Part shown: positions 1 through 64,000 of the stretch, one piece after another
How the letters are laid out: each line of letters starts with the position of its first letter
Numbering within the stretch: the stretch's first letter is position 1
Origin: an uncultured Actinomycetes bacterium
GTDB taxonomy: Bacteria; Actinomycetota; Thermoleophilia; UBA2241
Reading direction: 5' to 3'
DNA length: 64,000 bases
NCBI GenBank assembly: GCA_963767005.1
Contig: CAVYCN010000002.1
Location: forward strand, 64,001 to 128,000
Made by a program: the position numbers and the translations under genes
Notes under the pieces: generated by a model
Seen by the model: only the letters and a program-made list of their open reading frames with translations
Database searches by the model: none
Told to the model about the DNA's origin: nothing

Positions 1-1
1 G

Positions 2-541
2 GAGGGGGTGTTCCCGCACCAGCGTGCGCTCGACGAGCAGAACCTCGAGGAGGAGCGCCGCCTGGCGTACGTCGGCATCACCCGCGCCATGGACCGGCTC
101 TACCTGCTCCACGCGCGCGCCCGCACCCTGTGGGGCGGCAGCATGTACGGCCTGCCCTCGCGCTTTCTGACCGAGATCCCTGCCGACCTCGTCGAGGTCA
201 CTCGCGAGGCCGGGCCCGCCTACGGTGGCGGCTGGTCGGGCGGCGGCGCACGTCGCGGCCGGGAGCGGGGCGGCTGGAGCGACCGCGACGAGTGGCGTGA
301 GCGCGACGACGAGGGCATCGCCGGTTCGGGACGGCGCATCACGGGCCTGGAGGACAGGTCGGCGGGCGCCGTGGTCGAGCAGTTCTTCGCGCCCGGCGAC
401 CGGGTGCTGCACGCCACGCTCGGCGAGGGCACCGTGACGGCCGCCGAGGAGAGCGGCATCATCGTGGTGCGCTTCGAGAACGACGGCTCGGAGCGTCGGC
501 TGATGGCGACCATCGCGCCGCTGCGCAAGCTGCGCGCCTGA
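2..541 (+). CDS. pcrA: ATP-dependent DNA helicase PcrA/UvrD, C-terminal part (5' end outside window)
   Basis: Helicase motif VI EEERRLAYVGITRA, PSRFLxEIP, and a C-terminal Tudor-like GDRVLHATLGEGTV domain. Confidence 0.93.
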   Translation, partial: EGVFPHQRALDEQNLEEERRLAYVGITRAMDRLYLLHARARTLWGGSMYGLPSRFLTEIPADLVEVTREAGPAYGGGWSGGGARRGRERGGWSDRDEWRERDDEGIAGSGRRITGLEDRSAGAVVEQFFAPGDRVLHATLGEGTVTAAEESGIIVVRFENDGSERRLMATIAPLRKLRA

Positions 542-576
542 CCGAGAGCCGCAGCCGCGCGGCGTTTCGGCGCGCG

Positions 577-1203
577 TCAGGGGCCGCTGCCGGCGTCGTA
601 GACCAGCCAGCGTCCGCCGGCGTGCCGCAGGCACATGAAGACCAGGGTCTCGCCGTCGTTCCAAGCCGACACTGAGCTCGGCCGGATGTCGATCGTCATG
701 GTGAACTCGAGCGTGGTGAGCGCCGGCGGCGCGGGGTCGACCTGACGCACGTACGACACGACGCGCGCGCGCTCGATGCCGAAATAGGCGGCGGCGCGGC
801 CGCCGCGGACGGCGGCGGCGCAGGTGGAGTCGGACGTGACCACCGCGAGCAGCCCGGCGTAGCGGTGCTCGTCGATCAGCCGCCAGTAGCGCGTCGCCGC
901 GCGCAGCGCACCGGCGGGGACGGGGCCCGACGTGACGACGGCGCCGGGCGCGGGCGCGGTGGCGCCGGCGCCGGGCGCGCCGGGCGACGTGACGCCCGGC
1001 GTGGGGGAGGCGACCACGAGGTTCGCCGGCGAGCCGCAGGCGGCGAGCCACGTGGCGGGGGCGCAGGCTGCGAGGGCGGCCGCCGCAACGACGGCCGCCG
1101 CGAGCGCGACGCTGGCGACGCCGGCGCCGCGTGCGCGGCGCCGGCGCGTAAGCACGGCGCCGCGGCCGCGGTACGGCGCCGGTGCTGGAGATGCCTTGCT
1201 CAT
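577..1203 (-). CDS. hypothetical secreted protein/lipoprotein
   Basis: ATG at 1203 with GAGG upstream; Arg-rich N-terminus, hydrophobic stretch, LAAC lipobox-like motifs, Pro/Thr/Ala linker, small NTF2/DUF4829-like C-terminal domain. Confidence 0.6.
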   Translation of the reverse strand: MSKASPAPAPYRGRGAVLTRRRRARGAGVASVALAAAVVAAAALAACAPATWLAACGSPANLVVASPTPGVTSPGAPGAGATAPAPGAVVTSGPVPAGALRAATRYWRLIDEHRYAGLLAVVTSDSTCAAAVRGGRAAAYFGIERARVVSYVRQVDPAPPALTTLEFTMTIDIRPSSVSAWNDGETLVFMCLRHAGGRWLVYDAGSGP

Positions 1204-1380
1204 GCGGTCCTCCCGGGGACGGTCGGGCGATGCGCCAAACCCCACCACAGCGGCCCCGCGCTGTACAGGATGACAATGTCCGGCCCGCGCGCTTGCTGCG
1301 CGTCCTGCGCCGCAGAATGTTCGATTGTGTTGGCCGCTGTGAGCGGAAAGCGTGCGGCGCTCGTCGTCGAGCTGGGAGAC

Positions 1381-1429
1381 AAACGAAAATAAATGCACGA
1401 TTGACCACACATTCGCGCAGGGCTACAAT
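1381..1429 (+). promoter_or_regulatory. sigma70/SigA-type promoter with AT-rich upstream tract
   Basis: TTGACC (1401-1406), 17 nt spacer, TACAAT (1424-1429); aaacgaaaataaat upstream in a very GC-rich background. Confidence 0.8.
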
Positions 1430-1630
1430 GTGGGTCGTCGAGCACGCTTGGCTGTCGGCCCCGTCGCGGTGAGCGCGGGACGATCGAAGCGCGCGAGCGG
1501 CGGACGCGAGTGGGATGTACTCGTACGACGCGGTTGCTTGCAGGATCTGTGCGAGCAGGATGTTCACGCGTCCGCCGAGCGCGATCGTCGCCCGGGACCA
1601 CCCGGGACTGCGGCGCGCCGACGCGAAAGA

Positions 1631-1688
1631 GTCCGCGGCAAGACTCGTTCTCCCCCCGAACGAGCCGAGCCCCCCTCGGGCCGCGGAT
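1631..1688 (+). ncRNA. 6C RNA-like motif (two hairpins with C6 runs inside a closing stem)
   Basis: gtccgcggc/gccgcggat closing stem encloses ctcgttc-tCCCCCC-gaacgag and ccgag-CCCCC-ctcgg; this matches the architecture of actinobacterial 6C RNA. Confidence 0.6.
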
Positions 1689-1691
1689 GTC

Positions 1692-1748
1692 ACGAGGGCC
1701 GGGGCCGGAGGCGCACCAGCGCCGACCCCCCGGCCCTCGTCTTGTTCC
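1692..1748 (+). terminator. putative intrinsic terminator
   Basis: acgagggccgggg (1692-1704) pairs with ccccggccctcgt (1728-1740), followed by a weak U-rich tail cttgttcc. Confidence 0.55.
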
Positions 1749-1867
1749 ACGATCCCAGCGCCGGCGCCCGGCCCGCGGCGTAGTAGAGTTGCGCTGCGCC
1801 CACCCCGGGCCACGCGCGTGGGCCACTCCGTCGCCCGCACGCCGCAAACGACCAGGAGGGTCCGTTC

Positions 1868-2644
1868 ATGGCAGTCGAGGTCAGTCGCGACGGCGCCGTC
1901 GCCGTCGTCACGGTCGCTCGTCCCGAGGTGCTGAACGCGCTGAACTCGGCGACCAACGAGGAGCTGCTGCGCGTCGCCGGCGACCTCGGCCGCGACCACG
2001 AGGTCCGCGCCGTCGTTCTGACCGGCGCCGGCGACAAGGCCTTCGTGGCCGGCGCCGACATCAAGGAGTTCCGCGGCATGAGCCCCGAGGAGGCGCGCCA
2101 GTCGTCGTGGCTCGGGCGCCAGGCGATGGCCGCGATCGGGGCCGCCCCGCAGCCCTGGATCGCCGCCGTCAACGGCTTCGCCCTGGGCGGCGGCTGCGAG
2201 CTCGCCCTCGCCTGCGACATCCGCTTCGCCGCCGAGAACGCCCGCTTCGGGCAGCCCGAGGTCACCCTCGGCATCACGCCGGGCTGGGGCGGCACCCAGC
2301 GTCTGCCGCGCGAGGTCGGCAACGGCTGGGCCTCGTACCTGTGCCTGAGCGGCCGCCTGATCGACGCGGCTGAGGCGCTGCGCATCGGCCTCGTGCAGCG
2401 CGTGGTCGCGCGCGACGAGCTCATGCCGGCGGCGCTCGAGCTGGCCGCCGAGATCGCCGCGCGGCCGCCGCTCGCCGTGCGCTACATCAAGTCGCAGATC
2501 CACTACGCCCTGAGCGTCGACATCGAGGCCGGTCACGAGATCGAGCGCGACCTCTTCGCCCTGACGTTCGCCAGCGAGGATCGCGCCGAGGGCATGGACG
2601 CCTTCCTCGAGAAGCGCGCGCCGCGCGGGTTCGAAGGCCGTTAG
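1868..2644 (+). CDS. enoyl-CoA hydratase/crotonase
   Basis: RPEVLNALN, AFVAGADI, NGFALGGGCELALACD, FGQPEVTLG..GGTQRL; RBS aggagg. Confidence 0.93.
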   Translation: MAVEVSRDGAVAVVTVARPEVLNALNSATNEELLRVAGDLGRDHEVRAVVLTGAGDKAFVAGADIKEFRGMSPEEARQSSWLGRQAMAAIGAAPQPWIAAVNGFALGGGCELALACDIRFAAENARFGQPEVTLGITPGWGGTQRLPREVGNGWASYLCLSGRLIDAAEALRIGLVQRVVARDELMPAALELAAEIAARPPLAVRYIKSQIHYALSVDIEAGHEIERDLFALTFASEDRAEGMDAFLEKRAPRGFEGR

Positions 2645-2723
2645 GCCGTCGAGCGACTGCGTCGTCGCCGCTCGGTCAGGCGTCAGGTCGTCGTCGCTCA
2701 GTCAAACGTGACGGTGTCGCCGC

Positions 2724-3638
2724 TCAGGCGCCCGTCGCCCGCCGCAGGCGGCGCAGGACCTCGGCGATGCCGGGCGTCGCGGCGACCCAGACGTCGGCCT
2801 CGTCTCTCACCTGGGGCGGCGTCTCGTCGGTGAGGGCGGCGACGGCCAGGCCGCGGCGTCCCTCGCGCGCGCGCGCCCAGTCGTGCACGGCGCCGAAGCC
2901 GTGGCAGTCGGTCAGGTCGTCGCCGAGGAACAGCGCCACGCCGACCGGGCGGCCCGAGCTTTCGGTGCCCGCCAGGAGCGACAGCACGGCGGTGCCCTTG
3001 TCGACGGGCTCGGGCGGGCGCAGCTCCACGAGGCGGTGGCCGGTCGTTACCGCGAGACCGAGCTCGCGCGCCGGCGCGAGGATCCGCTCCTCGAGGACGG
3101 CGAGCGTGGCCGCGGGATCGGACGCGCGGCGATAGTGGAGGTCGAGCACCGGCCCCTTGTTCTCGACGACGAGGCCGAGGCGCGCGGCGTCGAGCTCGCC
3201 CAGGCGGCCGGCCATGAGCTGCACCGCGTCGACGTAGGGCTCGGCCGACGGGTCGCGCGCGATGGTGCCGTCGGCGGAGAGGACGTCGAAGCCGTGCAGG
3301 CCCACGTAGGCGGCCCCGTCGACGTCGACCATGGCGCGCGCCTGGCGTACGTCGCGCCCGGTGACGAAGGCGAGCAGCGCCAGTCGTGGCACGAGCGCGG
3401 CCAGCGTCGCGCGGAACGCCGCCGGCACCACGGCCGCGTAGGGATCGGCGACGATGGGGGAGACGGTGCCGTCGACGTCGCAGAAGAGGGCCGTCGCGCG
3501 TGGCGTGAGGGCGACGGCGTCGAGCGCGGCGGCGAGTGCCTCGCCGCCGCACAGGATCGCGCCGTCGCCCCCGCGCCGCGCGTCTCGGCCGCGGCGCGGG
3601 CCGTCGGCCTGCTGCGCGTCGCCGCCCCGCCCGTCCAT
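2724..3638 (-). CDS. otsB: trehalose-6-phosphate phosphatase (HAD IIB)
   Basis: DVDGTVSPI, TGR, ENKG..LHYR, VELRP, DKG and GDDLTD motifs; start codon uncertain. Confidence 0.85.
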   Translation of the reverse strand: MDGRGGDAQQADGPRRGRDARRGGDGAILCGGEALAAALDAVALTPRATALFCDVDGTVSPIVADPYAAVVPAAFRATLAALVPRLALLAFVTGRDVRQARAMVDVDGAAYVGLHGFDVLSADGTIARDPSAEPYVDAVQLMAGRLGELDAARLGLVVENKGPVLDLHYRRASDPAATLAVLEERILAPARELGLAVTTGHRLVELRPPEPVDKGTAVLSLLAGTESSGRPVGVALFLGDDLTDCHGFGAVHDWARAREGRRGLAVAALTDETPPQVRDEADVWVAATPGIAEVLRRLRRATGA

Positions 3639-3756
3639 GCATCCAGCCTACCCGAACCGGCGGCGCTCGTCGCGGGCGCCGCCCGTCACCGGGGTTTGTC
3701 TTGCCTTTCGGGCATGGAGTAAGGTTCTCGCGTTGGCGGCGATAGCCGGGGGAGGC

Positions 3757-4479
3757 ATGGCGGACACGACAGGTTCGGACGCAAGCGGGTCGACGGCGCC
3801 GCGTGGCGCCGGGTCGGCCGACAACCTGCGGCAGGGCCAGGGGGCCGACCCCTATCTCAAGTCCATGCTCCTCGGCCTGATCGAGGACAGCTACCTGCAC
3901 ACCGGCAGCTTCACGCAGTTCGCCGCCGAGATCCTCCAGGTGATCGCCTACGCGGCGACCGTGCCGGTGGCCTTCACCGAGGGCTTCCTGCGGGCCTACC
4001 TGTCGATCGACCGCATCGAGGAGACCTCCGAGGGCCGCATCAAGATCGTCCCCAAGGCGGGCGCGAGCGAAGAGGACTGGATCAGGGACGTCGACGAGAT
4101 CACCGCCCAGGTCGATCCGAGCGCCGTGTTCAACCCGGTCGTGCGGTCCAAGCTGACCGCGGTGCACGAGGCCTCGAGCAAGGTCATGAAGTACGACCTG
4201 AACACGCTGACGAGCATGGACGACGACCAGCTCATGGACGTGCTGCGCCAGATGCAGCACGAATCCGAGGAGCTCGAAAAGCAGGAGCCCGAGGCGGCCA
4301 CGACCGACTCGTCGCGCGACTACATCAGGGCGCGGCTCGACACCATCCGTAGGAACGTCCGCGCCTTCCAGGCGCAGCAGCGCGCCAAGTCGGGCGCGGG
4401 CGACGGGCCCGGCGAGCCCGGCCCGGCGGACGCAGGCAAGGTCGGCGACGGGCCGGGCGCCGACGGCACACCCTCGTAG
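3757..4479 (+). CDS. hypothetical acidic, largely helical protein
   Basis: ATG with strong RBS ggggaggc; clean GC3-biased coding; no recognisable domain. Confidence 0.75.
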   Translation: MADTTGSDASGSTAPRGAGSADNLRQGQGADPYLKSMLLGLIEDSYLHTGSFTQFAAEILQVIAYAATVPVAFTEGFLRAYLSIDRIEETSEGRIKIVPKAGASEEDWIRDVDEITAQVDPSAVFNPVVRSKLTAVHEASSKVMKYDLNTLTSMDDDQLMDVLRQMQHESEELEKQEPEAATTDSSRDYIRARLDTIRRNVRAFQAQQRAKSGAGDGPGEPGPADAGKVGDGPGADGTPS

Positions 4480-4538
4480 CGGTCGGGGCCGACGGGAGGG
4501 CACGCGCGCCCTCCGCCGCGGCCGACCGGGACAGGCGG

Positions 4539-5459
4539 GTGAGAGTGGAGAGGTTCTCCGACAGGCTGGCCGCGAGCATCCTGCGCCGGCGTAGCGTGGT
4601 CTGCGTCGGCATCGACCCCGACCTCGCGCGGCTGCCCGACGACCTGCGTGCCGCCTGGGCGGCCCGCGTCGGCGAGCTCGGCGAGGCGGGCGCGGCGGCG
4701 GCCTGCTGCGCCGACTTCGCGACCGGCCTGATCGACGCGGTCGCCGAGCTGGCCGCCTGCGTCAAGCCGCAGGCCGCTTTCTTCGAACAGTACGGGGCGC
4801 CCGGCTGGGAGGCCCTGCGCCGCGTCGTGGCCTGCGCCCACGAGCACGACCTGCCGGTCATCCTGGACGTGAAGCGCGCCGACATCGGCTCGACCTCGAC
4901 CGCCTACGCGGCCGCCTGCTTCGGCGGGGCGCCGTCGCTGGCCGGCGCGCCGCTGCCCGGCCTCGACGCCGACGCCGTAACCGTCAATCCGTACCTCGGG
5001 GCCGACGGCCTCACGCCGTTCGTCGAGCGCTGTGACGAGGGTCGCGGAGTGTTCGTGCTGACGCGCACGAGCAACCCCGGCGGCGTCGAGCTGCAGGAGC
5101 GCGACTGCGAGGGGCGGCCGCTCTACCTGCGGGTGGCCGACATGATCGCCCGTCTCGGCGCCGCGCGGCTCGGCGCGCACGGGTACAGCGACGTCGGCGC
5201 GGTGGCCGGCGCCACCGCGCCGGAGCCGCTTGCCGCCGTGCGCGCGGCTTTGCCGCACGCCTTTCTGCTCGTCCCCGGGTTCGGGGCACAGGGCGCCGGG
5301 CCCGAAGCGCTGGCCGGCCTCGCGTCGGGCGAGGCGGCCGGTTTCGTGGTGAATGCGTCACGGTCGATCATCTACGCGTGGCGGGAGCGCGGCGGCGACT
5401 ATCGCAGCGCCGCCGCCGCGGCGGCGGCCGAGATGCGTGACGCGATCGGGGGGCTCTGA
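4539..5459 (+). CDS. pyrF: orotidine-5'-phosphate decarboxylase
   Basis: CVGIDP, KPQAAFFE, DVKRADIGST, TVNPYLG, RTSNPG, LVPGFGAQG, VNASRSI. Confidence 0.95.
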   Translation: MRVERFSDRLAASILRRRSVVCVGIDPDLARLPDDLRAAWAARVGELGEAGAAAACCADFATGLIDAVAELAACVKPQAAFFEQYGAPGWEALRRVVACAHEHDLPVILDVKRADIGSTSTAYAAACFGGAPSLAGAPLPGLDADAVTVNPYLGADGLTPFVERCDEGRGVFVLTRTSNPGGVELQERDCEGRPLYLRVADMIARLGAARLGAHGYSDVGAVAGATAPEPLAAVRAALPHAFLLVPGFGAQGAGPEALAGLASGEAAGFVVNASRSIIYAWRERGGDYRSAAAAAAAEMRDAIGGL

Positions 5460-6100
5460 TGAACGACGAGACGAACGGACGGGACCGGCACGACCCCGAG
5501 GCGACGGGCCCGCTCTGGCCGCTGCCCGACGATCCCGCGGCCGACGACGACCGCACACGGCGGGCGCGCGGCGTTCCGTCCGCGGAGGAACTCACGGCGG
5601 TCGGCGCCGCTCGCGGTCGGGCGCCCGACGGCGCCGAGACGGTCGTGCTGTCGCAGCAATCGACTCGCCGCGCGACCGCCGAGCCCACGCGCGTGGCCGC
5701 CGACGGCGCTCGCGACTGGCTCGACGAGACTCGGATCGATGCGCCGCCGCCGGTGGCGCCCAGGCGGCGCGCCGGGCGCCCGCGGGCGCCGCGCCGCGGT
5801 CCGGCCTGGCCGCGCATCCTGGCGCCGGTCGTGCTCCTGGTCGCCGTGCTCGCCGTCGTCACGATCGGCGTGCACACCGGCATGCTCGGTCACAAGCCGG
5901 CGAGCAGCCCTTCGCCGACCACCGTCGCCACCCACAAGGCCGCGTCGAAGTACGTCTACTACCACGTGCGCAAGGGCGACACGGTCTCGACGATCGCCGC
6001 CAAGTACGGCATCTCCGTCGAGCGGCTCATGACCCTCAATCCCAAGGCCTCGACCACGATCGTCGTGGGCCAACGGCTGAAGGTGCCCAGGCTGCAGTGA
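5459..6100 (+). CDS. single-pass membrane protein with C-terminal LysM domain
   Basis: Disordered N-terminus, one TM helix, S/P/T linker, YHVRKGDTVSTIA..LNP..GQRLKVP. Confidence 0.85.
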   Translation: MNDETNGRDRHDPEATGPLWPLPDDPAADDDRTRRARGVPSAEELTAVGAARGRAPDGAETVVLSQQSTRRATAEPTRVAADGARDWLDETRIDAPPPVAPRRRAGRPRAPRRGPAWPRILAPVVLLVAVLAVVTIGVHTGMLGHKPASSPSPTTVATHKAASKYVYYHVRKGDTVSTIAAKYGISVERLMTLNPKASTTIVVGQRLKVPRLQ

Positions 6101-6354
6101 CCGGCTGACGGCGCGCCTCGCGCCGCGGTCTCACCCGTTTGAGCGGCCGCGCGCCCGCGGCCTTCACCCGCCCGAGCACGGCACGCACGGCCGGCACTGG
6201 CCGCGCGTCACGCCGTCACGCGACGCCTGCTCATCGGCGTCCCCGACGACCTCGTTTCCATCCGTTGCCGACCCGCCGCTGCGCGTGCATCGCGGCGGAT
6301 CGACGTCGCGGTGGGGCTGGGGGCTCAAGAGTGGGGAGTAATGGCCGATAAGTA

Positions 6355-6387
6355 TTGCAAAGTGGGGAATGGTGGGTTAGAGTGGCG
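6355..6387 (+). promoter_or_regulatory. dcw/mraZ promoter overlapped by MraZ-type GTGG boxes
   Basis: TTGCAA (6355-60)-17-TAGAGT (6378-83); GTGG at 6362, 6372 and 6382 (10-bp period), with further GTGGGG at 6311 and 6331. Confidence 0.8.
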
Positions 6388-6390
6388 GCC

Positions 6391-6831
6391 ATGCAGCGCT
6401 CGGTGCTTCTGGGGGAGTTCGATTTCACGCTCGACGCGAAGAACCGCGTCGCCATCCCCGCACGCCTGCGGCCCGTCTTTGCCGAGGGCGTCTTTCTCAC
6501 CCGTGGCTTCGATCGCTGTCTCGCCGCCTTTCCGCCCGAGGAGTGGGACCGTTTCGTCGCCGATCAGACAGGGGACCTGCCGGCGATGAGCGAGAAGGGC
6601 AGAGAGGTCCGGCGCTTCCTCTTCGCCGCCGCCACCTTCGACGAGCTCGACCGTCAGGGGCGCATCACCGTGCCGGGGAACCTGCTGGGGTTCGCCGGGA
6701 TCTCGAAGGACGTGACGATCATCGGCATGCACGACCACCTTGAGATCTGGGAGCGCGGGGCGTGGGCGAAGTACCGCAAGCAGATGGAGGAGGGGGCCGA
6801 TGCTGCCGCAGACCAACTTGCACGTCAGTGA
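6391..6831 (+). CDS. mraZ: division/cell wall cluster regulator MraZ
   Basis: LDAKNRVAIPA and LDRQGRITVP tandem AbrB-like motifs; HLEIW. Confidence 0.95.
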   Translation: MQRSVLLGEFDFTLDAKNRVAIPARLRPVFAEGVFLTRGFDRCLAAFPPEEWDRFVADQTGDLPAMSEKGREVRRFLFAAATFDELDRQGRITVPGNLLGFAGISKDVTIIGMHDHLEIWERGAWAKYRKQMEEGADAAADQLARQ

Positions 6832-6838
6832 GTATGAG

Positions 6839-7771
6839 ATGGCGCTGGCTCACATACCGGTCCTGCTCGATGAGCTCGTGGACCTGCTCGAGCCGGCGCC
6901 CGGCGAGACCGCGATCGACGCCACCTTCGGCGCCGGCGGCCACGCTGCCGCCGTGGCGGCTCGCCTTGGCGCGGACGGCCTGCTGATCGCCTGCGACCGC
7001 GACCCGTCGGTCGCCGACTACGTCCGCGACGTCGCCGCCGAGGCTCCTTGCCGCACCGAGTTCTACCACGGCGACTTCGCCGACGTGCTGGCCGCGCGGC
7101 CCGACGCCTCGGCCGACATCGTGTATCTCGACCTCGGCGTGTCGTCGATGCAGCTCGACCGCCGCGAGCGCGGCTTCTCGTACGCCTGGGACGCGCCGCT
7201 CGACATGCGCATGGACCCCTCGCAGGGCGTGACCGCGCGCGACCTCGTGAACGAGCTCACCGTCCAGGAGCTCACCGACGTCTTCCGCCGCTACGGCGAG
7301 GAGCGCTACGCGGTCGAGATCGCGCGCCGCATCGACCGGCAGCGGGCCCTGCAGCCGTTCGAGAGCACCGGCCAGCTCGTCGACGCGATCAAGTGCGCGA
7401 TCCCGACGCCGGCCCGCTTCGGCGCCGGCAACCCGGCGCGCCGCGTCTTCCAGGCGCTGCGCATCAAGGTCAACAACGAGCTCGAGTCGCTGGCGCGCGG
7501 CCTGGAAGAGGCCTATCGGGTGCTGCGCCCGGGCGGCCGCCTCGCCGCGATCTCGTTCCACTCGCTCGAGGACCGCACGGTCAAGGAGTTCTTCAAGGGA
7601 CACGCCGCCGGCTGCATCTGCCCGCCGGGCCTGCCGGTGTGCGTCTGCGGTCACGAGCCGACGATGCGCGTCCTCACGCGCCGGCCGGTCACGCCGCGCG
7701 CACGCGAGATCGACACCAACCCGCGCGCGAAGGCGGCCAAGCTGCGCGCGGCGGTCAAGCTAGGGGCCTGA
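6839..7771 (+). CDS. rsmH: 16S rRNA m4C1402 methyltransferase RsmH
   Basis: HIPVLLDE, DATFGAGGH, DLGVSSMQLD, PLDMRMD, SFHSLEDR; alternative ATG at 6800. Confidence 0.95.
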   Translation: MALAHIPVLLDELVDLLEPAPGETAIDATFGAGGHAAAVAARLGADGLLIACDRDPSVADYVRDVAAEAPCRTEFYHGDFADVLAARPDASADIVYLDLGVSSMQLDRRERGFSYAWDAPLDMRMDPSQGVTARDLVNELTVQELTDVFRRYGEERYAVEIARRIDRQRALQPFESTGQLVDAIKCAIPTPARFGAGNPARRVFQALRIKVNNELESLARGLEEAYRVLRPGGRLAAISFHSLEDRTVKEFFKGHAAGCICPPGLPVCVCGHEPTMRVLTRRPVTPRAREIDTNPRAKAAKLRAAVKLGA

Positions 7772-7772
7772 G

Positions 7773-8192
7773 ATGGCGCCCGCCGGTGCGTCGGCGCGCG
7801 CCCTGCCGGCGCCCGACAGGCGTGAGATCGAGCGCCCCCCGGCGCGCCCGCAGCGCCGCCCGGAGCGGGCGCCGTCGCGCGCCACCCGCCTCAGCCATCG
7901 CTCGCTCACCACGCGGCTCATCGTCTTCGGCGTGCTCGTCGCCGCACTCGGCGCCGGTCGCGTCGCGCTCAGCTTCGCGGTGGTGCAGAAGAACCTGGCG
8001 ACCGACACGGTCGCCGGTCAGGTGCGGGTGGTGCAGGCCCGCAACCAGCAGCTCTCCGAGGAAGCGGCCACCCTGTCGTCGGCCCTCACCGTGCGCAACC
8101 TGGCTCAGAAGAAGTACCACCTGATCGTCGCTCCCGACGTGCAGTTCATCATGCTGCACGCGCACCACCCGGCGACCCACACGAGGCCCTAG
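7773..8192 (+). CDS. ftsL: cell division protein FtsL-like
   Basis: TM helix plus coiled coil, in the canonical position between rsmH and ftsI. Confidence 0.7.
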   Translation: MAPAGASARALPAPDRREIERPPARPQRRPERAPSRATRLSHRSLTTRLIVFGVLVAALGAGRVALSFAVVQKNLATDTVAGQVRVVQARNQQLSEEAATLSSALTVRNLAQKKYHLIVAPDVQFIMLHAHHPATHTRP

Positions 8193-9944
8193 GTGCCGGC
8201 CGGCGAGCGGCGCGGCGGCGGGCCGGGCAGCGGCGCCCGCGGCGGCGCGCGCCGACCGGCCCGTCGCCGCGCCGCTCGCGATGCCGCGAGCGTGCGCCGC
8301 ACCCTCGACGGCCGCGTGCGGCTGCTGCGCATCGGTTTCGTCGTCGCCTTCCTTCTGATCGGAGGCAAGGCCGTCGCCCTCACCGTGAGCGACGGCCACC
8401 TCGCCGCGATCGCCCGCGAGCAGCAGGTGCGCACCATCGCCCTGCCGGCCCACCGCGGCGCCATCGTCGACCGCAACGGCGTCGACCTGGCCGTCGCGCG
8501 TACGGCCAAGACGGTCTACGCCACGCCGTACATGCTGGCCGACCCGCTCACTGCCGCCAGGGAGCTCGCGGCGGCCCTCAAGCTCAAGTGGCGCCCCATC
8601 TACCGGGCCATCGACCACCCCAGGAGCGGCTTCGCCTACGTCGCTCGGCAGGCCGACCCCGCGCTCGCCGACAGGGCCACGGCGCTTGCCCTGCCGGGTG
8701 TCGGCAGCTACGTCGAGGAGAAGCGGGTCTACCCGCTGGACTCGGCGGCCGCGCAGGTGGTCGGCTACGCCGGGACCGACGGACACGGCCTCGCCGGCAT
8801 GGAGTACCGCTACGACCGCGAGCTGGCCGGCAAAGCGGGCCGGCAGGTCGTGATCGAGGACCCCGCCGGCCAGGCGCTGCGCACCATCCAGTCGGTGTCG
8901 CCGGTGTCGGGGAAGGACGTGCGCCTGACGATCGACAGCGGCATCCAGCTCGTCGCCGACAGCGTCCTCGCCACCACCGTGCGCCAGTTTCACGCCAAGG
9001 GCGGCACGGCGATCGTCGAGAACCCGAAGACCGGCGAGATCTACGCCCTCTCCAACGTGCCGCTGCTCAACGCCAATCACTTCGGCAGCGCGCCCCGCGA
9101 CCAGGGTAACCAGGCGGTGATCTACACCTATGAGCCCGGCTCGACCTTCAAGATGGTGACGGTCGCCGGCGCCCTGTCGGACGGCGTCGTCGCGCCCGGC
9201 ACCTCGTTCCTGCTGCCGCCGGCGCTCAAGGTCGGCGACCGCGTCATCCACGACGCCGAGACGCGCGGCACCGAGCGCATGACGGTACGCAAGATCCTCG
9301 AGGTGTCGAGCAACATCGGCGCCGTCACGATCGGCGAGCAGCTCGGCAAGGACCGCCTGCTCGACTGGATCGACCGCTTCGGCTTCGGCCGGCTCACCGG
9401 CATCGACTTCCCGGGCGAGGTGCCCGGCTTCGTCCTGCCCGCCGACAAATGGTGGTCCTCGACGATCGGCAACGTGCCGATGGGACAGGGGATCTCGGTC
9501 ACGCCCATCCAGATGGTCGCCGCCTACGGCGCGATCGCCAACGGCGGCGTCATGATGACGCCGCACCTGACCGCCCAGGTCGGCACGCATGTGATCAGGC
9601 CCGCGACGGGGCGCCGCGTGGTGTCGGCCGCGGTGGCGGCCGAGCTGCGCGCGATGCTCTCCGACGTCGTCGCCGACGGCACCGGCGTCAAGGCGCAGAT
9701 CCCCGGCTACAAGGTGGCCGGCAAGACGGGCACCGCCCAGAAGGCGCTGGCGAACGGGCTCGGCTACTCCAAGGTGAACTACGTCGCTTCGTTCATCGGC
9801 ATGGTGCCGGCCCGCGACCCGCAGCTCGTCGTGGCCGTGGTGGTCGACGAGCCGCGGCCCGACTACTGGGGCGGCGACGTGGCGGCGCCGGCCTTTCGCC
9901 AGATCGCAAGCTATGCCCTGCAGCGCCTCGAGATCGCGCCGTGA
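8193..9944 (+). CDS. ftsI: class B penicillin-binding protein FtsI
   Basis: RGAIVDRNG, KRVYP, YEPGSTFK (SxxK), SSN, KTGT. Confidence 0.93.
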   Translation: MPAGERRGGGPGSGARGGARRPARRRAARDAASVRRTLDGRVRLLRIGFVVAFLLIGGKAVALTVSDGHLAAIAREQQVRTIALPAHRGAIVDRNGVDLAVARTAKTVYATPYMLADPLTAARELAAALKLKWRPIYRAIDHPRSGFAYVARQADPALADRATALALPGVGSYVEEKRVYPLDSAAAQVVGYAGTDGHGLAGMEYRYDRELAGKAGRQVVIEDPAGQALRTIQSVSPVSGKDVRLTIDSGIQLVADSVLATTVRQFHAKGGTAIVENPKTGEIYALSNVPLLNANHFGSAPRDQGNQAVIYTYEPGSTFKMVTVAGALSDGVVAPGTSFLLPPALKVGDRVIHDAETRGTERMTVRKILEVSSNIGAVTIGEQLGKDRLLDWIDRFGFGRLTGIDFPGEVPGFVLPADKWWSSTIGNVPMGQGISVTPIQMVAAYGAIANGGVMMTPHLTAQVGTHVIRPATGRRVVSAAVAAELRAMLSDVVADGTGVKAQIPGYKVAGKTGTAQKALANGLGYSKVNYVASFIGMVPARDPQLVVAVVVDEPRPDYWGGDVAAPAFRQIASYALQRLEIAP

Positions 9945-9977
9945 GCACGGCCGGCCGGTCTGATACCATTGGCCGGC

Positions 9978-11513
9978 ATGGACCTCGCCGCTCTCGTCGC
10001 CGTTCTTGACCAGTCCCGCGTCAACGGCGACCCCCACGTCGAGATCGGATCGCTCTCGAGCGACACGCGCGACGTCGCACCCGGGTCGCTCTTCTTCTGC
10101 GTCCCCGGACTCAAGGCCGACGGCCACGACTACGCGCCGCAGGCGGTGACCGCCGGAGCCGTCGCGCTCGTCTGCGAGCGGCCGCTCGCGCTGCCGGTGC
10201 CCCAGATCGTGGTGGCGAGCGCGCGCCGCGCCATGGCGCTCATGGCGGCGCGGTTCTGCGGCGACCCCACGCGCGCGCTGCGCGTGGCCGGCATCACCGG
10301 CACCAACGGCAAGACGACCACGGCCCATCTGCTGGCCGGCGTCTTCGCCGCCGCCGGCCTGCGGCCGGCGCTGCTCGGCACCGTCGCCAACCGCATCGCC
10401 GGCGTCGAACGCCCGGCCCGGCTCACCACGCCCGACTCGCTCGAGCTGCAGCGCCTGTTCGGCGAGATGGTCGACGGTGGCGACCGGTCGTGCGTCATGG
10501 AGGTCTCGTCGCATGCCCTCGCCCTCGACCGCACGACCGGCATCAGCTTCGCCGCCGTCGTGTTCACCAACCTCTCGCGCGACCATCTCGACTTCCACCC
10601 GTCGCTCGACGCCTACTTTGCCGCCAAGCGCACGCTCTTCCTGCCCGACGAGCGCCGTCGCGAGGGCGCCGTCGCCGTGGTGAACGCCGGCGACGAGCAC
10701 GGCCGGCGTCTGATCGCCGACTGCCGGCCGCTCTACGGCGACGACCTCTGGACATATGCGCTCGAGGATGACGGCGGCGCCGAGGGAGAGGTCGACTGCG
10801 CGGCAGCCGACCTCGCCCTCGGCGCCGCCGGCTCGACCTTCAGGCTGCGCGCGCCTCGCCTCGGACTCGACGAGGTGTTCACCATCGCGCTGCCGGCGCG
10901 CTTCAACGTAGCCAACGCCCTGACCGCCGCGACCGCCGCCCTCGCCATGGGCCTGCCCCTCACGGCGGTGCGCGAGGGGCTGAGCGGCGCCCGCGTCGTG
11001 CCGGGGCGCGTCGAGCCCGTCGATGCCGGTCAGCCCTTCAGCGTGCTCGTCGACTACTCGCACACTCCCGACTCGCTTGAGAACGTGCTGCGGGCCGTGC
11101 GAGCCGTCACCGGCGGCCGCCTGCTCACCGTGTTCGGCTGCGGCGGCGACCGCGACCGCGGCAAGCGGCCGCTCATGGGCGCGGTCGCCGCCGGCCTCGC
11201 CGACCTCGCCGTGCTCACCTCCGACAACCCGCGCGGCGAAGACCCCCTGGCGATCATCGCCGAGGTCATGACCGGCGTGCCGGCCGCGGCCGCCGGCCGG
11301 GTGCTGATCGAGCCCGACCGGCGCGCGGCGATCCGCCGCGCCCTCGCCGCGGCGCGCGCCGGCGACGCCGTCGTGATCGCCGGCAAGGGGCACGAGACCT
11401 ACCAGATACTGGGGCCGCGCACGATCCACTTCGACGACCGCGAGGTGGCCACCGAGGAGCTCACCGCGCTCGGCTACGGCGCCGGCGCCGCGGCCGCGGA
11501 GGGTCGATCGTGA
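9978..11513 (+). CDS. murE: UDP-MurNAc-tripeptide synthetase MurE
   Basis: GITGTNGKTT, MEVSSH, DHLDFH, DYSHTPD, DNPR (meso-DAP type), AGKGHE. Confidence 0.95.
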   Translation: MDLAALVAVLDQSRVNGDPHVEIGSLSSDTRDVAPGSLFFCVPGLKADGHDYAPQAVTAGAVALVCERPLALPVPQIVVASARRAMALMAARFCGDPTRALRVAGITGTNGKTTTAHLLAGVFAAAGLRPALLGTVANRIAGVERPARLTTPDSLELQRLFGEMVDGGDRSCVMEVSSHALALDRTTGISFAAVVFTNLSRDHLDFHPSLDAYFAAKRTLFLPDERRREGAVAVVNAGDEHGRRLIADCRPLYGDDLWTYALEDDGGAEGEVDCAAADLALGAAGSTFRLRAPRLGLDEVFTIALPARFNVANALTAATAALAMGLPLTAVREGLSGARVVPGRVEPVDAGQPFSVLVDYSHTPDSLENVLRAVRAVTGGRLLTVFGCGGDRDRGKRPLMGAVAAGLADLAVLTSDNPRGEDPLAIIAEVMTGVPAAAAGRVLIEPDRRAAIRRALAAARAGDAVVIAGKGHETYQILGPRTIHFDDREVATEELTALGYGAGAAAAEGRS

Positions 11514-12910
11514 TCGGCCTGACGCTCGACGAGGTCGCGGCCGCCTGCGGCGGCCGCCTCGAGACGCGCGACTCCCTGGCCGTGGCCACCGGCGTGGCGA
11601 TCGACAGCCGCGAGGTGAAGCCCGGCGACCTGTTCGTCGGGCTGCCCGGCGAGAACTGCGACGGCGGCGACTTCGCCGCCGTCGCCCTGGCCGCCGGCGC
11701 CGTCGCCGCGGTCGTCACTCCGCGTGCCGCCGGCGCGCTGCGGGCCGGCACGTCGCGCGTCGTGGTCGACGACACGGGCCGCGCGCTGCGTGCCCTGGCC
11801 GCCGCGGTGCGGCGCCGTTCGGGGGCCGCGGTCGTGGCCATCACCGGCAGCGTCGGCAAGACCTCGACCAAGGACATCCTCGCCGCACTGCTCGCACCGG
11901 TGGGGCGCGTGGTGGCCACGAGCGGCAACCACAACAACGAGATCGGCGTGCCGCTCACCGTCTTCGAGCTCGACCGCAGCACCGAGGTGCTCGTCTGCGA
12001 GCTCGCCATGCGCGGCCGTGGCCAGATCGCCGAGCTCGCCGCCATCGTCAGGCCCGACGTCGGCGTGATCACCAACATCGCCCCGGTCCACCTCGAGCTC
12101 ATGGGCACCATCGAGGAGGTCGCCGCCGCCAAGGCCGAGCTCATCGCCGAGGTGGGCAAGGGCGCGCTCGTGGTGCCGTCCGACGAGGCCCTGCTCGAGC
12201 CCCATCTGCGCTACCACACGGGGCGGCTCGTCACCTTCGGCGGCGAGAGCGGCAACGTGACCGTCGCCGAAGCCGAGGTCCGCGGCCACGGCACCCACGC
12301 CCTGATCGACGCATTCGGGCGGCGCGCCGCCTTCGACTTCAACTTCAGCGGCGGCCACTACCTGCAGGACGCCCTCGCGGCGATCGGCGCCTTCATCGCC
12401 CTCGGCTACAACCTCGAGGACGCCAAGAAGGGCGCCGCTGCGGTCGAGTTCTCGGCGCTGCGCGGCCGTGTGACCGAGCTGCCCGGCGGCGGCTTGCTGC
12501 TGAACGACGCCTACAACGCCAGCCCGCTGTCGATGAAGGCCGCGATCGACCATCTCTGCGCGCTGGCCGGCGAGCGGCCGCTCGTGGCCGTGCTGGGCGA
12601 CATGTTCGAGCTCGGCTCCGGGGCGGTCGCCTTTCACCGCGACATCGGCCGGTACGCCGCCGAGCACGGCGTCCGTGTGATCGCCGTCGGCGAGCTCGCC
12701 CGCGCCTATGTCGCCGACGCCGCGACCGGCGACTGGTACGGCACGGTCGAAGAGCTGCTGGCGGCGCTGCCGGGGGCGGTCGCCTCCGGCAGCGCCGTCC
12801 TCGTCAAAGCCTCGCGTGCCGCCCGCCTCGAGCGCGTCGCCGACGCCATCCAGGCTCCGCCCGCGGCCCCCGCGACGCCCGCGGCCCCCGCCGCTCCCGA
12901 GGCGTCCTGA
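11510..12910 (+). CDS. murF: UDP-MurNAc-pentapeptide synthetase MurF
   Basis: ITGSVGKTSTK, NNEIGVPLT, DAYNASP, LGDMFELG, VKASR. Confidence 0.95.
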   Translation: MIGLTLDEVAAACGGRLETRDSLAVATGVAIDSREVKPGDLFVGLPGENCDGGDFAAVALAAGAVAAVVTPRAAGALRAGTSRVVVDDTGRALRALAAAVRRRSGAAVVAITGSVGKTSTKDILAALLAPVGRVVATSGNHNNEIGVPLTVFELDRSTEVLVCELAMRGRGQIAELAAIVRPDVGVITNIAPVHLELMGTIEEVAAAKAELIAEVGKGALVVPSDEALLEPHLRYHTGRLVTFGGESGNVTVAEAEVRGHGTHALIDAFGRRAAFDFNFSGGHYLQDALAAIGAFIALGYNLEDAKKGAAAVEFSALRGRVTELPGGGLLLNDAYNASPLSMKAAIDHLCALAGERPLVAVLGDMFELGSGAVAFHRDIGRYAAEHGVRVIAVGELARAYVADAATGDWYGTVEELLAALPGAVASGSAVLVKASRAARLERVADAIQAPPAAPATPAAPAAPEAS

Positions 12911-13896
12911 TGTTCACCGCCCTCGCCGCCGGCATCACGTCGATGGTCGTCATCCTGGTCGTCGGGCCCTGGTTCATCGAGTGGCTGCGCCGCAACGAGT
13001 TCGGCCAGACGATCCGCGAGGAGGGGCCCGAGGGGCACAAGACCAAGGAGGGCACGCCGACCATGGGCGGCGTGCTCATCTGGCTCGCGGTGCTCGTGCC
13101 GTTCTTCATCTTCAGCCAGCTCTCGGTCGCCTCGTTCTCGGTGCTCGTCATCGCCCTCGGCTGCGCCTTGATCGGCTTCGCCGACGACTGGATGAAGATC
13201 ATCAAGGGGCGCTCGCTGGGGCTCTCGGCGCGCTGGAAGCTGCTGCTGCAGCTCGCCCTCGGTCTGCTCGCCGGCTTCATCGCCCTGCACTTCGCCGGAC
13301 TCACGACGAGCGTCACCATCCCCTTCTCGCACGCCCAGTGGCACCTCGGCACGGTCGGCTTCTACGCGCTCGTCTTCCTCGTGATCGCCTCGGCCAGCAA
13401 CACGGTCAACCTGACCGACGGCCTCGACGGCCTGGCCGCCGGCAGCGCGGCCATCGTGCTGCTCGCCTACGCCGGCATCGCCTTCATCATCGGTCGCCAC
13501 GAGCCCGACCCCGGCATCCTCGACCTCTCCGTGCTGTCGACCTGCATCGTCGGCGCCTGTCTGGGCTTTCTGTGGTTCAACACCTTCCCCGCCGACGTCT
13601 TCATGGGCGACACCGGCTCGCTCGGCCTGGGCGGCGCGATCGCCGGCCTCGCGATCCTCACGCGCACCGAGCTCCTGCTCATCGCCGTCGGGGGCATCTT
13701 CGTGATCGAGGGTCTGTCGGTGATCCTCCAGGTCGCGTCGTTCAAGCTCACCGGCCGGCGCATCTTCCTGATGGCGCCGCTCCACCACCACTTCGAGCTG
13801 CTGAACTGGTCGGAGACCAAGGTGATCGTGCGCTTCTGGATCGTCACGGCGATCCTCGCCGGCCTCGGTTTCGCGATCTACTACGCGACGTTCTGA
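12910..13896 (+). CDS. mraY: phospho-N-acetylmuramoyl-pentapeptide transferase
   Basis: GTPTMGG, FADD, NLTDGLDGL, FMGDTGS, MAPLHHHFEL. Confidence 0.97.
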   Translation: MFTALAAGITSMVVILVVGPWFIEWLRRNEFGQTIREEGPEGHKTKEGTPTMGGVLIWLAVLVPFFIFSQLSVASFSVLVIALGCALIGFADDWMKIIKGRSLGLSARWKLLLQLALGLLAGFIALHFAGLTTSVTIPFSHAQWHLGTVGFYALVFLVIASASNTVNLTDGLDGLAAGSAAIVLLAYAGIAFIIGRHEPDPGILDLSVLSTCIVGACLGFLWFNTFPADVFMGDTGSLGLGGAIAGLAILTRTELLLIAVGGIFVIEGLSVILQVASFKLTGRRIFLMAPLHHHFELLNWSETKVIVRFWIVTAILAGLGFAIYYATF

Positions 13897-13917
13897 CGGC
13901 GGGCTCCGCCGCGATGC

Positions 13918-14057
13918 CTCAAGCACGACTCGACCCCGCCGCCGCGCGCCTTCGCGGCGGCGCCCGGCTCGACTGGACCGCCGTCGTGCCTGACCTCGAG
14001 GAAGGGTCGAGGGGGACCCTCAAGTGACACGAGAGACTGTCTCGACCACAGGTCGAG
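13918..14057. promoter_or_regulatory. array of four CTC(A/G)A-N7-dyad boxes (MerR/FtsR-like operator candidates)
   Basis: CTCAA-N7-TCGAC (13918), CTCGA-N7-TCGAG (13995), CTCAA-N7-GAGAG (14019), CTCGA-N7-TCGAG (14041). Confidence 0.5.
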
Positions 14058-14157
14058 GCCGGCGCTGCAGGGTTCGGCCCCGCGGGCCCGGAACAGCGAA
14101 GAAGAGGTCCGGACGACGCGGTCACGCGCGGCGTCCGGCCGACGGGAAGGAAGGACA

Positions 14158-15603
14158 GTGACCGGCAGCGCCATCGACGCTCGCGCCATCGCCGTGATCG
14201 GGCTGGGCCGATCGGGCCTCGCCGCCGCGCTGCTCGCGCGGCGCGAGCTGCCCGGCGCGACGCTCACCGTGATCGACCAGAAGCCCGCTGCCGCGCTCGG
14301 CGAGGCGCCGGTCCGGCTGCGCGCGGCTGGCGCCGACCTGCTGCTCGGCGAGGCGGCGCGGCTGCCGGCCGGCGTCGACCTCGTCGTCAAGAGCCCCGGC
14401 GTGCCCAACAGCGCGCCGGCGGTCGCCGCCGCCCTGGCGGCCGGCGTGACGATTTGGAGCGAGGTCGAGTTCGCGGCGCGTTTCCTCACCAACCGCTGGA
14501 TCGCGATCACCGGCACGAACGGCAAGACCACGACCACCGAGCTCACCGGCCAGATCCTGCGCGACGCCGGGCGCCCCGTCGAGGTGGCCGGCAACGTGGG
14601 CCGGGCGCTCGCCAACCTGCCCGGCGCGATCGACCCCGGGGCGGTCGTGGTCGCCGAGCTGTCGAGCTTCCAGCTCGAGCACATCGTGCGCTTCCGACCC
14701 GATGTCGCCGTGTTGCTCAACCTGACCGAAGACCACATCGACCGGCACGGCAGCTACGACGGCTACGTCGCCGCCAAGCTGCGCGTGTTCGAAAACCAGG
14801 GGGCCGCCGACCTCGCGCTCGTGAACCTGGACGACCCCGGCCTCGCCGCCGTGCTCGGCGACCTGCCGGGCCGCGCGCGCCGCGGCGGCTTCACGCTGGG
14901 CGCCCCGGCGGGCGCGGCCGGCACGCGGCCGGGCGCGGCCGCGGCCGGCATCGAGGCGCTGGCAGGCGTCGACGACGGCACGGTCTGGCTGCGCAGCGCG
15001 GCCGGTCGCGAGCCCCTCTGTGCGACCTCCGAGCTCGCCCTGAAGGGCGACCACAACCTGGCCAACTCGCTCGCGGCGGCGGCCGCGGCCACGGCGGTCG
15101 GCGTGGTCGCGGCCGACGTCGCCCACACGCTGCGCACCTTCGCCGGCGTCGCCCATCGCCTCCAGGTGGTCGGCACGGCCGGCGGCGTGACCTGGGTGAA
15201 CGACTCCAAGGCGACCAACGTCGACGCCGCCCTCAAGGCGCTCACGGCGTACTTCGGACCGGTGCACATGATCCTCGGGGGCTCGCTCAAGGGCGCCTCG
15301 TTCGACCCGCTCGCGGCCGGCACCGAGGGGCGTGTCAAGGAGGCCATCCTGATCGGCCAGGCGGCGGCGCCGCTGCGCGAGGCCTTCGAGCGGCGCGCCG
15401 CGGCGGGGGAGAGGGCGACGCCGTTCATCGTGCTGCCCGACCTGGCGGCCGCCGTGGCCCACGCCGCGGCGACGGCGGCGCCCGGCGACGTCGTGCTGCT
15501 CAGCCCGGCGTGCGCGAGCTTCGACCAGTATAGGAACTTCGAGGAACGGGGCGAACACTTCGCCGACCTGGTCAAGCGCCTCGAGGAGCACCGTCCGTCA
15601 TGA
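14158..15603 (+). CDS. murD: UDP-MurNAc-L-Ala--D-Glu ligase
   Basis: GLGRSG, SPGVP, ITGTNGKTT, ELSSFQL, NDSKATN, LLSPACASFDQY; RBS gaagga before GTG. Confidence 0.96.
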   Translation: MTGSAIDARAIAVIGLGRSGLAAALLARRELPGATLTVIDQKPAAALGEAPVRLRAAGADLLLGEAARLPAGVDLVVKSPGVPNSAPAVAAALAAGVTIWSEVEFAARFLTNRWIAITGTNGKTTTTELTGQILRDAGRPVEVAGNVGRALANLPGAIDPGAVVVAELSSFQLEHIVRFRPDVAVLLNLTEDHIDRHGSYDGYVAAKLRVFENQGAADLALVNLDDPGLAAVLGDLPGRARRGGFTLGAPAGAAGTRPGAAAAGIEALAGVDDGTVWLRSAAGREPLCATSELALKGDHNLANSLAAAAAATAVGVVAADVAHTLRTFAGVAHRLQVVGTAGGVTWVNDSKATNVDAALKALTAYFGPVHMILGGSLKGASFDPLAAGTEGRVKEAILIGQAAAPLREAFERRAAAGERATPFIVLPDLAAAVAHAAATAAPGDVVLLSPACASFDQYRNFEERGEHFADLVKRLEEHRPS

Positions 15604-17087
15604 CCGCCGGCCGGCCGCGCAGCGAAGGGGAGAGCCGCAGCCGCCGGGCGGCGCCCGGCGGCGCCGCGCGCGGCGCCGGCCGCCCCGACGAGCTCGCGGT
15701 GCCGCACTGGCTCGAGGAGCCCATCCCCGAGCGGCGCCGCGGCGAGCGCCGCGCCGCGCCGCGGCGCGATGCCGAGGCGCCGGCGCCGTCGCGCGCGACC
15801 GCGTCCGCGCGCCGCGCCGCCGCCGAGCCGCCGCCCGAGCGCCGGCGCTCAGTCGAACGGCGCTCGGCCGCCCGCCGCCGCGTCGGCGCCCCCGGCCTCG
15901 TCGAGCGCCGCATCCTGCTGACCACGACCGTCCTTCTGCTGCTCTTCGGCCTCGTCATGGCCTACAGCGCCTCGACCTACAAGGCCTACGACCTGTACAA
16001 GTCGAGCTGGTACATGATCGAGCGCCAGGTGTTCTTCGCCGTGCTCGGGGTGATCGCCATGGTGGTGCTCGCTCGCGTCGACTACGCGATGTGGCGCACG
16101 TTCGCCAAGCCGCTCTGGATCTTCGCCCTCTTCAGCCTGCTCGTCGTGCTCGTGCCGGGGGTCGGCACCGAGGTGAACGGGGCGCGACGCTGGATCGTCG
16201 TGGCCGGCTTCTCGTACTCGCCGAGCGAGCTCGCCAAGCTGGCCTGCATCTGCCTGGTCGCGGGTCTCGCCGTGAAGCGGCCGGCCGACGTGCTCACCGC
16301 CGGCGGCTTCGCTCGCCTCGTCGCGGTCGGCGTGGGGCCGGCCGCCGTGCTCATCATGGCCGAGCCCGACCTCGGCACGACCATCATCCTGGCGCTGGCC
16401 GTGCTGACCGTGATCGTCGCCGCCGGCGCCCGGGTGCGCCATCTCGTCACACTGGGCTCGCTCGCCGTGGCCGGCGTCGCCCTCGCCATCGTGACCGAGC
16501 CCTACCGGATGGCGCGCCTCACCGCGTTCGTCCACCCCTGGAAGGACCCGCGCGGCGCCGGCATGCAGACCGTGCAGTCGCTCATCTCGATCGCCTCGGG
16601 GCATGTGTTCGGCGTGGGCCTCGGCAACTCGGTGCAGAAGTTCGGCTTCCTGCCCGAGCAGACGACCGACTCGATCACGGGTATCATCGGCGAAGAGCTC
16701 GGTCTGGTCGGGCTGCTCGTGCTGATCGCCCTGTACGTCGTGCTGGTGTGGACGATCCTGCACATCGCCCTGCGCAGCCGCGAGCCCTACGGCAAGCTGC
16801 TGGCCGCCGGCATCGGCAGCGCGATCGGCGTGCAGGCGGCCTTCAACATCGGCGCGGCCTTCGGCGTGCTGCCGCTCACCGGCGTGCCGCTGCCACTCGT
16901 GTCGTTCGGCGGCACGAGCCTGGTCGTGGTGCTCGCCGGCGTCGGCATCGTGGCCAACATCGCAAGCAACCGCAGGAGCTACATCGTTGCCAGCACCTCA
17001 CACCCGAAACGCACTGCACGACATCCGCGTCCTCGTGGCGGCGGGGGGGACCGGCGGGCATCTCACGCCGGCGCTCGCGGTCGCTGA
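15600..17087 (+). CDS. ftsW: SEDS peptidoglycan polymerase FtsW
   Basis: NGARRWI, PSELAK, EPDLGT, IGEELG, LPLTGVPLPLVSFGG; long disordered N-terminus, start uncertain. Confidence 0.93.
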   Translation: MTAGRPRSEGESRSRRAAPGGAARGAGRPDELAVPHWLEEPIPERRRGERRAAPRRDAEAPAPSRATASARRAAAEPPPERRRSVERRSAARRRVGAPGLVERRILLTTTVLLLLFGLVMAYSASTYKAYDLYKSSWYMIERQVFFAVLGVIAMVVLARVDYAMWRTFAKPLWIFALFSLLVVLVPGVGTEVNGARRWIVVAGFSYSPSELAKLACICLVAGLAVKRPADVLTAGGFARLVAVGVGPAAVLIMAEPDLGTTIILALAVLTVIVAAGARVRHLVTLGSLAVAGVALAIVTEPYRMARLTAFVHPWKDPRGAGMQTVQSLISIASGHVFGVGLGNSVQKFGFLPEQTTDSITGIIGEELGLVGLLVLIALYVVLVWTILHIALRSREPYGKLLAAGIGSAIGVQAAFNIGAAFGVLPLTGVPLPLVSFGGTSLVVVLAGVGIVANIASNRRSYIVASTSHPKRTARHPRPRGGGGDRRASHAGARGR

Positions 17088-18123
17088 CGAGCTCACCGCG
17101 CGGGGCGCGCTCGTCACGTTCGTCACCACGCCCTCGCAGGTCGAGCGCGTGGGCGAGCGCTATCGCGCCTACGCTCTCGAGATGCGCGGCTTCGAGCGGC
17201 ACCTGCTGGCCCGGGCCAACGTGGTCACGGTGCGGCGTCTCGCCGCCGCGGCGCCGCGCGCCTGGCGGATCGTCTCCGAGGTGCGGCCGCGGGTCGCGGT
17301 CGGGGGTGGTGGCTACCTGAGCGGCCCCGTGGTCGCCCTGGCAGCCGTGCGCGGCGTGCCCTCGCTGGCGATCGAGGCCGACGCTCACCTGGGGGTGACC
17401 AACTGGCTGCTCTCGCCGCTCGTCTCCCGCGTCTGCCTGAGCTTCCCCATCAAGGGGCACAAGCCGCCGCGCTACGTGGTCACGGGGCGGCCGCTGGCGG
17501 CCGCCCAGATCGACGCCGATCCGCTGGCCGGGCGCGCGGCGTTCGGCTTGCCGGCCGACGCGCCGGTCGTGCTCGTCTTCGGTGGCAGCCAGGGCGCTCA
17601 GACGCTGAACCGCGCCTGTCTCGAGGCCTTCGGCTCGGGACCGCTCGAGCTGCAGCTCCTGCACATCTGCGGACCGCGCCACTTCGACGAGACCGCGGCC
17701 GCCCTCGCGGCGGGCGGTGCCGACGTTGAGCACTACCACCTGCTGCCCTACACTGACGACCTGGCGCACGCCATGTCGGCGGCCGACCTCGTGGTCGGCC
17801 GGGCCGGCGGCTCGGTCGCCGAGATCGCGGCGCTGGGTCGCCCGGCGGTGCTGGTGCCCTATCCTCATGCCACCGCCGACCACCAGAGCAAGAACGCCGC
17901 CTGGATGGCGGCGGCGGGGGCCGCGGTCGTCGTCCCCGACGCCGAGCTCGACGGGCCCCGGCTCGGCGGCCTCGTACGCGAGTTGCTGGCCGACAGGGAG
18001 CGCCTGGCGCGCATGGCGGCGGCCAGCCGCACGGCGGGCCGGGCCGACGCCACGCAGCGGGTGGTCGACGAGATCGAGGGCCTGCTCGACGAGCGGGTGC
18101 AGGAGCAGCGCACATGGTCTTGA
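16987..18123 (+). CDS. murG: lipid II GlcNAc transferase MurG
   Basis: GGTGGH, FGGSQGA, RAGGSV.EI, PYP.A..DHQ.KNA; start uncertain, overlaps the ftsW 3' end. Confidence 0.93.
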   Translation: MPAPHTRNALHDIRVLVAAGGTGGHLTPALAVADELTARGALVTFVTTPSQVERVGERYRAYALEMRGFERHLLARANVVTVRRLAAAAPRAWRIVSEVRPRVAVGGGGYLSGPVVALAAVRGVPSLAIEADAHLGVTNWLLSPLVSRVCLSFPIKGHKPPRYVVTGRPLAAAQIDADPLAGRAAFGLPADAPVVLVFGGSQGAQTLNRACLEAFGSGPLELQLLHICGPRHFDETAAALAAGGADVEHYHLLPYTDDLAHAMSAADLVVGRAGGSVAEIAALGRPAVLVPYPHATADHQSKNAAWMAAAGAAVVVPDAELDGPRLGGLVRELLADRERLARMAAASRTAGRADATQRVVDEIEGLLDERVQEQRTWS

Positions 18124-19604
18124 GCAGCGACGCGATAGCGGGGCCGCGGCCCCAGACGGGCATCCCCCAGCCGGTCCACTTCATCGGCGTGGGCGGAGCC
18201 GGCATGAGCGGCATCGCCGCCGTGCTGGCACGACTCGGCGTGGCCGTCACCGGCTCCGACCTCAAGGCTTCGCGTTACACCCGCCACCTTCAGGAGTGCG
18301 GCGTGCCGGTGTGCATCGGCCACGACGCCGCCCAGGTCGGCGAGGCCGCCCTCGTCGTGATCTCCTCGGCGATCCCGCCGGGCAACCCCGAGCTGCAGGA
18401 GGCGCGGCGCCGCGGCCTCCCCGTGCTGCAGCGCGCCGAGATGCTGGCCCGCATCATGGCGACGCGGCGCGGCATCGCCGTGGCCGGCACGCACGGCAAG
18501 ACGACGACCTCGTCGATGATCACCCACGTGCTGCTGCGCTGCGGCCGGCGACCCACGTTCCTGGTCGGCGGCGACCTCAACGACGTGGGCTCGAACGCCG
18601 GCGTCGGCGACGGCGAGTGGCTCGTGGCCGAGGCCGACGAGAGCGACGGCAGCCTGCTGTTCCTGCGGCCCGAGGTCGCGGTCGTCACCAACGTCGAGCT
18701 CGACCACCACGCCAACTACCGCTGCCTGGCCGACGTGCGCGACGTCTTTCGCCGCTTCGTGGCGCTGCTGCCGCCCGGCGGCCGCCTGGTCGCGGCGAGC
18801 GCCCCGGGCGTCGGCTTTCTGGCCGGCGAGACCGAGGCCGGCGTCGTCTGGTTCGGTCTCGAGGCAGGCGACGGCGCGGCGGGGGCGGGCGCCCCCGGGG
18901 CGCCCGCCCCCGCCGCGCCGCCCGCCGATCTCACGGCGCGCGTCGACCGGGTCGACGACCGCGGCAGCGCCTTCACGGTCTTCGAGCACGGCGAGCGCCT
19001 GGGCAGCGTCGAGCTGCGCGTGCCCGGCGAGCACAACGTGCTCAACGCGCTCGCCGCCCTGGCGGCCCTCTCGCACGTCGGCGTGAGCTTCGCCGAGGCG
19101 GCACCGGAGCTCGCCACGTTCAGCGGCGCCGCGCGCCGGTTCCAGGAGATCGGCCGCCACGACGGCGTGGTCGTGATCGACGACTACGCCCACCATCCCA
19201 CCGAGGTGGCGGCCACGCTCAAGGCGGCCCGGGCCGGCTCGTACCGGCGCATCATCGCCGTCTTCCAGCCGCATCTCTTCTCGCGCACGCGCTACCTGCA
19301 GCGCGAGTTCGGACGCGCCCTCACGCTGGCCGACGAGGCGATCGTGACCGACATCTTCCCGGCTCGCGAGGAGCCCGAGCCGGGCGTCACCGGCAAGCTC
19401 GTGGTCGACGCCTACCTCGTCGAGCGTCCCGGCGGTCCTGTCTTCTACCTCCCGCGCCTCGGCGACGTCGTGCGGCACCTGCGCACTCGCGTGCGCCCCG
19501 GCGACCTCGTGCTCACGATCGGCGCCGGCGACGTGCTGCACGCCGGCGAGCGGCTGCTCGCGGCCCTCGCCGACTCGCCCCAGGGCGCCGGCGCCGCGCG
19601 ATGA
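18114..19604 (+). CDS. murC: UDP-MurNAc--L-Ala ligase
   Basis: HFIGVGGAGMSG, AGTHGKTTT, EADESDGS, DDYAHHPTE, FQPHLFSRT. Confidence 0.96.
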   Translation: MVLSSDAIAGPRPQTGIPQPVHFIGVGGAGMSGIAAVLARLGVAVTGSDLKASRYTRHLQECGVPVCIGHDAAQVGEAALVVISSAIPPGNPELQEARRRGLPVLQRAEMLARIMATRRGIAVAGTHGKTTTSSMITHVLLRCGRRPTFLVGGDLNDVGSNAGVGDGEWLVAEADESDGSLLFLRPEVAVVTNVELDHHANYRCLADVRDVFRRFVALLPPGGRLVAASAPGVGFLAGETEAGVVWFGLEAGDGAAGAGAPGAPAPAAPPADLTARVDRVDDRGSAFTVFEHGERLGSVELRVPGEHNVLNALAALAALSHVGVSFAEAAPELATFSGAARRFQEIGRHDGVVVIDDYAHHPTEVAATLKAARAGSYRRIIAVFQPHLFSRTRYLQREFGRALTLADEAIVTDIFPAREEPEPGVTGKLVVDAYLVERPGGPVFYLPRLGDVVRHLRTRVRPGDLVLTIGAGDVLHAGERLLAALADSPQGAGAAR

Positions 19605-20659
19605 CCGCGGGCGGCGCCCGCCGTCGCCGGACCCTCGTCGCCGTCGTCCTGGCCGCGCTCATCGTCGGCGTGCCGGCCGGCGTATGGGCCTGGGGCCGCA
19701 GCTCGAGTGCCTTCGACGTGCGCCACATCGTGCTCACCGGTGCGCGCCCGGCGCACGCCCCGGCGGTGCGCCGCGCCCTCGAGCGGCGCCTGCTCGGCGT
19801 GAACCTCTTCCGCGTGAGCAGCGCCCGCGTGCGCGCCGCCCTCGCGACCTTCCCGTACGTGGCCGACGTCACGATCGACCGCGACTTTCCCGGTACGCTC
19901 AAGGTGCGCATGAGCGAATACGTGCCCGCGGCACTCGTGCTGGCGAGCGACGGCTGGTTCGTGGTGGCCGGTGAAGGGCGCGTACTGGCCGTCGGCGTCG
20001 AGCGGTCCGGCGTGCCGACCCCGTCCTCGACCGCGCTCGCCGCCTCCGCTTCGCCGTCGCCCGGCACGACGACGGCGACGGGGTCGCCGTCCGCCTCCGC
20101 CTCGCCGTCGCCGGGCGTCTCGCCCGGCGGCCGCGCCTCGCCGTCGCCCGCGCCGTCGGTGACGGCCCTGCCGCGACCCGACACCGGCGTGAAGCTGCCG
20201 CGCGGCACGCGCAGCCTGCCCGTCCTCGTGACGACGACGCGACTCGTGGTCGGCACGAGCGTCGGCGACTCGCACACGCTCGCCGCCCTGCGCGTGCTGG
20301 GCGCCCTGCCGCGCGCGCTGCGTCGCAAGGCCCTGGGAGCCACGGCGACCGGCACGAGCATCAGGGTCGCGATCTCCGGCGGCCCGGTCGTCGAGTTCGG
20401 CGACGCGAGCCGGCTGCGGGCCAAGGTCCTGGCCCTGAAGGCCGTCCTGCAGCGGTATCGCGCCAAGCACGTGACCTGCACGTTCGTCGACGTGTCGGTG
20501 CCCGACCGCCCGCTGGGCACGCCCCTGCTGCCCGCGCCGGACACCCAGTCGGGCACGTCGTCGACGACGACGGGCGCGACCGGCACTGTCGGGTCGACGG
20601 GCACGGCGACGTCAACGCCGACGGGGAAGTCCAGCGCCTCGCCGACGACCAACCCGTGA
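19601..20659 (+). CDS. ftsQ: cell division protein FtsQ/DivIB
   Basis: ATG overlapping the murC stop; N-terminal TM, POTRA (..FPGTLKVRMSE), C-terminal VDVSVPDRP; S/P/T-rich insertion and tail. Confidence 0.85.
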   Translation: MTAGGARRRRTLVAVVLAALIVGVPAGVWAWGRSSSAFDVRHIVLTGARPAHAPAVRRALERRLLGVNLFRVSSARVRAALATFPYVADVTIDRDFPGTLKVRMSEYVPAALVLASDGWFVVAGEGRVLAVGVERSGVPTPSSTALAASASPSPGTTTATGSPSASASPSPGVSPGGRASPSPAPSVTALPRPDTGVKLPRGTRSLPVLVTTTRLVVGTSVGDSHTLAALRVLGALPRALRRKALGATATGTSIRVAISGGPVVEFGDASRLRAKVLALKAVLQRYRAKHVTCTFVDVSVPDRPLGTPLLPAPDTQSGTSSTTTGATGTVGSTGTATSTPTGKSSASPTTNP

Positions 20660-20731
20660 GCCGGTCTCTGAGGCCGCCGGAGGGTCGTTCGCGAGCACTC
20701 GCGCGGCCCCCGTCCCCGGTCGCTTCGTCGT

Positions 20732-20761
20732 TTGACACTCCAAGCGACCGGCCCATATGCT
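20732..20761 (+). promoter_or_regulatory. ftsZ promoter
   Basis: TTGACA (20732-37)-18-TATGCT (20756-61). Confidence 0.7.
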
Positions 20762-20933
20762 ACGAACGTGGCGTGGTCTCATGTCGCTGTCAAGGGTTTG
20801 TGAGCATGAAAGTGCGAGCAAATAGGGTCTTTTTGGGGCGACGGTCCACAGCTTTTCAACAAGTCTCAGGGGCCGCTCGACGGTGGTCGCCGACCAGGAA
20901 TAAGTCTCGAGTTCAACAGGAGGGTTAGGCCCC

Positions 20934-22010
20934 ATGATCGAGTCTTCAGGCAACTACCTCGCGGTCATCAAGGTCGTCGGCGTGGGCGGCGGCGGTACCA
21001 ATGCCGTCAATCGCATGGTCGACGCCGGCCTGCGCGGCGTCGAGTTCATCGCGGTCAACACCGACGCCCAGGCGCTGCAGATGTGCGACGCGGACGTGAA
21101 GATCCACATCGGCAGCAAGATCACGAGGGGCCTGGGGGCGGGAGCCAACCCCGACATCGGCTATCAGGCCGCCGTCGAGAGCAAGGACGAGCTGCGTGAC
21201 GCCATCAAGGGCGCCGACATGGTCTTCGTGACCGCCGGCAAGGGCGGCGGCACCGGCACGGGCGCCGCGCCGGTCATCGCCGAGCTCGCCAAGGAGCTCG
21301 GCGCCCTCACCGTGGGCGTCGTCACGCGGCCCTTCATGTTCGAGGGCAAGCGGCGCGCCCGCCAGGCCGAGGACGGCATCCGCGAGCTGCGCGAGAAGGT
21401 CGACACCGCGATCATCATCCCCAACGACCGCCTGCTGCAGGTGGTCGAGCGGCGCACGTCGATCATCGACGCCTTCAAGGTCGCCGACGACGTCCTGCGC
21501 CAGGGCGTGCAGGGCATCACCGACCTGATCACCGTGCCCGGCCTCATCAACCTCGACTTCGCCGACGTGCGCACGGTCATGCGCGACGCCGGCTCGGCCC
21601 TCATGGGGATCGGCGTGGCGAGCGGCGAGAACCGCGCCGTCGAGGCCGCCAAGGCGGCGATCAGCTCGCCCCTGCTCGAGGCGAGCGTCGAGGGCGCGAT
21701 GGGCATCCTGCTGAACATCACCGGCGGCAGCGACCTGGGCCTGTTCGAGGTCAACGAGGCCGCCGAGATCATCTCGAGCGCGGCCGACGCCGACTGCAAC
21801 ATCATCTTCGGCGCCGTGGTCGACCCTGCGCTGGGCGACGAGGTCCGGGTCACCGTCATCGCGACCGGCTTCGACGGTCCGCGCGGGGCGGCGCAGCGTC
21901 CGGCCGAGAAGGCCCAGGCGACGCCCGGCGTGTTCGGCGCCGAGCCCAAGCCGTCGTTCGACGTGAGCGACGACGTGCTCGACATCCCGAGCTTCCTGAA
22001 GGACCGCTGA
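20934..22010 (+). CDS. ftsZ: cell division protein FtsZ
   Basis: [20 protein letters not shown] tubulin signature, NLDFAD, C-terminal LDIPSFL. Confidence 0.98.
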
Positions 22011-22159
22011 GGTCCGCCGCCGAACTAGCAATGTGAGACCTTCGGTCCCGCGGCGCCGCCCGGCGCGGCCGGCGGGCGTGTCGGTGCCGCGCGGCGGACC
22101 CAACCACCGAAAGTGCTCGTTTGCAGGTAAACTAGTGGTGCGACCCGATCGCGGTCCGA

Positions 22160-22188
22160 TTGCAATGAGAGCATCGATTCTCTATGCT
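22160..22188 (+). promoter_or_regulatory. secDF promoter
   Basis: TTGCAA (22160-65)-17-TATGCT (22183-88). Confidence 0.6.
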
Positions 22189-22229
22189 GTTGCGCTTGGC
22201 AGGCCCGCCGCGGGCCCGGCCTTACTCGC

Positions 22230-23864
22230 ATGAAAAACCACAAGCAAAGAAACATCGTCATCCTGCTCGTCGTGGCGGCGCTGCTCGTCGGCTCGGTGCT
22301 GTACATCTATCCGCCCGGCAAGAAGACCCACCTCGGCCTCGACCTGCAGGGCGGCCTCGAGATCATCTACAAGGCCAGCCTGCGCACCGGCGGCAAGGTC
22401 ACGCAGGCGCAGATGACCCAGACGCAAGGCATCATCAACCGGCGCGTCAACTCGCTCGGCGTCACCGAGGCCCAGGTGCAGGTGCAGGGAGCCGACCAGA
22501 TCTCGGTCGCGCTACCCGGCATCAAGAACGTCGCCCAGGCCCTGAGCACGATCGGCCAGACCGCCCAGCTGCAGTTCTTCGTCGACTACAAGCAGCGCAT
22601 AGCCGGCCCGAGCACGAGCGTGGCGGCCGCCGTCAAGCAGGCCGAGACGGCGTCGCTCATCCCGCTCCCGAAGGGCGCCAAGGCCGAGCTCGACAAGCTC
22701 GCCAAGGGGCAGGCGTCGACCAAGTACCTCGTCGTCGAAGCGGCGAAGGGCGTCTACGGCAACCCCAACGGATCCGTGTACTTCATCTACACACTGCCGC
22801 CGGCCATGAACGGCAGCGCGATCAAGAGCTCGCGGCAGTCGTACCAGCAGAGCGGCCGGCCCAATGTGCTGATCAGCTTCACGAGCGCGGGCGGCACGCA
22901 GTTTGGCGACATCACGCGCGAGCTCGCCACCGAAGGCACGATCACCGGCACCAACCAGACGTTCGCCATCGTGCTCGACAACCAGATGGAGTCCGACCCC
23001 TACGTCGACTACAGGGAGAACCCGAGCGGCATCCAGGGCGGTAGCGCCGAGATCGACGGCAGCTTCACGGTGCAGCAGGCCAAGGATTTGGCCCTCGTGA
23101 TCAACACCGGCGCCCTGCCGGTCAACCTCACGCAGATCGAAAGTCAGGAGGTCTCGGCCACCCTCGGCAAGGACTCGCTGCACGAGGCCCTGATCGCCGG
23201 CATCGCCGGCCTCGGCCTGCTCCTGCTCTACATGATCTTCTACTACCGGTTCCTGGGCCTCGTCGCCGACATCGCCCTCATCATCTATGGCGTGCTGCTC
23301 TGGGGCCTGTTCAACGCCATCCCCGTCACGCTCACGCTGCCCGGCATCGCCGGCATGATCCTCACGATCGGGGTGGCGGCCGACGCCAACGTGGTCATCT
23401 TCGAGCGCATCAAGGAGGAGGTGCGCCGCGGGCGCACCGTGCGCTCGGCTGTGAACTCGGGCTACGCCCGCGGCTTTCGCACCATCCTCGACGCCAACGT
23501 GCTCACGCTGCTGACGGCCGCCGTGCTGTTCGAGTTCGCGAGCGCCGAACCCAAGGGCTTCGCCTTCACGCTGATCCTCGGCGTGCTCGTCAGCATGTTC
23601 ACCGCGGTGGTCGCGACCCGCGCCCTGCTCGGGCTGCTCGCCGACTTCACGTTCTTCAGCCGCCCCGCCTTCATGGGCGTCAAGGCCGAAGACATCCACG
23701 CGGTGGTCGATGAGGGCGAGGCCGGGCGCCGCCCGCGGCGCCGCCCGGCCTCGCCCGGCGCCTCGAGCACCGCCGGCGTGCTGCAGACCGACGGCGCCGT
23801 GTCGCGCTCGATCACCGGCACGCGGCCGCGCCGCCGTCCGACGTCCCGCAAGAAGAAGAAGTAG
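22230..23864 (+). CDS. secD: protein translocase subunit SecD
   Basis: LGLDLQGG, RVNSLGVTE, FAIVLD, GALP, LTLPGIAG, DANVVIFERIKEE. Confidence 0.96.
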   Translation: MKNHKQRNIVILLVVAALLVGSVLYIYPPGKKTHLGLDLQGGLEIIYKASLRTGGKVTQAQMTQTQGIINRRVNSLGVTEAQVQVQGADQISVALPGIKNVAQALSTIGQTAQLQFFVDYKQRIAGPSTSVAAAVKQAETASLIPLPKGAKAELDKLAKGQASTKYLVVEAAKGVYGNPNGSVYFIYTLPPAMNGSAIKSSRQSYQQSGRPNVLISFTSAGGTQFGDITRELATEGTITGTNQTFAIVLDNQMESDPYVDYRENPSGIQGGSAEIDGSFTVQQAKDLALVINTGALPVNLTQIESQEVSATLGKDSLHEALIAGIAGLGLLLLYMIFYYRFLGLVADIALIIYGVLLWGLFNAIPVTLTLPGIAGMILTIGVAADANVVIFERIKEEVRRGRTVRSAVNSGYARGFRTILDANVLTLLTAAVLFEFASAEPKGFAFTLILGVLVSMFTAVVATRALLGLLADFTFFSRPAFMGVKAEDIHAVVDEGEAGRRPRRRPASPGASSTAGVLQTDGAVSRSITGTRPRRRPTSRKKKK

Positions 23865-23874
23865 GCGATAGAGC

Positions 23875-24834
23875 TTGGCCTGGTTCCGACGCATCTACAC
23901 GTTCGATTACATGAGCCACAAGTACCTGTGGTTCACGATCTCGGGCACGATCATCGCGATCGGTCTCATCTCGATGTTCGTACGCGGCGGCGGCGACCCG
24001 CTCAAGGGCTTCAATTATGGCCTCGAGTTTCGCTCCGGCACGCGTATCCAGGTGAGCTTCGTCAAGCCGGCGTCGACCGCCCAGGTGCGCGGCGTCGTCT
24101 CGGCCCAGGGCTACGCCGACGCCGTCGTCCAGCAGCTCAAGGCCGGCCGTCAGGCGAGCTTCCAGATCTCGACGGCCACGCTGTCGGCCGACCAGCAGCT
24201 CGCCCTTCAGAAGGCCCTGAACAGCAGGTTCCAGATCGCGCCGACGTCGAACGGGGGCTCCGACTGGAACGTCAACACGGTGGGTGCGACGTTCAGCCGC
24301 GAGGTGATCACGTCGTCGTACAAAGCGATCGTGATCGCCCTGATCCTGATCCTCGTCTACGTGTCGCTGCGCTTCTCGTGGAAGTTCGCGATCGGCGCGA
24401 TCGCGGCCGAGTTCCACGACCTGTTCGTGGTGATCGGCATCTACTCGCTCACAGGGCGGCAGGTCACGACCGATACGATCGCGGCGGTGCTCACGATCCT
24501 CGGCTATTCGCTCTACGACACGGTCATCGTCTTCGACCGCATCCGCGAGAACGGGCCGAAGATGACGCGCGCCACCTACGGCGACATGGTGAACCGCTCG
24601 ATCTGGGAGACCCTGACGCGCTCGATCAATACCACGCTGATGACCCTCATCCCGGTCGTCTGCCTGCTGCTCTTCGGCGGCTCGACCCTCAAGGACTTCG
24701 CCTTCGCGCTGCTCGTCGGCGTGGCCTCGGGCGCCTACTCGTCGATCTTCATCGCGAGCCCGGTCCTCACGCTCCTCAAGGAGCGCGAGCCGCGCTACCG
24801 CAAGCTGGCCGCCAAGGCCGGCGAAAGCGCCTGA
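23875..24834 (+). CDS. secF: protein translocase subunit SecF
   Basis: GLEFRSGT, HD motif, GYSLYDTVIVFDRIRE, RSINT, GAYSSIFIA. Confidence 0.96.
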   Translation: MAWFRRIYTFDYMSHKYLWFTISGTIIAIGLISMFVRGGGDPLKGFNYGLEFRSGTRIQVSFVKPASTAQVRGVVSAQGYADAVVQQLKAGRQASFQISTATLSADQQLALQKALNSRFQIAPTSNGGSDWNVNTVGATFSREVITSSYKAIVIALILILVYVSLRFSWKFAIGAIAAEFHDLFVVIGIYSLTGRQVTTDTIAAVLTILGYSLYDTVIVFDRIRENGPKMTRATYGDMVNRSIWETLTRSINTTLMTLIPVVCLLLFGGSTLKDFAFALLVGVASGAYSSIFIASPVLTLLKEREPRYRKLAAKAGESA

Positions 24835-24968
24835 CCGGCGCGGGCGCCGGCGGCGCGCCTCGACCTGTCTCACCCTCCCGCGGTGGTCGAGGTCGAGCTC
24901 ACGAGGCCGGCTCTTCAGGCTCCTGCAGAGAATGAGGCCGGCGTGTGTCGGAAGCGGCCACCGGCGCC

Positions 24969-24997
24969 TTTACAAGCCCCGGCGGGCGTCCTATCCT
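24969..24997 (+). promoter_or_regulatory. SigA-type promoter for the STAS gene
   Basis: TTTACA-17-TATCCT. Confidence 0.55.
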
Positions 24998-25133
24998 TCG
25001 CCCCTCGACATCGTCGACCCGGGTCCGGCAGACGCCTCGCCGCCGGTCCAGGGGGCGGCGCCGGCCGGAGGCCACGGGCCTGCTGCGGGCGTCGGGGTCG
25101 CGAGGCACGTCATCCGATCAAAGGGGGGTCGCC

Positions 25134-25625
25134 GTGAGCGCTCGGCCGAAGGACCGTGGCGAGACGTCGTACCGCGCGATGTCGCTGGGCGGCGGCAGCG
25201 GGGGCCTGCAGCTGAGCTTCGCGGGGGCCGGCGAGGTGCCGGTCCTCACGCTCTCAGGCGAGTTCGATCTCGACAACGTGCCCGAGATCGAGCGCTTCTT
25301 GCGGCGTCACCTGGGACCGTTCTTCTTCAAGACCCGCGACCTCGTCCTCGACCTGGCCCAGGTCGACCTCGTCGACTCGTCGTTCGTGGGGCTCGTGGTG
25401 TCGCTCGTGGTGCGCCTGCACCAGCATCGTCGCGAGCTGCTGATCACGCGGCCGGCGGGGTACGTGCGTCGCACCATCGCGCTCGTGGGGCTGCCCAACG
25501 TGGTGCCCGTCTTCGAGTCGCTCGAGGCGGCCCTCGAAGCCCTCGCCGGTGGCGGCCCGGTGATCCCGCCGCCCTTCGCGGCGACGCCGCGCGGCGACGC
25601 GCCGCGCGTGCCGGCGCTCTCGTAG
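25134..25625 (+). CDS. STAS domain protein (anti-sigma factor antagonist-like)
   Basis: LSGEFDL, VLDLAQVDLVDSSFVG, VRRTIALVGL..VPVF; GTG after a G-rich RBS. Confidence 0.8.
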   Translation: MSARPKDRGETSYRAMSLGGGSGGLQLSFAGAGEVPVLTLSGEFDLDNVPEIERFLRRHLGPFFFKTRDLVLDLAQVDLVDSSFVGLVVSLVVRLHQHRRELLITRPAGYVRRTIALVGLPNVVPVFESLEAALEALAGGGPVIPPPFAATPRGDAPRVPALS

Positions 25626-25638
25626 CTGCCGGGTCGGC

Positions 25639-26025
25639 CTAGCTCGCCCGCCGCGCCAGGGTCTCGCTGAGCTCGGCCTGGCGGGCGGCGATCGCTCTGG
25701 CCTGGAAGGCCTTCATGCGGCAGGCGTCGCTGCAATACTTCTTGGCGGGGTTGCTCGTCACGAACTCACGGCTGCACGGCTCGTAACTGCAGTAACGGGT
25801 CATCTCCTCGCGCGGACGCTGCTTGCGCGAGGGGCGCTTGAGCTCGTCCTTCCAGCCGCCGCTGTGCAGCGCGCAGATGGTCGAGGGGTTGTAGGTGGAG
25901 AGGCGCGTCTCGCAGCCCGCCACAGAGCAGACCCGGCCGCCGCCGTACTGTTTGCTCTTGGACATGTCGTCGACCTGCACCGACAGTCGGCGACCCCTCA
26001 GCCCTCTGGTGGTCCGATACTCCAT
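25639..26025 (-). CDS. small basic protein with two Cys/His zinc-binding motifs (second is CGNR-like)
   Basis: C-x4-C-x12-C-x2-H and C-x4-C-x13-C-x3-C followed by RMKAFQAR; alternative start at 25965. Confidence 0.7.
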   Translation of the reverse strand: MEYRTTRGLRGRRLSVQVDDMSKSKQYGGGRVCSVAGCETRLSTYNPSTICALHSGGWKDELKRPSRKQRPREEMTRYCSYEPCSREFVTSNPAKKYCSDACRMKAFQARAIAARQAELSETLARRAS

Positions 26026-26079
26026 GCCAGAACACCCCTTGTCGCTCGATGCCGGCCTGCGGCCGGCGCTGAAACCTCG

Positions 26080-26439
26080 CTAGACCGTCGTGCTCTCGAG
26101 TGCCTTCTCACGGGTGGGATAGATGCCGAAGATGCGGTCGAGCCCCGTGATCTCGAAGATCCGCGTGATGTTGTCGTCGTGACAGACGATGTCGAGGGTC
26201 CCGTTCTGGGGACGGACGCGCTTGGCGCCACTCACCAGCACGCCCAGGGCGGTCGAGTCGATGAACGTCACGGCTGCGAGGTCGACGACGATGTGCTTCG
26301 CACCCTCGTCGATGCTCTGGATCATGACCTCCTTGAACTGCGGCGCCGAGTAGATGTCGACCTCGCCCTGCAGCGCGACGACGGCGACTTCGTCGCCCAC
26401 GCGTACGAGCTCGACGCCGAACTGTGGCCTGTCGTCCAT
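26080..26439 (-). CDS. anti-sigma factor antagonist (RsbV/BldG family)
   Basis: GEVDIYSAP, VVDL..VTFIDSTALGVL, IFEITGLD.IF; RBS gggag. Confidence 0.9.
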   Translation of the reverse strand: MDDRPQFGVELVRVGDEVAVVALQGEVDIYSAPQFKEVMIQSIDEGAKHIVVDLAAVTFIDSTALGVLVSGAKRVRPQNGTLDIVCHDDNITRIFEITGLDRIFGIYPTREKALESTTV

Positions 26440-26750
26440 TCGCTCCCCTTCTCGCCCCCAGTGACCTGCGCTATCGCCGGGCCGGCTCCGGTGCCGGACC
26501 CCTGTCCGGCGGCGCCCGCCGATGTCACGGTTATGGCCATGGCGTTTCGCGCCTAAACGCCCGCCGGCTGGGGGTGTCGCCTCAGGCGGCGCGCAAACGG
26601 CGCTCCCCATGGCGGGGCAGCAGATCGGCCGCTAGAGTCTCAGGGAGGAGAGTGGCGGCCGCCGCGGCGCGGCGGCTCGAGGCGCTCGGGGGGCGGAGTG
26701 ACGATGGACTGCAGACGCGGCGAGGGGCGCAGCCGGCCGGGAGCGGGACG

Positions 26751-27254
26751 GTGAGCGCGGCGCTCGCCACGCTCGGCGCGGCGCTCGCCGTGCCCGCTGC
26801 TGCGGCGCGCGTGGCGACCGTCGCCGCACCGCCGGGCGCGCGCCTCACCCTCGCCGTGACCATCGTCGGCCTCGTGGCGCTGACCGTCGGCTGGCGCCTG
26901 GCGGTGGCCCGTCGCTACACCGCGCACGCCTTCGTGCAGACCGGCGCGGTGGTCGCCATCAGCGCCACCGTCGTGCTCTGGATGATCGTGTCGCTCGTGC
27001 GCAACGTGCTGCCCGAGATCCCGGCGCGCCTCGGCCAGGCGACCTATGCCGTCGACACGGTCCACGCCGCGATCGGCGCGGTGGCCGCCGTCTTCGGCGT
27101 GTTCGTCGTGCTCGCCGCGGGCAAGGTGCTGCCGGTGCGGCTGCGCTTTCGCGCCTTTCGGCCGTTCATGCGAGCCGCCTACGGGCTCTACGCCGTCGCT
27201 GCTGCAGGGGGCGTGATCCTGTTCGTCGTCGCCTACGGCGCCGGCCCGCGCTAG
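26751..27254 (+). CDS. 4-TM membrane protein, DUF420-like
   Basis: GW..AVARRY.AH and a second His-bearing TM (VHAAIG) resemble DUF420; start approximate. Confidence 0.55.
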   Translation: MSAALATLGAALAVPAAAARVATVAAPPGARLTLAVTIVGLVALTVGWRLAVARRYTAHAFVQTGAVVAISATVVLWMIVSLVRNVLPEIPARLGQATYAVDTVHAAIGAVAAVFGVFVVLAAGKVLPVRLRFRAFRPFMRAAYGLYAVAAAGGVILFVVAYGAGPR

Positions 27255-27272
27255 GCGGGTGGGGGGGCGGCG

Positions 27273-28595
27273 TTGGCCGGGCCGGACGGCGGCGGGTACG
27301 ACCGTCGCGTGCTCGTGGCGAGCCTCGTCCTGCAGTTCGCGGCGGGGCTGCTGCTGGGCCACTCCTACGACACCCGCGTGTTCCTGGCCACGGGCTACCT
27401 CGTGGGCCACGGTCTCGACCCGTACGTCGCCCGCGATCTCGCCGCGGTGTTCCCCCACGCCGGCTTCGGGGCGAGCGCCACGATCGGCTACCCGCCGCCC
27501 TGGCCGCTCGCGCTCGGCCTGATCGAGCGCATCGTCGCGGCGCTGACCGGGTCGCTGCTCGTCTACGACCTGGCGATCAAGCTGCCGGTGATCGCCGCGA
27601 ACGTCGGCCTTGCGTACCTGGCCGCGGCCGTCCTGCGCCGCCGCGGCGCGGCGGTCGCGGCGCGGCGCGCCTGGACCTTTCTGCTGCTCAACCCGCTCCT
27701 GCTGTTCGTCGGGGCGGGCTGGGGCGAGATCGACGCGATCGTCGCGTTTTTGTCGCTCGCGGCGCTCTGGCTGCTCGAGCGGCGCCGCGCCGACGCCTCG
27801 GCCCTGCTGCTCGCGCTCGCCGTCTGCGTCAAGCCGATCGCCCTGCCGCTCGTGCCCGCGGCGCTCGCCTGGATCGCGTTCGGCGGCCGCGCCGCCCGCG
27901 ACGAGCAGGCGGCGCTGCGGCCGCGACTCGGCCGGGCGGCGCGCTACGGCGCGCTCTGGCTGGGTGGCGTGCTGCTGCTCTACGTGGCGCCCTTCTTCGC
28001 CTTCGGTTGGAGCCGGGCGCCCTTCACCCAGCGTCTGAACGCGCACTTCGTGAGTCGCGGCGGCCTGTCGTTCATGACCGTCGTGCGGCTCGTGCGCGAC
28101 CCGACGCTCATGCAGGGCCGCTGGTGGCTCCTCGGCCTGCTCTGGGTGCCGGCCCTCGTCCTTGCGACGGTCGCCTTGCGGCGCGGCGACGGCGACCTCG
28201 AGGACCTGCTCCGCAAAGGCAGCGCCCTCGTGCTCGTCGTCCTGCTCGCGCGCGCCTGGGTGGCCGAGCCCAACACCGTGCTGCCGCTGGCGCTCCTCAC
28301 CGTGCTCGCCGGGCTCGGCGCCCTGGACCATCGCGCTCTCACGGCGACCTGGGTGCTGCCGCTCGCCTTCGCCGTGCTGAACGCGGCGCCGCTGCAGCTC
28401 CTCTGGCTGTCGTGGCCGGGCCTCATGGCACGCCTGCTCGGCGACGTCGGCCGCTACGGTCAGGCGACCCTCGTGGCGCGCGCGGCGGTCGTCGTGGCCT
28501 GGCAGGCCGCCGGCTGGTGGATCGTCTGGCGGTGCCTGCGGCGACCGCGGGTCGCCGTCGCACCGGTCCCCGGTGCGCGTGAGGCGGCCGCGTGA
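27273..28595 (+). CDS. polytopic GT-C fold glycosyltransferase (GT87/PIG-M-like)
   Basis: HSYD, GYPP, KLP, LLNP..GWGEID, VKP motifs and about 10 TM helices. Confidence 0.7.
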   Translation: MAGPDGGGYDRRVLVASLVLQFAAGLLLGHSYDTRVFLATGYLVGHGLDPYVARDLAAVFPHAGFGASATIGYPPPWPLALGLIERIVAALTGSLLVYDLAIKLPVIAANVGLAYLAAAVLRRRGAAVAARRAWTFLLLNPLLLFVGAGWGEIDAIVAFLSLAALWLLERRRADASALLLALAVCVKPIALPLVPAALAWIAFGGRAARDEQAALRPRLGRAARYGALWLGGVLLLYVAPFFAFGWSRAPFTQRLNAHFVSRGGLSFMTVVRLVRDPTLMQGRWWLLGLLWVPALVLATVALRRGDGDLEDLLRKGSALVLVVLLARAWVAEPNTVLPLALLTVLAGLGALDHRALTATWVLPLAFAVLNAAPLQLLWLSWPGLMARLLGDVGRYGQATLVARAAVVVAWQAAGWWIVWRCLRRPRVAVAPVPGAREAAA

Positions 28596-29509
28596 GCTGG
28601 TCGGCGGAGATCGGCGAGGGACTGTCGCTGGTGCTGGCGCGCGCGGCGCCGGGACCGCCGCGCGCGGCCGGCGCGGCTGCGCTGCCGGGCGCTGCCGGCT
28701 CACCGGCCGGTGAAAGCCCCAGCTCGCCCGGCACGACCGCTCCGTACTCGACCGCGCGGCTGCGCCGCGGACTGCTGCTGATGGACGGCGGCGCGGACCT
28801 GTCGGAGGAGGGCGTCGGGTTCGGCGTGCCGGTGGTCAAGCGCGGCCGCGAGACGCTGTTCCCGGGCGCGCTCGAGGTGATCGAGCTGTCCTTTGGGTCG
28901 CGGCCGCGGCTCGTCGCGCTGTACACGCTCGACCTCGTCGAGCGTCTGCGTGGGGCGGGCGGCGATGTGGTGGATCGGCGCGGCCTGTACGGCGCCAAGG
29001 ACGCGCTGGCCGCGCTGCACCGGCGGGCGCCGGCTCTGCGCGGCCCGCTCACGACGGTCTCGAGCCTGCTGCGCGCCAGCCTGGGCTGGACGACGGTGTA
29101 CGAGCGCGCCGGCGCCACCGCGGGCACGGTCGCCGTCGCCTGGGTGGTCGACCCGGCCGGCGGCGTGCTCACGGTGGACGTCGACCTGACCGGTCTCGCG
29201 CCCGACGTCGGTGAGGCGGTCGTGATGAACGAGCAGGGCGCACGCTGCTTCGACGGCTACGTCGAGGACGGCGGTGCGCCGCGCGACGCAGCCGGAGTCG
29301 CCACCTGGGACAGGGTCCGGGCGCCACGGGCCGCCTTCGTGAGCGGCGGCCGCCGGGTCGCCTTCTGGGCCCTGCCGGCCGACGGCGCCCGCCTGTACCG
29401 CGGTCGCGAGCTGGTCGGCGCGCGCCTGGCGTGGGCGGGCTTCGGCTACTCGGTATCGCCCGCGGTCGGCCGTCTGCGCTACGAGATCGCCGTGGAACGG
29501 CTGGCGTGA
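28592..29509 (+). CDS. hypothetical protein (soluble, beta-rich)
   Basis: GTGA-coupled to the upstream GT; motif-like segments EEGVGFGVPV, MNEQGA, YRGRE..LAWAGFGY. Confidence 0.65.
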   Translation: MSWSAEIGEGLSLVLARAAPGPPRAAGAAALPGAAGSPAGESPSSPGTTAPYSTARLRRGLLLMDGGADLSEEGVGFGVPVVKRGRETLFPGALEVIELSFGSRPRLVALYTLDLVERLRGAGGDVVDRRGLYGAKDALAALHRRAPALRGPLTTVSSLLRASLGWTTVYERAGATAGTVAVAWVVDPAGGVLTVDVDLTGLAPDVGEAVVMNEQGARCFDGYVEDGGAPRDAAGVATWDRVRAPRAAFVSGGRRVAFWALPADGARLYRGRELVGARLAWAGFGYSVSPAVGRLRYEIAVERLA

Positions 29510-29564
29510 TGCCCGCCGACCGACGTCCGCGTGGCGAGCGCCGCTCCCGTCCGGGCCGGTCGGC

Positions 29565-30941
29565 GTGACCTCGGTGCTGCTCATCTATCCGTTCTTCCGG
29601 CCGCGGCGCGACCGCTCGCGCTTTCGCTTTCCGCCGCTGGGCCCGGCCTACGTCGCGGCGGCCCTGCGCGCGGCGGGCCACGAGGTCGACCTGCTCGACT
29701 GCACGTTCCTGACCCGCGACCAGGCGCTCGCCAGGGCGCGGGCGTCGGGGGCGAGCGTCGTGGGCGTGTCGACGCTGGCGACGCTCGCCTCCGACGCCCT
29801 CTGGTTCGCCGAGCGGCTGCGCGGTCGCTGCGACCTGCTCGTGGCCGGCGGCCCGCTTGCGACCTGCGAGCCCTGGTCGTTCCTGACCCGCTTCGACGCC
29901 ATCGTGCGCGGCGAGGGCGAGACGACGATGTGCGAGCTCGTGGCCGCGTTCGCCGCTGGTCGCGACCTCGCTGGGGTGCCGGGCGTCGTGACCGCGGCGG
30001 GCGCGGCGGGCGCCGCCGGTGACCCTGAGCCCGCTACCCAGCCTCCGGCCGTGCCCCGTCCGCTCGCCCCGGACCTCGACGCGCTGCCGTTCCCGGCGCG
30101 CGACCTGCTGCCCAACGCCGACTACATCGCCAGCGCCCGCGCGCACCGCGGCGCCGCCGTCACGACGGTGATGAGCACGCGCGGCTGTCCGTTTACCTGC
30201 GAGTTCTGCAGCAACGTGGTGTTCGGCCGCACGTACCGTGCGCGCTTGCCGGGCGGCGTGGTCGACGAGGTCGAGCAGGCGCTCGCCCTGGGTTACGACC
30301 GCATCGCGTTCGCCGACGACGTCTTTACGCTCGACCACGGCCGGGTGCGCGCGATCTGCGACGAGATCGCCCGCCGCGGTCTGCGCTTCGCCTGGGAGTG
30401 CCTGGGCCGGGCCGACACGGTCGACGACGAGGTCGCCGGCCGGCTGGCCGCGGCCGGCTGCGACACGATCTTCTTCGGCCTCGAGTCGGGCAACGACGGC
30501 GTCCTGCGGCTCATGGACAAGCGGATCACGACGGCCCAGGGGCGCGTCGCCGTGGCGGCCGCGCGGCGCGCCGGCCTGAAGGTCGGCGCCTTCTTCATCC
30601 TCTACTATCCCGGCGAGTCCGACGACACCGTGCTGGACACGCTGCGCTACGCCCGCTCTCTGCCGCTCGACTACGTCGGCCTGAGTATGCCGTATCCGCT
30701 GCCGAGCACCCGCCTCGCCGAGCGCGTCGGCCGGCCGACGCGCCAGTGGCGTCAGCGCGGCGGCCTGCTCGGCGACCACAGCCTGCTCTTCGACACCGGC
30801 GTGCCGGCCGCCAGGGTGCGGGCCGCGATCGCCAAGGGCCAGGTCGAGCACCTCATCGCACGCCGGCTCGGGCCGCTCTCGCCGCTCGCCCTGCGGGCGT
30901 TCGCGGCACCGACCGACGCGCTGCTGCGCCGCGTTCCCTGA
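29565..30941 (+). CDS. B12-binding radical SAM protein (A)
   Basis: N-terminal PPLG..GGP..RGEGE Cbl-binding domain; TRGCPFTCEFC; DD.FT; GLESG. Confidence 0.9.
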   Translation: MTSVLLIYPFFRPRRDRSRFRFPPLGPAYVAAALRAAGHEVDLLDCTFLTRDQALARARASGASVVGVSTLATLASDALWFAERLRGRCDLLVAGGPLATCEPWSFLTRFDAIVRGEGETTMCELVAAFAAGRDLAGVPGVVTAAGAAGAAGDPEPATQPPAVPRPLAPDLDALPFPARDLLPNADYIASARAHRGAAVTTVMSTRGCPFTCEFCSNVVFGRTYRARLPGGVVDEVEQALALGYDRIAFADDVFTLDHGRVRAICDEIARRGLRFAWECLGRADTVDDEVAGRLAAAGCDTIFFGLESGNDGVLRLMDKRITTAQGRVAVAAARRAGLKVGAFFILYYPGESDDTVLDTLRYARSLPLDYVGLSMPYPLPSTRLAERVGRPTRQWRQRGGLLGDHSLLFDTGVPAARVRAAIAKGQVEHLIARRLGPLSPLALRAFAAPTDALLRRVP

Positions 30942-30944
30942 AGG

Positions 30945-32285
30945 TCAGGAAGCCGCCGAGGGCGACCCGGCGCGCCGGCGCGCCGCTCGCCCTGAGCGCC
31001 GCGCGGCGAACGCGGCCATGGTCTCGGCCACGCGGCGGCGCAGCCAGGCCTCGTCGAACGCGGAGTTGTACACGAAGGTGATGTCGTTCTCCTCGCGCCA
31101 GTCGCGGCCGTCGTCGGGGCCGCCGAGGCGCGTGAACAGCGCCGAGCCCGGCAGCGGGTAGGGCACGTTGAACGAGATCTCGTCGAGCGGCAGGCGCAGG
31201 GCCAGCTCGAACGTCTGTTCTACCTCGGTGCGCGTCTCGCCCGGATAGCCCACGATGAAGAAGGCGGCGACCTCGATACCGGCCGCGCGATACAGGCGCA
31301 CCGCGCGCTTGCCGTCGGCGACACTGACCCGCTTGTTCATGAGCTCGAGCGTCGCCGCGCTGCCCGACTCGAGGCCGAGGTAGACGCGGCGGCAGCCGGC
31401 CTCGTGCATGAGGCGCGCGGTGCCGGGCGCGAAGCCCTCGGCGCGCGCGAGGCACGACCAGGTCATGCCGCGGCCGATCATGCCGCGGCAGAAGGCTTCG
31501 AGGTACGCCCGGCTCAGGGTGAACGTGTCGTCGGCGATCCAGAGGCCGTCGTACCCGAGAGAGCGGAGGTCTTCGATCTCCGCCAGGACGCTGTCGAGCC
31601 GGCGGCGGCGCACGACGTCGCCGAAGATCGGCTTGGAGCAGAAGTCGCACGAGAACGGGCAGCCGAGCGTGGCGATGATCGAGGTCGTGCGCACGCCGGT
31701 CGTGCGCAGCCACTCCGCCTGGTAGGCGGCGTGGTCGAAGTCGCTGCGATCGGGCGTGGGGAAGCCGTGCAGCTCGGCCTCGCCGAGGTGCACGGCGGGG
31801 TTGTCGACGGGCCGGCCGTGGTCGGGGACGAAGAGGCCGTCGTAGCCGTCGAGCGGCAGGCGGGCCAGCGCCGCCGCCGTCGAACGCCGGCCCGGCCAGT
31901 CGGCGCAGAACCGCGGGAAGCTCAGGTCGGCCTCGCCGCGGAAGACCGCGTCGAAGCGCGCGCCGAAGCGCCGCGGGAACACGGTGGGGAGGGGGCCACC
32001 GGCCACGAGCAGGGCGTCGGGCAGCTCCTCGCGCACGAGGTCAGCCACGGCGAACGTCGAGCGCGTCAGGCTCACCATCGACGAGACGCCGACGATGTCC
32101 GGCCGCCACGCGACGAGCTCGGCGCGCAGGCGCTCGAGGGTCGAGAAGGTGCAGTCGAAGACCTTCGTCTCGATGGCGCGCCGGCGCAGCTGCGCGGCCA
32201 GGGTGGCCACGCCGAGCGGCGGGAACAGCAGCTCGGTCACCGATCTCGTGCGAAAGTACGGAAAGACGAGCGCCACCCGCGCCAT
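30945..32285 (-). CDS. B12-binding radical SAM protein (B)
   Basis: PPLG, GGPLPT, RGEAD; TLGCPFSCDFC; ADDTFT; GLESG; GYPGET. Confidence 0.9.
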   Translation of the reverse strand: MARVALVFPYFRTRSVTELLFPPLGVATLAAQLRRRAIETKVFDCTFSTLERLRAELVAWRPDIVGVSSMVSLTRSTFAVADLVREELPDALLVAGGPLPTVFPRRFGARFDAVFRGEADLSFPRFCADWPGRRSTAAALARLPLDGYDGLFVPDHGRPVDNPAVHLGEAELHGFPTPDRSDFDHAAYQAEWLRTTGVRTTSIIATLGCPFSCDFCSKPIFGDVVRRRRLDSVLAEIEDLRSLGYDGLWIADDTFTLSRAYLEAFCRGMIGRGMTWSCLARAEGFAPGTARLMHEAGCRRVYLGLESGSAATLELMNKRVSVADGKRAVRLYRAAGIEVAAFFIVGYPGETRTEVEQTFELALRLPLDEISFNVPYPLPGSALFTRLGGPDDGRDWREENDITFVYNSAFDEAWLRRRVAETMAAFAARRSGRAARRRAGSPSAAS

Positions 32286-32454
32286 GCGACCCCTCGTGCT
32301 CGCGTTGCGACGGCCCCGGGCGCCGGCCGGACGCCCCCTGTTCCGTCACGTCCCGCTCATGATAGAGGGCGGTAAACGCCAAACGACGCCGGTCGCCCAT
32401 CGTAGACTGCCGCCGACGGTCACGTCCGTGACCTTGCGCGAAGGGGGCGATTGC

Positions 32455-36152
<3,698 letters not shown>

Positions 36153-36263
36153 GAGCGCCCGCTCAGGGGGGCGGGGTGGCAGCCAAGTCAGGGCCGGCGA
36201 GGCGTAGACGATGACCGTGGCCCGGTAGCTGGGGCGGGCAGAAGAGCAACCCGGGAGAGCTCG

Positions 36264-36304
36264 ACGAACGGTGTTCTTGACAAACGGCGTTCGTGAGCTA
36301 CCAT
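36264..36304 (+). promoter_or_regulatory. tetR promoter with two tandem palindromic operators
   Basis: TTGACA (36277-82)-16-TACCAT (36299-304); ACGAAC-ggt-GTTCTT and ACAAAC-ggc-GTTCGT dyads flank and overlap the -35. Confidence 0.7.
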
Positions 36305-36310
36305 GGGCTC

Positions 36311-36991
36311 ATGGCAACGCCCACGTCACATCACGTCGTCAGCCGCCGGACACGTCCCGCCAAGAGTCCTCTGAGCCAGGAGGCGATCGTCTCGACGGCG
36401 CTGGACCTGCTCTCTCGTGAGGGCATGGCGGGTCTGAGCCTGCGCAAGGTGGCGGCCGCCCTCGACACCGGCGCCGCCTCGCTCTACGTCTACGTGGCCA
36501 ACCTCGACGAGCTGCACGCCCTGGTCCTCGACAGGGTGCTCGGCGAGGTCGCTACACCGCCGGAGCAGGACGGCGATTGGCGCTACCGGCTCAAGGCCAC
36601 GCTGCGCTCGTACTCGGAGGCTCTCTATGCCCGTCCCGGGCTGGCGCAGGTCGCGCTGTCCACCATCCCCTCGGGCCCGAACATGGTGGAGCTCACCGAG
36701 TCACTGCTCGGTCTGCTCGAACAAGGCGGAGTAGAGGCCGGCCGAGCGGCGTGGGCGGTCGACCTGCTGTTGCTCCACACCTCCGCCTTCGCGGCGGAGC
36801 GAGACAACCGGCGCAGTACCGACGATGAGATCGCGCTGCACAGGGCGCAGGAAGCGCTCGGCTCCGTCTCTCCGCAGCAGCATCCGCACATTCACGCCCT
36901 GGGTCCCGATCTCTTCTCTGGTGATCAGAGCCGCTACGACTGGGGCCTCGACGTCCTCATCAACGGAGTGCTGGGCACGCCGCGACCGTAG
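36311..36991 (+). CDS. TetR/AcrR family transcriptional regulator
   Basis: LSQEAIV..AL, LSLRKVA..L..GAASLY.YV HTH; TetR_C-like C-terminus. Confidence 0.92.
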   Translation: MATPTSHHVVSRRTRPAKSPLSQEAIVSTALDLLSREGMAGLSLRKVAAALDTGAASLYVYVANLDELHALVLDRVLGEVATPPEQDGDWRYRLKATLRSYSEALYARPGLAQVALSTIPSGPNMVELTESLLGLLEQGGVEAGRAAWAVDLLLLHTSAFAAERDNRRSTDDEIALHRAQEALGSVSPQQHPHIHALGPDLFSGDQSRYDWGLDVLINGVLGTPRP

Positions 36992-37041
36992 CTCCGCGGC
37001 GGGCTCGCCCCGCTGTCATGATCAAGAAGGAGACCACGACC

Positions 37042-38505
37042 ATGGATACATCGCGCTCCAAGACCGCACTCTCGACCCGGACCATGTGGGCGATCCTCGC
37101 CGTCGTCATCATCGCCGACGTCATGGACCTGCTCGACGCCAGCATCACCAACATCGCCGCGCCCTCCATCGTCCGTGAGCTCGGCGGCGGCGAGACATTG
37201 ATCAAGTGGCTCGGATCGAGCTACGCACTTGCCATGGGAGTGCTGCTGGTGATCGGCGGGCGGCTCGGCGACAGGTACGGGCAGCGTCGCCTGTTCCTCG
37301 TCGGTATCGGCGGATTCACGCTCGCGTCGGTGGCATGCGGCCTGTCGGTGAGCCCCGCCATGCTCATCTCGGCTCGCCTCTGCCAGGGCGCGTTCGGCGC
37401 GCTGCTCATCCCCCAGGGCATCGCCATCATGACCTCGCACTTCACGCGCGCGATGATGGACAAGGCCTTCAGCTTCTTCGGCCCGGCGCTCGGCCTCGCC
37501 ATGGTCGGCGGCCCGATCCTGGCCGGTTTTCTGATCGACGCCAATATCGCCGGCACCGGCTGGCGCGCGATGTTCCTCATCAACCTCGTGTTGGGCACGA
37601 TCGGCTTTGCCGTCGCACTTCGCGTGTTGCCACGCGACGCCGGCGACAAGGGCGTCATCCTGGATGGCATCGGCGCGAGCCTGCTCGGCGTGACGATGTT
37701 CGGGCTCCTCTTCGGTCTGATCGAGGGCTCGAGCAACGGCTGGACGGTGCTGCCGTACGTCTCCATCACCGCCGGCCTGCTCGGCTTCATGGCGTTCTGC
37801 TACCGGCAGAAGACGGCGAAGAACCCGCTGATCAAGCCCTCGCTGCTGGCCAACCGCGGATTTACCTCCGGACTGATCATGGGTCTTGCGCTCTTCTCCG
37901 CCGTCGGCGGGGTCTTCTACGTCATCTCACTCTTCCTGCAACTGGGCCTCGGCTTGACTCCGTCGCACGCGGCCCTGAGCCTGGTGCCGGTGGCACTCGG
38001 CATCGTCGTGTCCTCCGTGATCGCCATGGCGCTGATCGCCAGACTCGGCCGCCTGCTGATCTTCTGCGGCCTGCTCGTCTCCCTGACCGGGACGGGCTGG
38101 CTCCTCGCCCTCGTTTTCGGCGAGGGGGTGAGCGTCGGCCTGTGGGCCGTGGCGCCGGCGCTGTTCGTCATGGGCTTCGGCTTCGGCACCTGCTTCGGGA
38201 CTCTCTTCGACGTCGCGCTCGGCGACATTCGTCCCAGCGAGGCGGGCAGCGCCAGCGGCTCGCTGAGCGCCATCCAGCAGCTCGCCTCCGCGATCGGCGC
38301 GGCTGCCATAACGACCGTGTACTTCAGGACATTGGCGGCCTCGGGCCAGGCCCACGCGATGACGATCAGTCTCGTCGTCGTGCTTGTCGTCATCGTCGTC
38401 TGCGGCGGACTTGTGTGGTTGCTGCCGCGGGCTGCCAGGGCGGCTGAAGACCACCTGGTGGAGGCTCTTGGGGACGAGGCCGGCGGGAGCCCGGCTCAAC
38501 GATAG
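37042..38505 (+). CDS. MFS drug:H+ antiporter (DHA2, 14-TM)
   Basis: MDLLDASITNIAAPSI, GGRLGDRYGQRR, ARLCQG.FGALLIPQ, WRAMFLIN; RBS aaggag. Confidence 0.92.
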   Translation: MDTSRSKTALSTRTMWAILAVVIIADVMDLLDASITNIAAPSIVRELGGGETLIKWLGSSYALAMGVLLVIGGRLGDRYGQRRLFLVGIGGFTLASVACGLSVSPAMLISARLCQGAFGALLIPQGIAIMTSHFTRAMMDKAFSFFGPALGLAMVGGPILAGFLIDANIAGTGWRAMFLINLVLGTIGFAVALRVLPRDAGDKGVILDGIGASLLGVTMFGLLFGLIEGSSNGWTVLPYVSITAGLLGFMAFCYRQKTAKNPLIKPSLLANRGFTSGLIMGLALFSAVGGVFYVISLFLQLGLGLTPSHAALSLVPVALGIVVSSVIAMALIARLGRLLIFCGLLVSLTGTGWLLALVFGEGVSVGLWAVAPALFVMGFGFGTCFGTLFDVALGDIRPSEAGSASGSLSAIQQLASAIGAAAITTVYFRTLAASGQAHAMTISLVVVLVVIVVCGGLVWLLPRAARAAEDHLVEALGDEAGGSPAQR

Positions 38506-38549
38506 AAGGGGTTGCGACAAGAGCTCGTCGCCCGCCGGTGGCAACGGGC

Positions 38550-38720
38550 TCATGTGCTCCCCGAAGTGTTCTCCGCCCGGGCGGCGATCGCCAGATCTCC
38601 CGAGCGCCCGCCGGCTGCCTGCGCGGTGAGGTTCTGGAAGATCGGCGGCATCAGGCCGGCGCCGGCGCCCTGCAGGACTCGAAAGGCGATCGGACTGTCC
38701 ACATTCCAGGCCAGGCCTTC
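38550..38720 (-). pseudogene. internal fragment of a second DHA2/EmrB-type MFS gene
   Basis: The minus-strand frame reads EGLAWNVDSPIAFRVLQGAGAGLMPPIFQNLTAQAAGGR (MFS TM4 RxxQG motif), has no start codon and stops early. Confidence 0.7.
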
Positions 38721-38902
38721 TCAATCCCCTAGCAAGCCGAGGCCGCCGCGTCGGACGGTGTGATCCGCCGCGCCTTCAAGCACGGCATCGCCTTCTCGGG
38801 GGACTCCGCGGATGTTGCGCAGACGCCGCGATGACGGACATGGATGGCGATCTGCCCGCCGATGCCGCACACTTCTGGTCACCCGACGAAAGGAAGCTCC
38901 TC

Positions 38903-39913
38903 ATGCGCGCACGGCAACTCGGCTCCAGCGGACCTCGCGTCTCCGCCCTCGGCCTCGGCTGTATGGGGATGTCCGGAGTCTACGGCCCTGCCGACGAGAC
39001 GGAGAGCATCGCCACCATCCACGCCGCGCTCGACGCGGGCGTCACCCTGCTGGACACCGGCGACTTCTACGGCATGGGTCACAACGAGCTGCTCATCGGC
39101 CGGGCGCTTAAGGGCCGGGAACGAGGCGAGGTGACGATCAGCGTCAAGTTCGGTGCGCAGCGTGACCCGGACGGCGGCTGGCTCGGCTACGACGCCCGTC
39201 CGGCCGCGGTCAAGACGGCCCTTGCCTACACGCTGCGCCGGCTCGGCAGCGACTACGTCGACGTCTATCGGCCAGCGCGGCTCGACCCCGCGGTGCCGAT
39301 CGAGGACACCGTCGGCGCGATCGCCGAGCTGGTGCAGGCCGGTCACGTGCGCCACGTGGGGCTCTCCGAGGTCGGCGTCGACACCATCCGGCGCGCTCAC
39401 GCCGTGCACCCGATCAGCGACCTGCAGATCGAGTACTCGCTGGTCTCCCGCGGCATCGAAGAGGATATCCTGCCCACGTGCCGGGAGCTGGGCATCGCCG
39501 TCACCGCCTACGGCGTGCTGTCGCGTGGGCTGCTCAGCGGCGCCTGGTCGGCCGGTCACGAGATGGCCGGCGGCGACATGCGGGCGCACATGCCGCGCTT
39601 CCAGGGCGAGAACCTGACCCGTAACCTGGCCCTGGTCGAACGGCTGCGGAGCGTCGCCGAGGAGATGGGCGCGAGCGCGGCACAGGTGGCGATCGCCTGG
39701 GTGTCGTCCCGCGGCGAAGGCATCGTCCCGCTGGTCGGTGCACGGCGTCGGGGGCAGCTGGCTGAGGCCCTGCCGGCTCTCGACCTCGTGCTGTCGGCCG
39801 CGCAGCTGGCCCGGATCGAGGCCGCTGCGCCGGCAGGTGCCGTCGCCGGTGAGCGCTACGCGCCCGCGCAGATGGCGACGCTGGACAGCGAACGCCCGGC
39901 GACGGGAAAGTGA
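38903..39913 (+). CDS. aldo/keto reductase
   Basis: LGLGCMGMS..YG, LDTGDFYG.GHNE, VGLSE, QIEYSL; RBS aagga. Confidence 0.93.
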   Translation: MRARQLGSSGPRVSALGLGCMGMSGVYGPADETESIATIHAALDAGVTLLDTGDFYGMGHNELLIGRALKGRERGEVTISVKFGAQRDPDGGWLGYDARPAAVKTALAYTLRRLGSDYVDVYRPARLDPAVPIEDTVGAIAELVQAGHVRHVGLSEVGVDTIRRAHAVHPISDLQIEYSLVSRGIEEDILPTCRELGIAVTAYGVLSRGLLSGAWSAGHEMAGGDMRAHMPRFQGENLTRNLALVERLRSVAEEMGASAAQVAIAWVSSRGEGIVPLVGARRRGQLAEALPALDLVLSAAQLARIEAAAPAGAVAGERYAPAQMATLDSERPATGK

Positions 39914-39934
39914 CACAGGCGACGGAGGCGCGAC

Positions 39935-40576
39935 ATGACCGCAAGACCACTCGAGACCCTTGAGCCCATAGCGCTGCCGGCGCCCGTGCTCGACGGTGGC
40001 CGGACTCTTCTCGAAGCGTTGAAGATGAGACGCACGTCGCGCGACATCAGCGGCGAGAAGATCCCCCTGCAGGCCCTGTCGGACATCCTCTGGGCCGGGC
40101 AGGGCGTCAATCGCGCGACGGGACCGTTCGGAGATCCCGGGAGAACGGCCGGATCGGCAAGCAACTCACAGGAGATCCGTGTCTATGTCCTCATGGAGGA
40201 GGGTACCTACCTGTACGAGCCCGGGCCGCACCGGCTGGCTCCGATCGCCGCCGGCGACATCCGTCGTCTTGCGATAGGGCGCGGGCAGCAAGACGCGGGG
40301 GCGCAAGCCCCAGTACGCCTCGTCTACGTGGTCGACATCGAGCGATTCCGGCACGCCGGGTTCCCGGAACCCGGCCTCTTCGATCCGGATGTCCAGAAAT
40401 CCTATTACTTCGTCGACACCGGCCTCGTCGCGCAGAACGTGTATCTGGCGGCGGCTGCGGCGGGTCTGGGCGCCTGGTTCCACAACTGCGACAAGGAAGC
40501 GTTCGAGCAAGCGGTCGGTTTGGGGCCCGATCTGAGGCCCGTCTTCGGGCAGACGATCGGCTACGCCAGCGAGTAG
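39935..40576 (+). CDS. nitroreductase family (SagB-like) flavoprotein
   Basis: LP.P..GG..L.EAL..RRTSR, LWAG.GVNR, RTA.SA.N.QEI, DTG.VAQNVYL.A. Confidence 0.85.
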   Translation: MTARPLETLEPIALPAPVLDGGRTLLEALKMRRTSRDISGEKIPLQALSDILWAGQGVNRATGPFGDPGRTAGSASNSQEIRVYVLMEEGTYLYEPGPHRLAPIAAGDIRRLAIGRGQQDAGAQAPVRLVYVVDIERFRHAGFPEPGLFDPDVQKSYYFVDTGLVAQNVYLAAAAAGLGAWFHNCDKEAFEQAVGLGPDLRPVFGQTIGYASE

Positions 40577-40729
40577 CGGGCCCAGATCAGGTGATGATGT
40601 GTTCCTGGTCTGCTGCCCCTTGCTGGACAGCTCGCAAGCGGACGCCGCGCACCGAGGTGCCCCGTAAAATACGTCCTCGGCGGCGCGAGACGCGGCGTCG
40701 GGCAGAAGTCGCGCGAGCGGGAGGTCGGG

Positions 40730-41230
40730 ATGGCTGAGGGTGTCGTGGCGGGGCCGGTGGACGGCGAGGGCACGCGCCTGCCCTTCAGCATCGAAGAGGT
40801 GCCCTGGGAGGAGTACGCACGCGGCGAGCGCTTCGGCACTCGCTTCCGGCAGCTCGGAGCGTTCGGCGGCTGTGCACACGTGGGCGTGTGCCTCGAAGAG
40901 ATCGCGCCGGGTCGCCAGAACTACGTCATGCACTATCACTTCCTCGAGGAGGAGCAGCTGCTCGTGCTCGAGGGCCGGCCGACGCTGCGCTTGGGCACGG
41001 CATCCTATCCGCTGCAGCCCGGTAGCTACGTGGTCTTTCCCGCTGGTCAGCAGGTCGGGCACGCGCTCGTCAACGAGACCAGCGAGCCGGTGCGGTACCT
41101 CATGATCGGTGAACGGAACCCGGCCGAGGTGACGGTCCACACCGACACCGCGCGAGTCGGCGTGCGCCTCACCGGCGAGGGCTATCGCAAAGAGGACGTC
41201 ATGGACTACTGGGAGGGCGAGCGCACCTGA
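40730..41230 (+). CDS. cupin domain protein
   Basis: HYH..EEE...VLEG and FPAG...GH.L.N cupin motifs. Confidence 0.87.
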   Translation: MAEGVVAGPVDGEGTRLPFSIEEVPWEEYARGERFGTRFRQLGAFGGCAHVGVCLEEIAPGRQNYVMHYHFLEEEQLLVLEGRPTLRLGTASYPLQPGSYVVFPAGQQVGHALVNETSEPVRYLMIGERNPAEVTVHTDTARVGVRLTGEGYRKEDVMDYWEGERT

Positions 41231-41477
41231 GACACGGGCGCCGGGCCGCCCGAGGCGAGCCGGCGAGCGGACGGCACAAGTGGGGCTGCCGGGCCGCCGA
41301 GAGGACGATTTCCCAGCGCTCGCCGCTTCGCAAGCAGAACATCTCCGTCCGCGATGCGGCGACCGTCGGAAGCCCCACGTGCCGGAGCAGCGGCCGCGCG
41401 CCGACGCGAGAGCTCGGGGACATCACGATGAGAACGACCCGCGCGCAGCGAGGCCGAAAGTTCCAACAACAGGGTTT

Positions 41478-41553
41478 TGGTGGAGGTAAGCGGGCTCGAA
41501 CCGCTGACCTTCTGGCTGCCAGCCAGACGCTCTCCCAGCTGAGCTATACCCCC
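41478..41553 (-). tRNA. tRNA-Ala (GGC)
   Basis: 76-nt cloverleaf GGGGGTATAGCTCAGCTGGGAGAGCG..CTGGCAG..GGTTCGAGCCC..CCACCA; G3:U70 Ala determinant; encoded CCA. Confidence 0.97.
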
Positions 41554-41854
41554 ACCGCGGGGTACGCCGGCCCGGGGGCCGGCGATCGTTGAGTATACCA
41601 TCGGGCCCTGGGCTCGCAACACGGCCGCCGTCAGGCGCGCCGCGACGTGCCCGCGACGTGGGCGGAGCGCGCCTCTCACGCGTGGCAGGCGCGCCCGCCC
41701 GGTATACTAGGCACGCGACGACGTCGCGCCGGCTCGACCGGCGACGACGACGTCGCTCGACGGACCAGGCGCCGGACAGAGAACGCCGTTGGCGTGCCTC
41801 GGACGTGCCCGAGGCACTGTTTCCCCGCATGGCGGCATGAAGGAACGAGGCAGC

Positions 41855-44350
<2,496 letters not shown>

Positions 44351-44486
44351 GCGTCGCCCGGCGCGCGGTCGTCCACTGCGCGCCGGCGAAACGCCAACCG
44401 TCTCGCGGCCGCGCGGTGCTGCGCCGCCCGCGCCGCCGCCGTAGCCTCCTGTTCGATCTCGTCGCTCGCTTGCCCGGAGGCTCGCC

Positions 44487-45110
44487 ATGGACATCTCGCG
44501 CCGTCAGGCCTACGTGTACGTCGCCCTCGCCGTGGTGGTCGCCGGGCTGGGTGCCCGGTATCTGCTGGCCTCGCACGCGAGCGCGTCGCCGGGCGGCCAG
44601 AGCGTGCTCGCCTTCGCCTCGTCGGCGCCGGCGGCCTCGCCGTCGGCTTCGAGCGCGGCCACGCCCGCCGAGATCGTCGTCTACGTGTGCGGCGCCGTCA
44701 GACGGCCCGGCGTCTACCACATGGCCACCGGCGCCCGCATCTCCGATCTCCTCGAAGCCGCCGGTGGGGCGGCGGCCAAGGCCGAGCTGCAGGCCGTCAA
44801 CCTGGCGGCGCGGCTCGCCGACGGCGAGCAGGTCGTGGTCCCCGCACAGGGGGCGTCGGTCGTCGCGGCGGCGTCGGCCGGCGCCGGCGACTCAAACGGC
44901 GGCGCCGCGGCCGCGACCGCGCCGGTGAACCTGAACACCGCCACGCTCGAGCAGCTCGACGCCCTGCCCGGAGTCGGTCCGGCGACCGCCCAGAAGATCA
45001 TCGACTACCGCACCGCGAACGGCGGCTTCAAGAGCGTCGACGACCTCAAGAACGTGTCGGGCATCGGCGACGCCAAGTTCGCCGACCTGCAGCCCCTGGT
45101 CACCGTCTAG
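44487..45110 (+). CDS. comEA: competence DNA-binding protein ComEA
   Basis: TM, SLBB (VYVCGAVRRPGVY), HhH (LDALPGVGPATAQKII, VSGIG). Confidence 0.93.
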   Translation: MDISRRQAYVYVALAVVVAGLGARYLLASHASASPGGQSVLAFASSAPAASPSASSAATPAEIVVYVCGAVRRPGVYHMATGARISDLLEAAGGAAAKAELQAVNLAARLADGEQVVVPAQGASVVAAASAGAGDSNGGAAAATAPVNLNTATLEQLDALPGVGPATAQKIIDYRTANGGFKSVDDLKNVSGIGDAKFADLQPLVTV

Positions 45111-45123
45111 CGCCGCCCCGCGC

Positions 45124-47604
45124 GTGCGCGCGCCGCCCGGCGTCCACCTGCTGCTCGCCGCCTACCTGGCGGGCCTCGTCGCGGCGCTCGCCTGGCGGCC
45201 GTCGGCCACCTGCGCGCTCGTGCTCGTCTGCCTGGCCGCGGTCTGGGCGCTGTGGCGCATCACCGCCTGGCGGCGGGTCGGGCCGGAGGCGGCCCGCGCG
45301 GCGACGCTCAACCAGGAGGGGCCGCTCGAAACGGCGACCCAGCGGTCGCCCGTCCTCGCTGGGGCGGGGGTCTGGCTGCGGGCCGCCGGGGTCGTGGCGC
45401 TCGCGCCGCTGTTCGTCGTTGCCGGCCTGAACGTCGGCGCCGCGCGGCTCGACGCGCAGGCGCGCAGCACGCTTGCGGGCTACGCCGGCCACCACGAGAC
45501 GCTGCGCGCGACGGCCCTCACGTTGCCCAAGGCAGGGACCGACGGCTTCACGCTCGACGTCGAGGTCACGGCGATCGACGGCCGCCGCGTGGCCGAGCGC
45601 GCTCCGCTCAACCTTGACCTCGGCACGGGGGCGGCGCCCGACTTCACCTCGCTCGGGCCGCTGGTCGAGGGCGCGCTGCTCGGCTTGCCCGCGGTGCGCG
45701 TCAAAACACCGCCGGCGCCCACGGCGGGCCAGTTCGACTACCGGCGCTACCTGGCGCGGCGCGGCGAGCACGTCGTGCTCGCCGCGCCGCTTGCCTCGCT
45801 GCGCCTCGTGGGCCGGCGCGGCGGCCTGGCCGGCCTCATCGACCGGCTGCGCCTCGCGGCCCGGCGCCACATCCGCACCGGCCTGCGCTCGCCGGTGCGC
45901 GAGGTGCTCGAGGCCATGGTGCTCGGCGACCAGCAGGCCGTGCCGGCCGCGCAGGTCACCGCCATGCAGCGCAGCGGCCTCATGCACATTCTCGCCGTGT
46001 CGGGCGAGAACGTCGTGCTGCTCTGCAGCATGGGCACGTTCGTGCTCACCCTGGCCGGCGTGCCGCGCCGCCTGCGCTCGATCGTCCTGATCCCGTTCGT
46101 CGTGCTCTACGTGATCGTCACCGGCGCCACGCCGTCGATCGTGCGGGCCGGGGTGTCGGGCGTCGTCGCCCTGCTTGCCGACCTCGCCTCGCGGCCCACC
46201 GACGGCTGGTTCCTGTGGCTCGTGCCGGCCGCCTTCATGCTGTCGCGCAGTCCCGCGGTGATCTTCGACGTGAGCTTCCAGCTCTCGTTCGCCGCGGTCG
46301 CCGGCCTGCTGCTGCTCGCGCGGCCGCTCACGCGCCTGCTGTCGTTTCTGCCGCGCGCCTGCGGCGAGCCGGCCGCGATCACCACGGCCGCGAGCCTGTC
46401 GACCGCGCCCGTCTCGATGGCGACCTTCGGCCAGACCTCGCTCGTCGCCGTGCCGGCCAACATCGCCGGCGGCTTCGTGCTCGGGCCGATCATGTTCCTC
46501 GGCATGCTCAGCGTGTTCGTGGGCTTCGTCTGGCCCGGCCTGTCGGCGCCGCTCGACGTGGTGGCCGGTCTGTTCACCGGCTATCTGCTCACGGTCGCCG
46601 CCTGGTTCGCGCGGCCCTCGTTCGCCGTCTACCGCTGGCACGGGCTCACCCTCGGTCTCGTGCTGGCGGCGCTCTGTGGCGCGGCGATCGCCGTCGTCGC
46701 GGCGCTCGCGCGCCGCGCCGGCGTGCCGCTCACGCGCTTTGCCGCCGCGCACCGCGCGCGCCTGGTCGCCGGCGCGCTCGCGCTGCTCGCCCTCGCCCTG
46801 GTGGTCGCGCCGGCGCCGGCCGCGGCACCGGCGCTGCCCACGCTCACCGTGCTGAGCGTAGGCGAGGGCGCCGCCGCCCTGCTGCAGGAGCCCGGCGGAC
46901 CCACCGTGCTGATCGACGCGGGGCCCAAGCCGCTCTGCACCTGCCTGCGGCGCCACGGCGTGCGGCGCATCGACCTGCTCGTGCTGTCGCACGGCCACGC
47001 CGACCACACCGCCGGCCTGTCTGACGTGCTCGGTCAGATCCCCGTGACCTGCGCGCTCGTGCCGCGGCCGGTCGTCGACTCGCCGGCCCTCGACCACGTC
47101 GTCGCCGAGCTGCGCGCCGCTCGCGTGCCGGTGCGCGTCTGCACCGCGCGCCTGTCGATCCCGATCCGCGGCGGCCGGCTCGCGGTCGTGCCGACCGGTC
47201 AGAGCGGCGGCACCGACAACCAGGACGAGAACGACTGCGCACTGGTCGTCGTCGTGACGCTCGACGGCGACAGCGTCCTGCTACCCGGCGACGCCGAAGC
47301 CGAGGCGCTCGAACCGCTCCGCCTGGGTCACATCGCCGTGGTCGAGCTGCCCCACCACGGCTCAGCCGGCGGTCTCGATGACCGCCTGATCGCCGAGCTC
47401 GGGCCCCGGCTCACGCTCGTGTCGGTCGGGCCTAACCACTTCGGTCACCCCACGCCACAGATGCTCGCGCTCGTGGCGGCCCACCACCTGCCGCTGCTGC
47501 GCACCGATCGCTGCGGCGACGTCACCTTCACGGCCGAGCCCGATGGGCTTGCCGTGTCGGTGGCGCGCGGCGTGTCGCCGCGCCCGCCGGCGCGGTCGCC
47601 GTGA
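45124..47604 (+). CDS. comEC: DNA internalization protein ComEC/Rec2
   Basis: FDYRRYL, HILAVSG, SIVRA, SFQLSF; metallo-beta-lactamase HGHADH and HHGS. Confidence 0.92.
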   Translation: MRAPPGVHLLLAAYLAGLVAALAWRPSATCALVLVCLAAVWALWRITAWRRVGPEAARAATLNQEGPLETATQRSPVLAGAGVWLRAAGVVALAPLFVVAGLNVGAARLDAQARSTLAGYAGHHETLRATALTLPKAGTDGFTLDVEVTAIDGRRVAERAPLNLDLGTGAAPDFTSLGPLVEGALLGLPAVRVKTPPAPTAGQFDYRRYLARRGEHVVLAAPLASLRLVGRRGGLAGLIDRLRLAARRHIRTGLRSPVREVLEAMVLGDQQAVPAAQVTAMQRSGLMHILAVSGENVVLLCSMGTFVLTLAGVPRRLRSIVLIPFVVLYVIVTGATPSIVRAGVSGVVALLADLASRPTDGWFLWLVPAAFMLSRSPAVIFDVSFQLSFAAVAGLLLLARPLTRLLSFLPRACGEPAAITTAASLSTAPVSMATFGQTSLVAVPANIAGGFVLGPIMFLGMLSVFVGFVWPGLSAPLDVVAGLFTGYLLTVAAWFARPSFAVYRWHGLTLGLVLAALCGAAIAVVAALARRAGVPLTRFAAAHRARLVAGALALLALALVVAPAPAAAPALPTLTVLSVGEGAAALLQEPGGPTVLIDAGPKPLCTCLRRHGVRRIDLLVLSHGHADHTAGLSDVLGQIPVTCALVPRPVVDSPALDHVVAELRAARVPVRVCTARLSIPIRGGRLAVVPTGQSGGTDNQDENDCALVVVVTLDGDSVLLPGDAEAEALEPLRLGHIAVVELPHHGSAGGLDDRLIAELGPRLTLVSVGPNHFGHPTPQMLALVAAHHLPLLRTDRCGDVTFTAEPDGLAVSVARGVSPRPPARSP

Positions 47605-47704
47605 GGGATATGGGGGCGGGGGCGGTCGGTGAACGTCGCATCTCACCGCGGGGCGATCAGGCCCGGGCCCCGCATGGGCGATCAGGGGAGCACCCCAGGT
47701 GGCG

Positions 47705-48472
47705 TCAGAGCTCGCGCCGGGCGAACGCCCAGACCGCGCCGGCCAGGAGCGCGACGCCGGCGAGCGCGGTGGTCACGACGGGCCAGAGAAGCGCCGCCGG
47801 CCGGCCGCGCAGGGCGGCGTCGTTGGCGGCCATCAGGCCGGCCGGGCTGTGGTCGCGGAGCACGGGGATGCCGGTGAAGAAGAGCAGGCCGATCCACAGG
47901 GCGATGCCGGCCCCGATCGCCTGCGCCTGGCCGCGCAAGGCGGCCGACAGCAGCACCATCAGCATCATGATCATGGCGGCGAAGACGAGCCACAGGGTGG
48001 TGGTCTCGACGAACGCCCCGATGCCCGCGCTGCCGAACAGCGCGACCGTCGCGACCACGCACACGGCGGCCGCCAGGACGGTCGCGCAGGCGAGCAGCGT
48101 GAGCTGGGCGCCCGCCTTGACGAGCACGAAGCCGGCGCGCGAGATCGGCTTGGTGAGGACGAGGACGGCGGTGCCGGCGCGGCGCTCGGCCGAGATCGTC
48201 GCGGCGCCAGCGATGATCACCGCCAGCGTCACGAGTTGCGCCAGGTTGCCCATGAACTGCTCGTAGGCGTCGCGCGCCGTCGGCGGCGGCACGTGGATCA
48301 CGATGCCGTGCTGCGAGCCGGTCGTCGCCTTGATGATCTCGGGCGTCAGCTTGGTGAGCACCGGCGACGTCAGGGCGACGAACAGCAGGATGCCGGGCAC
48401 GACCCACAGCCGCCAGGTCCTGAGGGTCTCGCGCCGCTCCTTGTCGGCGAAGGTGGCGAGCGGCCCCGTCAT
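47705..48472 (-). CDS. ABC-2 type permease (YxlG-like)
   Basis: KE.RETLRTWR, ISAERRAGT..LVLTKPISR..FVLVK; 6 TM. Confidence 0.85.
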   Translation of the reverse strand: MTGPLATFADKERRETLRTWRLWVVPGILLFVALTSPVLTKLTPEIIKATTGSQHGIVIHVPPPTARDAYEQFMGNLAQLVTLAVIIAGAATISAERRAGTAVLVLTKPISRAGFVLVKAGAQLTLLACATVLAAAVCVVATVALFGSAGIGAFVETTTLWLVFAAMIMMLMVLLSAALRGQAQAIGAGIALWIGLLFFTGIPVLRDHSPAGLMAANDAALRGRPAALLWPVVTTALAGVALLAGAVWAFARREL

Positions 48473-49560
48473 TGCCCGCCTCCGCCGGCAGCCGCCGGCC
48501 GCGTCTCTCCGATGAGCGCGACGAAGACCTCTTCGAGGCTGACCTCGTCGGCCTCGAGGCGGCGCAGCGCGAGGCCGCTCCCGGCCACGACCGCCGGCAG
48601 GGCGCGTTCGGCCGTGGGCAGGTCGGTCACGGTCAGGCGCAGGGTCCCGCCGCTGCGCTCGACGAAGGTCACCCAGGGGGCCTCGCGCAAGGCCCAGGCC
48701 AGTGCGGCGGGATCGTCGACTTCGACGAGCAGGCGCTGGCCGCGCCCGTGACGGCGCTTCAGGTCGTCGATCGTGGCCTGCTCGACCACGCGGCCGCGGT
48801 CGAGCACGGCGATCGTGTCGCAGACACGCTCGACGTCGGCCAGGATGTGCGTCGAGAAGAACACCGTCGTGCGACCGGCAAGGGCCGCGATCATGTCGAG
48901 GACCTCCTTGCGGCCGATCGGGTCGAGGGCGCTCGTCGGCTCGTCGAGCAGGAGGAGGCGCGGGGCGTTGATCAGTGCCTGGGCGACGCCCAGGCGCTGT
49001 TTCATGCCCCGCGAGTACGTGCCGATGCGGGCACCGACGCCGGCCAGGCCGGCCAGGTCGAGCAGGGCGGCTGCGCGCGTCCGCAGCGTCGCTTCGTCGA
49101 GGCCGAACAGGCCGCCGGCGAAGGTCAGGAACTCGGCCGCCGTCATCCACGGGTAGAAGCCCGGCACGTCCGGTAGAAAGCCGATCAGGGCGCGCACCTC
49201 GCTCGAGGCCGCGCGCACGTCGTGGCCCAGCACGACGGCGCTGCCGGCTGTGGGCCGGGCGAGGCCGCCCAGGATACGCAGCGTGGTGGTCTTGCCGGCG
49301 CCGTTCGGCCCGAGAAAGCCGAAGATCGAGCCCGCCGGCACGGTCAGTTCGACGCCGTCGAGCGCCATGGTGCGTCGGTAGCGCTTGGCGAGGCCGTGCA
49401 ACTCGACGGCCGGCGGAGTCGCGGCGGACGGCCGGTCGGCCGCGGCCGACCGGCCGTCCGCCGCGACGAGATCGCTCGCGGTCTGGCCCGGCGAGAGGTC
49501 GCCCCCAGGCTCGCGTGGTCCAGGGCTCATGCGCGGCGGCTCACGCGGTCCGAGGCTCAT
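48469..49560 (-). CDS. ABC transporter ATP-binding protein
   Basis: GPNGAGKTT, YSRGMKQR, LLDEPT, STH; alternative start at 49530. Confidence 0.93.
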   Translation of the reverse strand: MSLGPREPPRMSPGPREPGGDLSPGQTASDLVAADGRSAAADRPSAATPPAVELHGLAKRYRRTMALDGVELTVPAGSIFGFLGPNGAGKTTTLRILGGLARPTAGSAVVLGHDVRAASSEVRALIGFLPDVPGFYPWMTAAEFLTFAGGLFGLDEATLRTRAAALLDLAGLAGVGARIGTYSRGMKQRLGVAQALINAPRLLLLDEPTSALDPIGRKEVLDMIAALAGRTTVFFSTHILADVERVCDTIAVLDRGRVVEQATIDDLKRRHGRGQRLLVEVDDPAALAWALREAPWVTFVERSGGTLRLTVTDLPTAERALPAVVAGSGLALRRLEADEVSLEEVFVALIGETRPAAAGGGGQ

Positions 49561-49868
49561 CGCGGCGTCTCCGGCGGGCCGTAGAGCAGTTCGACGGCCC
49601 GCCGCGCCCGCTCGGCCGCCGGCACGTCGGCGGCGCCGGTGTCGTCGGGCAGGGGCGCGTCGATTCGTCCGACGGCGAGGTAGAGGAGCGGCCCGATCCA
49701 GTCGACGAGGACGATGACGATCGCCCAAAGCCAGCGGCGGTGAAGGCGTACCGCCTCGATCGGGCGTGTGAACAGGCTGACCAGGGCGGTGGCCATGAGG
49801 CCGAGGTTCACGAGACCGAGCGCGCCGAGGGCGATGAGCAGGCCGGCGCTCAGGTGGACGTTCGTCAC
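49557..49868 (-). CDS. PLDc_N-domain small membrane protein (YxlE-like)
   Basis: Two TM helices, [23 protein letters not shown]. Confidence 0.8.
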
Positions 49869-50485
49869 GGGGCGTCGCTCGGCAGCAGGAACAGGCCGGC
49901 GACCCGGCCGTCGGCGTTGAAGGAGACCCGCCCGACGCCGTCGCCGCGCTCGCAGTCGATCGGCACGTTCACGACGGTGTAGCCGCCGGCGACCGCGGCG
50001 GCCGGCGTGCCGAAGGCGACGAACGCGCCGACAGCGGCCTCGGCCTGGGCCAGGGCGGACTTGAAGACCTCGACCGAGGCGGCTTTGGTGACGCGCTCGT
50101 CGAAGGTCGCCCAGAGCTCGTCCCAGCGCTCGGCGAACAGCGCCTCGAGCACACGGATCGCCTTGGCGTCGGCATCCGGTATGGGTCCCAACTGCTCGTC
50201 TCCCGTGTCGGGGGTCTGCCCGGCGCCGAACCGCTGAAAGGCGGCCTGACGGGTGACGTTGAGCGCCTGCCCGATCTCGGCCCAGGTGCGACCTTCGCTG
50301 CGCGCCCGACGGACCAGGGCGCGCAGGGTGTCCTCGACGACGACGTCGAGCGTGCGCGTCGCGGCGATCGCGGCCATGAGCGACTGCTGCGGTGAGCCCT
50401 CGGCGGCGCGCAGGACCGAGGCCACCATCTCGGCGTTCGTGGTCAGCATCAGGCCCATGACCTCGCGCTCGCCGTCGCTCGTCAT
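49865..50485 (-). CDS. HTH + DUF3887-like domain protein
   Basis: [29 protein letters not shown]; C-terminal FD..V...G.F...[13 protein letters not shown]; RBS gaggag. Confidence 0.75.
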
Positions 50486-50507
50486 CGCCGTCTCTCCTCT
50501 CGTGGCC

Positions 50508-50552
50508 CTGTAAAGGAAACCTTTACAGATGCTGTAAAGCTACCCTTTACAG
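50508..50552. promoter_or_regulatory. two tandem 21-bp palindromic operators
   Basis: CTGTAAAGG-AAA-CCTTTACAG (50508-28) and CTGTAAAG-CTACC-CTTTACAG (50532-52). Confidence 0.8.
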
Positions 50553-50629
50553 ACGGGATGCGCAACATGCCGGCCGTGAAAGGCGTGGGGGGCCTCGCCG
50601 GCGGCGGGCCGTGCTATCCTTGCAGCCCG

Positions 50630-51631
50630 ATGGACGAGCCCGCCGACCTCAAGCCCGCCGACCTCAAGCCCGCTTACCTCATCTGCGGCAGCGACCAGCC
50701 CAAGGTGCGGCGCAGCGTGGCGCGGCTGCGCGGGCGGGTGTTCGACGAGACGGCGAGCGACCTCAACATCAGCCACTTCGACGGCCGCGAGCGCGGCGTG
50801 ACCGACGTCCTTCAGGCCGCCGACACGGCCACGTTCACGCTCGGCACCAGGCTACTGCTAGTGACCGCCGCCGACGCCTGGAAGGCGGCCGACCGCGACC
50901 GCGTCGCCGACTACCTGACCGACCCGGTGCCGGGCGTCTGCCTTGCCCTGGTCGGCGAGACGTTCCGCAAGACCGAGCGCCTGACGAAGCTGCTCGAGAA
51001 GGCCGGCCAGGTACTGCGCTACGACCTGCCCAAGCGCCACGCCGAGGTGGTCGAGTGGGTGCGCGCTCGGGCCCGGGCGCTGGGCGCGCGCCTGGGCTCC
51101 GCCGAGGCGCGCCACCTGGTCGCCCAGGTCGGCGCCGATCCCGACCTACTCGAGACCGAGCTCGCCAAGCTCGTCGCCTACGCCTTCGGTCGCCCGATCA
51201 GCGCCACCGACATCGACGCGGTCTGCTCGCCCACGCTCGACGCCCGCATCTACGAGCTCACCGACGCCGTGGGGCGGCGCGAGGCCGGCGCGGCCTTCCG
51301 CGTGCTCGAGGGGCTCTACGCGGCCGGCGGCAAGGGGGCGGGCGAGGTGGCGCGCTCCACCCTGTACTCGCTGGTGCGTTACGTCGGCCAGCTCGCGAGC
51401 GTCATGGACCTGCCGGCCGAGATGCCGCCGTCCGAGGTCGCCGCCACGCTCGGGGTGAAACCCTACACGGCGCAGAAGCTGCTCGAGCAGCGCGCCCGGT
51501 TCGACCGCCGCACCCTCGAGCGCGCCCTGGCGGCGCTCGCCGACGCCCAGGCCGCCATGGTCGGCGGCAGCGAGCTCACTCCCGAGTTCAGCCTCGAGCT
51601 CGCCTTAGGGCGCGTCCTCGCGCCTCGCTGA
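50630..51631 (+). CDS. holA: DNA polymerase III delta subunit
   Basis: PAYLICGSD, ELAKL, IYELTDA; canonical position between comEC and rpsT. Confidence 0.88.
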   Translation: MDEPADLKPADLKPAYLICGSDQPKVRRSVARLRGRVFDETASDLNISHFDGRERGVTDVLQAADTATFTLGTRLLLVTAADAWKAADRDRVADYLTDPVPGVCLALVGETFRKTERLTKLLEKAGQVLRYDLPKRHAEVVEWVRARARALGARLGSAEARHLVAQVGADPDLLETELAKLVAYAFGRPISATDIDAVCSPTLDARIYELTDAVGRREAGAAFRVLEGLYAAGGKGAGEVARSTLYSLVRYVGQLASVMDLPAEMPPSEVAATLGVKPYTAQKLLEQRARFDRRTLERALAALADAQAAMVGGSELTPEFSLELALGRVLAPR

Positions 51632-51692
51632 GCACCCGGCGCTCATGATCCTCGCGGCCCGCCGCACGTCGGCGCCCCGCGCTGTGCCCATG

Positions 51693-51721
51693 AGAAAGCC
51701 CGCGGCGTGCGCCGCGGGCTT
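51693..51721 (-). terminator. intrinsic terminator after rpsT (possibly bidirectional)
   Basis: aagcccgcggcg-tg-cgccgcgggctt hairpin with a tttct tail on the minus strand. Confidence 0.7.
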
Positions 51722-51749
51722 GAAGAGTGGGCGGGGAAGAGGTGTCGGG

Positions 51750-52016
51750 TCAGGCGCTGTGGCTGGTGACCATGCGCGCGAGCCGACTCTTCTTGCGGGC
51801 CGCGTTGTTGGCGTGGATGACGCCCTTGGCCGCTGCCTTGTCGATGTGCGACGTGAGCTTGGCGGCCACGGCCGCGGTGGCGGCCTGATCGTCGCCGGCC
51901 AGGCTGGTCTCGAGCTGGCGGAACAGGGTGCGGATGCTCGACTTGGCCTGACGGTTGCGCAGCCGCTGCTGGGCGGCGAGGCGCATGCGCTTCTTCTGCT
52001 GCTTGATGTTGGGCAC
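51750..52016 (-). CDS. rpsT: 30S ribosomal protein S20
   Basis: PNIKQQKKR..RLRNRQAKS..IDKAAAKGVIHANNAARKKSRL; GTG after RBS gaagga. Confidence 0.96.
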   Translation of the reverse strand: MPNIKQQKKRMRLAAQQRLRNRQAKSSIRTLFRQLETSLAGDDQAATAAVAAKLTSHIDKAAAKGVIHANNAARKKSRLARMVTSHSA

Positions 52017-52284
52017 GTCGGTCCTTCGTCGTCGTGACACGCATACGCCGGCTCGCTCCTCGCGGCCGGCGTGTGATGGTAGCACAGCCGCCGCGAACCC
52101 GGCAAGCACGGCGTCTGCTAGACTAGGCGCTCGCTGTTCTGCCCGGCCTCGCGCCCGGTCATGCGCGATGCGCCGCGGCCCGTGGCCGTCGCGCTCCGGC
52201 GCGAGGCTTGCGACGGCTTCTCCGCGACCCGAGCGCCGGCGCGCTCGCCGCAGGGCAGCGCGCCGGTCCGCCGAATGCTGACAC

Positions 52285-53886
52285 GTGACTGAACGACAGA
52301 AGAGGCTCGCCTGGGCCGCCGTCGTCGTGGCGGCCGCCACGGGCATCTCGCGTGTCGTGGGCGTGGCCCGCGAGATCCTCACGGCCAACGCCTACGGCGT
52401 GAGCGTCGGCCTGAACACCTACGCCTCGGTCTCGGTCATCCCCAACCTCATCCGCCAGCTCGTGGCCGACGCCGCCGTCAGTGCCGCCTTCGTGCCGGTC
52501 TTCACGAGCCTGTTCACCAAGGGCGAGCATGAGCGCGCCTACCGCCTGGCGTCGTCGCTGCTCAGCTTCATGGTGGTCGTGGTCGGCGTCGTCACGCTGG
52601 CGCTCGTGCTGGGCGCGCCGCTCATCGTGCGGGTCTTCTACCCGCACTTCGTGCACGAGCCCTACGTCTATCGTCTTGCCGTCCAGATGCTGCGCATCCT
52701 GCTGCCCACCGTGCTGCTGTTCGCGGTCTCGGGCGTCGTGATCGGCGTGCTCTACTCGTACGAGCGATTCACCATGCCGGCGGTCGTCTCGATCGTCTGG
52801 AACCTCGTGATCATCGCCTTCATCGTGCTCTTCTCGGGTCACGGCTCGCTCGGCATCTACGCCCTGGTGTGGGGCACGTTCTTCGGCACGGTGGCGCAGC
52901 TCCTCCTGCTCATCCCCTCGCTGCGCCGTGTCGACCTGAAGTGGCACCTGAGCTTCCAGTGGCGCGACCCGCTGCTGCGCCGCGTGCTCGTGCTCATGGT
53001 GCCGGTCACGATCACCCTCGGCATCCTCAACTTCAACGCCCTCGTCGACTTCTTCTTCGCGCAGTTCGTGAGCAACCACGCGGCCGCCGAGATCAACTAC
53101 GCGTTTCGCCTCTACCAGTTGCCGCAGGGCATGTTCGCGATCACGATCGGCACGGTGCTGTTCCCGACCCTGTCGCGCTACGCGGCCGAGCACGACATCG
53201 ACAGCTTCCGCGAGACGCTGTCGCTCGGCGTGCGCCAGATCTTCTTCGTGTCGCTGCCCTTCGTCGCCTGGTTCGTCGCCGTGCCGCACTCGATCGTGCA
53301 GCTCATCTACCAGCACGGCGCCTTCGCGCCGACCGACACGGCGGCGGTGGCGCCGATCCTCGCCTACTTCACTCTGGGCATGGCCTTCGCCAACGTGAAC
53401 GTCATGTTCAACCGCGGCTTCCAGAGCCTGCAGCGCCCCTGGCTGCCGCTCTACGTGGGGCTCATCAACCTCGGCCTGAACGCGCTGCTCGACTGGGCCC
53501 TGTACCGGCCGCTCGGGGCGCGCGGCATCGTGCTGTCGACTTCGATCGTGTCGCTCTTCAACTTCGTCGCGTTGCTCGCGCTGATGCGTCGCCAGATCGG
53601 CCAGGTCGACGGCCGCCGCATCCTGGTCAGCCTGGCCAAGGCCCTGGTCTGCTCCGGCGCCCTGGCGGCCGTTTCGCTCGCCCTGTGGCACGGGCTGCAC
53701 GGCGTGGCCGACAGCGGCCTGGCTGGTCTCTTCGCCGTGGTGGTCGCGGTGTTCGGCGGCGGCGGCCTGGTCTACCTGGCCGCCGCCCGCCTGTTGCGCG
53801 TCGAGGAGCTCTCGGTGGTGAACCTGCTGCTGCGTCGCGGGCGCGGCCTGCGCACGCCGCCGAGCGAGACCGAGACGGTGCCGTGA
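52285..53886 (+). CDS. murJ: lipid II flippase MurJ (MviN)
   Basis: SRVVG.ARE, IPNLIR.L.AD.A.SAAFVPVF, YAFRLYQLPQG, LFPTLS. Confidence 0.93.
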   Translation: MTERQKRLAWAAVVVAAATGISRVVGVAREILTANAYGVSVGLNTYASVSVIPNLIRQLVADAAVSAAFVPVFTSLFTKGEHERAYRLASSLLSFMVVVVGVVTLALVLGAPLIVRVFYPHFVHEPYVYRLAVQMLRILLPTVLLFAVSGVVIGVLYSYERFTMPAVVSIVWNLVIIAFIVLFSGHGSLGIYALVWGTFFGTVAQLLLLIPSLRRVDLKWHLSFQWRDPLLRRVLVLMVPVTITLGILNFNALVDFFFAQFVSNHAAAEINYAFRLYQLPQGMFAITIGTVLFPTLSRYAAEHDIDSFRETLSLGVRQIFFVSLPFVAWFVAVPHSIVQLIYQHGAFAPTDTAAVAPILAYFTLGMAFANVNVMFNRGFQSLQRPWLPLYVGLINLGLNALLDWALYRPLGARGIVLSTSIVSLFNFVALLALMRRQIGQVDGRRILVSLAKALVCSGALAAVSLALWHGLHGVADSGLAGLFAVVVAVFGGGGLVYLAAARLLRVEELSVVNLLLRRGRGLRTPPSETETVP

Positions 53887-54026
53887 GCCGGCCGCCGGTT
53901 CGAGGAGCGCAGCGCGTCGTGAGCCGCCGGCCCGTGCGGGTGGGGAGCGCCGTCGCGACACGCCGGCCGGCGCGGGAGCGAAGCGGCGTCGCCACACGCC
54001 GGGTCGCGCCCGGCGCTCTGCTACGC
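53883..54026 (+). repeat. four degenerate 36-bp tandem units
   Basis: Units start at 53883, 53919, 53955 and 53991 and translate as VSRPPVRGAQRV / VSRRPVRVGSAV / ATRRPARERSGV / ATRRVAPGALLR. Confidence 0.6.
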
Positions 54027-54035
54027 TAGGCCGAC

Positions 54036-55853
54036 ATGGATCTCGCACACATCCGCAACTTCTCGATCATCGCCCACATCGACCACGGCAAGTCGACGCT
54101 GGCCGACCGCATCCTTGAGCTCACCGGCACCGTGACCGCGCGCGACATGAAAGAGCAGATCCTCGACAAGATGGACCTCGAGCGCGAGCGCGGCATCACG
54201 ATCAAGGCCCAGGCCGTGCGCATCGGCTATAGGGCGCGCGACGGCGAGACCTATCAGCTCAACCTGATCGACACACCCGGCCACGTCGACTTCACCTACG
54301 AGGTCTCGCGCTCGCTGGCCGCCTGCGAGAGCGCCGTCCTCGTGGTCGACACCACCCAGGGCGTCGAGGCCCAAACGGTGGCCAACGCCTACCTCGCCAT
54401 CGACAACGACCTCGAGATCATCCCGGTGCTCAACAAGATCGACCTGCCGGCCTCCGACGTCGCCGAGACCGAGCTCGAGGTCCATGAGCTCACGGGAGCC
54501 ACGCACGACGAGCTGCTCACGGTGTCGGCCAAGACCGGCGTGGGCGTCGAGGACGTGCTCGAAGCCGTGGTGGCGCGCACGCCGCGCCCCGGCGGCGATC
54601 CCGACGCACCCTCGCGAGCCCTGGTCTTCGACTCGCAGTACGACCAGTACCGCGGCGTGGTCGCCTACGTGCGTGTGGTCGATGGCTCCTTCGCCCGCCG
54701 CGAGATGGTGCAGATGATGGGCACCGGCCAGCGCGTCGAGGTCGAAGAGCTCGGTTACTTCGGCCCCGAGATGGTGCCGGTCGAACGCCTCGAGACCGGC
54801 GAGGTCGGCTACATCATCACCGGCGTCAAAGAGGTCGCCCAGGTGCGCGTCGGCGACACCATCACGGCCCTGCGGCGGCCCGCCGCGCAGGCGCTGCCGG
54901 GCTACAAGGTCGTCCATCCGATGGTCTTCTGCGGGCTCTTCCCGACCGAGGGCGACAAGTTCGGCGAGCTGCGTGACGCGCTCGAGAAGCTCACCTTGAA
55001 CGACGCCGCCCTGTCGTGGGAGCCTGAGACGTCGCAGGCGCTCGGCTTCGGCTTTCGCTGCGGCTTTCTGGGCCTGCTGCACATGGACATCGTGCGCGAA
55101 CGGCTCGAGCGCGAGTACGACCTCGAGCTGATCACCACGACGCCCAACGTCGAATACCACGTCGTTCTCACCGACGGCGCCATGGTGCCCGTGCGCAACC
55201 CGGCCGAGATGCCCGACATCGGTCGCATCGATCGCGTCGAGGAGCCCTACGTGTCGGCTTCGATCATCCTGCCCAGCGAGTTCGTGGGCACCGTCATGGA
55301 GCTTTGCCAGGGCCGGCGCTCCGACTTCGTGGACATGAAGTACCTCTCGCCCGAGCGCGTCGAGATGCATTACCGCCTGCCGCTCGGCGAGATCGTGGTC
55401 GACTTCTTCGACCAGCTCAAGAGCCGCACGCGTGGCTACGCGTCGCTCGACTACGAGTTCTGGGGCTACCGCGAGGGCGATCTCGTCAAGCTCGACATCC
55501 TGCTGGCCGGCGAGCCGGTCGACGCGCTCTCGCTGATCGTGCCGCGCGAGCGGGCGTCGGTGCGCGGCCGCGCGCTGGTCGAGAAGCTGCGCCAGAAGAT
55601 CCCGCGGCAACTCTTCGAGGTCGCCATCCAGGCGGCCATCGGCGCCCGGGTCGTGGCGCGCGAGACCGTCAAGGCGCGCCGCAAGGACGTGATCGCCAAA
55701 TGCTACGGCGGCGACATCAGCCGCAAGCGCAAGCTCCTCGAGAAGCAGAAAGAGGGCAAGAAGCGCATGAAGCAGATCGGCGTGGTCGAGGTGCCCCAGG
55801 ACGCCTTCCTCGCCGTGCTCGAGCTCGACGTCGAGGGCAAGGACAAGACGTGA
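54036..55853 (+). CDS. lepA: elongation factor 4 (LepA)
   Basis: [57 protein letters not shown]. Confidence 0.98.
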
Positions 55854-57256
55854 GCGCGCAGACGGGGGGCGCGGGGCGGGAGCGGCGGGACGCCGCTCCC
55901 GCCCCGCGCCATCTCTACGTCCACGTGCCGTTCTGCGCCGCGCGCTGCGACTACTGCGAGTTCTACTCGGTGCCGGTCGGGCGCGGCGCCGCCGCGACGC
56001 CGGACGCCGCCACGCCGGACGGCGCCACGGCGGCCGAGGCATCCGTGCGGCCGGCCGACAGCGCCGGGCCGGCAAGCCTGGGCGGCGGCGGTCGGCCCGC
56101 TGCCGACGCGCGCGCGAGCCTGCTCGACCGCTCCGTGACGGCGCTGCTCGCCGAATGGGAGGCCGAGCGCGAGCGGCTGGGCGTGCGCCGCCTCGAGAGC
56201 GTGTTCGTGGGCGGCGGGACACCGTCGCTGCTCGGCGAGGAGCGCCTCGAGCGCCTCTTCGCGGCGCTCGAGGCGCTCCTCACACCGCACGCCGAGCTCA
56301 CGGTCGAGACCAACCCCGACGACGTCACGCCGACCTTCGCCGCCTGGGCGGCGGCGCGGCGGCTGCGCGTGTCACTCGGCGTCCAGAGCTTCGACCGGCG
56401 CCTGCGCGCCACGCTGGGCCGCCGCGGCGACGCCGACCCGGCGGCCGCCTTCGCCCTGCTGCGCGAGGCCGGCGTCGGGCGGACGGAAGGCGGCCAGCCG
56501 TCGGGCGAGCGCCCGGCACGGCCGGTGGCGCTACCGGCCGGCGCCGCTCGCGCCCCCGGCCTGGGCATCGACCTGATCTTCGGCTTGCCGGGGCAGGACA
56601 TCGCCGCGGTCGAGGCCGAGCTGGCGGTCGTCGGCCGTCTCGCGCCCGACCACGTCTCCTGCTACGAGCTCACGCTGGTGCCCGGCAGCGTGCTCGCCGC
56701 GCGCGTCGCGCTCACCGACGCCGGCCGCCTGGGCGCCGCGGCGCCCGAGCTGCCCGACGACGAGGCCACCGCGACCATGTACCGGCACATCGTCGCCGGC
56801 CTCACCCGCCTCGGGTATCGCTGGTACGAGGTGAGCAACTTCGCCCGCCCCGGCCGGCGCTGCCGCCACAACGACGCGGTCTGGCGCGGTCGCGACTATG
56901 TCGGGATCGGCCCGGGTGCGGTCGGCACGGTCGCCGGCGTGCGGCGCCGCGACGTGGCCGACCTCGCGGCCTGGCTTGCCGCCCTCGAGGGCGGCGACGA
57001 CCCGCCCCGCGAGCATGAACCGCTCGGCCCCGACGCGCTCGCTCGCGAGCACCTGCTGCTCGCCGCCCGCACGGGCGCGCGGGTGCCCGTCGCCGCCCTC
57101 GCCGGGGCGATCGACGAGCGCGCCCTGCCGGCGCTCGTGGCTGCTGGATTGGTCTCGCGCTCAGGTGGTACACTCCGGGTGACGCGAAAGGGGCGGTACG
57201 TGGCCAGCGGGGTCTGCGTGCGCCTGTTTCGCGATTCTTCGTTTCTGGAGGCATGA
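55850..57256 (+). CDS. hemW: radical SAM heme chaperone HemW (HemN-like)
   Basis: [46 protein letters not shown]...DY.GIG.GA. Confidence 0.88.
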
Positions 57257-58276
57257 GTGGCTCTGACGCCCAGACAGGAGATCGTCCTGGGAGCGGTGGT
57301 CGAGGAGTTCATCGCCTCGGGCTCCCCGGTCGGGTCCAGGCTCCTGTTCGAGTCGCATATGTTCGACATCGCCCCCTCGACGATCCGCAACGACCTGGCG
57401 GCGCTCGAGGACCTCGGCCTGCTCGACCATCCGCACACCTCGGCCGGCCGCGTGCCCACCGACGCCGGCTACCGCTACTACGTCGACGCGCTGCTCAAGC
57501 AGCATCACGCCGCCTGGGCCCTGCCGCTCGACCCCGCCGCCGCGCGCAGCGAGATCGACGACGCCCTGGCCGAGACGGCCGAGGCCCTGTCGCGGGCCAC
57601 CGAGTTGCTCGCCATCGTCACCGCGCCGGCGCTCACCACGGCCGTCATCCGTCACATCGAGGTGCTGTCGCTGCAGCCGCAGGTGGTCATGGTGGTCGTC
57701 ATCACGAGCGCGGGAGGCGTGACCAAGCGCGTCCTGCGCGTCGACCGACCCATCGACGAGGGCCTCGCCGACTTCGCCCGTGTCTACCTGAACGAGCGTC
57801 TCACCGGCCGGCGGATCGGTGCCCGTGTCGTCGAGTCGGCCTTCTCAAGCCCCGAGCTCGGCTCCCAGGAGCGCGCCTTCCTCGCCGCCCTGTGGCCGGC
57901 CTTCGAGGTCGTGCTCGAGCCGGACGCCGGCAGCCTGCACCTGGGCGGCACCGCCCGCCTGCTCGAGCGCCTGAGCGAGCAGGGAGGAGCCAGCCACCTG
58001 AACGACGTCGTGGCGCGCCTCGAGGAGCGTTACAACGTGCTCCAGCTCCTGTCCGAGGCGCTGCACGGCCGCGACCTCTACCTGCGCATCGGCCACGAGA
58101 TGACCGATCCCTCGCTGCAATCGTGCTCGCTCGTCGCCGCCACCTACGGCGTCGCCAACCGCGCGCTCGGCGCGGTGAGCGTGCTGGGGCCGACACGCAT
58201 GGACTACCAGACGGCGATCTCGGCCGTGCGCGGGGCCGCGGTCACGCTCAGCTCGCTGCTCGAAGAGACCTGGTAG
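57257..58276 (+). CDS. hrcA: heat-inducible transcription repressor HrcA
   Basis: PVGS, STIRNDL, PHTSAGRVPTDAGYR.YVD, GPTRMDY. Confidence 0.96.
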   Translation: MALTPRQEIVLGAVVEEFIASGSPVGSRLLFESHMFDIAPSTIRNDLAALEDLGLLDHPHTSAGRVPTDAGYRYYVDALLKQHHAAWALPLDPAAARSEIDDALAETAEALSRATELLAIVTAPALTTAVIRHIEVLSLQPQVVMVVVITSAGGVTKRVLRVDRPIDEGLADFARVYLNERLTGRRIGARVVESAFSSPELGSQERAFLAALWPAFEVVLEPDAGSLHLGGTARLLERLSEQGGASHLNDVVARLEERYNVLQLLSEALHGRDLYLRIGHEMTDPSLQSCSLVAATYGVANRALGAVSVLGPTRMDYQTAISAVRGAAVTLSSLLEETW

Positions 58277-59428
58277 ATGAAGCGCGACTACTACGACGTG
58301 CTCGGTGTCGAGCGCGACGCCGACGACGCCCAGATCAAGAAGGCGTTCCGCAAGCTCGCGCGCCAGTTCCACCCCGACGTGAACCCCGACGATCCCGACG
58401 CAGAGGCCCGTTTCAAGGAGCTCGCCGAGGCGTACGAAGTGCTGTCCGACGACCAGACCCGGGCCGCCTACGACCGCTACGGCTTCGAGGGCCTGCGCGG
58501 CCAGGCGGTGCCCGACTTCTCGCAGTTCGGCTTTGCCGACCTGTTCGACGTGTTCTTCGGCGGCGACCCGTTCGGCTCGGTGCTGCGCGCTTCGGGCGCG
58601 GGCGGGCCCTGGGGAGGCTCGGCCATGGCCGGCGCGCCGCGCGGCGACGACGTCGAGGTCGAGGTCGAGCTCGAGCTCATCGAGGCGGTGTTCGGCGCCA
58701 AGCGCGACGTCGAGGTGCGCGCCGACGTAGCCTGTACGACCTGCGAGGGCAGCGGCGCCAAGCCGGGCACCGGCCGCGAGCGCTGCCCCCAGTGCCAGGG
58801 CACCGGTCGCACGCGCGAGGTGAGCTCGCTGGGCGGCTTCGGCCAGTTCATCCGCACGAGCACCTGCAGCGTGTGTCGCGGCCAGGGCACGATCGTGCGC
58901 GAGCCCTGCGAGACCTGCCGCGGCACCGGCCGCAGGCGCGCCGCCCGCACGGTGACGGTCGAGGTGCCGGCCGGCATCGACGACGGCCAGCGCCTGCGCA
59001 TCACTGGGCAGGGCGGGGCCGGCGGTCCGGGGGCGCGGCCCGGCGACCTCTACGTGCTGGCCCGCGTCAAGCCCGATCCGCACTTTCGCCGTGACGGCAA
59101 CGACCTCGTCTACCGGCTCGACCTCACCATGGTCGACGCCTCTCTTGGCCTGCGCACCGTGGTGCCGGCGCTCGACGGCGACATCGACCTGAAGATCGCG
59201 GCCGGCAGCCAGCCCGGCGACGTCAAGGTGTTCCGCAACCGCGGCGTGCCGGTGCTGCAGGGCTACGGCCGCGGCGACCTGCGCGTCGTGCTCAACGTCA
59301 CGGTGCCGCGCCACCTGAGCGACGAGCAGCGCGAGCTGCTGCAGCGTTTCGAGGAGCTGTCGACCGACAAGAACTACCAGCCCGACGAAGGCTTCCTCGA
59401 CAAGCTGCGCGCCGCGTTTCGCCAGTGA
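58277..59428 (+). CDS. dnaJ: chaperone DnaJ
   Basis: J-domain HPD, G/F region, four CxxCxGxG repeats, GDLYV. Confidence 0.96.
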
Positions 59429-60255
59429 GCGGGCCCTCCTTCAAGCGCTGTACCCTCGAGATCGTCGAAGAGCGCTACGACGAGGCGGTCGTCGCGCTGC
59501 TCGACCTCGGAGTCGGCGGCTGGCAGGAGCGTCTGCCGATGCTCACCTTCTGGCTCTCCGACGAGGCCTGCGGCGCGGCCGAGCGCGACGGCGGCTTCGC
59601 CCGCCTGCGCGCGCTGGGCCGCCTGTTCTGCGAGCCGCAGGTCGGGGGCTGGGAGGAGCAGTGGCGCCGGTTCCACCACCCCGTCACGGTCGGCGGCATC
59701 ACCGTACGCCCGCCGTGGGCGGCGCCGCTGCCCGGCACGCTCGACGTGATCATCGACGTCGGCATGGCCTTCGGCACCGGGTCGCACACCACGACGCGCC
59801 AGTGCCTGGCCGTGCTGGCCGACCTGCCGCGCGGCTCGCTGCTCGACGCCGGCACCGGCACCGGTGTGCTTGCGCTGGCCGCGATGCGGCTCGGCTATGC
59901 GCCGGTCTTCGCCTTCGACAACGACCCGGCGGCGCTCGTGATCGCCGAAGGGAACGCGCGCCGCAACGGTCTGCGCCCGCTGCTCTTCGGCGCCGACGTC
60001 ACCGACCGCGCGGTCGAGCTGCCGCACGCCGACACGGTCGTGGCCAACATAGCGCTCTCGCCGATCGTGGCGCTCGGCGGACGGGCCGGCGCGGCCCGCG
60101 CCGCCGGCCAGCCGCACCCCCGCACCGTCGTGCTCGCCGGCCTGCTCGACGACCAGGTGGCGCCCGCGCTCTCCGCCTTCGCGGGCTACGAACGGAGCCG
60201 CGTCGACACCGAGGGGGAGTGGACCTGTCTCGTGCTCGAAGAGACCTCCGCGTGA
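59425..60255 (+). CDS. prmA: ribosomal protein L11 methyltransferase
   Basis: W...[30 protein letters not shown]. Confidence 0.9.
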
Positions 60256-61631
60256 GCGGCGCGCCCGGCGCCGGCGCCGCTCGTGGCGGCGACGGCGGGC
60301 CGCTGCGCGTCCACGCCGCCGTCGCCGGCTGCAAGGTGAGCCGCGCCGACGGCGAGGCGGTGCTCGCCCGCCTCGCCGCCGACGGCTGCCGGGCGGTCGC
60401 CGATCCCGCCCAGGCCGACGTGCAGGTCGTGCTCACCTGCGCCGTGACGGCCGAGGCCGAACGCTCCTCGCGGCAGCTCGCCCGCCGCCTCGCTGCCCAT
60501 GGCCGGCCCGTCGTGGTGGCCGGCTGCGCCGCCGCGCTGCGTCCGCAGCAGTTCGCCGGCGCCGCGTTCGACGTGACGACCGACGACGGCGCCGCGGCCG
60601 CGCCCGACGCCGTCGCACGCCGCGTGCTCGAGGCCGGCCGATGGGCCGCGGCCGACACCCGCGACGGCGATCCCCCAGGACCGGTCCAGTCCGGCCGCGC
60701 CGCCGCGCCGGCGCCGGTGGTCGAAACGCCGACAGCGGGCGCCGCCGCGGAGCTCGCTTCTCGCGACCGCACGCGCTTCACGCTGAAGGTGCAGGACGGT
60801 TGCGCCGGCCGGTGCACCTACTGCGCCGTGCGTCTCGTGCGCGGCCGGCCGCGCAGCCTGCCGGCCGCGCTCGCGCTCGAGCGGGCCGCGGCGGCCGTCG
60901 CCGCCGGCTGCGGCGAGGTCGTGGTCTCGGGCATCGACGTCGGCGCCTACCGCGACCCGGCGACCGGCGACGACCTCGCCGCCCTCGTGCGGCGGCTCGT
61001 CGCGCTGCCCGGCCTGCGCCGCCTGCGGCTGTCGTCGATCGAGCCCGGCCACCTGTCCGACGCGCTGCTCGAGGCGCTCACCGACGACCGCGTCGCCCGC
61101 CATCTGCACGTGCCGCTGCAGTCGGCCGACGACGGCGTCCTTGCCGCCATGGGGCGACCCTACCGCCGGCGCGACTACGATGAGACGATCGCGCGCGTCC
61201 GGCGCCTGCTGCCGAGTGTCGCCCTCTCGACCGACCTGATCGCCGGCTTTCCCGGCGAGGACGACGCTGCCTTCGCGCGCTCGCTTGCGCTGATCGGACC
61301 GGACGGTCCGTTCTCGCGCGTGCACGTGTTCGGCTACTCGTCGCGGACCGGCACGCCGGCCGCGGCTCTGGCGCCGCTCGCCGCGGCGACGGTGAAGGAG
61401 CGGGTGCGACGGGCGCGCGCGGCGGCGGCCGCGGCGCAGGGCGCCGCGGCCGCCGCCGCGCGCGGCCTGCCCGCCGATGTGCTCGTCGAGGAATTCCGCG
61501 ACGGGTTCTGGAGGGGGTACAGTTCTCCCTACGTGCGGTACTACCTCACCGGCGCGGCGGAGCGCGGCCGCCTGGTACGGGCGGTGGGCGAGGACCTGCA
61601 CCGCGACGGGTTGAGGGGACGGATCGTATGA
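60252..61631 (+). CDS. mtaB: tRNA t6A methylthiotransferase MtaB-like (MiaB/RimO family)
   Basis: GCKV, TCAVT, VAGC, KVQDGC...CTYC, RLSSIEP, HLH.PLQS, TDLIAGFPGE, HVF.YS.R.GT.A. Confidence 0.82.
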   Translation: MSGAPGAGAARGGDGGPLRVHAAVAGCKVSRADGEAVLARLAADGCRAVADPAQADVQVVLTCAVTAEAERSSRQLARRLAAHGRPVVVAGCAAALRPQQFAGAAFDVTTDDGAAAAPDAVARRVLEAGRWAAADTRDGDPPGPVQSGRAAAPAPVVETPTAGAAAELASRDRTRFTLKVQDGCAGRCTYCAVRLVRGRPRSLPAALALERAAAAVAAGCGEVVVSGIDVGAYRDPATGDDLAALVRRLVALPGLRRLRLSSIEPGHLSDALLEALTDDRVARHLHVPLQSADDGVLAAMGRPYRRRDYDETIARVRRLLPSVALSTDLIAGFPGEDDAAFARSLALIGPDGPFSRVHVFGYSSRTGTPAAALAPLAAATVKERVRRARAAAAAAQGAAAAAARGLPADVLVEEFRDGFWRGYSSPYVRYYLTGAAERGRLVRAVGEDLHRDGLRGRIV

Positions 61632-61978
61632 GCGCCGGGAGCGCCTGCGCCTTCTGTCGCATCGCGACCGGAGAGCTTGCGGCCGACGTCGTGCTGGCCG
61701 ACGAGCGCTTCGTCGCTTTTCGCGACCGGCGTCCGGTGGCGCCGACGCACGTGCTCGTGATCCCGCGCCGGCACGTGGCCTCGCTCGACGAGGTCGAGGG
61801 ACTGCCCGGCGAGACACTGGCCGCGATGCCGGTGTTCATCGCCGCGGCGGCCCGCCGGGCCGGCCTTGCGCGCAGCGGCTACAGGGTGGTCACCAACACC
61901 GGCCCCGACTCGGGCCAGGAGGTCGCGCACCTCCACTGGCACGTGATCGGCGGTCGACGCCTGGGAGGGATGGCATGA
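61628..61978 (+). CDS. HIT family nucleotide hydrolase
   Basis: CAFC, AP.HVLVIP, GQEVAHLHWHVIGGR. Confidence 0.92.
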   Translation: MSAGSACAFCRIATGELAADVVLADERFVAFRDRRPVAPTHVLVIPRRHVASLDEVEGLPGETLAAMPVFIAAAARRAGLARSGYRVVTNTGPDSGQEVAHLHWHVIGGRRLGGMA

Positions 61979-62436
61979 TCCGCGTAGCGGGGGCGCTCGA
62001 GGAGCGCATCAAGGCAGACACCGTGGTCGCTCTGAAGGCCGGCGACCATCGTCGCACGCAGGCGCTGCGGCTGCTTACCGCGGCGCTCAAGAAGGAGCGC
62101 ATCGACGCCGGCGTAGCGCCCGACGAGACGGCCGAGCTCGTCGTGCTCAAGCGCGAGCGCAAGCGCCGCGTCGAGGCGGCCGATCTCTACGACAAGGCCG
62201 GCCGGGCCGAGCTCGCCGAGCAGGAGCGCTACGAAGAAGGCCTGATCGCCGTCTATCTGCCGGCCGAGCTCGGCGACGACGAGCTCGGGGCGATCGTCGA
62301 CGCGGCGATCGCCGAGACGGGCGCCGCCTCGCCCAAAGAGATGGGCAAGGTGATGGCGGTCGTCATGAAGAAGGTAGCTGGGCGTGCCGACGGCGGTGTC
62401 GTGAACCGTCTGGTGCGCGGCCGGCTCGGCGCCTGA
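61975..62436 (+). CDS. GatB/YqeY domain protein
   Basis: E.K.R.EA...Y..AGR.ELA..E, YLP.EL, MGKVM, GRADG. Confidence 0.9.
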   Translation: MIRVAGALEERIKADTVVALKAGDHRRTQALRLLTAALKKERIDAGVAPDETAELVVLKRERKRRVEAADLYDKAGRAELAEQERYEEGLIAVYLPAELGDDELGAIVDAAIAETGAASPKEMGKVMAVVMKKVAGRADGGVVNRLVRGRLGA

Positions 62437-62462
62437 GGGCGCCTTTGTCCGAGAAGGAGAGC

Positions 62463-63470
<1,008 letters not shown>

Positions 63471-63489
63471 GCGCGCGCGGCGGTCGACG

Positions 63490-64000
63490 ATGAACGAGCT
63501 GCGCATCGAAGTCGTCAATCTCACGCGCCTGGAGCTCGAGCCGGAGCAGGTGGCGCGCCTCGTGGCGCGCGTGCTCGTCGCCGAGGGCGTGCGCGACGGC
63601 GAGCTGGGCGTGCGCTTCGTGGGGGCGCGCCGCATGCGCGCCCTGAACCGCGACCATCTGGGCCACGACGAGGTGACCGACGTGCTCTCGTTCCCGCTCG
63701 AGGAGGCCGACGAGATCGACGCGACAGCGGCTTTCGGCGAGCTTGGTCAGGCCGGCAGCTCCGGCGACGGGGCCGGCGCCGGCTCTGACGGCGGCTCTGG
63801 CGACGGCGCCGGGTGGTCGGGCCGATCGGACGCCAGCGATGGCGCGATCGTCGGCGACGACAGTCCCGACACCATGCCGCGCCTGCTCGGCGACGTCGTG
63901 GTCTGCCCGCTGCGCGCCGCCGCCCAGGCGCGCGGCGCCGGCCGGCCGCTGGCGTTCGAGCTCGCCGCCCTGCTCGTGCACGGCACGCTGCACGTCGTGG
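63490..64000 (+). CDS. ybeY: rRNA maturation endoribonuclease YbeY (3' end outside window)
   Basis: MRALNR..G.D..TDVLSFP, LLGDVVVC, LLVHGTLH; absent from the ORF track because there is no stop in the window. Confidence 0.92.
   Translation, partial: MNELRIEVVNLTRLELEPEQVARLVARVLVAEGVRDGELGVRFVGARRMRALNRDHLGHDEVTDVLSFPLEEADEIDATAAFGELGQAGSSGDGAGAGSDGGSGDGAGWSGRSDASDGAIVGDDSPDTMPRLLGDVVVCPLRAAAQARGAGRPLAFELAALLVHGTLHVV

What the first reader, a model, noticed from the sequence alone, without database searches (positions are those of the whole stretch)
1381..1748. Unannotated RNA gene of about 310 nt: long rod joined to a 6C-type double C-loop domain
Seen: a near-consensus promoter (TTGACC-17-TACAAT with an AT-rich upstream tract) points into about 310 nt with no credible ORF, ending in a 13-bp hairpin. 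The downstream crotonase has its own -10-like TAGAGT at about 1784. The first ~170 nt can fold into an irregular rod (1454-59/1617-22, 1463-70/1607-14, 1479-86/1582-89, perfect 11-bp 1498-1508/1567-77) with internal bubbles and small branch hairpins. Positions 1631-1688 form a three-way junction whose two hairpins each carry a run of six C. Established: actinobacterial 6C RNA has two C-rich loops that pair with G-rich mRNA sites; Ms1 and 6S are long bubbled rods that bind RNA polymerase; in mycobacteria 6C and Ms1 are separate neighbouring genes. Inference: this may be an extended 6C RNA, or one bifunctional RNAP-binding and base-pairing RNA, in a deep actinobacterial lineage. Caveat: stems arise easily at this GC content.
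Basis: partly seen in the sequence, partly recalled or inferred. Interest (0 to 1): 0.8.

Follow-up and report, generated by a model that had tools for sequence, protein, structure and literature searches.

The report
Genus-specific 300-nt C-loop RNA gene
This gap holds a conserved stretch with no shared reading frame, a near-consensus promoter and no match to any catalogued RNA family, found only in one genus of uncultured actinobacteria; it likely makes a ~305-base folded RNA whose two C-rich loops likely block ribosome-binding sites of other messenger RNAs, while its equally conserved middle domain is unexplained.

Summary
The promoter is invariant in 18 of 18 distinct homologues; the RNA is 81% identical against 59% for the flank; no ORF is shared. 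It is modular, not a rod: 5' hairpin, conserved central three-way junction, variable hairpin, three-way junction with two C-rich loops, strong terminal hairpin. It fails Rfam 6C, Ms1 and 6S; the genome has its own 6S, RNase P, SRP and tmRNA, and no CsrA, Hfq or Ro60 was found. It occurs in 11 of 12 genomes of one genus (records labelled Thermoleophilia/Actinomycetota), always before a crotonase that keeps its own promoter, and was not found in 77 other family genomes, 19 of which were checked at the same site. Best reading (~50%): a 6C/RNAIII-like sRNA pairing its C-loops with G-rich ribosome-binding sites; dnaB is a weak candidate target. No expression data. The scan's earlier notes list no look-alike on other DNA, but do list other Thermoleophilia C-loop RNAs.

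The parts
1381..1429 (+). Promoter: A-tract (UP-like, 1381-1395), -35 TTGACC 1401-1406, 17-nt spacer, -10 TACAAT 1424-1429
   Evidence: both hexamers and the 17-nt spacing invariant in 18 of 18 homologues; 88% mean identity over 11 genomes
1437..1745 (+). Predicted RNA of about 305 nt; +1 inferred at the invariant G 8 nt after the -10; 3' end inferred just after the terminal hairpin
   Evidence: ends are inferred, no transcript data
1442..1494 (+). D1, 5' hairpin: conserved basal helix (1442-1449/1487-1494 with one A-C mismatch), variable distal stems
   Evidence: a long hairpin is the isolated minimum-energy fold in 18 of 18; basal helix 95% paired, whole hairpin 84%
1498..1577 (+). D2, central three-way junction: closing helix 1500-1508/1567-1575, hairpins 1510-1526 and 1536-1556; 44 of 80 positions invariant; function unexplained
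   Evidence: 99% of cells paired, 9 one-sided changes, no two-sided change
1578..1629 (+). D3, variable linker with a hairpin (1591-1606 here); poorly conserved (58% identity)
1631..1688 (+). D4, three-way junction: invariant closing helix 1631-1639/1680-1688, hairpin 1644-1664 with loop UCCCCCC, hairpin 1665-1679 with loop CCCCC; 41 of 63 positions invariant
   Evidence: 95.5% paired, 3 pairs with two-sided changes, 4 of 500 shuffles as high
1692..1740 (+). Terminal GC hairpin (13-bp outer stem plus inner stem), short irregular U tail; likely terminator or 3' protection
   Evidence: z below -2 in 18 of 18, mean -5.4; not called by the U-tract scanner; tails
1784..1789 (+). Separate -10 element (TAGAGT) of the crotonase gene; not part of the RNA
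   Evidence: present in 11 of 11 genus genomes and 18 of 19 loci from other genera that lack the RNA
1868..2644 (+). Downstream neighbour: enoyl-CoA hydratase (crotonase)
   Evidence: Pfam ECH_1
2..541 (+). Upstream anchor: 3' end of pcrA/uvrD helicase
   Evidence: Pfam UvrD_C, PcrA tudor
577..1203 (-). Divergent neighbour, lipoprotein-like ORF without Pfam match; similar ORF at this site in other genera
   Evidence: 'lipoprotein-like' is my reading of its N-terminus

Best explanation
The stretch is likely a stand-alone gene for a ~305-nt multi-domain regulatory RNA, likely made from its own housekeeping-type promoter, whose 3' three-way junction is predicted to expose two C-rich loops that likely pair, without Hfq, with G-rich ribosome-binding sites of other mRNAs and would block their translation. 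Shown: promoter, conservation, lack of a shared ORF, fold consistency, genus restriction, no Hfq or CsrA hit. Inferred: transcription, ends, exposed loops in vivo, trans pairing, repression. The 5' hairpin and terminal hairpin would protect the ends; the conserved central junction (D2) would be a second functional module (protein binding or tertiary scaffold) that I cannot assign. Probability that it is a real RNA gene about 0.9; that it works mainly by C-loop pairing about 0.5.
For: Promoter invariant in 18/18, rare genome-wide. RNA 81% identity vs upstream flank 59% (shuffled 52%) and crotonase 4-fold sites 74.5%. Frame-breaking indels in all 10 relatives, no 3-nt periodicity. Strand: 63 G-U cells vs 1 C-A cell in D2 helices, which fits the + strand. 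C-loops are single-stranded and the most conserved domain (92% identity); the stem under loop 1 covaries while the loops do not. Independent of crotonase: that gene keeps its own -10 with or without the RNA. No Hfq, as for 6C. Mechanistic precedent read in passages: PMC6486639 (6C loops bind G-rich RBS of panD and dnaB, at least 5 G-C pairs, chaperone-independent) and PMC2790875 (UCCC loops of RsaE and RNAIII bind SD sites). dnaB ranks 3rd-4th of 2937 predicted leaders for loop 1 in this genome; all 10 genus dnaB leaders carry a run of 4 or more G against 4 of 20 from other genera.
Against: No transcript, end or target data. The near-perfect dnaB match holds in only 2 of 10 genus genomes; in the other 8 it is a 5-6-bp match at the 7th-15th percentile of this genome's leaders, and the genus genomes are not independent. 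G6 runs are not enriched in leaders (70 observed vs 92 in shuffles). Covariation is thin: none two-sided in D2, not above shuffles in D1. The model explains only about 60 of 305 nt; D2 and the invariant sequence of the D4 closing helix point to protein or tertiary recognition as well.
Confidence: 0.5

Rival explanations
1. A compactly folded RNA that binds or titrates a genus-specific protein (scaffold or sponge); the C-loops dock inside the RNA on invariant G-runs (GGG in the D2 loop, GAGGG/GGGG after D4) or are protein sites.
For: Closing helices of D2 and D4 are invariant or nearly so in sequence rather than covarying; 44 of 80 D2 positions invariant; GGAUGU occurs three times in this copy; 5' arm of the terminal hairpin more conserved than its 3' side (87% vs 63%).
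Against: The obvious partners were not found: CsrA 0 of 89 family genomes, Hfq and Ro60/TROVE none in this genome. G-run changes after D4 in L182 and L186 are not matched by C-loop changes. No partner gene lies beside the RNA.
Confidence: 0.22
2. An RNA-polymerase-binding RNA (Ms1-, CoRP- or 6S-like), alone or fused to a base-pairing domain.
For: Length about 300 nt as for Ms1 and a strong promoter; PMC11077062 (passages) reports lineage-specific RNAP-binding RNAs unrelated to 6S or Ms1; the rod fold is nearly isoenergetic in this copy.
Against: Rod not conserved; no conserved 5'-3' closing stem or central bubble; no Ms1 or 6S match; a 6S RNA over the Rfam cut-off lies elsewhere in the genome (67.9 bits); neighbours are not those of the Ms1 synteny tables.
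Confidence: 0.1
3. A cis-acting leader or attenuator that adds regulated read-through into the crotonase gene.
For: Crotonase follows in 11 of 11 genome loci and 17 of 17 metagenome loci; U tail is weak; in 3 of 5 homologues the 5' arm of the terminal hairpin can pair with the second C-run when the 3' arm is blocked.
Against: Those alternative folds are 28-41 kcal/mol weaker; crotonase has its own conserved -10 with or without the element; the spacer varies from 94 to 230 nt; fixed synteny is expected within one genus; no riboswitch match.
Confidence: 0.1
4. Not a functional RNA: a remnant of a mobile element or a DNA-level site, conserved only by recent descent.
For: Present at this site in one genus only, so it looks inserted; hairpins arise easily at 71% GC (3 of 20 control windows also had z below -2).
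Against: Single copy; no hit in viral contigs, phages or plasmids; conservation far above flanks with sharp domain pattern; substitutions keep G-U-type pairing on the + strand; invariant promoter.
Confidence: 0.06

Closest known systems
6C RNA (Rfam RF01066; M. tuberculosis B11, S. coelicolor scr3558, C. glutamicum cgb_03605)
   Same: Two hairpin loops with runs of about six C; sigma-A-type promoter; actinobacterial host without Hfq; dnaB has a G-rich RBS in this genus.
   Different: No Rfam match; about 305 nt against a ~80-nt motif (PMC5014011, passages); loops sit on short hairpins inside a three-way junction followed by a separate terminal hairpin, while the 6C hits are two long tandem hairpins; three extra 5' domains; different gene neighbours.
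S. aureus RNAIII and RsaE (UCCC-loop sRNAs)
   Same: Structured RNAs whose unpaired C-rich motifs bind SD sites (PMC2790875, passages); RNAIII is the precedent for a long RNA with several C-loops.
   Different: No Rfam match; no shared peptide ORF here; different phylum; junction architecture.
Cuckoo/CcsR RNAs (Alphaproteobacteria)
   Same: Adjacent hairpins with pyrimidine-rich anti-SD-like loops (PMC4615179, abstract).
   Different: Loop motif is CCUCCUCCC with variable stems in 2-4 hairpins; here pure C runs, invariant stems, single gene.
Ms1 (RF02566), 6S (RF00013), CoRP
   Same: Size near 300 nt (Ms1), stand-alone intergenic gene with strong promoter.
   Different: No model match, no conserved long rod with central bubble, other synteny; a separate 6S exists in the genome.

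Membership tests
6C RNA (RF01066) | Match to the covariance model | tested here: not met
   No hit at E<=10 in 1000-2200; none on 6 homologue loci at E<=2; best genome hit 19 bits elsewhere, cut-off 47; reverse test, R1 on 7 loci with RF01066 matches, no hit
6C RNA (RF01066) | Two loops each with about six C | tested here: met
   loop 2 shows five unpaired C
6C RNA (RF01066) | Two long tandem hairpins in a ~80-nt unit, second hairpin at the 3' end | tested here: not met
   (real 6C folds)
6C RNA (RF01066) | C-loops repress mRNAs with G-rich RBS (e.g. dnaB) | tested here: inconclusive
   dnaB top 1-3% in 2 genomes, 7-15% in 8; prediction only
Ms1 RNA (RF02566) | Match to the covariance model | tested here: not met
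   (4 weak hits elsewhere, best 21 bits, cut-off 162)
Ms1 RNA (RF02566) | About 300 nt | tested here: met
   303-314 nt in 11 genomes; inferred ends
Ms1 RNA (RF02566) | Long double-stranded core with central bubble | tested here: not met
   outer rod 64% paired, ensemble 0.09-0.23
Ms1 RNA (RF02566) | Synteny with IB HAD hydrolase / oxidoreductase etc. | tested here: not met
   flanks are pcrA, lipoprotein-like ORF, crotonase vs tables in PMC9130861; a trehalose phosphatase lies one gene further in some genomes only
Ms1 RNA (RF02566) | Binds RNAP core | not testable with these tools
   needs RIP-seq
6S RNA (RF00013) | Model match; single rod with central bubble | tested here: not met
   genuine 6S at G000:C2:517626-517776
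CsrB/RsmZ-type sponge | Host encodes CsrA/RsmA | tested here: not met
   PF02599 in 0 of 89 family genomes, control positive in 3
Bacterial Y RNA | Host encodes Ro60/TROVE | tested here: not met
   (own genome only)
tmRNA / RNase P / SRP | Model match, or the genome lacks its copy | tested here: not met
   each has a separate copy over the cut-off
Riboswitch / cis leader | Known aptamer and sole promoter for the downstream gene | tested here: not met
   no Rfam hit; crotonase has its own -10

The most novel reading that the evidence does not exclude
A new class of bifunctional bacterial RNA born in one lineage: a 6C-like mRNA-silencing head (D4) fused to an uncatalogued, highly conserved three-way-junction domain (D2) that binds a protein, RNA polymerase or a ligand and gates the C-loops.
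Probability: 0.2. Interest if true: 0.75.

Novelty: new variant of a known kind. Interest (0 to 1): 0.45.

Why it matters
It adds an uncatalogued ~305-nt structured RNA family with well-defined domains from a class of Actinomycetota for which my searches found no small-RNA paper. If the C-loop mechanism holds, it extends Hfq-free C-loop silencing from 6C to a much larger, differently built RNA, and with the other C-loop elements seen in sister genera suggests that this mechanism arises repeatedly in high-GC bacteria. The central junction is a compact (80-nt) target for structure probing and partner discovery. The narrow range (one uncultured genus) limits general impact.

Tried and rejected
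tmRNA idea, raised because ARAGORN found none: Rfam finds a separate tmRNA. CsrA sponge, raised by three GGAUGU motifs: no CsrA. Remote homologue in L089 (R1, E 0.04): overlaps a multi-copy repeat that I read as an integron attC site, with an integrase-like ORF beside one copy; L088 lacks the C-loops and is not hit by the profile. Six weak R2 hits: 5 lie in listed ORFs, the sixth in the same GGDEF-type gene as two of them. Ten short BLAST hits in the class search: 4 fetched lie in ORFs, 1 was only printed, 5 not fetched. 84 viral matches to the 15-nt promoter word: none of the 84 loci has the -10 or a profile hit. Idea that the terminal hairpin is the ancestral hairpin of sister genus g11: no more alike than random hairpins. 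Long antisense target in the genome: best perfect match 20 nt, in the variable D3. dnaB as a conserved near-perfect target: downgraded. Sequencing runs: no RNA holder listed, so no reads were laid; this is no evidence either way.

Full report
Observation. The sequence at 1381-1748 is as described. The promoter scan finds one site in 800-2400, TTGACC-17-TACAAT at 1401-1429, against 0.0 expected; my own scan finds only 27 sites in the 3.4-Mb genome with at least 5 of 6 in both hexamers, this among them. The 313-nt stretch folds at z = -4.1. Rfam gives nothing over it at E<=10, and only a tRNA in the whole window at gathering scores. Neighbours are the 3' end of pcrA, a divergent ORF without Pfam match, and a crotonase.

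Conservation. BLAST finds the full element in 10 of 11 other genomes of the genus; the eleventh is 56% complete and also lacks the crotonase. A metagenome pattern scan added 17 loci, all followed by the crotonase. After removing 8 duplicates and 2 truncated loci, 18 distinct full-length copies remained. Over the 11 genomes, mean identity is 88% for the promoter, 81% for the RNA, 59% for the 120 nt upstream (52% shuffled) and 74.5% for crotonase four-fold sites. Both hexamers, the 17-nt spacing and a G 8 nt after the -10 are invariant in 18 of 18, so I place +1 at G1437 (inferred). All 10 relatives have frame-shifting indels, variation has no 3-nt period, and ORF lengths from equivalent starts scatter widely: it is not coding.

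Structure. The consistent model is modular. D1 (1442-1494) folds in isolation as a long hairpin in 18 of 18; basal helix 95% paired, whole 84%, 4 pairs with two-sided changes, not above shuffles; in full-length folds the basal helix has mean probability only 0.56. D2 (1498-1577) is a three-way junction, 99% paired, with 9 one-sided and no two-sided changes; its 63 G-U against 1 C-A cell favour the + strand. D3 is variable (58% identity). D4 (1631-1688) is the most conserved part (92%, 41 of 63 invariant), 95.5% paired with 3 two-sided pairs, 4 of 500 shuffles as high; z below -2 in 17 of 18, the miss being a mis-cut segment in my script. The terminal hairpin has z below -2 in 18 of 18 but only a short irregular U tail. 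Full-length z was below -2 in 13 of 18, against 3 of 20 control windows. Covariation support is therefore modest; the case rests on conservation, pair-keeping substitutions and the promoter.

Distribution. In 19 crotonase loci from other genera of the family the element is absent, although most keep the pcrA or lipoprotein-like neighbours, and 18 of 19 keep the crotonase -10. Models of D4 (R1) and D2 (R2) find it in 11 of 12 genus genomes and give only weak, explained or unrelated hits in the other 77 family genomes; these searches score only about 50 of thousands of candidates per genome, so remote homologues can be missed. BLAST over 401 class genomes gave full-length hits only in the genus. 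A D2 pattern over the GTDB collection gave 82 matches; of the 80 tested, 10 are full-length copies with the promoter and C-loops, 70 are not. Titles of those 10 read Thermoleophilia (2), Actinomycetes or Actinomycetota MAG. Nothing in viral contigs, phages or plasmids. It is single-copy. So it looks like a gene gained at this site in the ancestor of one genus (inference; loss elsewhere is not excluded).

What it is not. The genome has separate 6S (67.9 bits), RNase P, large SRP and tmRNA. No 6C or Ms1 over cut-off. Real 6C hits from the phylum are two long tandem hairpins, and R1 with filters off does not hit 7 loci with RF01066 matches. Six homologue loci give no relevant Rfam hit. CsrA was found in 0 of 89 family genomes, Hfq and Ro60 not in this genome.

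Mechanism. The exposed, invariant C-loops on a covarying stem are the clearest functional signature. PMC6486639 (passages) shows that 6C loops bind G-rich RBSs of panD and dnaB without chaperones; PMC2790875 (passages) shows the same logic for UCCC loops of RsaE and RNAIII. With a simple gene caller (2940 genes) loop 1 ranks dnaB 4th (own sequence) or 3rd (majority sequence) of 2937 leaders and crotonase 1788th/859th. Across the genus that match is near-perfect in 2 of 10 and a 5-6-bp match in 8 (7th-15th percentile); runs of 4 or more G occur in 10 of 10 genus leaders and 4 of 20 others, but kin are not independent. G6 runs are not enriched in leaders. This is weak support. I put trans pairing at 0.5, a protein-binding or compact-fold role at 0.22, RNAP binding at 0.1, a crotonase leader at 0.1 and a non-functional element at 0.06. 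Unexplained under the best reading: D2, the sequence-invariant D4 closing helix, the conserved promoter spacer, and the conserved 5' arm of the terminal hairpin.

Context. A search for paired C6 runs in 5 genomes of other genera (25 distinct loci folded) showed other intergenic C-loop elements: a three-way junction with two C6 loops plus terminal hairpin in G013 (L380; 67% over 82 nt, E 2.2, not significant), an element in G021, G013 and G001, and one in G177; none matches R1 or Rfam. G001 has both that element and this RNA, so they are separate families. Two earlier AI notes describe further Thermoleophilia C-loop RNAs; I did not test them. The sequence look-up found no look-alike of this stretch on other DNA.

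Literature seen. Passages: PMC6486639, PMC5014011, PMC11077062, PMC3765725, PMC2790875; passages and part 2 of 9 of PMC9130861 (no mention of Thermoleophilia); abstract and outline of PMC4615179. No supplements were read; the target lists and alignments in the supplements of PMC6486639 and PMC9130861 may bear on the comparison. Searches for a prior description found none; 'Thermoleophilia' with 'sRNA' gave one unrelated paper; subscription journals are not covered. The attC, ECF-promoter, CsrA-site and gene labels for dnaB, lysS, kdd and mrp are my recalled readings of sequence, not database calls.

Verdict. A very likely real, uncatalogued, genus-restricted multi-domain RNA that works probably like 6C/RNAIII but is not a 6C, Ms1 or 6S family member: new variant of a known kind, interest 0.45.

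Noticed in passing
window 1262-1277: Motif TGTACAGGATGACAAT upstream of the divergent lipoprotein-like gene recurs in many family loci; possibly an ECF-sigma promoter or regulator site (my reading).
   Followed up: no
L380 (G013:C1:518749-518785, -): Intergenic three-way junction with two C6 loops inside a longer helix, followed by a GC hairpin: an architectural analogue of D4 plus terminal hairpin, without significant sequence match.
   Followed up: partly
L391 (G021:C2:308636-308768), L395 (G013), L409 (G001): A ~120-nt element with C-rich loops and repeated GGA words between a kdd-like gene and its terminator, present in three genomes of three genera, absent at that site in G000; no Rfam match.
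   Followed up: partly
L378 (G177:C1:203165-203189, -): C7 run, C6-loop hairpin and U-tailed terminator near an integrase-like ORF; candidate small C-loop RNA.
   Followed up: no
L089, L231-L238 (G209, G211, G214): Multi-copy ~110-nt imperfect hairpin repeat that looks like integron attC sites, one next to an integron-integrase-like ORF and several at the 3' end of lysS: integron arrays in genus g6.
   Followed up: partly
G000:C2:234495 and C7:95359: Two near-consensus promoters overlap a CGAAC-N4-GTTCG palindrome, which reads like a Firmicute-type LexA box in this actinobacterium (label recalled).
   Followed up: no
G000:C2:16720-17069: tmRNA scores 147 bits in Rfam but ARAGORN missed it.
   Followed up: no
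G000:C15:7382-7807 and C6:244079-244503: A second smpB copy, in two pieces at a contig end; may reflect the 4.9% contamination.
   Followed up: no
L390, L404, G000:C4 near 245061: Conserved intergenic motif of two C6 runs flanking a GTTGACG word between an ABC-transporter gene and a membrane sensor-like gene in three genera; probably a promoter or operator.
   Followed up: no
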